64,000 bases of DNA, from contig JBHGNT010000016.1 in NCBI GenBank assembly GCA_043228905.1, forward strand, positions 5,332,001-5,396,000, in the 5' to 3' direction. Position numbers and translations under genes: made by a program. Positions 1 through 64,000 of the stretch are shown in pieces; within the stretch, counting starts at the first letter, position 1, and each line of letters opens with the position of its first letter. Origin of the DNA: Azolla caroliniana. Taxonomy: Eukaryota; Plantae; Polypodiophyta. A model generated the notes under the pieces. It did not search any database. It saw only the letters and a program-made list of their open reading frames with translations, and was not told the origin of the DNA.

Positions 1-1416
1 ATGGCTATGCAACTTAGACCTAGGATCATTTTGTATCATTAAAGCTTATAAAGTTGTCGAGAATTAGAAAGTAGAAAATGTTATTAACTAAATTTAAATA
101 GAAATTAATAAATTATTACAAGGCCCTTTTGATCTAAACAAGAAGAAAACAATATCATTTTATAACCCGATCTAATGGTCATCACCAATGGATCTCTTGC
201 TCTTTGAAGACATCTTAATTACCCCTCATATCTCTGGCATCCCAAAATTGCAAGGCATCACAGGCTAGTAGATTTTGCAAGTTTCCCTACACCTTCTTAT
301 TGACTTTAATCCTCAAATTGGTTCATCGGATATCAAACATCCGCAAAATCAACTGTACATTTATGTTCATACTTGTTGTAATTCAAAGTTGAGTCTTATG
401 ATGTATAAATGAAACAATTCATATTGTATATTTGCAAAGTTCGTCCTTTGATGGATAACACTTTGGTAAAAAATGAATTCTCAAGGTTTGGTAATCCACT
501 TGTTTCATTGTTGGTTTTGAATTGTATCAATCTTGAGCATATACTCACAACACATAATCAATGTAAGTGACTTTGCCCAACAACATTATGTGAAAAGTTG
601 CCAAACTCTTCGCATAGATTTACAATGATCAATGAACAAAGTGTAGAAGATATACTGAAGTATGATTTGCAAATTATACTAGTAATTGATGAGAATTTTT
701 ATGATATTGACTTCCATCGAGAAAACTAGGATTTCTATGGAAACAAAACTAGAAACCATGCTCCATCACTAGGCTCATGAACTTCAATTCCATTACAGTG
801 CATGATGGGGGTTATCGATTGAGTTGTTGTGGCCTATAATGATCATGTGGCATCAACATTGACTAGTATATATAGATATCGACTTTATTATCATTTCTCA
901 AAGGTCAAATACAAACCCAAGTATATGCACAAGCATATTATGAAAGAAACACGACAATGAAGTAGAAAATCAACAAATCATGGTGTCATAGTAATATTAT
1001 TGCAACATGTAGATTGTTGATTATAATAAAATATCCATTACCCCATGTTGATCATATATTAAAATTTAAAACATTAGAAAAAAGGGTCTAACCATGTGTA
1101 TAGTGTGTGTGTGCACAAGATAAGGGCATCTACACATGATGTGGTGCTTTGTCCCGAGGACATAATATGAATAGTGATGATGATCACGATCGTCGATCGC
1201 AACACAAATGTATCGACAATATGGTGACCCTCCTTTGTGTTCGTTTTCACACCATGTTTAATTTATTTACTCAAATATTGACCCCTTAGGTACACAATCC
1301 AAGGCCTGGTGTTTTTTAGAAGACTATTCTTTGTTCACAAAAACAAACCATTGGGTCAACATTGAACTAAAACAAAACCATTGTGATTAATCAATCTACA
1401 TACATAACAGCTAGTC

Positions 1417-3189
1417 ATGCATCCTTCACATCTAAATTATCTCCTGATTCTCATCATTCCTTCGACATTCTGTCTCATTCGATCGTACTCAGCATATAGC
1501 ATTCAATCTGCTCGTGCCGCCCATCAAAAACCCATCGCGATCACATTTCCTGCCTATCACCTCCGTGACCGTCGATTGGCCGATTCGTCCGATCTGCTCG
1601 ACGATACTCAAGTGCAAACATATCCCATTCCCCATTATGTCACACCATCCTATAACCATCCGGTGTCAACAAGATTGTCGATCCGATCCCGACAAATACC
1701 GGATCATGGGGATGATTTGCACACCAAAGATATCATTGCGTCGACATATGAATACTCTATGCCTCTTCGTAGAGCATTGGCCGATCAATCAATCCCCGGC
1801 CCTGGCCCCGGCCCCGGCCGGGGGCTGTTGTCGCCGGACCAGCCGCAATATCGGAGCGAGGTTATCACCCTTGGCCAATCCTCGGGTCAATATTTTGCTA
1901 TTATGAAGCTCGGGACTCCGGCCATAGATGTGGCTCTCATCATGGATTCGGGGAGCGCGCTCGGCTGGGTACAATGCGAGCCATGTGACCGATGCGGGGC
2001 ACAGCAACCGGGATTCCCCATCTTCGACCCTTTGGCTTCGACTACTTTCGCCACTAATCCGTGTAGCGCGGACGGAACGGGGGAATGCGAGATTAAACCG
2101 GGAAACTCGAGCATTAACGACGGCATCACTACATCTTGCACCGGCCCCCCTAAGTCATCTAGCAAGGTGTGCGGCTACTCCGTAACATATGCCGATAATA
2201 GCACAAGCTTCGGGTGGCTGTCCAATGACACCCTTACCCTCATCTCCTCGATCAACACGACCGATCTTCCTGGGGGCCTCCTCCGGCACCCCGGCTTCCT
2301 CTTCGGATGCGGCACCCGGAACGAAGGCATCGAGACACGGTTCAACGCCTCGGGAATGCTCGGCCTCAACCGAGGCCCGCTCTCCATCGTCTCTCAGCTC
2401 GGTGTCGGAACATTCGCGTATTGCCTCCCCAGCCGATTCCGATCGGTCGACGTCTCTGGCTACCTCACATTCGGTGGAGCCAATGCCACCACCACCACTA
2501 CATCTTCTTCTTCGACACCGCCGGTACTGAAATACACCCCGATGATCCGAAACACCATATCCACCTTCACTTCGCAATTCTACTACCTCGATGTGACAGG
2601 CATGTCGGTGCACGGGAGGCGGCTCGGCATCCCGTCGAGCGCGTGGGCGATCGATCCCAGCACGGGACATGGAGGTACCGTCATCGATTCCGGGACCACG
2701 ATCACGTCATTGGTGGAGGAGGCGTATTCGGTCTTCGTGGAGGCCTTTCACGCGGAGATGGATCCGGGATTGGCATTGGTGGACCACGGGGTGAACGGGG
2801 CGACGGTGTGCTACCAGGCGTCCTCCACACCAGCCGTGCCCAACGTGACATTGCATTTAAGTGGGGGAGTGGACCTCGACCTTCGGGCCGACCATCTCTT
2901 CCGTATCGTCACGGCCTCCTCCTCCTCCTCCTCATCCGGGGGGTATAGGCAATATTGTCTCGCATTCGGCAATGCCGGGAAATTAGGCGACGGAGCAAAG
3001 AACTTCATCGGTAATATCCAGCAGCAGGATTTCCTGGTGCACTACGACCTCGCCGCTTCTCGGATCGGCTTCGCCCCCACACTATGCAATCCAATGCCTA
3101 GTGAAGGATCTCCTGTCATTTCAACATACACCATCCTCCTATATTATTCTTATCATGTGATGTTCATGGTTTGCATCTTAATCTTGTAA
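1417..3189 (+). CDS. Pepsin-like (A1B, nepenthesin/CDR1-like) aspartic protease, secreted, probable C-terminal membrane or GPI anchor; intronless
   Basis: 590-aa ORF. N-terminal hydrophobic signal peptide, GQYF...LGTP, two catalytic motifs (IMDSGS and VIDSGTT), Cys-rich QCEPCDRC segment, FLFGCG, GMLGL, FAYCL and IGNIQQQ...YDL...IGF motifs, hydrophobic C-terminal tail. Confidence 0.95.
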   Translation: MHPSHLNYLLILIIPSTFCLIRSYSAYSIQSARAAHQKPIAITFPAYHLRDRRLADSSDLLDDTQVQTYPIPHYVTPSYNHPVSTRLSIRSRQIPDHGDDLHTKDIIASTYEYSMPLRRALADQSIPGPGPGPGRGLLSPDQPQYRSEVITLGQSSGQYFAIMKLGTPAIDVALIMDSGSALGWVQCEPCDRCGAQQPGFPIFDPLASTTFATNPCSADGTGECEIKPGNSSINDGITTSCTGPPKSSSKVCGYSVTYADNSTSFGWLSNDTLTLISSINTTDLPGGLLRHPGFLFGCGTRNEGIETRFNASGMLGLNRGPLSIVSQLGVGTFAYCLPSRFRSVDVSGYLTFGGANATTTTTSSSSTPPVLKYTPMIRNTISTFTSQFYYLDVTGMSVHGRRLGIPSSAWAIDPSTGHGGTVIDSGTTITSLVEEAYSVFVEAFHAEMDPGLALVDHGVNGATVCYQASSTPAVPNVTLHLSGGVDLDLRADHLFRIVTASSSSSSSGGYRQYCLAFGNAGKLGDGAKNFIGNIQQQDFLVHYDLAASRIGFAPTLCNPMPSEGSPVISTYTILLYYSYHVMFMVCILIL

Positions 3190-5894
3190 CCTTAGGACCT
3201 TATGTATACATGAACCACACACTCTCGTTCCCAAGGGAAAATGGATCACAAACGATCTACTTCATTGGGAAATTTCTGAGCAAACGGATTTCTTAGGGCA
3301 CTACAATGTCAAGTTAAAAGTTAATGCCATTTGTCCCCACACACCGATCCATTGGTTGTGCTCCAATCGTATGGCACAAATACCCCATATCGAAATAATG
3401 GATCCTCAATATATATTACTCTTGTTATGTAAATTCCATTGGTTTGCAATTTCATGTACATAGATAGATAGATGAGGCAAATATGTTGTATGGTCAAATG
3501 AGTCCTACTTGGGGAAATGCTCTCTTGTCGCAGTGGGCCATATATGTTGCTTGTCACTTGCAAAAGTGAGGAGTCAGAAATTCAAAATTGTAATTAGAAA
3601 TTACCATGATCTTCTTGTGACATACTTCTTGTACAAACGTTTTGCGCATGGTAGTAGTTGGTCGTGCTTCGTACACAACACATACATTGAAATTGAAGAA
3701 AATAGGTATGAACTTGTAGGTTCCAACCCTGTCCTTTTATGGTTACTTTATTGGTGACTTCATGTGGATGGGAAGCATTTGCTTTTGACTTTCATGTTGT
3801 AGTAACATATCAAACTTAGATACACGTGCTCACGGAAACATTCTTCACATTAAGATTAGGAATATTATGTTGATTTTTTCCCTTAACTTTTTGTAACCTT
3901 GTCTAGTTTGATTATATACAAGATTCTAACGTCTTTCAAATGTGTGTTATAAATCGGATAACACAAGATATCACACATAGTATCACGATTCACATTTATG
4001 TAGTTGAATTGAATTTCATCACAACAATATTCCCTAGGAATATGCACTAGAAGTAGGGACTTACCCTTTCAACGTCACAATTTCAAGATGGCCATTAAAT
4101 AGAGAGCAAAGAGATCTCATGGTTGGGTAGGTCATGCATGTAAAAGGACTAAATGTTTGAATAACCAGAAAAAGGGCAAAAACCTTTGGATGCTTCAAAT
4201 CCTGGTAAATTAAAGTTTGTGTTCCTTGGATTCATCGACATCAATCACCCTACATATGTATGTAGCACAATTTAAATTCATGCCTCGACAAGCTAGTCAA
4301 CAACTTCAAGCTCATATGCTTATTTCACCATGCAATGTTTTTACTTGGCTATCCACAATTTGCTAACAGGGTCAACTACTAGGAGTTCCAAAACCTACTT
4401 ACACACATTAATGTCTACAATTATATGAGATGGGAATTACAAAATCTATTTTTTGGCCTATCCAGAAGTGTAGACCTAAATTTATATTTTCCTTGGTTCA
4501 AACTGGGAGGTAATATGGCACCTAGTTGATTTGAGAAGAAAGAAATTCTCCTTACACATTTATTCATTTGATTTATTAATCCCATCACACTAGTTTAGAG
4601 AACATCCTATATGGAGACATGAAACATTGCTAGGTATATAACATCTCTATATTATAGATCGTAGTAAAGGTTCCCATTTTGTCTCCTCCTCTTCGATGTA
4701 ATTGTCATGTATCTCTCCTCTTCTCTCTTATATATTGCTTTCTTAATTTATTATCAAATAATATTATTATCATCATCATGTGTTTAGTTTCCCTATGCTT
4801 GCCTAACACCACATCAATTGGTCTAAAATGGGTGAATATGTTGACTGGGATTTAATTGATAATAGAAAAGTAAGCTAAGTTCATAATATATTTGTGATCT
4901 CTAAAGACAAATCCCCAAGTATCTTTGCCACCCTTGCAAAATGGTATTTCGTTGAGACAATTCATTACTATAGACGGAATTTCAACAAAGTACCTACAAA
5001 TCATGTATTAATATCGATAGATAAGTAAGCACATAGTTAAGTTCAAAATCATATTACCGATTATTCAAACGTACTCACTAGTACATTCTAAAGCATATCT
5101 CCTTGTCTACTATTTGTGTGATCACGTTGAATCCCTTAATAAAATCCCTCACTATACATTTTTATATAATTGACATATAAGTACATTTTTTCCCCTCATT
5201 TCACACTCACTCACATATGACTTAATTGACATATTGGTACATTTTCATCTAATTGCATGCTCATGCACAACCAACTCATTCATTCCGGCATTTGGAGCAT
5301 TTCAATAGATACATTTTTTGATTGAAAAGGAATAAACAAACAAAAGCGAATTTAGGATATGCTTTTTATTTTTATATAATGGCGTGCACGATCAACTCGT
5401 TCATATAGAGTATGTCAATGGATGCCTTTTTTTTATTAAAGAAGTATAAAGAAACAAAACAAAAAAAAGAGATATTATTTCATTTTTAGGTGATGATGTT
5501 GAGCCTCTTTAACAAGTAAAGTCCGCAATGTTTGAAGTCTATTGCACGATTATTGATGCTTTACACGCTACACATTAAGTTGTAAGCAATAATTATAAGT
5601 GTTTATGAGAAGACATATTAAGGTCATGCAATGAAAGGATTACGTGGAGCATTCTTATATATTATGGAGCCCATGCAAATTGTTAGCATTGTCTTTGTAC
5701 GCGCAATGTTATTGTTTACATTTGTTTTTAAAAAAATTTCCAACAATGGTTTGTAATATATATTATGTCTAAAGGGATTTAACTGATATATGGACATTTC
5801 CAAATATTCTTAACAACTTCATCATGGATTTAAATGTCGCCATGTTGTTACGCATGAAACTTGTTGTTAGCGTGTCAAGACTTGAACCCATGTT

Positions 5895-6503
5895 TTTTTT
5901 CCATAAAAAATATCCTCCATTGGTATTAACTTAAAGTGGCCAAAGTCAATATATAAAATAGTCAACTATTACAAAGAATATTGCAACATATTAACTAGAA
6001 AACTATTGAACACTCATGTAGCTTCCACAATCCAACCACATTTAGTATCCATATCAAGGAAGGAATTACCACCAACAACAATGGGTTCAAAAAACCCCTC
6101 TTTTTACAAGCTGAATATGGATTTTTGACCTTTAGCACTGGAGTCTATGCCACTGCAAACTTGAAATCCAAAGAAACTATTATTGCATCTGGAGACACTC
6201 CCTCAAGTTGTGAACAAGCTTTGATAAGGGCCACAAAAATGTGTTGTACCATATATTGCTCAACATTCCTTCTATTTTGATGCAGTTTGATAGCATCATA
6301 TGGCATTCTCCATCTCACATAATGCCTGCTAAGGACAATGGATGACTGCTCATTTTGATTAGCCAGCTTCTCCAAAGCACGCCTCAACCTTACTTCCAAG
6401 GTTCACAAAGATAGGTTACATCTCTCTAACATGCATACAAAATCAGCCACCTTTAGAACTCCATACAATTTGAACAAAACTTTGCCGATGAATTCCAATG
6501 GTT
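5895..6503 (-). pseudogene. Retroposed degenerate PPR-gene fragment with A-tail, flanked by a 17-bp TSD
   Basis: AGACTTGAACCCATGTT occurs at 5878-5894 and 6504-6520, with a T-run at the left end (A-tail on -). Minus-strand translation gives PPR remnants (FVALIKACSQL; IHIQLVKRG...GNSFLDMDTKCGWIVEAT*VF) broken by stops and frameshifts. Confidence 0.8.
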
Positions 6504-6610
6504 AGACTTGAACCCATGTTGTTAAGCATGTGATTACCTCAACACTAACATGTTTACATGTTGAAAAGTTTAGAAATATGTTATAGTAAATTGTAACTCA
6601 AACTCGCAAT

Positions 6611-7346
6611 AGTTGCAGGGATAAAGGCATATCTGATGACTTGTTGAAGTCGATTTGGAGAAGACTATGGGCATTCGATATGCCAGAGAAAATAAAGCTT
6701 TGGTTGTGGCTTCTTAGCCATCGGGCGATACATGTGGGGGAGTGGTTGAGGTGTCGTAGTGGGGAGGCTAGTTGCAAGATATGTGGACATTCTTTGGAAT
6801 TGATCCCTCACTGTTTTTGGATTAGCATTTGGGGTAGAAGTCTCAGTATCGTGGCATCATGTGGTGTAAATGGGAGAGTTGTATAGGGGTCCTTACAAGG
6901 GCTGAAGTCAACAGGGGAAGGCTGGGCCGAATAGATAAACCCTCATGGTCATGGATTTATAGTGCAAGGTGGCAATGTGTTTCAATGTCCTAGAGTTTGA
7001 CCTGGCACAAAATCAACATTTTTTGAGGAGATATGGATGATGGTGGCTTGCTTATTGGTTTGGCACATTTGGACCAAGCGTTGTAAGTCTGTATTTCAAC
7101 AACAAAAGCTCCCAAGCGGTGAGGTGTTGTTAAACATATGGTTTGAGCTGGTATCTTGGTTGCGGGGACGGTACGACTCGATTCAGGGGGAATCAGATGA
7201 AGCAAAAAGAGCTCGGTCAAAGTTTCTACTGAAATGGGGCAGTTCCTTTATGGTGGTCAGATCATCATCAAGGCCTAAATGGAACTACCAAGCCCCCATA
7301 TGGTTGTTTTTGCCAATGGCTTCCATTAGTGACCAGGAGTTGTAAA
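6611..7346 (+). mobile_element. 5'-truncated L1-type LINE (LINE-A), ORF2 C-terminus; its 3' UTR resumes after the nested insertions
   Basis: zf-RVT-like KIKLWLWLLSHRAI...CKICG...HCFW, then WHIWTKRC and terminal WNYQAPIWLF. Stop at 7345 directly precedes the LINE-B TSD. Confidence 0.85.
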
Positions 7347-9659
7347 TATGTATAGTTGTGTTTTTTTTTCTCCCAAAAAAGATACTACATTAGTATTAGA
7401 AAACACCATAAGGCTAAACATACAAGATATACCACCGATCCCCTATGTTTTTCTAAGTTCTAACCATTGGCTTAAATAAATACTTTGGTGTTGAGTAGAA
7501 CCACTCCACCTTATCAAAACACCGTCTATAGAATATACCTATGTCCCAAATGGCATGAAACTCCAAACACTTAAGCTTTGCTTGATGCGTATTACCTTTT
7601 ATACTATCCAAAAACCCTATGAGATTATGCACAATCTCTATCCAAATTCTCGAAATTATTTGGGTAGGTCTTTCAGTCACATTTTGAAAGACCTTCAAAC
7701 ATCGAACCTTCCAAATCTACCAAATTGTAATACTACAGTTTACCAATTGCCATATTTGAGGTTTATTAGTTTGTATTTGTGGATTCAGAGTGATCATATT
7801 TTTTCCCATCAAACCATGCCTCATTACAATAGCATCTACAACCTCCTCTTGTTCATATACCATAGGTTTATCATGTACCACCGCCCATAATACTGCACCC
7901 CCTGTATACACTACTATAGGATATATTGGAGCTAATAATTTTATGATTCGTTTCCATATGTCCAGAGCAAAACCACAACTCCACAAACAATGTTTAGCAG
8001 TCTCTATTACATATGTATAGAAAGGGCACATCTTGTCTACATTTCCTTTTCGCCACCAATTAACTGGTATAACATTATGAACCAACAACCATCGAAAACA
8101 AACAAATTTCCTACTCATCTTTATACCCCATAGCAATTTCCAAAATTGTTTGAGATGTTGTGGAGAAAGTCCATTTTGTCTCCAAATAACATTTGCAGTT
8201 AGTTCTTTCCATGATCTAACACCTAATATTTTCCTACCAATCTTCACAGAATACTGAAAGAACGACACTTATTTGATGTGATCTTGCACTCACACCTTCC
8301 AATACAGTTGTCCAAGATCCCAAGTTATTCTAGATATTGGTCTCCTTTCCATAATCCAAATCCTCCAAAAATAATTCACCTTTTGAGGATCCGGGTCTAA
8401 GACCCAATTTGAATCATGATTTGCAATCACCCTCACTTCTTTATGCAAACAAAACCTAAACAAATCATTTTCCTTAGGTGTAAAGAGTAGCTTCCATCAT
8501 CTTGTACATCAAAACTCATACACTCTTGTTCCCCAATATAGGCTTTAACTCCAATTAAAACATCCAATGGAGTAAATAAACCCATCCATTTCTGTGTAGC
8601 AGATCCAATTTGCATCTGAGTATTAAAAAGGGCATTTTGTATTGCATAATACATTATCTTCCCACCCCTTACATTACGAATTAGTATCATTTGTTGATCT
8701 ATAGGTTTAGACAGAAATGTTGTCCATGCACCTATAGATTGTGCTGGCCCACGATCTAATTCTAACCATGCACATCTAGTACGCATTACCAACATCTACC
8801 CTCTTTGGTCAATCCACCATTAATTCCAAATTAGGGGTTGTCTAAAGAATTCAGATTCTTTTTTTGGCAATGTCTTAATTAAATCAAGAGAAATATCTTT
8901 CCATGCATTAAGAACACATTGAGCAAATCTCTCTTCCCAGTTTGTGGCCATAACCAATTTGTTATGTTCCAGAAAAGCCCATCTAAAACTAGGCCTCCAA
9001 TCTCTACCAGTTTTGGGACAAAACTTTTGCAATTCATAAAACAACAATGGTTTCCAAGGTTCCGATCCTGGCAACAATCTTCGAATCACCAATTTTGCAA
9101 TCAAAGCTTTGGACTATTGTAATGGATCAACAATCCCTAATCCTCCTTGATCCAATGGCTTAACAATTGTGGACCAAGAGACTTTTGCCTTGGCATGGCT
9201 TCCATCATTACGAGACCAGAAATAATTTCGAATCAAACTCTGTAATTGTCCCATACATGATCTTGAAAAACTCCAACATGACATAATATACCAAAGACTA
9301 GACAACAAAACTTCATTAATGACTATCACTCTACCCGCAAATGATAGTTTAGCTTTACTCTAAAACAATAGTTTTGATTTTATTTTCAATAACAAAGAAG
9401 CAACCTGAATTTCTGAAGAAATATTCAAACCTACTTGACATCCCAAATATCTAATTGAAGTGCCCTCGGGAATCCATCGGAAATCTGGATGAGAACTCCA
9501 TTGTGGAGTTGTGGAATTGGACGACACCAAAAAACCCACTGATTTATTCCAATTAATTGATGCACATGAAGCCATACGAAATGTTTGCATTGTTGTGTAC
9601 ATTTTTTGTTACAGATTATTATTTTGACCATCCAGATAGAAACTTGTATCATTAACAAA

Positions 9660-10065
9660 TGTTGAGAATCAAGCTCAACTTGGTCTAGTGTGTGAACTCA
9701 CCTTGAGAGTGAATAGACATTCCAACGGTCAAGAGTTACCATTAAGTCACCTCTTTGTATTCTAGCATTTAGTATGAGTCATAGAATCATATTCTATGAC
9801 ACATAACTTATGAGCTTTCACATTCCCCATGCTCCATGAGCCTTGTAGTTAATGAAAAGAGAGGGTGACTACATAAAGCACCCTCCTCCCACCTTGTATA
9901 GTGTTGAGTCTTTCTCCTTTGATAATATACTTTTACCTTGCGTATTCTCTGTGTATTATTCCTTGTCTCTCTCTCTCTCTCTCTCTCACTCTCTCTCTCT
10001 CTCTCTCACACACACATAACTCATATCTCTTCCGCTTCACAAGAATCCATATCCGATTCTTTACA
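9660..10065 (+). repeat. Copia 5' LTR (406 bp, internal (CT)n(CA)n microsatellite)
   Basis: Starts TGTTGAG, ends TTTACA. Near-identical to 21720-22127, with about 7 substitutions counted by eye plus microsatellite differences. Confidence 0.97.
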
Positions 10066-10077
10066 TGGTATCAGAGC
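10066..10077 (+). promoter_or_regulatory. Copia primer-binding site, initiator tRNA-Met
   Basis: TGGTATCAGAGC immediately after the 5' LTR. Confidence 0.95.
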
Positions 10078-13000
10078 GATTTGGTAGTTTGATCTAGCCC
10101 ATTTCGCCTCATCGTGATCGTGTGTTGTGCTCCACGCTGATGACCAAGAACCGGCTCATCGTTATCGTAGCTTCGCTACATAGGTCGCATTCGAAGAGAG
10201 AATCGACATAATGAATACTCAAATGGGGAGCGGTCTTCCTACCGAGAAGTTGGATCGAAACAACTCCGCATCTTGGGAGTACAAGATGCACTAATACCTT
10301 GTTGGACAAGGCTATTGGAGCTACATCAAAGGAGCGCATGAAGACCAACCCGCTGAAGCGGCTCCCGGATACGCGACATGGGAGCAAGCCGCAAGCCGCA
10401 AGCCGCAAGCTGCGTGATGTATTGCTTGGCGACATGTGTTCACGACCACATGCTCGGTTACATTCAAGAAGCCAAGACGCCGAAGGAAGCGTGGGAAAAT
10501 CTACGAAAGATTTTCGCCGCCCACACGACCGCGAGGAAGCTTCAACTCCGCCAAGAGTTGAACAACATTCAACAAAGGGACATGTCCATCACGACATACA
10601 CCTTGAAGATCAAGGAGCTTTGCGACTCGCTCGGTTAAATAAGCGTAAGTATCGATGATGATGAGATGGTGCAAATATTCCTCGGCGGCCTCGCACCACG
10701 GTTCAGCGCGATGCGAACCGCCGTTCTAGCACGGGAGAAATCGCCCTCCTTCTTCGAGCTCCAATCAATGCTATTGGTTGAAGAAAACCACGTGCGTACA
10801 AGGAGCAATGAGTCAGAAGGCCACATTCTCTACACGCACTCTAATGGAGGAAGAGGACGCGGACAAGCAAGAGGCCGATTCGGCCAAGGACAAGGCGGAC
10901 GAGGTCCAACCTACGACAACAACTCCCAATTTCGGCCGCAAAACGGAGGCCAACGAGGAACCTTCGCAAGAAGGGGGAGCTTCCACTCCGGCCCGAGCCG
11001 TCAAGATGCAACCGAATGCGGATATTGCGGACAGCTCAGTCACTACAAAAAAGAGTGCCGAAAGAAGATGCGTGAATTGGCTTCCACAAGCCGACAACTG
11101 CCGAATTACGCACACAATTCTGACTACGAAGAGTATAGCGGAATGTACGGGAACAACTCTGACCGTGGTGGAATGTTCATGATGAAACATAGAGCAAACT
11201 CTATGTCGGCCTCTCCGGAGCCTCAAACCATATGACATCCCACAAAGAATGGTTTCTCGAACTTCGAGAGCTAGAGCGACCCGGTTATGTCGAAGCCGGA
11301 TATGACACTACGCACCCGATTCGGCACATCGGCAATGTCCTGTTCGGTGAAAGAGGTAAGAAAACATACATTAAAAATGTATTGCATGTTTCCACCATCA
11401 CGAAGAATTTGGTCTCGGTCGGCCAAATGGTTGAGCAAGGGATGGAAGTACGATTCGATCAAGAAGGGTGCTTCATCGAAAGAGAAGGCCGAATCATCGC
11501 ACGCGGAAGAAGAGAGGGCCGGATGTTCATTCTCGATTCGCACGAGGTGAAATCCGCCATGTTCGCGAAAAGCACGAAAGTCGTCTTCGACATAGAGCTA
11601 TGGCATAAGTGAATCAGCCACATCAATCTCAACAAACTCAAAGCAATGAAATCGAAAGGCATCGTCATCGGACTCCCGACATTCATTGCTACGAAAGGAG
11701 TCCATTCCGACGTATGGGGACCGGCGTAGACGGCTACATTCCGCGGATGCCAATATTACGTGCTCTTCATCGACGACTTCTCCAGGCACACTTGGATCTA
11801 CCCGATGCGGCAAAAGAGCGAAGTGTTCGGACACTTCCAAACTTTTAAGAATGAAGTCGAGAAAGCCACGGCCGACATGTACGTTGCCTTCGATCGGATG
11901 GCGGCAAGGAGTACTTCTCGGATGTCTTCACGACGTATCTCCGAAAGGAAGGAATTCGGCGAGAATTCATTTTCCGACACACTCCGTAACAAAACGGGGT
12001 AGCCGAGCGCAAAAATCGGCACATCCTCGAAGTAGCGTGGGCCATGATGAACGAGAAGCATATGCCCAAGTCATATTGGGCCGAAGCTGCAAATACGGCC
12101 GTCTACCTAATGAATCGATGCACAACATCCGACGTCCACAAGGTCACTCCGCACGAAAAATACTTCGGAAAGAAGCCGGACTTATCGCACATACGGATAT
12201 TCGACGCGATAGCGTACGTGCACATCCCCGACGAGAAGCGTCAAAAGCTTGACCCGAAGTCGGAGAAATGTATCCTCGTAGGATACTCACTCGAACAAAA
12301 GGGGTACAAGTGCTACAACCCCTCAACTCGAAAATCTCGAGTGAGTCGAGATGTCGTTTTTGACGAGTCCGTATCCTGGTACGCACTAGAGACAACTTCG
12401 CCTCCGACTCCGCTTGACCTGGAATCTGTCGCACAAGAGATCGAGGATGAAGATCGCCTTACGCGCATGATCGAAGAAAGTCCGATCACGACCCGACTGA
12501 GCGGACCACAAGAGCCTTTAAGCGATCAAAGCACATCACGGCCTAGCCCGAAGATGGACAAAGGCAACTCGAAAATGGCGGAATACGAAGACGATCGCAT
12601 CGACGACGATGAATCGACTCACTCACTCGACAGTGAGTTCGGCGGCTCCGATGTACCAATCGGAGCTAAGAAAGCCCTCATCTCCGCAAACGAGAGGCTC
12701 CGTCGATCCACCCGTGACAAGAACCCCATAAGCCGATTCGGCTACAACGATTATATGGTGTACCATTACGCCTTTATGATGAAGGTAGCGACAATACGGG
12801 AGCCGGAAACCTTTTCGGAAGCCGTGAAGGACCCGCGATGGATCGAAGCAATGAATGAGGAGATGCAAGCACTACGGAAGAACGAGACGTGGTATCTCGT
12901 TCCCACCTCACCACACAAAAAGGCGATCGGATGCAGATGGATCTACAAGGTGAAGTATAACGCTGATGGCTCCGTAAACTGCTACAAAGCTCGACTTGTA

Positions 13001-14104
13001 GCGAAAGGATACGCTCAGACGCATGGCGTCGACTACGAAGAGACCTTTGCCCCAGTGGCAAAGATGACGACGGTGCGGACCATAATTGCGATTGCCGCGG
13101 CGAAAGGGTGGCACCTCCATCAAATGGACGTCAAGAACGCCTTCCTACAAGGCGAATTAGAAGAGGATGTGTACATGATCCAACCACCCGGCTTCAACTC
13201 GAGCACCCATCCGAAAGTTGTTTGCTGACTCAAGAAGCCACTCTATGGCCTCAAGCAAGCACCACGTGCTTGGCATTCGAAGATAACGCAATATCTTCAT
13301 CAAATTGGCTTTCGTATGTCAAAATCGAACAACTCCCTCTGCATATGAAGCATCTCGTCATTGGAGGTGAGCATCTCGTCGAAATTAATAAAGTCAAATC
13401 CCTCCTTTCCGACAAGTTCGAGATGACGGACATGAAGGAGCTCCACTACTTCCTCGGCATCGAGGTAATTCGGACTCCGGCCGGAATCATGATCTCTCAA
13501 CGGCACTACATCCTCAACTTGTTATACAAGTTCGGGATGGTTGACTGCAAATCCGCGGCAACCCCGCTCGATCACAATCTCAAACTAGATGCGAACTCCG
13601 GCACCAAACCGTGTGAGCTGACTCAGTATCGGCAACTCATCGGGAGTCTCATCTACCTCACGATCACACGACCCGATCTCAGTTATCCGGTCGGTCTCCT
13701 TAGCCAATTCATCCAAACACCGCGTGATACTCACTTGGATTGTGCTAAGCGAGTTCTACGATACATGAGCGACACAATGGATTGCGGCATCCTCTACAAG
13801 ACCGCGATGCCAATACGCCTCGAGGGGTACACAGACGCCGATTGGGCCGGCTACAAAGCCGATAGAAGATCAACCTCCGTATTTGTTTTTTCCCTTGGCA
13901 GCGGAGCAATATCCTGGAGTAGCAAAAAGCAACCAACCGTCGCTCTTTCGAGCACAAAGGTGGAATACAGGGGCGCGATAGTGGCCACATGTGAAGCCGT
14001 ATGGATACTCAAGGATCTGGGCGTACCCATCAAGGATTCGACTTCCCTTTACTGCGACAACATGAGCAGTATCTATTTGGCTCGGAACCTGGTATTCCAC
14101 GCGC

Positions 14105-14801
14105 TGTCGGGGTTGCTACGCCCTCGCGTGCAGAAAGAAGGAGGGACCACGGGGGTCTTGGACCGAAGAGCAAGAGAGAGAGAGGAGAAGGAGAGAGAGA
14201 CCCGATTACACAGAACCGAAGATTGCACAGGGACACGGCCCAACAAACAGAGATCACAAATAAACGCCGACGCAGATGGACGCAACAACGAAAGATATGT
14301 ACTTATGAATGCGAGAAAATAACAGACTAAAGTATTACAACCCACGGTGGGGCACGAAATAGATACTAACGAAAACGAACAGGGCGGCGAACAGATGCCG
14401 ACCCCTGTATGTCGCGACGCACAGAAAGGGAAAACAGGTCGGAGGTGCTACAGGACGCACTCGGGGCGTTCCACGGAACAGCGCAAGCCTCCTCGAAACC
14501 TGCACAGGTACGCGATGGAGCAGGAGACAGAGAAAGCTGGAGTGAGAGAGAAGCTTCGAAATCGGTTCGGCAGCACTTCCCTCTCCGCGCGAGATCCCCC
14601 TTCTTCTATTCTTCCTCTTCCTTTTTATATCCCGTCAAGAGGCCGTTTGGCATTAACTGCATACCAACCGAATCTACCCACCTAGGATCCTCGTATGTAC
14701 CTACTTCGTCCTTAGGTACTTCTTGGCGCGCGTGTGCGTGTAGAGCCGTTTCCCACGCCTTGTTCCTCCGATTCCCCTTGCGGGCGGTTTTCTTCACGAC
14801 A
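14105..14801 (-). repeat. Gypsy 3' LTR
   Basis: Direct repeat of 20532-21228; ORF-track translations across the two copies are identical. Confidence 0.97.
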
Positions 14802-14814
14802 TCCGCCCCCACCT
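14802..14814 (-). promoter_or_regulatory. Gypsy polypurine tract
   Basis: AGGTGGGGGCGGA on the minus strand, abutting the 3' LTR. Confidence 0.85.
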
Positions 14815-14873
14815 AACCGCGCATCCACCGGCATGCGCCAAATTAAGTTGGCACGGAGAAAACCGGCCCGCCT

Positions 14874-17800
14874 TTACTCTTCGCCTGCCGGCCCTTCCTC
14901 GGCCTCGGATCGGTCGTCGCTGCTGTCCAGGAGAATCGGGTCGGGTTCGTCGTCGTGCCGCTTCTTGAAAGCTTTGATCCTCTTCCCGGCCACGGGTATC
15001 GCTATTCTCGTACCGTCGAGTTCCGCCAGATGATACGTCCCGTTGTCGTTGGCGCTCTGTACCGTGTACGGCCCGAACCATCTCCGTGCGAACTTCCGCG
15101 TTGCTCGGTGCTGGTTGTCGAGGCTGCTGTCGTAGACGAGCACCCAGTCACCTTGTTCGATCTTCTTCGGTCGGAGTCGGTGCGTTCGGTCGAACCTGGC
15201 CTTGTTCTTTATCCTCGCCACTCGGATCCTTTCTGCAGCCGTCTCCACGTCCTCCGGTCTCCGTTCGAGTTGTCGTATACGTGCTGCCAACAAGTCCTCC
15301 CGGCTCATCTCGTCCCTCCAGTCGACCGTTGCCCATGAGGAGATTGTTCGTTCCATCGGCATGATCGGCTTCTGGCCGAACATGAGCTCTGTCGGCATGT
15401 ACCCGGTTACCGAACTGTGCGTAGTCCGGTCGGCCCACAAAGCATAAGGTAGAAGTCGCGGCCAGTTACCGATTTGGCCCCCGCACGCCCGAACCAGCGC
15501 TTTAACGATCGGCCCGTGTCCGCGCTCCACCTTCCCATTCGCCTCCGGGTTGTACGCAGTGGTGAGCGAGAGTTTGACTCCCAGCCGATCAAACAGCTCC
15601 GTGGCTTCCTCGGTGTCCAACTCCCCTCGGTCAGCCACGATCTTCCCGACGCACCCGTACCGGCATATCACGTCCTCGATCAGGAACCGACACACGGCCG
15701 CGGTCGTCTTATTCTGAAGGGCTCGGCCTTCCACCTGGTTCGTCAGGTCTTCCCGCGCTAGGACCAGATACCGCATCTGTCCTACCCCCATCGGCATCGT
15801 CACTAGATCTACCATCCATTTGAAGTGGATGGTCGGAGGGTACGTGGGTTGAAGCTCGTCCCGATGTCGGACTATGGAGTGCATCTGACAGCTCTCGCAA
15901 GTTGTCACGAACCGATGCACGTCCCGGTACTGCCCCGGCCACCAGTACTTCCCCTTCAGCTTCTCAAATGTCGCCCACGTTCCACGGTGTCCAGCCCAAG
16001 GGCTGTCGTGGTAGGCCGCCAGTAGCTCCTCCTGTTCTTCCTTCATCGCCACCACCCGGAGCGGGACGCCGTTCCTCTTCTTCGGGTGCTTCCACAAATG
16101 CCCATCTCGGAGAAAGAATCGATATGCTTTCTTCCGGATCCGGTTGGCCTCGCCTTTCGTCCATGACGCATCGGGCGTCATTGTCTTCAAAAACCCGCCG
16201 ATCTGCAGCCACTCCCCGTCGTACTTGCTCGCGTCGAACTCGTTAAGCGCCGGAGTGCTCATCCCGTCGGTCGTCATGTATGCCGCCTCGAAGAAATCCA
16301 CGCCGACTTCTTCGTCTTCCGAAACCATGCCGCCCTCGTCGTCGAACCTCGCTCTTGAAAGCATGTCGGCCATGGCGTTGTCTTTCCCGGAAATGTGTCG
16401 TATTTCCGGGTCCAGGGACTTGATGTACGCTATCCACCTGAGCATCGCCAGGTCCGGAGTCGCGCATCCGGAAACCATACCGAGAATCGGCAGGCAATCC
16501 GTCTCGATGATCACTTCTGTCCCTATCAGGTAGTCTTTGTCGGCCTTAACCGCCGAAACAATACCCCAGAGTTCGCGTTTAACCTGGGCGTATCCTCGCT
16601 GCCGTTCACTGAGGACTTTCGCGCCGAATCGGATCGGAAACCGATTGCCGTCCTCGTCTTCCTGGTTCACGACCCATCCGATCCCGGTCGGACTGGTATC
16701 CACCGTTATGAATACCGGGGTACCCTTCCCGTATACCGCCTTCCGAAGTGCCGGTGCCGCTGCAAGAGCCTCTTTCAGCTTCCGGACCGATTCCGCGTGC
16801 TCGTCTAGCCATTCGAACCTTCGCCCCTTTTTCAGCAACCCGTACAGTGGCTCCGCGACGTGTGCGTAATGTGGGATCCATATGTGGTAGAACGCGCATG
16901 CCCCCAGGAATCTCCGTACTTCCGTGACCGAGCTGCAGTCGGGCTTCATCGCGGAGATGGCTTCTACCTTTGCCGGAGACGGTTTCCGGCCATATGGTCC
17001 GCACAGGTGTCCGACCACCATGATTTCTGACTGCCCGAAGGCCGACTTCTCCCCGGAGAAGGTGAGTCTCGCACCCTCTAGCCTTTGCAGCACCTTCTCG
17101 CAGTCGTCGATGTGCGTCGCCACGAATCGCCGGCATCCGTCCGGGCCGATCGTCTCGTCCTTTTCTTCCACCGGGCATCCCTTGATCGGGATGTCGTCCA
17201 GAAACGGCATGGTGATGTCCGGGATACAGTCCCTCAGAACCTTGTTCATCGCATTCACCATGTGGGCCACCGAGTTGGTCCCTCCTTGCGGCAGTGTACA
17301 CATCCGAACTAGGCCGAGGGGAGTTCGCATCGTCGTAATGTCTCTGCTCTCCACGGCTAGCTGGAACTGGTCGTACCCTGAGTATAGATCCCCGACCGAG
17401 TAAATTGACCTTCCGGCGAAGGCCTCCGCGAACTCGTCTATGGTCGGTCCGATCCCTGCGTTCCGAATCGTCACTCGATTGACCGGCTGCAGGTCCTGGA
17501 TGAAGCGCAACGAACCGTTTTTCTTCGGTACGGTAAACCATCGATTCGAATATGGGGCGCTCGACGGCTCGAGAATTCCCATATCAACTTTCTGCCTCAG
17601 CAGCTCCATCAACTTCGGGATGTGAGCCCTCGGAACCGGGATTGGCTTGAGATTCCATGGTACATGCGGTACCGTGAATATCACCATCGGCTCCACGATC
17701 GTCGGGTCAACGCACCCGATTTCCTCCGGCGAGAATGCGAAGGCTTTCCCGTGCCTTCCGAGCATTCTCCGAAACCGGTCTTCCTCCGCCGGCAGTAGGA

Positions 17801-18371
17801 ACCCGCCCCCACCGATTTTGAGCTCTCGGAGCGTCTCGTCGGTGAAGGTGTGTCCTATGCAGGCCGGATCTCGTAGACTAGGGTCCGATGCAACCCCTTT
17901 GATTCTCGACGCGCTGTCCTCCGGTAAGGGTGCCGCGACTGGCCTTACCTTCCGGTCCACAGTCTTGTACTTGGTGCTTACGTGGGCCGTCCGAACTGAC
18001 TCGAGCCCTCGACCGAAGTCCGCGATGACTTCGTACATCTCCTCGGAACACACCGGTATCGTCCGGTCTCCGTTAAGGCCTTCTTCGACTACCTTTCCCA
18101 GCATTCCCAAGGTGTCGTCGAATGAGACCGCCTCCACGGCTCCGTTGATTTCCTCGTCAGGGCCGAGAGCTCCGCACGCTCGAAGTCTCCCCTCCGCCTT
18201 TCTCTTCTCTCGGCCGCCGATGCCGGCTATCGTACACGCTCCGCTGTCGGAGAACAAAAATTCCCTACCTATGGTACAAGGTTTCTTCGGTTTTATCGTA
18301 CAGGTGTGGGGTTTTCCCGGGGTGTCCGGACTGTCGCGGCCCCACGCCTTGGCAGCCCTCTCTAAAAATCC
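14874..18371 (-). CDS. Gypsy Pol (RT-RNase H-integrase), predicted to be reached by -1 frameshift from Gag-PR
   Basis: Frame is open from 18401 to the stop at 14874, with no ATG near its start. RT motifs DLYSGYDQ, LPQG, FLDD; RNase H VDTS...ELWG...ETDC; integrase H...H...CESC, WMVDL, ADRGE, NGKVER; GPY/F-like WFGPY. Confidence 0.93.
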   Translation of the reverse strand, partial: GFLERAAKAWGRDSPDTPGKPHTCTIKPKKPCTIGREFLFSDSGACTIAGIGGREKRKAEGRLRACGALGPDEEINGAVEAVSFDDTLGMLGKVVEEGLNGDRTIPVCSEEMYEVIADFGRGLESVRTAHVSTKYKTVDRKVRPVAAPLPEDSASRIKGVASDPSLRDPACIGHTFTDETLRELKIGGGGFLLPAEEDRFRRMLGRHGKAFAFSPEEIGCVDPTIVEPMVIFTVPHVPWNLKPIPVPRAHIPKLMELLRQKVDMGILEPSSAPYSNRWFTVPKKNGSLRFIQDLQPVNRVTIRNAGIGPTIDEFAEAFAGRSIYSVGDLYSGYDQFQLAVESRDITTMRTPLGLVRMCTLPQGGTNSVAHMVNAMNKVLRDCIPDITMPFLDDIPIKGCPVEEKDETIGPDGCRRFVATHIDDCEKVLQRLEGARLTFSGEKSAFGQSEIMVVGHLCGPYGRKPSPAKVEAISAMKPDCSSVTEVRRFLGACAFYHIWIPHYAHVAEPLYGLLKKGRRFEWLDEHAESVRKLKEALAAAPALRKAVYGKGTPVFITVDTSPTGIGWVVNQEDEDGNRFPIRFGAKVLSERQRGYAQVKRELWGIVSAVKADKDYLIGTEVIIETDCLPILGMVSGCATPDLAMLRWIAYIKSLDPEIRHISGKDNAMADMLSRARFDDEGGMVSEDEEVGVDFFEAAYMTTDGMSTPALNEFDASKYDGEWLQIGGFLKTMTPDASWTKGEANRIRKKAYRFFLRDGHLWKHPKKRNGVPLRVVAMKEEQEELLAAYHDSPWAGHRGTWATFEKLKGKYWWPGQYRDVHRFVTTCESCQMHSIVRHRDELQPTYPPTIHFKWMVDLVTMPMGVGQMRYLVLAREDLTNQVEGRALQNKTTAAVCRFLIEDVICRYGCVGKIVADRGELDTEEATELFDRLGVKLSLTTAYNPEANGKVERGHGPIVKALVRACGGQIGNWPRLLPYALWADRTTHSSVTGYMPTELMFGQKPIMPMERTISSWATVDWRDEMSREDLLAARIRQLERRPEDVETAAERIRVARIKNKARFDRTHRLRPKKIEQGDWVLVYDSSLDNQHRATRKFARRWFGPYTVQSANDNGTYHLAELDGTRIAIPVAGKRIKAFKKRHDDEPDPILLDSSDDRSEAEEGPAGEE
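18302..18371 (-). promoter_or_regulatory. Predicted -1 ribosomal frameshift signal (slippery G_GAU_UUU plus H-type pseudoknot)
   Basis: Heptamer at 18371-18365 directly before the Gag-PR TAG, then a 6-nt spacer. Stem 1 is GGGCUG/CAGUCC and stem 2 is AGGCGUGGGG/CCCCACACCU. Confidence 0.75.
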
Positions 18372-20488
18372 TCTCGGTTTTCGGAACCGAGGGAATCGCG
18401 GTTACGTTCGTGGTTCGGCCTTACCGTCAGAAACTGGACCGAATGGCGCCCGTTTTGGCTTTTGACCCTCGCGTAGGCCGAACCATTGTCCAGCACTTTG
18501 GTCTCCATCCGCGCCGCCGTAATGTACGGTTCTCCCAGAATGACCGGGTGCGAAGACGTCTCCTGCACGAAGAAGTGTTGGTCAATCTCGACGTCGCCAA
18601 TCTTGACCCGCACATTCGGACAGGCCCCGTGCAATTCCTCGGTGGCGCGCGTTGCTGCCCTTATTTTCCACCCGTGCTTGGTGTTGATCGGCCATTTGCC
18701 CTTCTTATAGAAGTCCATGGACATCAAATTGATCTCCGATCCGTGGTCCACCAAAGCTATCACCGGTTCCTGGACATCGCCGATCTTCACCGGGGTTTCC
18801 GTGGTCGCTCGGGCCCAGTGTGGTCTCGAATAGTGGCTTTCCGCCCACTCGTCTCCCAGCGCCATGTCGTCTAGGTGCGTCGTCCGCACTTCCACCGGTC
18901 TTTCCGGTTCTGTCTCCGTCGACAGCCTCTTCCAATTCACCAAGTCCACGATGGAGTCGTGGAACTCCTTCTTGGCGATTCCCAGCACCTCTCGTAACGA
19001 CAGCTCCACCTTGCTGTCGAGGATCCGTTCCTCCAGGACCTTTCGTAAGTCCGTGGTCCTTTCTATCTCCGTCCCCAGACGGTACCCGCCCTTCTGGGGT
19101 TTATCTTGCGTACCGGCCCCGCCGGCTTCGTCCCGTCGTGGCCCGGACCGGGTCTCGTATCGTTGTGAGGGCCCGGTCGTCCCGGGTCTCCCCACCCGCT
19201 TCTCTTCTACCAGAGCCTCGTAGTTCTGGCAAGCAGCTTCCACGAAGCCCGTCCTTTCCTCGACCGGGTCGCTCCACCCGGTCATCTCCCGTACCCGTTT
19301 CTCCGCACGGTCCGATTCCTCCCTCTTCATCCTCGTATCGGCAAGGCCTTCCAGCACCGTCGGCCAGAATCCGGCTTTGCTTTCACTCCGGGCCTCGCCG
19401 CCCCCGACTCGAATGCCGGCCGACGCCGAGTAGTGGACGGTTTCCGCGTGTCGGGCCGCCGCCTCTTCCATCACCCTTTTCATACCGCCTTTTCCGTCGT
19501 TTCGGCTCAGGGCCCTTCGGGTGTCGCTGGCATGCACCCGTCCTTCCCACAGGTACACCACCTTGTTCCTCAGCGCCTCCGCGAAGTCGCCGCAGTCCTT
19601 CCGAATGTGGCCGACTTCATCGCACCACATGCACCTGTTTCCTGCCGCCGGCCGTCGGTCACGAGCCGGTTCGCCTCCTTCCCTTCGGGCCTGCGCGATT
19701 TGGAGGTCCTTTATCGCCTTCGTCAATTCCTCCAGCGCCGCTCCTCCGGTTGAGCCTCTGACTACGCCGGTCGAAGCCGAACCGGTTTCCAACCACTCCC
19801 GGGTCTCTTCTTTGCGCACCTGTGGCGCTGGTTCGAGCTTCCTTGCTGCGACCGAGCCCGACCCGGTCGCCCCGTTATCCGCCCATTCTCGCCGTTTGTC
19901 GAAACGGCCACAGACCTTCCTGACAGCCGCCCAGTCGGTAGTGAGCCCGTCTTCGGTTTCCAGCAAGAAGCCCACTTGCTCCCGATCCCGCTCGTCGACC
20001 GACTTGACAAACAGCAAGACCCGGCTCGTGTCCAGGATGGTTCGGTCAAGCGCCGAAAGGCGCGCAAAGTTTTCCTCGAACTCCCGGAGGAGCGCCGACG
20101 CGTTTCTTCCCTTCCCCGGGGACTCCACCCATTCCATGAACCTTCGCTTCGAAAGCCGGAGCGCGTCGTCAAGCCCGTATTTCTCTAGGAGCCGACCTTC
20201 GAACTCCTCCCAGGTACGGCTCTCCGTCCGCACCTCGAGCACCTCCGCATGGATGCTCGGCATCGCCACTCGGGGAAATCCGGCAAGACGCCTTTCTTCC
20301 GGAATGTCCCGCATCAGCATCTCTGCACCGTAGGACGCCAAATACTTCGTGGCATCCTTCCCATCGAACCGGCCGATCGTGCCGACGACCGCCTCAATAG
20401 CTCTGTCGAGGGCACCGGTGCCCTCGCGCGCGTTTACAATCCGATCCACGGCCGAAGCCATGGCCTCTGCGAGATCCGACCCCCTCAT
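18362..20488 (-). CDS. Gypsy Gag-protease polyprotein
   Basis: First ATG at 20488. Zinc knuckle CMWCDEVGHIRKDC and retropepsin motif ALVDHGSEINLM...VILGEPY. Confidence 0.92.
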   Translation of the reverse strand: MRGSDLAEAMASAVDRIVNAREGTGALDRAIEAVVGTIGRFDGKDATKYLASYGAEMLMRDIPEERRLAGFPRVAMPSIHAEVLEVRTESRTWEEFEGRLLEKYGLDDALRLSKRRFMEWVESPGKGRNASALLREFEENFARLSALDRTILDTSRVLLFVKSVDERDREQVGFLLETEDGLTTDWAAVRKVCGRFDKRREWADNGATGSGSVAARKLEPAPQVRKEETREWLETGSASTGVVRGSTGGAALEELTKAIKDLQIAQARREGGEPARDRRPAAGNRCMWCDEVGHIRKDCGDFAEALRNKVVYLWEGRVHASDTRRALSRNDGKGGMKRVMEEAAARHAETVHYSASAGIRVGGGEARSESKAGFWPTVLEGLADTRMKREESDRAEKRVREMTGWSDPVEERTGFVEAACQNYEALVEEKRVGRPGTTGPSQRYETRSGPRRDEAGGAGTQDKPQKGGYRLGTEIERTTDLRKVLEERILDSKVELSLREVLGIAKKEFHDSIVDLVNWKRLSTETEPERPVEVRTTHLDDMALGDEWAESHYSRPHWARATTETPVKIGDVQEPVIALVDHGSEINLMSMDFYKKGKWPINTKHGWKIRAATRATEELHGACPNVRVKIGDVEIDQHFFVQETSSHPVILGEPYITAARMETKVLDNGSAYARVKSQNGRHSVQFLTVRPNHERNRDSLGSENREDF

Positions 20489-20510
20489 TTCCTGCTCTTC
20501 TGCCGCCTCC

Positions 20511-20528
20511 TTCACGTCGGGTTCACCA
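20511..20528 (-). promoter_or_regulatory. Gypsy primer-binding site complementary to tRNA-Trp
   Basis: TGGTGAACCCGACGTGAA lies 3 nt from the 5' LTR. It is the complement of TTCACGTCGGGTTCACCA, the 3' end of plant cytosolic tRNA-Trp as I recall it. Confidence 0.88.
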
Positions 20529-20531
20529 AGA

Positions 20532-21228
20532 TGTCGGGGTTGCTACGCCCTCGCGTGCAGAAAGAAGGAGGGACCACGGGGGTCTTGGACCGAAGAGCAA
20601 GAGAGAGAGAGGAGAAGGAGAGAGAGACCCGATTACACAGAACCGAAGATTGCACAGGGACACGGCCCAACAAACAGAGATCACAAATAAACGCCGACGC
20701 AGATGGACGCAACAACGAAAGATATGTACTTATGAATGCGAGAAAATAACAGACTAAAGTATTACAACCCACGGTGGGGCACGAAATAGATACTAACGAA
20801 AACGAACAGGGCGGCGAACAGATGCCGACCCCTGTATGTCGCGACGCACAGAAAGGGAAAACAGGTCGGAGGTGCTACAGGACGCACTCGGGGCGTTCCA
20901 CGGAACAGCGCAAGCCTCCTCGAAACCTGCACAGGTACGCGATGGAGCAGGAGACAGAGAAAGCTGGAGTGAGAGAGAAGCTTCGAAATCGGTTCGGCAG
21001 CACTTCCCTCTCCGCGCGAGATCCCCCTTCTTCTATTCTTCCTCTTCCTTTTTATATCCCGTCAAGAGGCCGTTTGGCATTAACTGCATACCAACCGAAT
21101 CTACCCACCTAGGATCCTCGTATGTACCTACTTCGTCCTTAGGTACTTCTTGGCGCGCGTGTGCGTGTAGAGCCGTTTCCCACGCCTTGTTCCTCCGATT
21201 CCCCTTGCGGGCGGTTTTCTTCACGACA
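20532..21228 (-). repeat. Gypsy 5' LTR (TATA-like TATAAAA at about 21056-21050 on -)
   Basis: Direct repeat of 14105-14801, followed on the minus strand by the PBS. Confidence 0.97.
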
Positions 21229-21706
21229 GCGCGGACAAAGCACATCGAAGTCCACTATCACTTCATCCGAGAGCGCGTTTTGGCTGGTGATGTCGACCTA
21301 GAACACATTAGCACCAATCTTCAAACGACCGACATCTTCACTAAAGCCTTAGGAGCCGACAAGCTATGGCAATTCAAGACCGATCTCGGATTGACGATCC
21401 TTGACCTGCCAAGCTTGAGGGGAGTACTAAAGACACTACGCAATAACGCGTAGATTCTGCAACCACGCACTACACAATAATGCGTGGATTCCGCAACCAC
21501 GCAACGAAGCAGCAAAGAGCCGATCTACCGCGTAAAGTCGCGAAGAAAGACGCAAGCCGAAGCACAGACTTCGTAACTACGCACAACGCAAGCTGGAGCA
21601 CGGATTCCACAACTCCGCATAAATGCGAGTCGACACGAGTCGACGCAGACTCCAAAACGCGAGTTGAAGCAGATTTCGGATACCGTCTGAAACCGATCCG
21701 ACTTGA

Positions 21707-21719
21707 GCTTGAGGGGGCG
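21707..21719 (+). promoter_or_regulatory. Copia polypurine tract
   Basis: GCTTGAGGGGGCG directly before the 3' LTR TG. Confidence 0.8.
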
Positions 21720-22025
21720 TGTTGAGAATCAAGCTCAACTTGGTCTAGTGTGTGAACTCACCTTGAGATTGAATAGACACTCCAATAGTCAAGAGTCACC
21801 ATTAAGTCACCTCTTTGTATTCTAGCATTTAGTATGAGTCATAGAATCATATTCTATGACACATAACTTATGAGCTTTCACATTCCCCATGCTCCATGAG
21901 CCTTGTAGTTAATGAAGAGAGAGGGTGACTACATAAAGCACCCTCCTCCCACCTTGTATAGTGTTGAGTCTTTCTCCTTTGATAATATACTTTTACCTTG
22001 CGTATTCTTTGTGTATTATTCCTTG

Positions 22026-22068
<43 letters not shown>

Positions 22069-22127
22069 TACACACACATAACTCATATCTCTTCCGCTTC
22101 ACAAGAATCCATATCCGATTCTTTACA
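21720..22127 (+). repeat. Copia 3' LTR (408 bp)
   Basis: Repeat of 9660-10065, followed by TSD ACAAA. Confidence 0.97.
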
Positions 22128-25100
22128 ACAAATTCTACATCGACAACATTTGTCCCATCAAAGGGCATTGCTATTCCTTTTAATCCAACCTCTTCAACAG
22201 TAAAAAAACAAACTCATCGCTTCAGGAAATTTGGACAACCTTGTCGTACACTTCAGGAAATTTGAAAGTCATCACCTTTAACCCCTACTGCCAAAATAGA
22301 ACTGCACGTTGAATTATACAGAGAAGACATGCTTTTTCAAAGTCTAGTAGCAAAATCACTAAATCCTCTTTTTTCTTACAAGCCAAGGCAATGGCTTCCC
22401 AAAAAAAGAACAAATTATCTAGTGTACTTCTCTCCTGAATAAAACCAGTTTGGGTGATATGAATCCAATTATGTAAGAAAGGTTGCACTCTCAATGACAA
22501 TGTTTTTGCGAAGATTTTATATATTGTATTTAGCAAAGTTATTGGTCTCCATTTTCTAATATCATTTGATATACCCTCAACCTTAGGTATTAAATAAATC
22601 AAGCCAACTGCCATACTAGGAGGCATGTACCCAGTGTCAAAAATTCTTTGATAAGCTTTTATTAAGTCTTGCCCAATATATTCCCAATATTTGAGGAAAA
22701 AATGTGGAGTAATTCCATCCTCCCCTGGACAAGGCATAAGACTTAAAGCTCTAATTGCATTATGTATTTCCATAATGTCAAAGGGCTTAAGTAATGCAAC
22801 CTTCATTTCATTTGTGACTTTAGGCTTAATTTTGTCCCACACGCATTTCCTACTTGTGTGAACAGATTCGGTAGCAACCCCATCAACCAACAATTTAGCA
22901 TAATAAGTAGTAGCAATTTGTACAATTTCTGACTCATCTTCTAGTAAGGAGCCATCTTCTCTCCTTAGTTGTTTAATCCCTACTACTGACCATTTTGGTG
23001 CAGCTTCGGAAAAAAACATCTTGTTTACTCTGTCACTTACTTGTTTCCATTTTGAAGCAGAAGCTTGATATTGTAATTGTAAAATGTTGTCCTCAATATT
23101 TCTTAATTCCCATTTCGCATTATGTAAAGCATTTGCCGCCCATTCACAAAATGGATCCCTTTCTTGAAAATGTTGCAACGATGTTAAGGCACAATGCATA
23201 CTGATAATTTTTTGTGTATATCTTTCCCTTTTCCCCTGTGCCTAAGAGATTAAGAAACTACTAATATGTGATATTGCCAAGGCCACATTATCTTCCACAT
23301 TTCCAATTTGCAATTAAGTTTGTCTCCATATATACATAACTTGTTCAGTAATTATGGATTCTGTAAACAATTCCGGTGGAATCCTTAATCTCCCTTGTTG
23401 CTTACGTTTTTCCCCATCATTAAGTTGTAATACAACTGGGGCATGATCGGAGAAAGTCATACCTGGATAAATGCCAACACTCCCTCCTATCTCCGCAAAT
23501 AAATCACCAACATAAATCCTATCAATTCTTGACAGATTTGCCCCATTTAATCTTCTATCAGACCTAGAAAACATTAAAGAATTATGCAATTTTCCAAAGG
23601 ATGGTAAATGCCAAACATCCAACAACCTTCTAGTTATAGTAAATTTTTCCCATGTGGATAAATTCTAAACCATGCACTGTTGCTCCACCATCACCACTCC
23701 TATCCTCGTGATCCTTAATCATATTAATGTCTCCTGTTATACACCAATGATCTACAACTGGCAATGAACTATCCAATTCAATCCACATCTGTAATCGTTC
23801 TCTAGAATAATTAGGAGCATACAAATTCAGAAAGCCAACCTTTTTATTATGAAATTTCATGATAACATATTGTGCTCTTCCTAACAACAAATTTCCTACA
23901 TCCAACATCTTTACTTTCCATATATCACAAATAGCGATACATAATCCACCTTGAAGTTGTGTTGATCCATATGCTGGAACTCACAACATTTCCCAGTTTC
24001 CAGGCAATAATGAACTATAGACTTTAGTACACCTTTCATTAAAATGATGTTCTTGTAACATCACTATGTCCACATGCCCAATTATACATTTACGCAACAC
24101 TTGCCGAAATCTCCATTTATATTGTTTACATAAGGATCCCCCAAGACCCTGAACATTCCAAGAAATAATCTTCATATTTACACAAATTTGGACAATAATC
24201 TTTTTTCTTGCAAACATCGATTCCTGTCTTCTTGAGACATCTTGAGACTTAATCATTCTTCTAAAAGAGATGTGATCTTTACTAAATGCATTAGTCTGCT
24301 TATGTACTCTCTGAATGGAAATCTTACTATCACTTGAAAATGTTCAACTAATGATTTTGTGGAAGTTCTCCAATCATTAGCATCCTTCATGAAAGGATTA
24401 TGATCCTTCGGCAAATGCTTGGACATGGATCTTGTCCACCTCCCTTCAAACGAAGGCAAGGGTCCAATGTCAAGTTGGTAGTTCCCCTACAATCTCTTGT
24501 CCATTCATTGTTTCCGATACATTAATAAGAATGAGAGTATTCTCGGCATATAAAACGATTTCGCGACCACATCCTTCCTGATGTTCTTTATTATATACTT
24601 GAACGTCAAGTTTACGATCATTTGGTCTTGATTGTATTCCATCCACAATCTCCTTGCCAAGACCTCTATTGCTAGGTACTTCCATATTTCCCAAATCTTC
24701 AATCATTTGACTTTGTCCATCTTCTACGTTCGTTAAAAAATTGTATATATTATCCTTAGGTTGCCATTTGAATTTATCATGTGTTTTTTGGCAACTTGAA
24801 CCCAAGAGCCACCAACACTTGTTTGTGGCTCATTATTTACAACATGTATCAGCCCTTTCCTTGACAAGGAACATTCCTTAGCTAAATGTCCCGTTCTTTT
24901 ACATAAAAAACATTGTTTTGGTAACCCAACATATAAATTTTTTTGTCTCTTTCCACATCCCCCATTTTTCAAACAAGGTAATTTCACATATTCCGGCAAC
25001 GGTTTTCCTCTAGTACATAATAATTTAACTGTTGGTATTCCAAATATTTGTCCGTCTTTGTTATGTATATAGGCACTCCAATTAAACCCCCTAATTGATG

Positions 25101-25612
25101 CAATAGATGATGACATTCCTTTGGCAATCCCGGAAAACTCGCAGTTAAAACTAAAAAATCATGTTGGGTCTCTCTCATAGGGTCAAAACCATGTTTCCAT
25201 TCCTGAAATTTCACTCATGCTCCTCGTATATCAACAAATTTCATAGCAAGTAATACCTGGACAGATGCCTCATCTTCAAACTCGACATGATAATAGCCTC
25301 TTCCTAGAAATTGCATATCTTCAATACGGCCAATTTCAGCCTGCAATCGAGCCTCTAGCAAATGCCTGGACGATTTGGCCGAAGACCTAAAACTTGTATA
25401 ATTAGAGAAATTAGTTGCAATGGGTGGATCTCTTCTCTCATCTGTACTTGTTCTTGCTCTGATAGCTGAAGCTCAACCATTAGCCCCACAACAGGATGAA
25501 AATCGGGAAGCGATTCACAAGATCCTCCCACTGTCGTAGTTGCCTAGGCCTTTGTCGTTTTCTCAGCCATGCTCTATGCTCTCGTTTTCTTTGTTTTATG
25601 TATAGTTGTGTT

Positions 25613-25780
25613 ACAAGTTAATTACCATGTTAAAAGAGTTGATGGGATACTTTTTTTGTAAATGAGGGGATGGGGACTATGATCACTTTGGTGAGACGAC
25701 CACAATGAGTTTTGCTGAAATTTGATGTACTTTGTTTGCTAACTAATACAAAGCAGTGTGTTTTTTGGAAGAAAAAAAAA
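25613..25780 (+). mobile_element. 3' UTR and poly(A) tail of LINE-A
   Basis: Continues from the second LINE-B TSD copy and ends ...CTAATACAAAGCAGTGTGTTTTTTGGAAGAAAAAAAAA, resembling the other LINE 3' ends in the window. Confidence 0.7.
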
Positions 25781-26245
25781 CAAGCAATCATTTGTTGGAC
25801 ATTTGAACACTCGTATATAAATGTATAAAGCCAATGCTTTCACGTTTTTTTATAGCGTTACAACTTGGTCGTATTTGCTTGAGAAAACAAACCTTCTCCA
25901 GCATAACATCTTAGGGCACATTAGTGTCTTTGCTGCAAATAATATTAAACTAAGAGAGCCTTCATTGCATTCATCGAGAGTTGCATGCCTAGCTTGTGAA
26001 TGCACTAAGCTTTGTAAATTTATGGATCCAATCTTTTGCATTGGCATGATAAGCTATCATTATTTGATGGAATGTTGACATTATTAGTTATGGGATTGTT
26101 TCATTGTATTGTCACCATGAGCTTAAAACCTCGTTTGATATACAATGCCACACATGTGTCTGCTTTGAAACTTCTTCCCATCTTTGTAGTTTGATATTAT
26201 AGAATGAAATAGCAATTAGAGAGATTCCATATAGATGACAATCTT

Positions 26246-28576
26246 CTTCTTTTTTTCCAAAAACATCTACTACCATTAGTTAAGAATGTACAAAGGAATC
26301 ATTTACAACTCATATCTTACAAGACATCTTGCATGTCAAAGGAAAACAATGTGTAGATGAAACAACATAAAAAACAACTCCAAAACACCACATCATTCTA
26401 TGTGTATAGCATTACTCGAACACATATTCTCCACGTGAGCCTCATACAAAACAGAATTCAGCATAGATGTCCTCCATTCGCTCCTCATGGCAGCACCCAT
26501 CTAGATGTTAGGAACACTTGGAGGGAACAGCCACTGCGGTGGTTGATAATTCCACTTCACTTTACCATCCATTATCTGCAGCATCGACGAACCACTCCAT
26601 TTCCGAAGGAATCGAGCTCTAGCTTCTTCACTTGCATCAGATGGCCCTTGAAGACTTTCAAACTCACCTCGCAACGTAGAAATAAGATTAAACCATATCA
26701 TCATTAAATTCTCAGCCGGTGGGGTTCGTTTACCTGCGAGGGTCTCCTTGCACCGAGATACCCACACTTGCCAGACCGTAAGGCCGACCACTAATACCCA
26801 TATGTCCACGTAGCGTTCTTGTAAGAAGAATAAACCTCCTTGCGTTGCTGGTTGCACAGATCCTTGATTCACCATTAAAGAAGGACTGTTTCCATTCCAC
26901 CCTTGAAACCACGAGACCGATTCAATGGCCAACCAAGTGATTGCTGCGCTCGATACATGAACCTCAACCTCAAAACGAGCCAAGATTCTTAAGCTCCTCA
27001 GCCAGATTTCTTGCGCTCGTGGGCAGCACCACAAACAATGAGCGATGTCCTCCAAGCTCGCACTACACGCCTTGCAACCACTCATGCCGCCTCTATTCCC
27101 AAGCCACTCTCCCGTTGGAATAGCCCGATGGGTGATTAACCAGAAAAACACTACACGCCTTGCAACCACTCATGCCGCCTCTATTCCCAAGCCACTCTCC
27201 CGTTGGAACAGCCCGATGGGTGATTAACCAGAAAAACACTTTGATCCGCTCGGGAAGGGATGAGTTCCATATCCTGCTCCTGGTTCTATCCACGAAGACT
27301 GAATCGATAGCTGCATGGGTCCACTTGTTGGCACATTTCACGATACGAACCTAACTTTCTCCCCAAGCGCGTCGAGTATTCGAAGAAACCTAGTGATTTA
27401 GCTTGTTCTCCCTTCCACCTATATTCAGCGGGATCCCATTCTACGCGCTCGAGAGGCTTGCCTTCAACCACGTACAAGATCCAATCCTCCTCGACCTCTT
27501 CGACTGGTGGATTCACCTTCCATTTCTTTCCGTGTCTTGCCACAATTCTAATAGGGTACCAACCTGCACTTTCATCTAATAATCCCATCAGGACGGTCTT
27601 CCCACTCTTTCCTAGACCCCTGACATTGATAATATTTCCGGTACCATCACATTGTCCAGACCATTCACCCTCTTCCTCATTACCAATAGGAAGCGAGGAG
27701 ACAGTTGTATAACCTACGTCAAGCATCTTTCTGCCATTTCGGACCTTTCCCATGTCTTCATATAATTGATCACGATTACTGCCGGACAACCGCAGCCAAT
27801 CAGCCACCGAGTGTATCCCTAGATAATGCAATATAGCCCACGGCATGCGCTTGCTTTGTCCAAGCATCATTCCTTCTGGTGATTGCACGGTCTCGTTCCA
27901 CAATAGGGGTTGGCGCATCCATTCAGCACTAGTACTTGGACGATTCCGACTTAGATGCCCACGAAGCATACTCCACGCCTGCATCACTGACATACAAGTA
28001 CGATCAGCCAATCGGTTAGATTTCCTCAATTTTAAGTCCATGCAAAAAGGCCACGCTTTGTGTGACTTCCATTGCCCACCCAGTCTTGGACTCCATAGAA
28101 TGCTCCTATTATGTATCAATGTTTTCCATAACTCATCACCGGGTAGCAAGCTTCTTACCAATATCTTACATAACAATGCCTGACTCTGCAATCCAGGGTC
28201 AACCAATCCTAAACCCCCCTTACTCTTGGGAAGAATCAATGTGGACCATGATACTTTGGCTGCCGCATTGTCTTTCCTCATCCCAGCCCAAAGAAATCCC
28301 CTAATACACGCTTTAACAGTACGAATAACTTGTTTGTCAAACATCCACACTGAAACTGCATGCCATAATGTAGACAAAAGCACATGGTTAGCTACTATGA
28401 TCCTGCCAGCCAATGATAAGTTCACCCTTGACCAGTTGCGAATTTTGTCACAGATTTTGCTTTGAATATGCTGCAGCTGAATTCCCTTGTCAATATCTAC
28501 CCCAATCCACGTTCCCAGATACCTAGTGGGTTCCTCGTTTGCAATCCATTTGAATTCAGCATTTGGCTTCCAAACT
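26246..28576 (-). mobile_element. 5'-truncated L1-type LINE (LINE-C)
   Basis: ORFs 27286-28425 (LSLAGR...GGLGL), 27093-27341 and 26501-27169 (zf-RVT, WNYQPPQWLFPP). T-run at about 26250. Possible short TSD CAATCTT at 26239-26245 and 28577-28583. Confidence 0.88.
27061..27240. repeat. 88-bp tandem duplication inside LINE-C
   Basis: Copies start at 27061 and 27149, with 1 mismatch seen and CACT microhomology at the junction. Confidence 0.9.
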
Positions 28577-29517
28577 CAATCTTAATGTGTGTATTTACTC
28601 AATTATTATTATTTTACTCGTTTGTTTTTTACTTTGGAAGATCAACTTTCCTCTAGGAGGATAATCAAGTGTATTGTAAAAAAACAAATTTTCTATTCAT
28701 TTTTGTTAATGGGGACTCTAGATGGTGTAGTTGGCTATCACACTAGAGGTCTCCAATTGGAGGCGAGATTGGATAAGTAAAGATGCTGAATAGAACGAGT
28801 AGAGTGTTTTGTATTGTTCTTTTCAGAATTGACCTATTCTATTTTTGTAAATCATAATCATATATTCCCTAAAAATAAGTGCAAATCATGCATATCTCAT
28901 AAGGAAGGCAAAAATAAGTCCAAGGTTTGAACTTAAAGATGTTAATTAGAATGAGAAGAGTGTTTTGTGTTGTTCTTCTCAAAATTTACATATTTGTGTA
29001 TATAATAGTCATGTATTCCCTAAACATCAGTTCAAATCATAAATGTATCATAGTAAGTTGAAACCATGAATGTATCATACACAAGGCAAACATAAGTATT
29101 CATTTCTTGCCCCCATGAGTGTAACGGAAGAACGTGTGTCATTCGATGAATGGGTAAATACCCCATTTTTGTTGTAAACCAATTGTCTCATGGGCCATTT
29201 TTGGTCTTAGATTACGTTAATATATCTTTCTTTCTTTCTTTCTTTCTCTTTCTTCTTCTTCTTCTTCTTTTCTTTTGGTGATGGCCATTATGAGAAGGCG
29301 CAGCAACAAACAATTCTCGATAGCATCTAACTAACCCACAAAGCGCGTCATGCGATAATAGAATCATTGCACAATGTAAAGCTTTAAAAAAATACGACAC
29401 GAACTGGCCTTTATGATCGACAAATGTGCTTCACTCAACTTTCACCATAAAAACGTTCCATAAGGTCATATTTCAATAAACCATGGGTTGTTTCCCCTAT
29501 TGATTATTCAGTTATAA

Positions 29518-29764
29518 GTTCTTCTTCTTCTTCTTCTTCTTCTTCTTCTTCTTCTTCATTTCCTTCTATGTTTCTATTGCTCCTCTTTCCTACATAACAT
29601 ACATGCAACACATACATACATACAAATTTACAATGATACATACATAGCATAATAACATAACATAACAATATGTACATTACATACATACATATACACATTA
29701 TACGTACATACATACGTACATATACAGTATACTGTATACGTATATACGTACATACATACATACG
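29518..29764. repeat. (TTC)n and degenerate (TACA)n microsatellites upstream of the PPR gene
   Basis: Directly visible. Confidence 0.85.
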
Positions 29765-29787
29765 CCGTCGTCTCCCTGCCCACGGTA

Positions 29788-30065
29788 ATGGCGTTCTCCG
29801 CTTCCACTTCTACTCCCTTCGGCTTCTTCTGTGGCGTCTCTTCTTCTTCTTCTTCTTCTTCTTCTTCTTCTGTGGCATCTCCTTCGTCACCGTCTTCAGT
29901 CTCTGATAGCGTGGGGCAGAGCTACTCTCCAGCTCCATCATCGTCACTGTCGCGGTCGTCGTCACGGAAAGTCTCTTCATTCCAGCCATCGTTACCCCGA
30001 TCTGACAGGTTCGAGAGAGCGAGAGATAGTAGATAGAGTGAGTGAGTGAGAGATAGTTAGTTAGT

Positions 30066-30097
<32 letters not shown>

Positions 30098-32126
30098 GAG
30101 GTGCTCAATGTATCTCCTAAATTTGTTCTTGAATGTCAGTCACCTCAAAATTCTTGTCAAAATGAAATCTAATGAGAGAGAATCGAGATATGTTTACGGT
30201 AGCTTCTAACTTAAGTCTAACTACATGTGGTGAAGACAGCCGAGGGTGCATTTGCCCTTAGCAAATACTGACCACTATGCATCTTTGTTGCGTGAATGCA
30301 TCATCAACAATGACATTACAGAAGGTATGAAAGTTCATGACTCCATTGTACAAGTCAATCTCGATGGCGATCGTTACCTTGGAAACATACTTGTCGAAAT
30401 GTATGACAAATGTGGTGGTCTTTTGGAAGCACGTCTCACCTTCGATAGGTTGAAGGATAAGAATGTCTATACGTGGAATAACATGATTGCAGCATATACC
30501 CGCCATGGACATGATGAAGAGGCATTACATCTTTTCCATGAAATGCTCCATCTGGTGTTGCCATCCCCCTTTACGTTTACGTTTGCCTTGGGGGCATGTA
30601 GCAACATGGAGGTTCTAGATGAGGGTAGATTTGTTCATGATAATGCTATACATGGTGGACTTGATGGCGATATCAATGTTGGAACAGCACTCATCCATAT
30701 GTATGGAAAATGTGGGAATATAATTGATGCTGAAAGAGTGTTTCACAGATTACATGACCATAACATCGTTACATATACTGCCATGATGGCTTCGTATTTG
30801 CACCAGAGTAAAAACCAAGAAGCTCTAGAGATATTTAGGAGTATGATAAAAATGAGGATAATTCTGGATGAGTTTTCTTTTACCACTGCACTTGGAGCAT
30901 GCGTAGGGTTAAATGGCATAGAAGACGGAATATTTGTTCACGCTACCATTGTATGTGCAGGTTTTGATTCGAATTCTGTCATTGAATCAGCACTTGTGAA
31001 GATGTATGGAGAACATGGTCAGTTTGAGTATGCAAAGATTGTATTTGCCAAGTCACATGAAAGAAATGTTGCATTATTTACTTCCTTGATTACAATCTGT
31101 GTGCAATTAGAATACAACGAGTATGTGCTCGAAATTTTCATGAAGATGTTAGATGAGAGTTTGGAACCGAATGAGTTGACATATGTTAGCGTTATTACTG
31201 CCTGTGCAATATCAACATCTCTGCTAGATGGTAAGGTAATACATCACATGATAGTATGCAATGGGCTAGAATCAAACTTTATCCTAGCAAGTGCCATTGT
31301 CAACATGTTTGGAAAATGTGGGTGTCTTGATGACGCACACTGCGTGTTTGAGAAAATATCCCAGCGTACCATTGTCACGTGGAATACCTTGATCACAGCA
31401 TACACTCAGCAAGGGTATGGAAAAGAGGTTCTAAATCTATACAGCCAAATGCAACTACAGGGTGTTAGGCCCACGGAGGTCACATTTATCAATGTACTTT
31501 CTGCATGTGGAACACTTTCATATTTATCTGAGGGGAAATCAATCCACATGAACATATCCAAGCATGGGTTGGAGTCACATCACATAGTTGGAAATGCCCT
31601 CATTAGTATGTATGGAAAATGTGGAAGCTTGATTGATGCTTTTGATACTTTCAGAAGGATGGATAATCGGGATATCATCTCATGGAATGCCATCCTTGCT
31701 GCATGTACTCAACATGGAGATCATAGCGAGGTTTTCGAATTATTTGAACAAATGTGCCATCAAGGAGTGACGCCAGATGACATTACCTTCATCAGTATAT
31801 TGTCTGCTTGTAGTCGTGCTGGCCTTGTTCTTCAAGGTTTGCAATATTTCTTTTCAATGAGTGAAGACTTTGGTATAGAACCAAGAATGGAGCACTATGG
31901 ATGTGTGATTGATCTTCTGGGACGAGCGGGACAGCTGGAAAAGGTAGAGGATTTTATCAAGAAAATGCCTATTTCACCAGACTCTGTGGCATGGAAAAGC
32001 TTCTTGGCTGCCTGTACTTTGCATTGTGATAGGGAGAAGGGACAACTTGTTGCTGAAAGTGTCTTTGGTCCTGATACCAAGGAAGCTCCACCATACATAC
32101 TATTATCAAACATATGCATACAATAG
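29788..32126 (+). CDS. PLS-class pentatricopeptide repeat protein ending in a partial E domain (no DYW); organelle-targeted RNA-editing-type factor. Predicted exons 29788-30008 and 30236-32126
   Basis: Repeated P-L-S triplets (MYGKCG...A..VF, WN..I.AY, P...TF...L.AC), then HYGCVIDLLGRAG and the E motif W.SFLAAC..H...YILLSN. The upstream Ser-rich ORF looks like a transit peptide. AG|GT at 30008/9 and AAG| at 30235 join in frame, with CTAAC branch-like motifs at about 30206 and 30217. The exon 1 link is an inference. Confidence 0.88.
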
Positions 32127-32545
32127 ATGACATATGAAGGTGTCAATTTGGGAGTCATTTAATCTAAGAAAACTTGAATCATTTAAAAAACAAGAATCTT
32201 CAGGAGGTCCTTCACATGCACTATTAAAAGGCGTATTCACACAATAGATGACATGTAAAAGGATCAATTCAGGAGCCATTTTGTCATAGATGAATTGAAT
32301 CATTAAAAATTTCTTCAGAAGCTCGACCATACATTCTATTGTCAAGCATGTGCACACTATTGATGACATTCTATTATCAAGCATGTACACACTATTGATG
32401 ACATTCTATTGTCAACCATGTGCACACTATTGATGACATTCTATTATCAAGCATGTACACACTATTGATGACATTCTATTGTCAACCATGTGCACACTAT
32501 CAATGACATATAAAGGGATCAAATATGGAGCAATTTTGAATCAAC
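32080..32545 (+). repeat. Tandem copies of the PPR C-terminal/stop region: three roughly 120-bp units, the last holding a 5 x 35-bp array
   Basis: Unit CATTCTATTGTCAAGCATGTGCACACTATTGATGA repeated at 32332-32506 resembles the last PPR codons CATACTATTATCAAACATATGCATACAATAGATGA. Confidence 0.85.
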
Positions 32546-33338
32546 GACAAGTAAAATTTTTAGGTGATCATGCTGTTGCTTGTGGGGTTTGTCTGTCCCA
32601 GAAAAGCAAATGCTTATTTACTTGTGTCCTGCCATATAAAGGACTCATTAATTACTTCTTGTCCATTCAAGGCAAAGGGTGAGAGGTAATTCACAGAGTA
32701 GTATAGACATAGCTGACACATAGGCTCACACATGGAAAATCTGTTCATGTTACACTGCTTCTCTAGTCTTTGAGTAAAAACAATTTGAACTACACAAGAT
32801 GATGTCTGAAAAACAAGGAATCATATCTGGAGTTTGTTAAAGCAATTATTTACACACGTATAATGTTGTGATATCATTAAAAAACAAAACTTGAGTTCAT
32901 TTCCATGCTCTCCTTGTATCTTTCCTTCTTTTTTGTGGATAGCAATCAACAACTGAGTCTTATTGCATGTTGTGAGACAAATGGCCAAGAAAAGTAGCCC
33001 TTTAGATTTGTTATAATCATGGAAACAGATTTGGACTTTCATTTTAAATAGATGTAATGTATACTGGAAAACACTATTACATTTTTATTTTGTGGATAAT
33101 ATTCAACTCTAGTAAATCTTGTTTCACGCCACTAGGCGGCATAGAATTAGTTTTTGGCATTTCCAGAGCTAAGCTAGTTCTTCATATTAAGCACACCATC
33201 TAGTAATTGTTTACTTATCTAATCGCCAAGTATAGAAGCCCTTTTCAATTTGATATTTTGTCTAACTGCTGCAATGCATTATCGCATGTGCCATCTTTGG
33301 TTGTGTTTGCATGCTTACTTCACTTGAATGCTCTTGAA

Positions 33339-33339
<1 letters not shown>

Positions 33340-33390
<51 letters not shown>

Positions 33391-33403
33391 GAGAGAGAGA
33401 GAG
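33340..33403. repeat. (GT)n(GA)n microsatellite
   Basis: Directly visible. Confidence 0.95.
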
Positions 33404-33639
33404 AAGCACTCTTGTTATGTGCATGGAAACGATCATCTAGTAGAGAGCATTGTAATTCTTTGCAAAACGAGTTACTTGTGGCTTCTTCGTTATTATGTTG
33501 GCCTGGAAAGGAGAGATTGTGCTTTTAGTTTAATCGTTTGTTTCATTTGGGGGTCAAAGAGGTGAGAAATATAGTTGAGGCTCCATCTCAAAGAATTTTG
33601 GAGTTTGTTGAACCGCAATTATTACATATCTTGCCTATT

Positions 33640-34485
33640 TATAGGTTTATTTGGCAACAACTACAAAATATTGCATTGATGCAAGGTTCCTTACCTTTAC
33701 AAATAGAAAAATAACCATAGATTGATTAGTGTTTATGGGGTTAGACGTTGTTTTTACAAGTGACAACTAGTCTTTTGTATCGTTGCTCTGTTGAATGTCT
33801 TAAATGACTATCATCTAAGGCTGAAGAAGAAGGGAAAATACATAACTTTGATCATGGATGTTGGTAAGTCTTAAAACGTAGTTGAGATTCTAAATTGCCA
33901 CTTGTAGCAAAGGTCTTCATTTGGAGAGTTTTGATTGGGGGTTTGCTTTAAAGCAACATGGACTAATAACGGGCAATCGCTTCTTTTGCACTGTTCAAAT
34001 GGAAGATAATACTCCTCGTTTTATACAATGTTTGATTGCTTGTCAACTTTGGAGTTACACTTGTCAAATTTGGCAAGTTTTATCATAGTATTATTTGACG
34101 CCTAGATTGTGAATGTTTGCACAATTTACACAAGTTGACCCAAAATCAAAGATGGAGATCGTTGTCCTATTTTTGAGGTATTGGGGATTGCGTCATAATT
34201 GGGATATGCACAATGCTTTTGTACTTGATGGTAAGCATGGAGTGACAGCATATCTACAAACAAAAAGTGGAAGGGAATACTAATGTGACAATTTTCTTTA
34301 TTGGAGCAAGTGGAAATTCTTCCCTCAATGGAGTGTTCATCTTACCTATTGTCAATTCAACATGTTCCACTACCCATGTAATTTGTGGGTGACCATACCC
34401 TAATGTGACGCCCATTGTAAGTAGTGTTTTTCACACATTTATTAATATAAATTGTGTTTTCACACATACAAAAAAAGATATAAAG
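33640..34485 (+). mobile_element. Highly degenerate 5'-truncated LINE fragment
   Basis: zf-RVT-like remnant (LPLVAKVFIWRVLIG at about 33895-33940), A-rich end at about 34470, possible TSD CTTGCCTATT at 33630-33639 and 34486-34495. Confidence 0.55.
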
Positions 34486-35079
34486 CTTGCCTATTGAAGA
34501 TTGTAAAGTTTTTCACAAACATTTATTAATATTATTGTTTGTTATCACCCAACATATATATATATATATATACCAAAGATAAGAACTAAGTAAAGAAAGG
34601 GATATTACAATGATAAGCATATTCTTAATTAGATGTTAATGATCTATATAATCAACGCCCTATACAAAAAGGGAGCTTGGTTTACACAACTATCTTGTGG
34701 CTATCTTCTCACTCCTCGTCATGAAGAGAACGGCTGTGAAATGAGATATTATCCATTACATTGAATCCAACGCTTTTTCCCTTGCACATTGCAATGATGA
34801 TTATATTCTTACGACAAAAGGTATGACAAGGGAGGTGGTGGTGGCCCCTGACACATGCATGTGTCTATCGGCATGAGGCATGCATTCATTTTCATGGACC
34901 TTAAAAATGCAACACGTAAGGAAGATACCCTCTAGAGAAAACGTTGAAGCAACCAACTATAGTTGTGGACGTGGTAGCATGAGACAATGTAGTTTGTTTC
35001 GAAGAGGCCTCGAATGTAGTGGGTCATCTGCGGCTGCATGCTAGGGACATAGAAATGGCAAGCAGGTAAGTGTGGAGCA

Positions 35080-35242
35080 GGCCTGATAGCATGTTGGCTA
35101 GTGTGGAAGCACCCATGGAGGAACATGGCCCCCTCTCTAGATAGATGTGTATGCATATGTATATGTATATGTATATGTTGGCCCACGAGCATGTTGGCAA
35201 GTGTGGAGGCCCCCATGGAGGAACATGGCCCCCTCTCTATGC

Positions 35243-35323
<81 letters not shown>

Positions 35324-35412
35324 AGTGTATGTATATGTTGGCCCACGAGCATGTTGGCTTGTGTGGAGGTCCCCATGGAGGAACATGCCCTCTCTCTCTA
35401 GATAGATGCATA

Positions 35413-35504
<92 letters not shown>

Positions 35505-35568
35505 CGTATGTGTATGTGTATGTGTATGTGTATACGTATACGTATGTGTATACGTATGTGTATATGTA

Positions 35569-35600
<32 letters not shown>
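35080..35600. repeat. Compound tandem repeat: three roughly 65-bp units, each followed by a hexamer microsatellite (TATATG or TGTGTA)
   Basis: GCATGTTGGC..GTGTGGAGG.CCCCATGGAGGAACATG.CCC.CTCT at about 35089, 35189 and 35349. Confidence 0.9.
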
Positions 35601-35601
<1 letters not shown>

Positions 35602-35659
35602 AAATGTCATCCACTACTACTTCATACATATGCATATATATATTGTCCACTAGTTCATC

Positions 35660-35681
35660 TCCACGTGGCTAGCCACGTGGA
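35660..35681. promoter_or_regulatory. Perfect 22-bp palindrome containing two G-boxes (CCACGTGG)
   Basis: TCCACGTGGCTAGCCACGTGGA, about 550 bp upstream of the AS8-like ATG. Confidence 0.6.
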
Positions 35682-35989
35682 TGATAGAGACGAAGTAGTG
35701 GATAGGCTTCTTCATTCCAAAGCTTCCCCCCCTGTTTCCGCTCTCTTTCTGTGTCCCACATATCAGAGGAGATCGACGAAAGCAAGGAAGGAAAGCAGCA
35801 GCCATGGATTCTTCCAACTCTATCCAATACCAGGGGCGACCTTTATGTTCATAAAAAAAACCAGGCTCTCCAACTTCTCTCCATCTCGCTGCTTCTTCAT
35901 GTGAATCATGTCTTCCTACCATCTGTAACAAAAACCCATACGCTAATTCTCATCCTAATCCGAACCCTACCAATTTTAGAAGTGCACGG

Positions 35990-36067
35990 AAACCCTAACC
36001 CTTACAGTATCAGAAAGATAAAACGAAGTATGCCAAAATGAACCAGAAGCCTTAGCAGAAACCCTAA
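35990..36067 (+). promoter_or_regulatory. Telo-box motifs (AAACCCTAA) in the AS8-like promoter region
   Basis: AAACCCTAA at 35990-35998 and 36059-36067, with further partial ACCCTA copies nearby. Confidence 0.5.
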
Positions 36068-36228
36068 TCAAAGCTGTAAGCACAAAGAAAACAGGAATTC
36101 TTAGTAGCAGACATAGCAGCCTAGAGAGATACATCACAGAGAGGCAACAGAAGCACACAAATCAGGGATCCCTAACCCGCGCACGAGATCTAGAGAGGTG
36201 AACAAGGCGCACGAGATTTAGAAGAAAA

Positions 36229-38094
36229 ATGACAATCATTGGGCTGTTCCGGAGGTATCATAGGTGGAATCCGGTGTATCCAACATACGGTGCATTCTGG
36301 GGTGTGGGCATCGGTGCGGGGTGTGGGGTCGGGTGGGGCCCTGGTTTTGGCCCAGATGCTGTTGGCTTTGTCGGCGCAGGATGTGGTGTTGGCCTCAGCA
36401 TTGGCTTCACCTTTGTCGGCCTTGGCATTGGATTCCCAACAAATGGTCTTGCATGTCTTCCTTATGATGGTACTGTCTCTAACACATTCTAAATATATGC
36501 TCTATGCATTGTTGTACAATAAAAAAAATAGAACAATTCGCCATTGATCTCTCGTAATGGGATCAATTGCTATATATTCAAGTACAGATTTGTATCTATC
36601 ATGTGTCACGTATGAGATATAGAGAGAGCGCGCACAACGAAATGGTAGGATTGTTATTCATGTTGTATAAAATACGGTATCTGCTCATTTTAGCAGAATG
36701 AAAATGTTTATTGTTATGAATCGTCTATTAAATGCACATGTCGAGCATATATTTGCTATTAGACACGGAGCACAATGAAATGGATAGATGTAACATGAGT
36801 CTGCAGCTTGACCCATGTATGCAAGGAAGTTGTATAATAGTCTAACCATTTTATACTAGGTACAGACTAGATATGTGTTATAGAAGACCTATGGCAATCT
36901 GTTATATTAGGTATATGTTGTGCTATCTCTTGTATTAGATATATGACGTGCTATATCTTATATTCGATATATGCATATATATATATATATATATAGCAAT
37001 CCAATGATTTCACCATCCTCTCACTCATCTCTTCTATTATGTTAGAGACATACTAGAAATGCTGATAGTTGCAACATGACACACAACAATCCCGCTGCTA
37101 GTCAGGTTGCTGGCACAGAGACTTGATATTTGGGAAACATTTAGATTTCATTACAGGAGGAAAAGGGGACACTTGATTTGAAAGAATATAGGCTCTTTAA
37201 GTATATACAGGTTTTGTTTGCATTTTCAGAGGCCAACTTGACCCTCTTGGACCAGAAGAAAAAATTTCAATGTGTTTGTGAGGAGGTGATAACTTGCTCT
37301 CCATGCTTAAGAATTTTGCGAATAAGTGTCAAAATTGGGCTATGAGAGTCCATGTTGATGCCTAGGACTTGAATCTTGGTCTCCCCTCACCCAATATGCA
37401 TTTTTGGTTATTGATTGAACTCCTGGCAGTGACGGGGTCATCAGCTATTAATTTGATACAAAGGTGTGACACATAGTTTAGGACTAAATAGGTGAGGTGG
37501 TAGGAAACATTATGTGGGAATGCTATGAATTGAACTCTTGCATGTGGGTTGTTCTTCATGGATGGGATATATATCAAATAATAAAACAGCATAGTGCATT
37601 TGCCTACCATAATTTAAAATATCACCAGTTGACTATCATTATGGGTTACAGTCTTCATTAGTACTTACAATGATTAGAATGAGACAATATCCACTATGAA
37701 AATATTGTTTGTTTTTCCGTTTTCCTTCTTAGGGTCAAGTAGAATCATCATATGGAATTTTTTATCACCAAATGTGGCTTCTTTTTTGTGAGCACGAGGC
37801 ACTGATTCAACCTTTCTTGCAGCTCTCACATGTGTTTCCTGTGAAGCATTCCACCTAGCAAAGATTGCAGCACCTGTGATTTCTCACCAGGCGAACGAGA
37901 CACAAAGGAATATGTTGAAGAGTTTCGGCAATCTTCATCTTATGGATTTCTCTAGATCAATTGAAGACAATGCACGGAAGACGTGGCACTCTATAGAGAT
38001 ATCTATATCAGAATGGGAGCAGAAGCTACGAACTAGAGAACCACAGTCAATTAAGCTCGTTGAATATCCATCCAATAGCTCTATACAGAAGTGA
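36229..38094 (+). CDS. Cadmium-induced protein AS8-like glycine-rich protein; exons 36229-36469 and 37823-38094
   Basis: The N-terminus MTIIGLFRRYHRWNPVYPTYGAFWGVGIGAGCGVGWGPGFGP matches the plant AS8 family as I recall it. A phase-1 GT donor at 36470 and the TTTCTTGCAG acceptor at 37822 join in frame with ORF 37876-38094. Confidence 0.85.
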
Positions 38095-38453
38095 ATATAA
38101 TACTGCTTTCAAGTTCAGGACAACGAAGTGATTCATCTTAGAGCTCTGGATGGAAATGAATATAATACCACCTTTCAAATTGAGTGACACCAAAAAAGTC
38201 GCCATTGAAGGAGCTCTAGATGAAGGGATGATAATACTGCCTATCACAACAATGAAGAGAAACACAGTCTAGCAAAGAGATGTGTCTGAAACATACATCT
38301 AACATGTGATTTGGGGTTTACATCCCTCATTCTGTTTCGACTATTATCCATGTAACAAACCCTTTCCCTCTTCTTTTTGTACACTAGGATACTTAGCACC
38401 TCAAGTGTGTAGTAATTAACCAGTTGAGTCCTTGTGAGCTTTGTACCGTCTGG

Positions 38454-38587
38454 ACTTTGTACAATTTTGGTTGAAGCTGAAATGTTATTTGTTTGGAAGA
38501 ATTTATAAGACCTTGTCAAGACTTTGTACAATTTTTGTTGAAGCTGAAATGTTATTTGTTTGGAAGAATTTATAAGACCTTGTCAAG
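38454..38587. repeat. 67-bp tandem duplication downstream of the AS8-like gene
   Basis: ACTTTGTACAATTTT.GTTGAAGCTG...CCTTGTCAAG twice, nearly identical. Confidence 0.9.
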
Positions 38588-38777
38588 ATCCACAGGTACC
38601 ATCAATAATAGATATTATTCAAGGGTTTGGCTCAGTGGAAACTAATTTGTCAGATTGCAATTGATGAAAAGAAAGAAATGATCTATCGGATATAGAGGGA
38701 ATAAAATGTGTCGTAAAATGTGAACTATGAAAGGCTCATTTGCATTTATATCTCATTATCTGGGAAAAGATGTTCTC

Positions 38778-39195
38778 TTATGTCAGAACATGCTTCTCAT
38801 TTGCATCATAGACCATGAACTAGTGAACCCTTATATCATTACATTTAATTAGCTTGCACCATCCTCAATAGCTCATAACTATTGCATACCTTTTGGCTAA
38901 GATTTGTAATCACTTTCAACTTTCATATTGCATGAAATGCAACATTGGATGAACAATTTCTCAATGCAGTTCTGGTAATGCCCCTCTCGTATGCCAGAAC
39001 ATGCTTCTCTTTTGTTTCATAAACCATGAACTATTTGAAGGCTTATATCATTACATTTAATTAGCTTGGACTTCCTCAATAGCACATAACTCGTCTACCT
39101 TTTGTCTAAGATTTATAATCACTTTCAACTTTCATATTGCATGAAATGCAACAATGGAAGAAGAATTTCTCAATGAGACTTTTGGTAATGCCCAT
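38778..39195. repeat. Roughly 210-bp diverged tandem duplication
   Basis: TATG.CAGAACATGCTTCTC...CACTTTCAACTTTCATATTGCATGAAATGCAAC...GGTAATGCCC occurs twice. Confidence 0.85.
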
Positions 39196-41497
39196 TGTCC
39201 CCATTGATCATAAATCATGTTATTCTATTACCATCAATGTATTGAATGCATCCTTCTTGTTCGGATACAGGTACACTTCCCGAGTCTATCATGAGCATCA
39301 CTCTAACCTCAAGACTCCAAAATATCTTGATCATTATCATAATCACTGGCTTTGCAATGCCATGATTCCACGTTATATGGAACATTGATTCTATTATTTT
39401 CCAGAAGTGATCATAGTGATCATGCCTTTTCATCAACATTATAAACGTGCTTGTGTGAATTAGAAATTCAAAAAGTATGTTTACCCATTTTCAAAACTAC
39501 CTATATGACCTTATCGTTAAGCAAATAATATAGTAATTAAAGCAAATAGATACATATTATATATAGGCATGCACTTAATCATTCTAATTGTCATGATTAA
39601 GGACAATATATGGGCTTGATCTGCCTAATATTCTCAAATAACTTATTATCATATTAAAGTCGTATTAACTATTGGCAGTCAAACAAGTCAATGATGTTTC
39701 TAATTCCAAAGCTTGTTCACACTCTAACTAGACAATAATTTGTAATTAACACATGCCCACACTCTAACTAGATAGTAATTAGTAATTCATGTAAATTAGT
39801 AATTATCATTAGCAAAAGACTTTTACTTATTCATGTAAATTTATCTTTATAGCCCTACATACTTTTGTAACGTTATGTAATTAACATCTTAATTTTTCAT
39901 GAGATTAGGAGCAAAATGTATATATGTATGTTATAATGAAAAATCAGCAACAATTTTTTATGAATTTCTAATACATACAAGTATATTTTAGTGAATTCCT
40001 TATAAAGTACTCCCAAGCTTATTAGGAACTTGATAACTATGTACATCTTACAAACCCGCCATATCTGGGTTCAAACAAAGACATTAATGAAAGTATTTCA
40101 AGATATATCTCGAATGGAGGGAATTCTTTTGTGACTTTTTCATATGATGATATTTGTTGTTTGGTTCAAGGGGACAATCCTACCGTACTCTTGGAATTAT
40201 TTTAGTCCTTTTGCTGTATAGCTTTGGCTTGTTATGAAACAAAAGCTGCAAATAGTTTCTGGTATGGTGCCAAATCATTTTAACATAGTAAATTGCCTTT
40301 TGTCACTTTCAAATAATGGTAAGGCAAGCATCAAATAAAGATACGTGAACTAATACTTTTGTCTCACTCTCTACATGCACATAGTTTAGTTTCATTCCTG
40401 AACCACCACTAGTACTCGCTGGTTCTAGTTTCAATCGTGTCCTTTTTTATAGCTTTTCATGCATCTTTGTTACCGAAAATGCTATCCATCCCCAACATGC
40501 TGCAAATTTGCAAGGAAACATTGACGCATGTACCCAGCCACATACCATAATTGACGCACCAATCAAAGCTCAAACACGAGATTGACAGTCTGCTATCAAT
40601 CAGATTGGAGTTTGGAAAAGTTAAGCTGGGATATACCACATGCACAGTATCACTAAACGTTTTCCCAATGCACAAAATAATATACCTTTTCCATTTTGGG
40701 ACACAGTAACCCTAGGCTAATATTTTCTTCTTAAGCACAGACATGAAGTCATACACCACTCGAATCATGTGTGTGGAATCCTCTGTTCTCTGAGAGGAGA
40801 ACATTTTGGTGTATCCCATTGGCTCTTGCTACTAACCTCCTCAAGGACTGGGCTTACCTGTCAACATTATACATGTATGTTGAGCATTTCTGTCTAGTAA
40901 CAATTTGGTGAAAATATTGTGAAGCACACAAAACTATTCAGTGTCAAACCATTAATATCATAAAAATCTTGGCTACAAAGATTTATTACATAAGCCCACA
41001 TGTTGTGGTGTGCATTTCACAATATAATACTTTATTTTACTTGAATAAATAGCTGTAGAAAACAGAGAATCAAACATTCGATGACATCTAATAAGTAAGC
41101 ACAGCCAAGGTACCAATTATATGCAGCTAGAAAGAAACAATTTCGAGAATAAAGGGAAATTCAAGGATATTGTATCATGTATATACATAAATTTCCAAAC
41201 ACAGGTCATCCTTAGTTACTATTGCTCCAGACAGGGGAGAAGTTATTGGAGAGCTGCTTGTCAATTAAGAATTTATACTTTGAATAGAATCCAGATTCCA
41301 AATGCAACTTTATAGTAATAATGAACTTAAGAACGGAAATTATTTTCAATTCCATTGGGTTCTAACCCTGGATGTAACCTTTGCAATCAAGGTAATCTCG
41401 CCATATCAATTGCATATATTAGTTATCACCATTTTAAGCAGAAAACCCAAGAGGATATTTAAGGATTGAAATAGATGCATACCAAGATCAATGCAAT

Positions 41498-42991
41498 TCA
41501 GCTTATGCCCACAACTTTTACAGCTTCTTCCACGGAAATGAGCTTCTCTCTAGGTTTCCCTTTCTTGGCTCCTTCCATAATTTCAAACGCATTGATCTTT
41601 TCCCAATCTTTAAAAGAAATAAACTTTACACCTCGTTGTCTAAGCAATACTGTTACACCTTCACGTCCTTCATGAGATGGGTCATTAGATAGGATCCCAC
41701 TCTCCACATCTTTAATAATGGACATTGTTACTTCCTCTGCACATATAAGATTAGTGCCGATGATACCCGTAGGACCCCTTTTTAGCCAACCCACCACATA
41801 CAATCCAGGTTCACATTCAGGGTCGCCATCTTTAGAAACCACTCTTAGAACCCGTCCATTAAGGTTTGGAATCAATCCTTTTCGATGGTCAAAGCTTAGA
41901 TTATCTAATGGCAAAGACTTATAGCCTATGCTCTTGAGAATCAAACTTGAGCTCAAATTTTCAAAAACACTTGTCCCTACTGCACGTTGCCGAATACTCC
42001 CCGCTTCTTTTTCCAAAACAGTCTTCTCTAATCGCAATCCAGAAACATGATGTCCATCTTTTGTTGGTAGAAACTCCGTTGGTTGACGATAGAATACAAA
42101 ATGGAGCTCCTTTTCGTAAGATTCTAATGAGTGTTTTCCATTCATAGCTGCCTTACTTAGCAGCTCATATACACGTTTGTGAATACGGCTTGCATTAATC
42201 TCTTGTACATCTATCTCTGAGAGAGCTAAATCAGATGATCGAACAACAACATTCACTCCTTTGAGACCCAAAACCTCTCTCAGCTCTTTAGCTGTGCAAG
42301 AAATCTGTGCCGGACCTCGACGTCCAATGAGATATACTTTCTTGATCGAGCTCTTATTCAATGTTCTTAAGGCATGGTGAGCAATATCAGTGCTTTTCAG
42401 GTCCTCTACTCGCCGAAGAAGTATTCTCGCAACATCAATGGCCACATTGCCTTGCCCAAGGATGATGGCAGTATCAGAGGCACAAAGATCTACATCGAGA
42501 TTTGCACAATCAGGGTGTGCATTATACCACCATACAAATTCTCGAGCTGAAAACACACCATACAAATCTTCCCCGGGTATTCCAAGGGAATTATCACTCT
42601 CCGAACCATAGGCAAGAACCACAACGTCATATAGCTTCCGAAGCTCGATTAGATCTATGTCTTTACCTACACAGACATTTCCAAAGAAAGCTAAACGAGG
42701 GCTTGACAGAACTTTAGTGAACTGGTTCGTTACAATCTTTGTTTCTTGATGGTCAGGGGCCACGCCAGATCGCACCAGACCAAACGGAGAAGGAAGGCGA
42801 TCGAATACGTCGATCTTAGCTTCAGCAGAAAGCTTCAGAAGCTTCTCTGCTGTGTAAAGACCTGCTGGGCCACTCCCTACTATGCATACATGTAGAAGCC
42901 TACAGCAGCGAGCAGGGCTGGACACCGATCTAGGGGTGGAGCTAAATCGAAGCCGAACAGCAGAGGCGGAAGCAGAGAAGGTTTTCCACAT
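41498..42991 (-). CDS. MFDR: NADPH:adrenodoxin oxidoreductase (mitochondrial ferredoxin reductase); CDS without introns
   Basis: 497 aa. Arg/Ser-rich mitochondrial presequence, FAD motif CIVGSGPAG, PFGLVRSGVAPDH, NADP motif ILGQGNVAIDVAR, GRRGP, GWLKRGPTGII, C-terminal GKPREK. Confidence 0.96.
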   Translation of the reverse strand: MWKTFSASASAVRLRFSSTPRSVSSPARCCRLLHVCIVGSGPAGLYTAEKLLKLSAEAKIDVFDRLPSPFGLVRSGVAPDHQETKIVTNQFTKVLSSPRLAFFGNVCVGKDIDLIELRKLYDVVVLAYGSESDNSLGIPGEDLYGVFSAREFVWWYNAHPDCANLDVDLCASDTAIILGQGNVAIDVARILLRRVEDLKSTDIAHHALRTLNKSSIKKVYLIGRRGPAQISCTAKELREVLGLKGVNVVVRSSDLALSEIDVQEINASRIHKRVYELLSKAAMNGKHSLESYEKELHFVFYRQPTEFLPTKDGHHVSGLRLEKTVLEKEAGSIRQRAVGTSVFENLSSSLILKSIGYKSLPLDNLSFDHRKGLIPNLNGRVLRVVSKDGDPECEPGLYVVGWLKRGPTGIIGTNLICAEEVTMSIIKDVESGILSNDPSHEGREGVTVLLRQRGVKFISFKDWEKINAFEIMEGAKKGKPREKLISVEEAVKVVGIS

Positions 42992-43035
42992 ACCTGGGGG
43001 TCGTCTCCGATTCGTCTGTTCGACTGTTCTCGATG

Positions 43036-43510
43036 ATTCATCTGTTCGATGGTTCTCGAAGTCTGCTCTGTTGAGCTTCCATGGCCATGGCGTCCTTCAA
43101 TATTAAATAAAAAACACATGAGTTGTGGGAAAAAGAATGAATGGAAACTGATGGGCCATGATGGGCCATGACCATGACCATTACAATGACCATGACCATG
43201 ACCATGATTCATCTGTTCGATGGTTCTCGAAGTCTGCTCTGTTGTGCTTCCATGGCCCATGGCGTCCTTCAATATTAACAAAAAACACATGAGTGTGGGA
43301 AACTGAATGAATGGAAACTGATGGGCCATGACCATGACCATGATTCATCTGTTCGATGGTTCTCGAAGTCTGCTCTGTTGTGCTTCCATGGCCCATGGCG
43401 TCCTTCAATATTAACAAAAAACACATGAGTGTGGGAAACTGAATGAATGGAAACTGATGGGCCATGACCATGACCATGATGACCATTACAATGACCATGA
43501 CCATGACCAT
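43036..43510. repeat. Three roughly 120-170-bp tandem units with (CATGAC)n tracts directly upstream of MFDR
   Basis: TTCATCTGTTCGATGGTTCTCGAAGTCTGCTCTG...GGAAACTGATGGGCCATG at about 43037, 43208 and 43344. Confidence 0.9.
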
Positions 43511-43514
43511 GGCT

Positions 43515-43945
43515 TGTGGTGATGATACCATGAATCCCCGATGATGGTGATGATCACGTTATTGAGTGGTGATGTCCCCATGTTCATGTTCATGCCTTCC
43601 AAAGATCATGGTGTTGATGATGCCATGTTGGTCGTGGAGATGACCACGACCATCGCTCATGGAGATGATGTCATGAATCCCCGATGATGGTGGTGACCAC
43701 ATTTATGAGTGGTGATGTCCAGTGTTCATATTCATATCTTCCAAAGCTCATGGTGTTGATGATGCCATGGTGGTGGTCATGGTGATGACCATGACCATCG
43801 CATCGCTTGTGGAGACGATGGCATGAATCATCGATGATGTTGATGATCACATTTATGTGTGGTGTTGCCCGTGTTCATGTTCATTCATGTCTTCCAAAGA
43901 TCATGGTGGTGGTGATGATGCCATGGTTGTCATGGCAAATGGCCA
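43515..43945. repeat. Three roughly 140-bp diverged tandem units rich in GAT/GGT/CAT triplets
   Basis: CATGAATC.CCGATGATG...CTTCCAAAG.TCATGGTG.TG.TGATGCCATG at about 43529, 43671 and 43822. Confidence 0.8.
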
Positions 43946-44252
43946 TTGTTGAAGAGCACCATAACCTTTCAAATACAACATTTCTCGTGATAATATACTC
44001 CTTTTCTAGCATTCACCTCACGAAAATAAGAAGAGCCACATTGTTGCGGTTACAACAAGGGGCTAGGGTGGCCATATGGTTATCAGCTGATCAGACACCA
44101 ACAAGGAGCTTTTTAATCAATGTGAATGCCATCAATGATGGATCAATGTCCTCCTCATATAACGGCTCTGTTCAAAGTTGAGTATGACATCATTGACCTA
44201 TATCAATTTTTTTATCTTTCTACTACTTAATGTGACATGGAAAAGACACTAG

Positions 44253-44814
44253 TGTTAAGATGGTTTAGTAGTCAAGACATATTTGGAGGAGCAAATTATA
44301 AACGTGGGATTAATGAGCTCAAACCACTCCGAATGGTGGAAAAATGACCATCCAAGATATTGCTTGATATTTGAACTCGTGTCCTTTAAGTGCATCAATG
44401 ATGTAAACCTAAATAGAAGACCCAAGATATTGCTTGATATTTGATCTCATGTCCTTTAAGCTCAAGTTTTACTTATGAGCAAATTTCTAATGTGCATGGT
44501 GAACTCTACTACTCATATCTTGAAATAGGATCACTTGTGAATAGCTTTTTATAGGAGTGAATAGTTCTAGGACATTCTAGAACATTCTAGAAATCTCTAA
44601 GCTATTCTATAGGAACCTATAAATAAGGGCATACATGTATTCTCAAATCAATTCGAATCAACACCAGTCTTTAGCTCTCATTATATATCTTGTATCCATT
44701 CTCTTTCTTTCTCTATCTTATACATCCATTCTTCTCTTAGTATTTGGTTCCTTTCTTCTCGTGTTCTCTAATATCCTTCTTCCATCACTCTATCTTTTAT
44801 CCTTGGTTCTGACA
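44253..44814 (+). mobile_element. Solo LTR (about 560 bp)
   Basis: TGT...ACA termini; flanks ACTAG and ATTAG (5-bp TSD with 1 mismatch); TTCTAG repeats, CTATAAATA TATA box at about 44617, pyrimidine-rich downstream part. Confidence 0.7.
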
Positions 44815-45687
44815 ATTAGAGGTAGAACACTAGGCACTTTTAAGACTATTAGAATTAGCCTCCTTCCTAAGTGTAATTACATCATTGTTAAAGTAAGATT
44901 GCAATCGTAAAGCTCATTCATGTATTGTATAGAATTAAGTAAGAAGGAAGGTATATGTGAGGTGATAGAGGCATGAAGTTCTCCTTTTTATTCCTTGCTT
45001 TGTATAAACAATAATGTAATGATCTTCAAGAGGGAGAAAATTATTATCAAGCTTGTTAATTTGTCTTACATTTAAGCATCCCATTCTCCAATTTAATTGA
45101 AATATTGTAGGTGTTAATTAAGTTACTCAAATGTTAATCTTGGGTCATCGGATTGAGTTATCAACCCCAATTCAAATAGATATGCTATCGAGCTAAGTAG
45201 CTCCTAAGTAAAAAAGAAACTTGTCTACATTACCCTCCCAAAAAAATTGACACTAAATCTTGTGAAATTCTTACATCAACACGTCATCTAAATGTATTGT
45301 TCTATACGCACTTCTGAAAAACATTTTTCGACAAAAAATGGTTTTACTACAAAATTGATGTTTTCATAGCATTGGTTTTTAGAAGGCAATGCTAAAAAGA
45401 CTACAACCTCTGCTCATCATTTGGATATCCCTTGATATGCATTTGTAAGTTGTAACCTACCTTGTTTTGGATTCCGCACCATGACTCTCTATATCTTTCG
45501 CTATATTTGCCTTACGTTTTTGTAATCAAGATTTGGAAGTTTTTCTAATAAAACATTCCTCAAGATGTTGCATTCCTCTCTTTTGGTTCTTATAGAAATA
45601 ACATCATGTAGTTCGCATAATTGTTTTGAAATTTGGATTGTGGAATGATCCTTTCTCACCTAATGATTTCCTTACTTTTAACTCTTG

Positions 45688-46140
45688 TTTTTTTTTCAAA
45701 ATGAAGCTACTTTCCCATTACTTAAGAAGGATTATTACATAGAGAGTCTACAAGGAGACTTATACACACATGAGGGAGTCTTCCTCCGATCAAGTAAAAG
45801 AAGATGAGCCTACTTACAATGCCTTGCGGCCTAACTTAATGTAAGAAGCTACCTATATATCCAAGGCGATGCCCTTCAATGTTGCGTAGTACAAGTCAGC
45901 TCTTGGGGCCTACAACGAAGAGAGGGTGGTAGGTGAGTAGGAAACAGCCAATGTGGGGGCTGGTAGTTCCACCTCGGGCCACTCCTGCCTTGCATCACCA
46001 TAGGTGTGTTCCACCATTTCTATCAAAAGCGCAAACGGGCAGTGACCACGTCGTTGGAGTGGCTGCAAACCTCTTCCAGTTGCCCTTTATTCTATGCCAT
46101 ATCAAGGATGAGATTGATAAGGCATGATCTCATTAACAAA
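45688..46140 (-). mobile_element. Short 5'-truncated LINE 3' end (LINE-D)
   Basis: Minus-strand translation gives GPRWNYQPPHWLFP, the same terminal motif as LINE-A and LINE-C. T-run at 45688-45696. The 5' boundary is uncertain. Confidence 0.75.
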
Positions 46141-46224
46141 GTCGATATGTCTATCATTAAGAAGCCTAATGTGTGTTATGGATGATGCTAAGACGTCGTG
46201 ATAATAAAATTAATTTTTATTTAT

Positions 46225-46365
46225 ATTGGTAGTATGCATCAACATAACATTATAATATATGCTCCTTGGAGAATAATATATGATTCCTAATTAGCATTAT
46301 GAAATAAAAGGTATTATTCTCCAAGAAGCATATATTATAATGTTATGTTGATGTGCACTAACAAT
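46225..46365. repeat. Long inverted repeat/hairpin (about 54-bp arms, 33-bp spacer), MITE-like
   Basis: 46225-46278 is the reverse complement of 46312-46365 with about 5 mismatches. Confidence 0.85.
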
Positions 46366-46692
46366 TCAAACCAAACCGATTAAGCCTTACCTGGTTTGAA
46401 AGTTTTCAAACTTGAACCAAAACGATTGCTAAACAGGTTAAGGCTTAACCGGTTTGCCCAAACCGATTAATGCTCAATCGGTTTAGTAACCGGTTTGCCC
46501 AAACCGTTTAAGCCTTAGCAGTTTTAGGGACCAATTTGGCACTAAACTAAATGGTTCAGTTTGGTTTGAGCCTTGAGAAACCGAGCTCAAACCGGTGAAT
46601 GAGTTTGAAGCTTGAACTGAACCAAACCAAACCATTTAAAAACACTTTAATGTCTTGGTTCAGGCTTCAACCGAGCCATTGCCGACTACTAG
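46366..46692. mobile_element. DNA-transposon subterminal-like region with clustered AAACCG/CGGTTT motifs
   Basis: More than 10 AAACC(G/A) and GGTTT copies in both orientations. No matching second end was identified. Confidence 0.5.
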
Positions 46693-47433
46693 TGCTAATA
46701 TGAGCATTTTTCTAAATCATACTAAAGGCTTGAAGACTTTTTATTCAGAAGTGTAATTTCCTTCAACTCTATCAGTTTTATGAGGAAGTAAACATTTCTT
46801 GGGATAATTCAAATTGAGACACCTCGGCAAACCAATCCTATTTTCATAATGACTCATGCGTCCTACTGAAGTTTTCTTAAGTTGCATCAAGAAGGCATCT
46901 CTTATCTTCATGTGCCAAATGTGTTGTAGAACTACACAAAATTTTCTAAGTTAAATGGATGTTTTCATCTTCATAATATACAAATCTTAAGACAATACAC
47001 ATCCTTCCAAAAAAAAGCGCGCGCTAAGTATTGTAAAGATTATTATAATTTGGATATATGCAAGTGTTGGCAACATATGATCTACCAACAAGGGGAACAA
47101 GCAAGATACTTGAACAAAAGTGTTTAGATTTAGAAATGCTTCTCAAGGGATATCCATGAGTGCATGTGCAATGTTGTGCTAGACCCAAAAAACCTTGAAC
47201 CAAGGAAGAGGAGTTTGGTGACGTTGCCAATTAAGGTTTGCAAGAGTCTACACATATGTTGGAACTTGGCACATGCTCAAGCTTTTTAGGATCCCTTTTG
47301 TTCAGTTCGTACATGTCCACTTGCAAACATGCTTTCTATATGTGTGGCTTTTCTTTACATTGTATATGCGCAAGAGACTATATGTAAATGTATAAATAAA
47401 TTTGAGTTTGTTAAGCCCTTATAAGGTGTGTTT

Positions 47434-47436
<3 letters not shown>

Positions 47437-47476
<40 letters not shown>
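47437..47476. repeat. (GT)n microsatellite
   Basis: Directly visible. Confidence 0.95.
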
Positions 47477-47479
<3 letters not shown>

Positions 47480-47495
47480 ATGTAAATAATATATG

Positions 47496-49169
47496 TGCTT
47501 ATCCATTTGGATGGAATGCAACAGGCAAAGGAAAGGTGGAATGGGTTCTGCAAAAAGTGAGACAAAAGCTAACCTATTGGAAGATTGCAATATGGCCGCT
47601 CCACGTCAGATTGAGGATAGTGCAATCTATATTCATTGCTTACATGCAATATTACTTAATTATGATTGATTGGCCGAAACACATGATACAAAAGATTAAT
47701 TCAGAAATCATAAGCAACTTTTGGTGCTCTACGCAGTCACGTAGAGGTATACAACTCTTATCACTAGAGAAGATATGCACTCCATGATGATGTGGAGGGC
47801 TAAATATTCTTAATTTGCAGTTGCATATGTTGGCTAGAAAAGCTACTTTACTGCCAAAATTTGCTAAACAAACATTGCTTGGGGCTAGAATGCTATCAGA
47901 TATGTTTGCTAATTTGAAAACCAAGATATTTGGCTCATGGGATACTAACAATTAGGATGTAGTGTTTGGAAAGCTTGACGAGCACATTAAAGGCTATCCA
48001 TTTAGCTCAATGCTTCTAAAGCACTGGAAGGAAGTATTGCACCACATTAAAAGGAGAGGCAAGAATTTAGAATTAGGGAACTCATTACGCCTCGAAAGCT
48101 TACATTGGAGTGCTATATTACCACGGTCATTAGCTAAACAAGAGCCTAAAAAAGCTTATTTTTTAGCAAAGAAGGGGTTGAAATAAATTGCAGATGTGGT
48201 AAATGACCAAGGTCACTTATTAGGCTTCAATGACATGACATGTCGTTATAGTCTTGGGTCACATCATCACATTATCTAGAATCAAGTCACAAAGTTGGTA
48301 CTTTCTTTAGTACTTGTGCCACCTCTAGATGGAGATCATAGGATTCAGGACTGGATGTTACAAAAAGGAAACATTGTTATTACAATGAATAAGATTACAA
48401 CACATTCAATGTATATGTTGTTGCAACCTAACCCGTGGTATCATGAACATGCAAATGCATTGTGGCTCATACACAAAACATAATTCTGGTAGAAAAACCG
48501 GCTAACAAGCTTATGGAGCTCTGGTCTTCCAATAAAGCAACGGGTATTCCTATGTTGTTGCAACCTTACCCGTGGTTTCACGAACATGCAAATGCATTGT
48601 GGCACATACACAAAACACATACCTGGTGGAAAAACTGGCTTACAAGCTTATAGAGCTCTGGTCTTCCACTTAAGCAATGGGTATTCCTATGGAGATGCCT
48701 CTTGGGTGTGCTCTTGACTGTGTCAAAGCTTCAAAAGAGATCGATAGTCTCGCCACATTGTGCAAGATGTGGTGGACGATGGGAAATTGTCCCACACTTA
48801 TTATGGACTTGCTCATTCGCTACAACATTTGTACAAAGATTAAGTGGATCTCTTTCTCACAAATTTCCTGGCCGAAGGTTTGGGAAACAACTTTGGCTAT
48901 TTGGACAAATTCTCTGCACCTTGGACCATTTGGATGGCCCACAATACTAAGGTATTTGATTGCAACCAACTGCATGAAGTTAGCTTCTTTAAGCAATCCC
49001 TCTGGCAATATTTATTTGATTGTCTGCAACTTAGAGACATCACACTACAAATGTACACTCTTTACTTTGTGTGCTTTTAAGCTCTTTCGTGTCTAATCGA
49101 CACTTGTATATTTCTCTTTATTCTTTTTGGGTTTTCACCTCAATTTGAGGTTTCCCACTAGTAAAAAAA
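47496..49169 (+). mobile_element. 5'-truncated degenerate L1-type LINE (LINE-E)
   Basis: TSD GTAAATAATATATG at 47482-47495 and 49170-49183; A-run at 49163-49169. ORF2 remnants (QKVRQKLTYWK, GGLNILNL, CARCGGRWEIVPHLLW). Internal 137-bp tandem duplication starting at 48414 and 48551. Confidence 0.85.
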
Positions 49170-49252
49170 GTAAATAATATATGGGGGCGTGCAAATATAT
49201 TATTGTATGTATGTGTAGAATGTGTTTTGATTTTGTGTGTTCGCAAAGCCTA

Positions 49253-50588
49253 TAGTTATGGGGTAGGTTCGGTTCGGTTCAATTTCTTGGCCTTGAAACC
49301 AAGCCATTTACCCATGACAAAAATCAAACCAAAGCACTTCAAAACTACCAAGCCATTTGAACCAAACCATTCAAGTCAAATTAATTAAATAATTAAACAA
49401 ACATTTAGGTTAAATTAACTTAAATCATCAGACAAAAAAATACGTCACTTAAACTATTCAACAATAGGAAAATAAAAAAGGCTTTGACTTGAGGTGCAAC
49501 TTGTCGTCACCAAGCTATAAGGGATGTAACAACTATTGAATTGGCGCAATAACTACCTTGATGTGGCAATGAGCTCGTTGCATGCTCTCCCTCCTTCACC
49601 ACTTTGTATCTTGGCAACCAAACTAGGCCTAATTTGGCCTTAGCTAGGGCAGATTTAGGATTAGCTCTAAGGTCAATTTAAGGACATCCTAGGTATAGTT
49701 TAGGATTCAACCTTGTGTTGTACTTGAATTTGTGCCTTTAGGTAGAATATGTCTTCACAGTTTTACCTCCCTATTGGTGATGGGAAATCAAAAACACTTT
49801 TGAAACTCGGCTTTTACTCAAAAGTTTCGTGTTAAATCATCAACACTCAAAAGCACAGAATCAATTTCCATCTCCAACCAAATACCCAATTAGTACCCCA
49901 AAACTTCTTGGTGGAGGGAAAATGAATTCTTGTAGCTTCATCTCATGTGCAACCTGCGTTACTTTGAATGACACCAAGCAAACCTTTCACACTTCTCCAT
50001 AATACAAGCAAATTCATGGAGGTTGATTACATTAAATCGCTATGGTAGTTATAAAATCCTCATATGACAAAATGAATCCAAATTTGCAAAAACTTTACTA
50101 TATTTGAACACTTTTGCACAAGGTTGAAAAAGATTGGAGCAAGAAGGATTTTGGGGGAATGAATATCTTTCATGTTTGGCATGGTGAGTGTACAATCAAC
50201 GACAATATCACCATTGTCATTATAGGCCTCCCATGTACAGTCATGATTTTCTACCCCATTATTTGCTTGTCTACAATGCTTAGACTTACAATGAGCTCTC
50301 TTGCTTATTACATAGTTTCTTCGAGCTCTCGTGTCATATAAAAATAGTAGTATCTCTTTTTAATGTGCACCATTGGCCATTGCTTTCGTTTATAATGCAC
50401 TTGTCCTTATCCTACCATCACACTTGATTTTGGCGACATAGATGTTAATGTATTTGCATTTACTACATGTGTCTCTATTGTGACTTATGCATCATAGCTC
50501 ATCTTTTTCCTTGTCTCCTTTTATCGGGTTTGAACCCTTGATCCTATTGTTCTGGGTTTGAACCGAAACCAAACCAGGCCCATAACTA
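49253..50588. mobile_element. Non-autonomous TIR DNA transposon (hAT-like)
   Basis: Left end TAGTTATGGGGTAGGTTCGGTTCGGTTCAA; reverse complement of the right end TAGTTATGGGCCTGGTTTGGTTTCGGTTCAA. AAACC subterminal motifs present. No clean TSD seen. Confidence 0.6.
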
Positions 50589-53500
50589 ACTCTTACCATG
50601 AATATTCTTCTTTTAGCTTTCTAAAAGCAATGATCACTTCAACTAGAATCAAACATGACATTCCCATGCTTTTCTCCCTTTGCACATGCCACATCACGAC
50701 AATGTCCTTCATCTAATGTGCTCAGCAAACATTGTGTAGCGTTAGAAAGAAAGAAATGGTTCATTCTTGAGATGTAGATAAATGTTCTATAATTGTAAGT
50801 TATTTCATATGTCAATGTTGATTCATTAGTTTCGTAAATGTTTAAAGAAAAGGCTTAGCATGAAATGATCTATAAGAAAAAACAATAATGATATTTTTCA
50901 CATGCACATGTAGTTGCAACAAAAAAAGTGTGAAAGTGTTGCCTTGATGATTTTGAATCATGAGCATAACATTGTCATTACATGTGTAATTCTTATTAGT
51001 AGGCGTATTTGCAATACTCGTGACTAAGAGCCAATTACGGAAAAGAGGTAAATGGAGTTGATTGCAAGGATGAATGGTATTAATGATAAGTGGACAAGTA
51101 ATTGCCACTTGATCAATTGTGAATTAATCATGTATGATTGTGAACATTTATGTGAGGACCACAAGTTACATCCATAACCAATCACACTCTTATGAAAAAG
51201 TGAAACGACAATCATTTGTACATTGTGATATTTTGGTAAATTTTGTTCTTTAAAGGAATAGAGATGACACATGGATCAATTCTAATTGTGAACATTTATG
51301 TTCAATATCGAAGGAGGTAAAGGTGATTGAGGAATTGCAATCATGACTGTGACAAACGAACGGGAAGACATTAAGACATTATCATGGTCAAAGAATTTAT
51401 GAATTATGTAGTAGTGATATTGTTGGCAACGGTAACAAAAGCTCTCATTACAATAACAATGAAATTGTAGAGTTGGGACCACTTATTTGGGTTGCCCTGT
51501 TTTAACTCGTCATTTTTGGCAACATCGAAAGAATTCTTATGACCTCGCTAGTGGACGCCAATACGGCGGTATTGTATGATAGCCATGTTACAAACAGAAT
51601 ACGTGGGGACCACATATTAATTGATTAACAATTTGCACATATGCTTTATTGGAAAGTGGAAGGATATCCATTGTAAATTATGATTCGTTTAGGATAACAA
51701 TTGGTTTTCATGAGGATAACACCACATTGATGAATCTATGGTGAATGATGTGCATACGTTGTGCCAAGTTGAGGAATGAGTGTATACTAGAGAGGACAAT
51801 GTGATACATAACTTTTATGTGGGTGACTACGATAGAGATTCATAGTTTCAATATGTATTGGGATTTACAATAGCAAAGAAAAAAGGAAACAACTTGATAA
51901 ACTCACTTTTCGTATATTTGAACAATCAACATGTAGGGATAGTCTTTGGTGTTTTTTGTGAGTGAGAACCACATGTGATGGTTTTAATTTTTTCATATTT
52001 AAGTGATCGATTGTACGCAATAAATAACCAGGCAAAGTGTAACAAAGCTCCATGATGATAGAATGTGTACACTAAAAGAGCCAAAAATATTACATGCACT
52101 TACTTGAGGCCTCAATGAATGAACACGTTAATAAACACTTTTGCCATAATCTTTGAGATTTGTTTTTCTTTTAGTGACGAGATTAATAAGTTTCAATAAC
52201 TTTAACAAAATGATGTAGCATAAACACAATAAACAAATCAATGAACCGCGTAAGTGATACTTAACAAACTAATGCAAGACCCTTTGGTAAGATTGGCTTG
52301 TTGGAACATTGCGTCATGAATGCAATAAGTTTGGGGGTTCTTATGTGACATAGGTGGATGAGATGGTGAATTAGTTTGATGTGCCTAGGGTTTTGATATA
52401 TTTGACCCCTAGAAAAGAATGAGTAGATTCGATGTAACTAGCAAAGAAAGAAACCATGTGAATACAACAAAATGCATGTCCCACATATTCTCTTTTGAAA
52501 ACTTTTGAGAAGATGAATTTTTTCTATCACTTTTGGGTTGAACACATTCCACGTTTCAAGGACTCGATAAACATGCTTTTGGTTACTTGTGGCACCGAGG
52601 GAGAAAAGGAACAATGTAATGAATACATAAAGAAAAGACATTGAAAAGGGAGAGGTGAGGGTAGAGACTTTTGTTTGGAGAAACACATCAAGGGCCATAC
52701 TTTTAAGAATTTGGGAGTAGTTTGTGGCATAGGTAACTGAGATGGTGTGGCGTAGCAATTTGATGTGTCCAACGGGTCCTTTGACCTATAAGTAGTAAAC
52801 AACGAGTGGACTCTAATTTAACGAAACTTTAATCGAATCGGGTCCTCGTAGTCTCTTTTGACAAGGTGACATACCAAAAGGGACAATCAACTTGTCACTC
52901 ACTTGTTTCTAGTGTGATGAGATGATATTTCGGGGTATAACTCAAGACACTTCTCATTGCTTTTTGGGCATTGGATAAAAAAGCAACAAATGCAAAAGAG
53001 TCGGGGCTCTTTGAGAATCAATGTAACGTTTTGAAAATACACTCGGAGAGAGACGTGAACAATAACTAGGGGCAATTGCTTTCACACTTTTCGAGGGTTT
53101 GACTGGTCAAAGACTAAGATTTTGATCCAGGTAATAACATACAAATTAATTAAATAAAAGAGGAAACGTTTATATCATGATTCATGAACGTGCATTGGAA
53201 TCTTCTTTGGTTTCACACTTCTTCTTCTTCTTCTTGTGAATCCTATTCACATACATTATTCATTCAAGTTATTCCATTAATAATGGGTTACTCCCTCTCT
53301 CTCTCACTCACACACACACTTAATGGTTCCTTTTAATCCAATGGACTTTCTATTGATGTTTCTCTCTTAGTTCCCACTCTCATTATCACCCAAACTCGCA
53401 TTTTGTCACAAATGGACCTTCTAATTGGTCCATTTTATCACACAATGCAAGTTGTGTTGTTTTTCATTGCTTGAATTTGTTGAGTTCAGTGAAGATTGGG

Positions 53501-56500
53501 CTTATCAAGTAAGCTCTTATGTGTTTTGTTACATAATGATACGTGATTCGACATGCCATATAAACGTCGCCGAAGTATGAAAGTTGACGATATTCATGCT
53601 TCTTATGCCTTGTTGTAAAGGTAGAAAGAAAGAAATATTAACATCTTCTAAGACCAAATTTGGTCCATGAGACAATTGGTTACAATAATGGGATGTGTGC
53701 CCAATCATCAAAAATAAATAATAAATAAACATAGATAAAAGAGTTTTAGTTTTAGTTTTGGAAAGAATGGAAATTCTAGGTTGTGTTTGCTTGCACACAT
53801 TGGATCCTTGAGCTCATGTGTCTTTTGGGAAAGGGTGTGAAAAATGTCCATATTTCACTTGGACTTTGGGAGTCAAGAGTTATTGCTAATGAATACGATG
53901 ATTTTAATTATGACAATGACAACGATGAAGCCCATATCTTACAAATATAGAAAACTGAATATTTTTGTCAATTTGCACAAACTACCATATTATGACATTA
54001 AGGAATAAGTAATTCCTATGGCTATCTCCTCTTTACGAACCTCACAACTACTCTAGAACGGCATAATGCCTGGAGTTGAGTTAGGATGACCAATGCTACA
54101 TTAGACATTGACACTTGACTGTGATAGGATAAAAATAATTGGATTGGTTATTAAAGTGTCACTTTGGAAACAATTAAGCTACTACTAGTTCCTTGTGAGT
54201 GAGAAGAAGAAAAGAATAGGTGTCAGGAGGGCGTGTCTTTTCAATGTGATATCATCTTTTCTCAAAGGACTTGGGTCAAATTTTCTAGGTGGATAAGTGG
54301 ATCATTGTGGGGGCCCTTCCATACTTTGTCATGAAGGTTATATCAATGCGACACTCTCTTTTTTCCAAGGACACATTCGTATCGCATATGAAGGTCATAA
54401 CTACAAACCATATTCTGCCATCCATTCTAATGCGCACTTGCTATTCATTGCATGCCCATGTGAGATGTTGTAACTAGGGAAGATCCTTCGCCTCATTGTA
54501 CCTCGTGGGACCATTGACAAGCTCTATTTTGTGGGGTCTGGACTCTGGCCTCGAGAAGTGAGACATCTCGAGCTCATTACTCACCAAGGACCATATGGAG
54601 GTAGTCCACTTAAGTGAAATGTATACATTAAATAATATCACAATAATAACAATGAGAGCTAATAAATTGATAAATAGTTCCAATGTCACATTGAAAGGGC
54701 AAGACACATCATTTGGCAATTGAAGTACATTCAAAAAATGAATATTTGGATAACTCATATGCACATCAACCTTGAAATCTCATCGATGCACACAAATGCC
54801 AATCATCTCTTTATTTACACACATAATAGTATGCATGCACTGATTAATTACAAGAATTAATAAATAGTTCAATAATGTACTTACTGAATATTAACAAAGT
54901 TGTGGTTATGAGAACACGAAATCGTTTGTTCGATGTGAAGTACATACCTTTTGATTTTTTGTATGGACATTGACAATTCGCCAACTTGTTGATGTACAGC
55001 TTCCATCATACGTAGAAGAGGTCCATAATCTAGGTTTTTAAAGAAAAACCTACCCACTTGTAAGAGATTATGTGCATTGATATTTGCAGTTGGCTAATGA
55101 TAGCCTCACCGTAGGTGTGTAAATTAGAAGTTCACGAATAATTTCCATAGATTACTTGGCATGTTGGTGAGAACCATGTATTGTTGTATCGTCAACACAT
55201 TCTAGTGCACCATAGGAGACACATGGCTCAATTTGTCTAATGTTTAGTTGTTGGAGCCATCCTTATAAATGCCCCCCGTCAAACCTTCAAATCCTAAAAC
55301 AGATTGAAATGTTAAAATTCAGCATGTTGTTCCATGTTTCACTCACTTATTTATCTATCCATCGCACGTATTTGTAGATTTTTATTTGACTACAAAGTTG
55401 TGCTTTAAACTTATCCCACTTTGTTTTTTGTGAGTCACAATATATCATGCTATTCGCATCTTTATTTCAGCCCTAATACCATGTATTATCATTCATCTTC
55501 TTTGCTCACAACGTCAAAGTCATGTTCTATCTACATATCAATACTACTCTTTTTCATGTTTCCCCTAGGTCGACCGTCGAAGTGTGGTTTCACAATCTTA
55601 TGGAGCAAAACATGATGTCCCCCATCAAACTTGTTTTTATTACCAATGCTTTTCTTTTGCAATAAACCTCGCCCTTTTATATGTCATATTGACCCATTTT
55701 GGGCTTTATTCCTAAGTTGACGGTTCATTTCCAAGCCATTGTAAAGTAGAACTACAATGATCCACTTTGCCATACTTAGGAGCTACCCTCATTAAGATGT
55801 GGCCATTTTATGGAGCCTTATTTATGAATGCCCTTACATAACTTTAGATTTTATTTTGTGGTAGTCTAATATCACAAAACTTATGCCACTTGTCGACACA
55901 TCAATGCCAACTAACTCATAAACTGTGCAACCAACCAACATCAAAGCTTGGTATTGTTTCTTTTCTTTAGCGTGACATGATTAATTTATATGCATTTTCT
56001 CCTTCGACACATAAAATATTCTATGAATGAAGCATTGTAATTTCAGCTCACTAGGGCGATTTCCAACTCGAGTACGAGATCGATAATGATAATTACACCT
56101 CCAAATAGTAACTCGTTTAAGGATTTTATGCAGCATATAAGAACCAAAACACTACATGAAGATATAATCCATGATGCTCCTTTTCTAAAGTTTGATTTCT
56201 AGCATTGATGCTTTTACTCGATGTGACACTGCGAACTCTTTTTCCAACGCTTCCTGAGCCTACCAGACTTCATCAAATAGCACAGAGATCATGTTTAGCC
56301 AATGTAACTCCATCTTATCTAAATGATCTTTGCAATGACATAGAATATCATTATTGTCTAGATGTTTCTTTATAAATTATTGTTTGGGAAAGCTACTTAT
56401 GTCTCTTGGTCTTTGTCCAATCAGTAAGCTAATGCCAACAAGAAAGCCATCAATTCCTTTATAAATGTTGTTTTTCAGATGGTTCAATCATTGGGAGTGC

Positions 56501-57885
56501 TTAACATGAATTTGGCAAGTAGATTAGATCCTTTACATAGTATATCAAATAGCTTGAAAAACATTCCAACTTGTGAATACTTTTATAAAGGATTATGAAT
56601 TATAATATACAATTGAAAAGCATATTCAATTCTATTAAGATATTGTGTTAAAGTGTCTTGTGGGAGATTTCTTGTAGTATTTTGTCTTTACCCTTTCAAA
56701 GATTAAGGAGAAAGACATTCTCCTTCTTTTCTCTTCCAATGTTTCCTTGTTCGTACATTGAAGATTAGTTTAGAACATTCCGCCACTCCACCATATCATT
56801 TGAGGGCATGCTCTTTCAAATGATATCATTCTAATATCTAGATATTTCTCTTTAAAGACTGCTTTACATTAAAGTTTCCCCTTCGTTGCCTTTGCAAATT
56901 TATTTTACTTCTCTTGATCAATACCCATGAGGAGCACCTAACTTCTTTGACAAAATTATAATGTTCTTCAAATGATGCCAATGGCCTCATCTCAAAACAA
57001 CAACAATCAAGTCAAAAGGAACCATTGTTATGTTGTTAATGCCCTCTATTACACATAGGTGATGTCGCCATCATTGGTTGTCAAATATATCGTACAATTG
57101 CTGGATATAAAAAAAGCAATATATTCGTCAACAAGTGTTGAATATGGTGAGGTTCAAGTATTTGTTTGCATGCAAACACAATGCTTAGTTATCTTATGTA
57201 TTATTTTCTTCAATTGTACCCTTATTGTAGCTATTCATATGTGTGGATTATTGAGTGATGCATCATACTTAGGCGTAATTTAATAGTGACATTACACTTA
57301 TTTTTTTAAAAGAAATATGCACATATTTTAATATGAAGAAAGTTCACCACAATGAAAGAGAAGCTTAACCATCAAAGATTGTTAGACATTTTACGAAGAG
57401 TAATGTGTTTCGCAAGAGGATTGCTATACGTACAATCACTTTGAAGCTAAACTCTACAATGCAATGTAAGACCATCATTGACTACCACATATGTTGCTAC
57501 TATAGGAGCATTGTTTCAAATAGTTAGAAAATCGAGTTTCATGTACATAAGATGGTTGTATGGAAGAAGATGCGGATCTAAGATAAAAATGGTAAAGAAA
57601 TGGACTATAACAATTTGGTCATTCACATTTGTAATAGCAAATTATTATAATGTGTTATGGTTGTCTTTCCCATAAAGTGGTTCAAGAATAAATTAGTTAA
57701 GTATTATTTTGAATAGGGCAGGAATATACCTATCGTAAACTCTATGCTATAATTGTTTTCATTATTTTTATTGAGGAAAATGTGGTGATGACCACAACAT
57801 TATCATGATTCATGACTCAATGTCTAAATTTTATACCCTGAAAAAAATGAATCATTCATTAAAAGCAACGTTCTACTTGAGAAAA

Positions 57886-58390
57886 GTGAAGTTTCATAAC
57901 ATGATCTTGTGTAAGAATGTGGACCATATGCGTTAGGCAAATCTTGGTATCATATGTTGGAACTATCGTAGAATTCAAGACTGTATATTCACATAGTTAA
58001 TCATTGTATCATTCTTTGCATTCCACTTGATGCCGTCAAGGTAATGTTTCTCCATGGGCATTCGCTATCGCCTATTTTGCATTTTTTTTTACGTGAAATC
58101 ATATCAACTTTACACGAATCATGGGCAGAAATTCTAGTTTCACAAGTCAATGAAGTTTCATAACATGATCTCGTGGAAGAAAGTGGACCACTACTCGTTA
58201 GGCAAATGATGACATCATTTGTTGGAACTATCCTAGAATTCTAGTGTGTGTATCCACATAACTAGTCATCGTGTCATTCTTTGCATTCCACTTGATGCCT
58301 TCAATGTAGTCGCATTTTTTTATTCCATGCTTATAATCGCGAAATCATATTAACTTTACACAAATTATGTGCATAAATTCTAGTTTCACC
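57886..58390. repeat. Roughly 265-bp diverged tandem duplication
   Basis: TGAAGTTTCATAACATGATCT...TTGCATTCCACTTGATGCC...AAATTCTAGTTTCAC occurs twice. Confidence 0.85.
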
Positions 58391-61300
58391 AAATGGTTAA
58401 TTGAAGTCGTAGGGATGACTATTAACTGTAAATACCATAATATGTGGGCCCCACTAATTAAAAAAGGAGGGAATTAGTATGGCTGAAGCAAAAATATGTA
58501 AGTTTAATTAATGATAAGGCACACACATCCCCATCATTGCATGTGAATACCGATACAAAGCCTTTTCGATAATTGAGTTGTAATTCTATCCAACCACAAG
58601 GAATGACTTAATATAATTTCATCGATGCTTCCAAAGCATATTTAGTTCCAATGTCATTGTATATTTCAGTATGGTGTGCTACAACCAACAATGTGATGTG
58701 AATATTGTACTAGAAATATCATCAATTATAAATTGTTTGCCTTTTTTGTGACAATCGGTCCTAGTTTCTAACTTTTTAATTCCTAGTATTCCAATGGATT
58801 GCAACATTTCATAAAAAGAAGGATGGTAGTTCCCGACATTTGTCTATACATTTTAATTAGGAATATGGTATCCACAAAAGGTCTTGGGGGGTAAGATAGT
58901 TCCATCCCATCAAACACTCCATAGGTTATCCTTGCAGGTAGATTGAAAGAAAGGGCCTTGATGAGGGCTCCATTATTGGGTTGTAAAGGACATATATGTT
59001 AGGCACAAGGGTGTTGAATGCTAGTACTAAGATATGCATCTTCTTTTGATCTCAAACTATTCACATGTTAACATATTCAGGGGTTAGGGTCTATATGACC
59101 TTAAATGCTTAGATTGACTAACCATTACAAGTTCTTTGTTTAATTGAGAATCTTCGAGATGATGTCACCCTGAGTAGAAGTGAATGGAATGGATTCTACA
59201 AGTTACTGTTGTTGAGGTAGTTGGCATGATACAAGGCAATGTGCCCATTGTCGTGTATCATGCCGAATAGCTCAAGAAGAGTCATTCATAGAGTTCATTC
59301 CCATTGACATGTATCATGTCAACTAGCTCAATAAGAATCACCCACATGTCTCCATCTCCATGACATTGCCTTGAAGGTTCTTGCTTATGATACTTGCCAA
59401 TGGGCACATGCACAAACATGAATGTTTATCTCCATATTATAAACATCAACGCCTACTTTAGGGTTATTATCTTGATTGTTGCTATAGTAATATTGATGTG
59501 GGCTTATGTCGAGAATAAATATGCTCCACATAAAGGGTAAGGATTCGTAATACAACATATCATCATAAACAAACCTAGAATCTGAGTGCTTGAGCATACA
59601 CCTATGTTCACAAGACTTGTATTAGGCCTCGATTTTTCTTGGGGATGATTATGGATGTGCAATAGAAATTCCTCTTACTTATTCAAAGTTTGGTGAATTG
59701 CCATGTGTATACCTAATGGAGGAAGTATGGATGATTATGTTTGAAACTACCATAGAAGATGAACCATCTTCACTTATGAAATCTATTTTTGGAATGTTAA
59801 GGGGAAATTAATGAAATTGACAAAAGTGTGATGAGGAATCACATTTCATTCCTATCTCTCATATGATATACCAACTTTGAAATCCAAGAGTCTAGCCAAG
59901 GTCTCAAGGTTAAAATGAGATTTCTTTGTTGTAACAACTATGTTGACATTTTGTATGTTGAAGCAAGCATATTGATCACATTTTTGAGCCTCATTCTTGG
60001 TATAACATATTTTCTCACTCCTCTCCAAGCACCATTATATTGCCTTGTTATATTATCTCAAGTGCATACTAATTACATTAACATAGTTTCTATCTTCTTG
60101 TGTGACATAGTCTAAATATTTTTAGGGTCTACAAAGCATCCAAGAGTCAATCACACTGTATTGTGTCTTAGCACAAGAAGGCATACTAGACTATATTCTT
60201 GTAGCAACATTTTCTCAATCCCTAATCACCATCCATATAAAGAACCACATGATTGCACAGTTACGTAGAGCATTATTTCATATCTAAGTGTTTGTATCAT
60301 AGTGGCAATTTCTTCATTGACATTATATACAAGACTTAATGATGCCAAGTTCAATACAACCTTAACAATGCCACTCGTATACCATCCAAGTGATAATGCA
60401 AGTTACAATATTATGAAGATTCTATGCAGTTGCCAGATTTGAAAGCAATATCCACATTATATATCTATGTACAACTACTTAAATCTAAATGGCTTCCTCA
60501 AGGACCAAAAGTGATCCGTTGATGTGCTTTTGCAATGGTCCAATAGCTTGATTATTCAAAGATCCAATGTGCTATTGGAACTTCACTTTTCAAAAGTCCG
60601 AGGCTACACAAAACTTATAGTATTACGAACTACAAAAAGTGATTATCCTAATTCCAAGATATGTAGTAGGATAGCTTGTGACATCATGTTAGTTTACCTT
60701 CATTTCAATTTTCTATAAATATAATTATGGACATATATCAATGGAGAAACTCGACTTACGAGATATCAAATTTGTATACCAAAAAATGTACCATGTTGAT
60801 AATTTGAAGGCATATGACCTCTCTAACATCCCTTCAATTTTTGGACATATATGACAAATCTTTAACACTTTCATTCTCGTCATAACATCCTTTTCTTTCT
60901 AGGAAATTCTACATATTTATCCTCTTGCATCATCAAATTGAGTATGTGCGCAAAAGACAAGGTAGAAAATTGCACCATATACAACCAACACATGAAGAAT
61001 CCAACACTTACATCTTATCATGGAAAATAGGCATATGCGGAGCATTTCTAAATCTAAGACTACAACTAACTAAAAAGTATTAGCCTAAGGCATGACATTT
61101 GCTAGGTTTGATAGGCATAAGCACTCACATGCATTGTTGGCTCTTACAAGATAAGATAATGACACCATCATACATTTGATGCCTTAACTACATATCTCAT
61201 TTAAAAGAGTTTGGACAAATGTAAATTGCACATGTCTCTAATTTTATGTGGGTTCCACAACAAACATTTATATAGACCAACATGTTTGATCATCATTGAG

Positions 61301-63164
61301 GATGAAATGCCCATTATTACTTGAGAGACAAATAGAGGATAAAAAATGGCTTACCACTAGGGTACAAGCGAGATACAAAAGAAAATAACAAAAAGTGTGT
61401 TAACATTTCTAAGGAGACTAATGTGGCCTATAAAACCAACACTATATATGTCTTATGGTTTATTGCCATGTTGGACCTGGAATGAAAATTAACAAATCCT
61501 AAATAAGACAACAAAAGAGGGGCAACAATATTGACCATATTGGTCATCCCAAACCCTAGTAGACGCCAAAACTTGACTCAATTATTGTTTGTGGAGAGTC
61601 TAGATTGGCCTTGGATGCTTATGAATGATGGCTCTTATCTGTTTGTGTAATGCATGTCTCGTGTATCTTTTGTGAAGTCATCTTCAACTCTTCAAAGAGA
61701 GAGAATAATAGAGATATGATGAATATTTATATGAGAGAGACACTAACCCAAGAAATAAAAATAATCATTACAATGCCAAGTCACATTCGTGAAGCGGTTA
61801 AAAGACATCACTACTATGTTGGTATTAGTTGTGGATTACACCTATTGCATGGGGTTGCCCTTCTAAGATCAACATGACAGTCATTGTTCATTTACCATGT
61901 GATATATATCGCCACCAATATGATGATCACACATGGAGGAATATAGAACTAGTTCACCATATCAACAATCAAGGTTTCTTGGCAAATAATGAGTGTTGAA
62001 ATGTTAGGGCACCATCCAACTACAAAGGCATATGATTCTAACACGAGTTATATTGGATGAGCCTATGATATGTCGGATGTTAATAAGACTTTGTTGTTTT
62101 TGTCTCAAACATGTATGCACATGTAGAAAAGTGGCAGACATTTAGAAAGAGGATTAATATTGTGGCCAATTTTGTATTGGATTATGTACGTACATAGACC
62201 AAGAGATTTGCCCCCTAGGTTGTTGGTGGAGTGGCCTTTTAGATATGCTTGTAGCTTAGCCACCCTTCAAAGAATCCCCCCCCTTTTTTTTACTAAGTCA
62301 GTTTGTAATAAAAATATTGTATGACATATGCAAGTTAGTGTGGATTGTGTCCCGCCATTGATACAGAGATATATTTAGGCCATTTAGAATTTGCGTCGAG
62401 AACATTAGTAAAAGCCGAAACTAGTTCAGGTTTAGATTGTTGACTTGTCTAAATAATGATGTAGGTAAACTTTTGTGGTTAGTGATGAGTAATTTTAGCC
62501 CACAGTCGCCATAAAACATTGAAGGTGATAAAAGAGAAGTCAGTCCCAAATATGGTTTGTACATGCGGCATCAAGATCAGAGTTCCTTGGTGTATTGTAC
62601 TTATGCAAGGGGTGGGTGAGGGGAGTAAAAGTTGAGAAAGTTTTACCACACGTAAATTCAACATGGTTGTGTTGGCATGAAAGTCTGAGAGTGTATACGA
62701 CATGTAGGTGTGTTGAGACAAAAAAAGAGAAAAGGAGTGTCTATATGGGGTGGGGAGTGTCTATCACTTTGTCGAGGAAAACATTCTTATGACAATGGTA
62801 CAATGCATGGAGATGTGTCACATACATATGTACATGCGATACATTTCGCATCTTGTTGTGTCCCAAGTTATATAGCAAAATCACCTGATTATCCAGGGGG
62901 GGTGTTTAGCTCGGTCACGTAAAAAAACGAAAAGAAGGCAACAAGACAAACAACAACATGCATCCCCCCCCCCCCAAACACAGTGGTAGTGGTCATGCCG
63001 ACAGTACGAAAACATGCATCCCACACCCCGAGGAGTGTCCAAAGGTAGGGTTCTGGGGAGATGTATAGTTATTAGTAAGTATGGGTAGGGGAGGGGCCAA
63101 GGATAAGCTTTAACCATCCAGTAGCATTAGCATGTAAAGAGTAGTAGCATAATGGGCATGATGG

Positions 63165-63540
63165 CATCATCATCATCATTGTTATGCAAGTAGGTGCCAC
63201 ATGGTGGATGTATGCATACATACATATATAGATATAATCATATATATATTGATGCCATGATGTGTATCATCATCAACATTGTTATGCAAATAGGTTTGAC
63301 ATGGTGGATGTCTACATACATACATACCTATGTAGATGCATGCCATGATGTGCATAAGCATCATCATCATCATTATGGACTATACACATACATAAATGAT
63401 GCCATGATGTGCATAACCATCATCAGTGATCACTATTAATGGAGATAGGTTTCACATGGTGGATGTATGCATGCATCATATATACATATATGTATATATC
63501 ATGCATACATACATATTGATGCCATGATGTGCATGATATG
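63165..63540. repeat. Three roughly 100-155-bp tandem units containing (CAT)n and (TACA)n tracts
   Basis: TAGGT...ACATGGTGGATGT...GATGCCATGATGTG recurs at about 63191, 63291 and 63446. Confidence 0.8.
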
Positions 63541-63619
63541 AAGCCAAAAATAAACAAAAGAGTTGCAGGGGGCCGGGTAAGGATTCTAAGAAAAGCAAAA
63601 CGCAAAATATGAACAGAAA

Positions 63620-63668
63620 AACAGCAGAAAGCAGAAAGCAGAAAGCAGAAAAAAGCAAGAAGCGCAGA
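63620..63668. repeat. (GCAGAAA)n heptamer repeat
   Basis: Directly visible. Confidence 0.8.
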
Positions 63669-64000
63669 TAATTAGATTTGAGATCTTGTGTTCCATGGAA
63701 GTTAAAAAGGTAAGTGAATGGGATTGAAAACTGTAAAATTGAGCTCCCTAATTAATTCCGAGCCGTTAATCCCACCCCTTAATCACTCTGTCTGGTTTTG
63801 GGGCTTAAGCTTCCCTAATCAAGCCCACCCTCCCCCCGGCCGTACTGCTTGATCCGCACACTGTGCCGTACTGCCCTGTACCGTTAGTTATTTCTCTGCT
63901 CCTTATCTCGCTAATTAATCCATTCATTTGTTTCCTGTTATTTAATTGCCCCTTCTTTCTTCACTCCTCAAAACCTCCTTAAAAATCATCGTTAGGGTGT

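What the first reader, a model, noticed from the sequence alone, without database searches (positions are those of the whole stretch)
5878..6520. Retroposed PPR fragment wearing a LINE-type 3' tail: candidate gene-derived non-autonomous retroelement
Seen: a 609-bp insert with a perfect 17-bp TSD and an A-tail, whose body translates to scrambled PLS-PPR motifs. Its last 30 nt or so (sense TAATACCAATGGAGGATATTTTTTATGG-An) closely resemble the 3' end of LINE-B (TAATACTAATGTAGTATCTTTTTTGGGAG-An). The TSD is perfect while the PPR body is heavily decayed, so the template was probably already a decayed pseudogene when copied. Established: L1-type machinery makes long TSDs and can mobilise other RNAs, and some SINEs borrow LINE 3' ends. 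Inference: either a PPR/LINE template-switch chimera, or a member of a SINE-like family built from host PPR sequence that could spread PPR modules or seed PPR-targeting small RNAs.
Basis: partly seen in the sequence, partly recalled or inferred. Interest (0 to 1): 0.8.

Follow-up and report, generated by a model that had tools for sequence, protein, structure and literature searches.

The report
Truncated PPR-carrying LINE-tailed retroposon copy
The 609-base insert is real, but it is one shortened copy of a many-copy plant jumping element whose tail end carries a dead piece of a PPR gene followed by a LINE-type terminal signal. The PPR/LINE fusion is therefore old and inherited, not made at this spot.

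Summary
Observation confirmed. Window 5895-6503 (minus strand) is flanked by an exact 17-bp target-site duplication and ends in an A-run. It contains a decayed PLS-type PPR fragment. Its last ~28 nt match the 3' end of the neighbouring LINE (7370-7398) at 20 of 24 positions, the only such site in the window.

Interpretation partly supported. I recovered 16 distinct related copies from public ENA contigs.
- Seven of these show the same tail followed by unrelated 3' flanks.
- Five copies, counting the window's, start at different internal points.
- Several others continue well upstream of the window copy's 5' end; six of them, aligned, share at least 110 bp there.

So the window insert is a 5'-truncated member of an element at least 1.2 kb long. 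It is not a complete SINE-like unit, a one-off PPR processed pseudogene, or a template-switch chimera made here. All premature stops in the PPR frames are shared by the copies, so the master was already dead.

Most likely mechanism: LINE target-primed reverse transcription, with the LINE-class terminal motif as the recognition tag. Related tails also end a third LINE in the window and another element in a public contig.

Unresolved: whether the master is an autonomous LINE with a long 3' UTR or an ORF-less composite. No ORF2 lies within ~1.2 kb upstream.

The scan reported similar PPR-carrying LINE tails elsewhere in this genome (s1-500916, s1-507422).

The parts
5878..5894 (.). Target-site duplication, copy next to the element's poly(A) end
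   Evidence: Exact 17-mer also present at 6504-6520; only two matches in the window, none expected by chance.
5895..5900 (-). Poly(A) tail. The T-run on the plus strand spans 5893-5900; two of its bases overlap the TSD.
   Evidence: Read directly. Other copies carry A4 to A10 at the same place.
5901..5928 (-). LINE-class 3' terminal motif
   Evidence: 20/24 match to LINE-B at 7375-7398, the only site in the window with 4 mismatches or fewer. Conserved in copies L002, L006-L009, L012 and L014. Related to the tails of LINE-C and of an element in L013.
5929..5994 (-). AT-rich 3' region between the PPR fragment and the terminal motif, with no PPR or LINE similarity detected
   Evidence: Conserved among family copies (A1). 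No match to the LINE-B or LINE-C 3' UTRs beyond the terminal motif.
5995..6503 (-). Decayed PLS-type PPR-derived body, split over two frames with five stop codons. Its 5' end at 6503 is a truncation point.
   Evidence: Frames and stops. PDB hits to PLS9-PPR for 6017-6103. Stops shared by all copies. Public copies continue upstream of 6503 (A3).
6017..6103 (-). Best-preserved PPR piece, covering the end of an L motif and an S motif
   Evidence: phmmer against PDB: 5iww_D E=1.8e-8, 9kfx_A E=7e-6.
6504..6520 (.). Target-site duplication, copy next to the truncated 5' end
7361..9697 (-). LINE-B: a 5'-truncated LINE. Its 3' end (A9 at 7361-7369, motif at 7370-7398) is the comparison tail.
   Evidence: zf-RVT domain at 7720-8268. 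tblastn map. Tail read.
26250..26283 (-). 3' end of a third LINE (LINE-C, body up to at least 28572), with a related terminal motif plus A7
   Evidence: Sequence. zf-RVT in 26504-27169. Homology to LINE-B ORF2.

Best explanation
Window 5895-6503 (minus strand) is a 5'-truncated retrocopy of a multi-copy non-LTR retroposon family.

Structure. The 3' portion of the family's template RNA has three parts: an already dead, internally rearranged fragment of a PLS-class PPR gene; about 65 nt of AT-rich sequence; and a ~28-nt terminal motif plus poly(A). That motif is of the same class as the 3' ends of the resident zf-RVT-bearing LINEs.

Mechanism. A LINE endonuclease/reverse transcriptase nicked the target and primed on the poly(A) and terminal motif of this RNA. 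It copied about 600 nt and stopped early. Second-strand joining then produced the 17-bp TSD.

Shown: the TSD, the A-tail, many dispersed copies sharing the 3' end, variable 5' ends, a longer master, shared stops and the tail similarity.

Inferred: that the terminal motif is the recognition tag ('stringent' 3'-end recognition, as described for some plant L1 lineages), and which LINE supplied the enzyme.

Not resolved: whether the master is an autonomous LINE with a long gene-fragment-bearing 3' UTR or an ORF-less composite element. I put these at roughly even odds.
For: - TSD and tail.
- 16 distinct public copies (L001-L003, L005-L017), 73-95% identical to each other or to the window copy.
- Seven public copies carry the tail; six of them (L002, L006-L009, L012) also show the 3' flank, and each flank differs immediately after the A-run.
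- 5' ends fall at window-equivalent 6503, 6466, 6397, 6240 and about 6150, each with unrelated flanks.
- The 5' flank of L003 is Copia pol (E=5e-15).
- L007 has an 11-bp TSD.
- L002, L005 and L008-L011 share at least 110 bp of conserved sequence upstream of the window copy's first base, where the window has only its TSD and flank (A3).
- L009 carries at least 1.16 kb of family sequence before the tail.
- All five stops in the PPR frames are shared among copies.
- The window copy is 4.1% from the family majority, so a perfect 17-bp TSD is unremarkable.
- PPR identity.
- Tail match to LINE-B is significant, and related tails occur on LINE-C and in L013.
- The concept of stringent 3'-end recognition in plant L1-clade LINEs comes from PMC3747384.
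Against: - No full-length master was recovered and no partner LINE with an identical tail. LINE-B differs at 4 of 24 positions and has no PPR in its 83-nt 3' UTR.
- No conserved hairpin in the tails (fold z-scores near 0), unlike the classic stringent-type LINE/SINE tails.
- TSDs could not be found for L002, L006 or L009.
- The public contigs are short, low-coverage pieces from unnamed ENA assemblies. That they come from this or a related fern is an inference from shared repeats.
- Copy number in this genome was not measured.
Confidence: 0.85

Rival explanations
1. Sub-reading A: the master is an autonomous LINE. The window insert is simply the last 609 nt of its unusually long 3' UTR, which had earlier taken up PPR and other host gene fragments.
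For: - The pattern of 5' truncation and a shared 3' end is what a LINE family gives.
- The tail is of the resident LINE class.
- Earlier follow-ups in this scan reported such LINEs in the same genome (s1-500916, s1-507422). I did not verify those reports.
Against: - No ORF2-like sequence lies upstream of family sequence in any of the 16 contigs, by tblastn with LINE-A, B and C proteins.
- At least 1.16 kb before the tail in L009 is non-coding and consists of ~170-bp tandem units.
- The by-eye MAP-kinase resemblance in that region was not supported.
Confidence: 0.45
2. Sub-reading B: the master is an ORF-less composite retroposon, comparable to Sadhu or SVA. It would be built from host gene debris plus a LINE 3' end, be transcribed from its own or a flanking promoter, and be mobilised in trans.
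For: - No coding capacity in 1.2-1.5 kb of family sequence.
- Several structural subfamilies differ by blocks and tandem units.
- L013 and L014 begin homology at the same point with different upstream flanks.
Against: - No 5' terminus is confirmed by a TSD.
- No promoter or RNA-gene head was found.
- The contigs are too short to exclude an ORF further upstream.
Confidence: 0.4
3. The insert is a one-off processed pseudogene of a PPR mRNA. Its tail would just be that gene's own AT-rich 3' UTR.
For: PPR genes are mostly intronless and are thought to have expanded by retroposition (my own background knowledge). The insert has a TSD and an A-tail.
Against: - Many copies with different flanks and variable 5' ends.
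- Stops are shared by all copies.
- The PPR part stops in mid-array, with no E/DYW end.
- The tail matches LINE ends.
Confidence: 0.02
4. The insert is a chimera made at this locus, when a LINE reverse transcriptase jumped from LINE RNA to a PPR transcript during this insertion (a Buzdin-type chimeric retrogene).
For: The order LINE 3' end, then other RNA towards the 5' side, is what template switching would give. Such chimeras are documented, for example in Magnaporthe (PMC2104539, listed).
Against: The identical junction and 3' region occur in at least seven other copies with other flanks. Template switching remains possible as the ancient origin of the master.
Confidence: 0.02
5. The copies arose by DNA-level duplication or recombination of a chimeric region, not by retroposition.
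For: TSDs were not detectable for three copies.
Against: - Homology ends exactly at the A-run in every copy that reaches it.
- There is a nested series of 5' ends.
- TSDs of 17 and 11 bp are present in the window copy and L007.
Confidence: 0.03

Closest known systems
LINE-tailed SINEs and 'stringent' 3'-end recognition in plant L1-clade LINEs, e.g. maize/sorghum ZmSINE2 with monocot L1 (Ohshima 2013, PMC3747384)
   Same: A non-LINE body ends in a terminal sequence shared with resident LINEs, followed by poly(A). Copies are dispersed and have TSDs.
   Different: - The body derives from a protein-coding PPR gene, not a tRNA, 7SL or 5S gene.
- The element is at least 1.2 kb long.
- No pol III head was found.
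- No conserved hairpin in the tail.
Sadhu non-autonomous non-LTR retroposons of Arabidopsis (PMC2848041)
   Same: Non-coding, poly(A)-ended, TSD-flanked, often 5'-truncated, with divergent subfamilies and presumed LINE mobilisation.
   Different: Here the body contains a recognisable host-gene fragment, and the 3' end resembles resident LINE ends. I did not check whether Sadhu has either feature. No sequence relationship was tested.
L1 transduction and composite elements such as SVA; gene-fragment capture by plant TEs (Bs1, Pack-MULEs; review PMC13317346)
   Same: Host gene fragments are carried along and amplified by a retroelement's machinery.
   Different: Documented plant cases involve LTR elements and DNA transposons. 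The 2026 review states that 5' transduction has not been reported in plants. Here the carrier is a LINE-type tail in a fern.
Template-switch chimeric retrogenes (Buzdin type; Magnaporthe example PMC2104539)
   Same: A LINE 3' end is fused to a copy of another cellular RNA. This is a plausible origin for the ancestral master.
   Different: Those are single-locus products. Here the chimera is the template of a whole family.

Membership tests
Non-LTR (TPRT) retroposition product | Target-site duplication flanking the insert | tested here: met
   Exact 17 bp. An 11-bp TSD in copy L007.
Non-LTR (TPRT) retroposition product | 3' poly(A), with homology ending at it | tested here: met
   A6-8 in the window and A4-A10 in the tail-bearing public copies; six of those also show a 3' flank, all different.
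Non-LTR (TPRT) retroposition product | Variable 5' truncation among copies sharing the 3' end | tested here: met
   Five different 5' ends within the last 609 nt, and longer copies beyond them.
SINE with LINE-derived tail | Internal pol III promoter head (tRNA, 7SL or 5S derived) | tested here: inconclusive
   None in the insert or in up to 1.2-1.5 kb of family sequence (ARAGORN, Rfam). The master's true 5' end was not reached.
SINE with LINE-derived tail | Short unit length (under about 700 bp) | tested here: not met
   Family sequence spans at least 1.16 kb in L009.
SINE with LINE-derived tail | 3' end shared with a resident LINE | tested here: met
   20/24 match with LINE-B, unique in the window. 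Related tails on LINE-C and in L013. No LINE with an identical tail was found.
Autonomous LINE (insert as its 3' end) | ORF2 contiguous upstream in longer copies | tested here: inconclusive
   tblastn with LINE-A, B and C proteins finds no ORF2 upstream of family sequence in any locus. The contigs are 2.7 kb or shorter.
PLS-class PPR gene or pseudogene | Recognisable P/L/S motifs | tested here: met
   S-type motif: 5iww_D E=1.8e-8, 9kfx_A E=7e-6, and 3.4e-11 for L003. Pfam is below threshold.
PLS-class PPR gene or pseudogene | Intact reading frame | tested here: not met
   Five stops and a frame change, shared across copies.
Ordinary processed pseudogene | Independent copy of a functional mRNA with that gene's own 3' UTR | tested here: not met
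   The family is multi-copy with shared stops, the PPR array is cut in mid-motif, and the tail is of the LINE class.
Template-switch chimeric retrogene made in situ | Junction unique to the locus | tested here: not met
   The same junction occurs in L002, L006-L009, L012 and L014.

The most novel reading that the evidence does not exclude
A fern LINE lineage that recognises a specific ~28-nt 3' terminal sequence may have spawned an ORF-less, pol II-type composite retroposon. It would be assembled from dead host gene pieces (PLS-PPR and others) plus the LINE end, and would since have diversified into subfamilies by gaining and losing PPR sub-blocks and tandem units. That would make it a plant counterpart of SVA or Sadhu, and a natural example of LINE-driven host-sequence transduction, which a 2026 review says is unreported in plants.
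Probability: 0.35. Interest if true: 0.5.

Novelty: new member of a known kind. Interest (0 to 1): 0.3.

Why it matters
This copy is an ordinary dead, truncated insertion. The family is mildly interesting for three reasons:
- It shows fern LINE machinery amplifying host PPR-derived sequence.
- It gives a concrete conserved terminal motif with which to test sequence-specific 3'-end recognition by fern LINEs.
- It warns annotators that many 'PPR pseudogene' hits in this genome may be transposon cargo rather than decayed PPR loci.

It does not spread working PPR modules.

Tried and rejected
- **Pfam on stop-free pieces.** No PPR reached threshold in pieces of the insert or of the other copies.
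- **Exhaustive HMMER search.** The 85-aa open piece returned only other family copies and one spurious low-complexity protein, and no true PPR. That piece alone therefore does not prove PPR origin.
- **ESM Atlas features.** Only weak PPR/TPR leads, all below 0.9.
- **MAP-kinase resemblance.** A by-eye resemblance in the upstream family region, prompted by earlier scan notes, got no support from Pfam or PDB phmmer. I dropped it.
- **Hairpin in the tails.** No conserved hairpin; fold z-scores are near 0 and there is no common structure.
- **TSDs of other copies.** None found beyond chance for L002, L006 or L009.
- **'Same 5' end' in L002.** My first impression that L002 shares the window copy's 5' end was wrong. 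L002 continues upstream with family sequence.
- **Last word search.** A search with an upstream tandem-unit ORF found nothing, so I could not walk further upstream.
- **The search of earlier findings by sequence.** Blank.
- **Not run.** No structure or complex prediction was attempted, because the pieces are dead fragments.

Full report
**What is at the coordinates**

On the plus strand the 17-mer at 5878-5894 recurs exactly at 6504-6520 and nowhere else in the window. Even with two mismatches allowed, no shuffle gave two matches. Between the two copies lie 609 bp, whose sense strand is the minus strand.

The insert ends in an A-run: a T-run at 5893-5900 on the plus strand, two bases of which overlap the TSD. 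Just before the A-run is a ~28-nt terminal motif at 5901-5928.

**Is the body PPR?**

The minus strand has no long open frame. PPR-like text is split over two frames with five stops. Several searches failed to show PPR:
- Pfam reports no PPR for any stop-free piece.
- An exhaustive HMMER search with the longest piece (85 aa) found only other copies of the same element plus one spurious low-complexity hit.
- The protein-language-model look-up gave only weak PPR/TPR leads.

The decisive support comes from PDB sequences. The 29-aa piece window:6017-6103:- matches the designed PLS9-PPR protein (5iww_D, E=1.8e-8) and a synthetic PPR-DYW protein (9kfx_A, 7e-6). The match is on the S-type repeats and not the P-type ones. 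The homologous piece of copy L003 scores 3.4e-11. A diverged relative (P0013, in L012) keeps a weak Pfam PPR hit (E=0.006-0.008).

So a decayed PLS-class PPR fragment is present. The PPR text stops in the middle of an S motif near 5995 and is followed by about 95 nt that are not PPR.

**Is the tail LINE-like?**

LINE-B is a 5'-truncated, zf-RVT-bearing LINE on the minus strand at 7361-9697. It ends in a motif at 7370-7398 plus A9.
- The insert's 24 nt before its final T-run differ from the LINE-B tail at 4 positions.
- In both strands of the window, every other site has at least 7 mismatches.
- Block shuffles give 0.005 sites per window at 4 mismatches or fewer.
- Both sites sit directly before a poly(A) run.

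A third LINE (LINE-C; zf-RVT at 26504-27169, body to at least 28572) ends at 26250-26283 in a related motif plus A7. A further tail of the same class abuts the 5' end of copy L013.

The similarity is therefore real and belongs to a class of LINE 3' ends. It is a sequence motif only. The tails have no common or unusually stable fold, with z-scores near 0.

**Is it a family?**

Three searches recovered 16 distinct short contigs from ENA assemblies (L001-L003, L005-L017; L004 duplicates L002):
- a word search with the 85-aa piece;
- an exact 24-mer scan of public metagenome contigs;
- a second word search with an upstream ORF.

The A-type copies are 82-95% identical to the window copy. Seven public copies carry the terminal motif and A-run. 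Six of them (L002, L006, L007, L008, L009, L012) also show the 3' flank, and after the A-run every flank is different.

The 5' ends form a nested series, each with unrelated upstream DNA:

| Copy | 5' end, window-equivalent coordinate |
|---|---|
| window | 6503 |
| L001 | 6466 |
| L003 | 6397 |
| L006 | 6240 |
| L007 | about 6150 |

The upstream flank of L003 is a Copia polyprotein (51% identical to the window's Copia ORF, E=5e-15). L007 has an 11-bp TSD. The 3' flank of L012 is a LINE RT region. These are independent retroposition events.

**The insert is not a whole element**

L002, L005 and L008-L011 continue upstream of the position equivalent to 6503. Over at least 110 bp they share well-conserved sequence there, while the window has only its TSD and unrelated flank (alignment A3).

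L009 carries at least 1.16 kb of family sequence before its tail. This includes ~170-bp tandem units.

There are structural subfamilies:
- L008 and L009 lack two blocks of the PPR part.
- L012 is a compact version.
- L013 and L014 have another upstream part.
- L010 diverges into different PPR-like text.

These differences are documented. The window insert is thus a 5'-truncated copy.

**State of the template**

All five stops in the PPR-like frames are present in every copy that covers them, so the master RNA already carried a dead PPR fragment.

The window copy is 4.1% from the family majority, with 3.1% private changes. At that divergence a 17-bp TSD pair is expected to carry about one mismatch, so a perfect TSD is unremarkable. 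There is no paradox between a 'perfect TSD' and a 'decayed body'.

**Mechanism**

The simplest account is target-primed reverse transcription by a resident LINE enzyme. It would act on an RNA that ends in the LINE-class motif plus poly(A). Early termination gives the 5' truncation, and staggered target nicks give the TSD.

That the motif is the recognition tag is an inference. It rests on the motif's conservation across family subfamilies that are otherwise 73-90% identical. It also rests on the published idea that some plant L1-clade lineages need a specific 3' end ('stringent' type; PMC3747384).

How the ancestral PPR/LINE-tail fusion arose was not tested. Candidates are template switching, read-through from a PPR pseudogene into a truncated LINE, or insertion into a LINE 3' UTR.

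**What remains open**

I could not reach the master's 5' end.
- No LINE ORF2 lies upstream of family sequence in any contig.
- No tRNA or Rfam head was found.
- The last word search was blank.

Earlier follow-ups in this scan, on other pieces of the same (fern) genome, concluded that similar PPR-bearing inserts are truncated copies of LINEs with long 3' UTRs carrying gene fragments (s1-500916, s1-507422). That lead made me look for longer copies. My data agree on 'truncated copy of a multi-copy element'. They neither confirm nor exclude the LINE ORF. The MAP-kinase piece mentioned in those notes was not detectable in my upstream sequences.

**Comparison and novelty**

The element works like a LINE-tailed non-autonomous retroposon, or like a LINE 3' end. 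It fails the SINE definition on length and, so far, on the head. It resembles Sadhu (PMC2848041) and SVA-type composites in being non-coding, poly(A)-ended and 5'-truncated.

Gene-fragment capture in plants is documented mainly for LTR elements, Pack-MULEs, CACTA elements and Helitrons. A 2026 review states that 5' transduction has not been reported in plants (PMC13317346). The family is therefore a modestly new example of a known kind. This particular copy is ordinary.

Noticed in passing
window 6617-7345 (+) and 7361-9697 (-): A plus-strand LINE fragment (zf-RVT at 6644-6886, ORF ending at 7345) is interrupted 15 nt after its stop codon by the poly(A) end of the minus-strand LINE-B. These are nested LINE insertions. 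The PPR-bearing insert lies about 100 bp upstream of the plus-strand fragment's detectable start.
   Followed up: partly
window 26250-28572 (-): A third LINE (LINE-C), with ORFs of 222 and 379 aa and a zf-RVT domain. Its 3' end carries a variant of the same terminal motif plus A7.
   Followed up: partly
window 9811-10005 vs 21871-22053: Near-identical repeat (97% at the translated level) next to (CT)n/(GA)n microsatellites at about 9966-10031, 22030-22090 and 33340-33400. It probably belongs to the LTRs of the Copia/Gypsy elements at 10-22 kb.
   Followed up: no
window 1417-3189 (+): Intact 590-aa ORF for a nepenthesin/TAXi-type aspartic protease (TAXi_N 1.6e-35, TAXi_C 2.7e-32). It is GC-rich relative to its surroundings.
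   Followed up: partly
L013:75-112: Another LINE-class tail plus A7 lies immediately upstream of the 5' start of a family copy. This suggests insertion next to an existing poly(A), or tandem retroposition.
   Followed up: no
L010:1075-1331: This copy leaves the family consensus at the window-equivalent of 6356. It continues with different, better preserved PLS-PPR-like text (weak Pfam PPR hit, E=0.07). It could be a subfamily with another PPR block, or closer to the donor.
   Followed up: partly
L009:389-835, L008:1-430, L011:238-620: The upstream part of the family consists of ~170-bp tandem units in variable number, with no recognisable coding similarity.
   Followed up: partly
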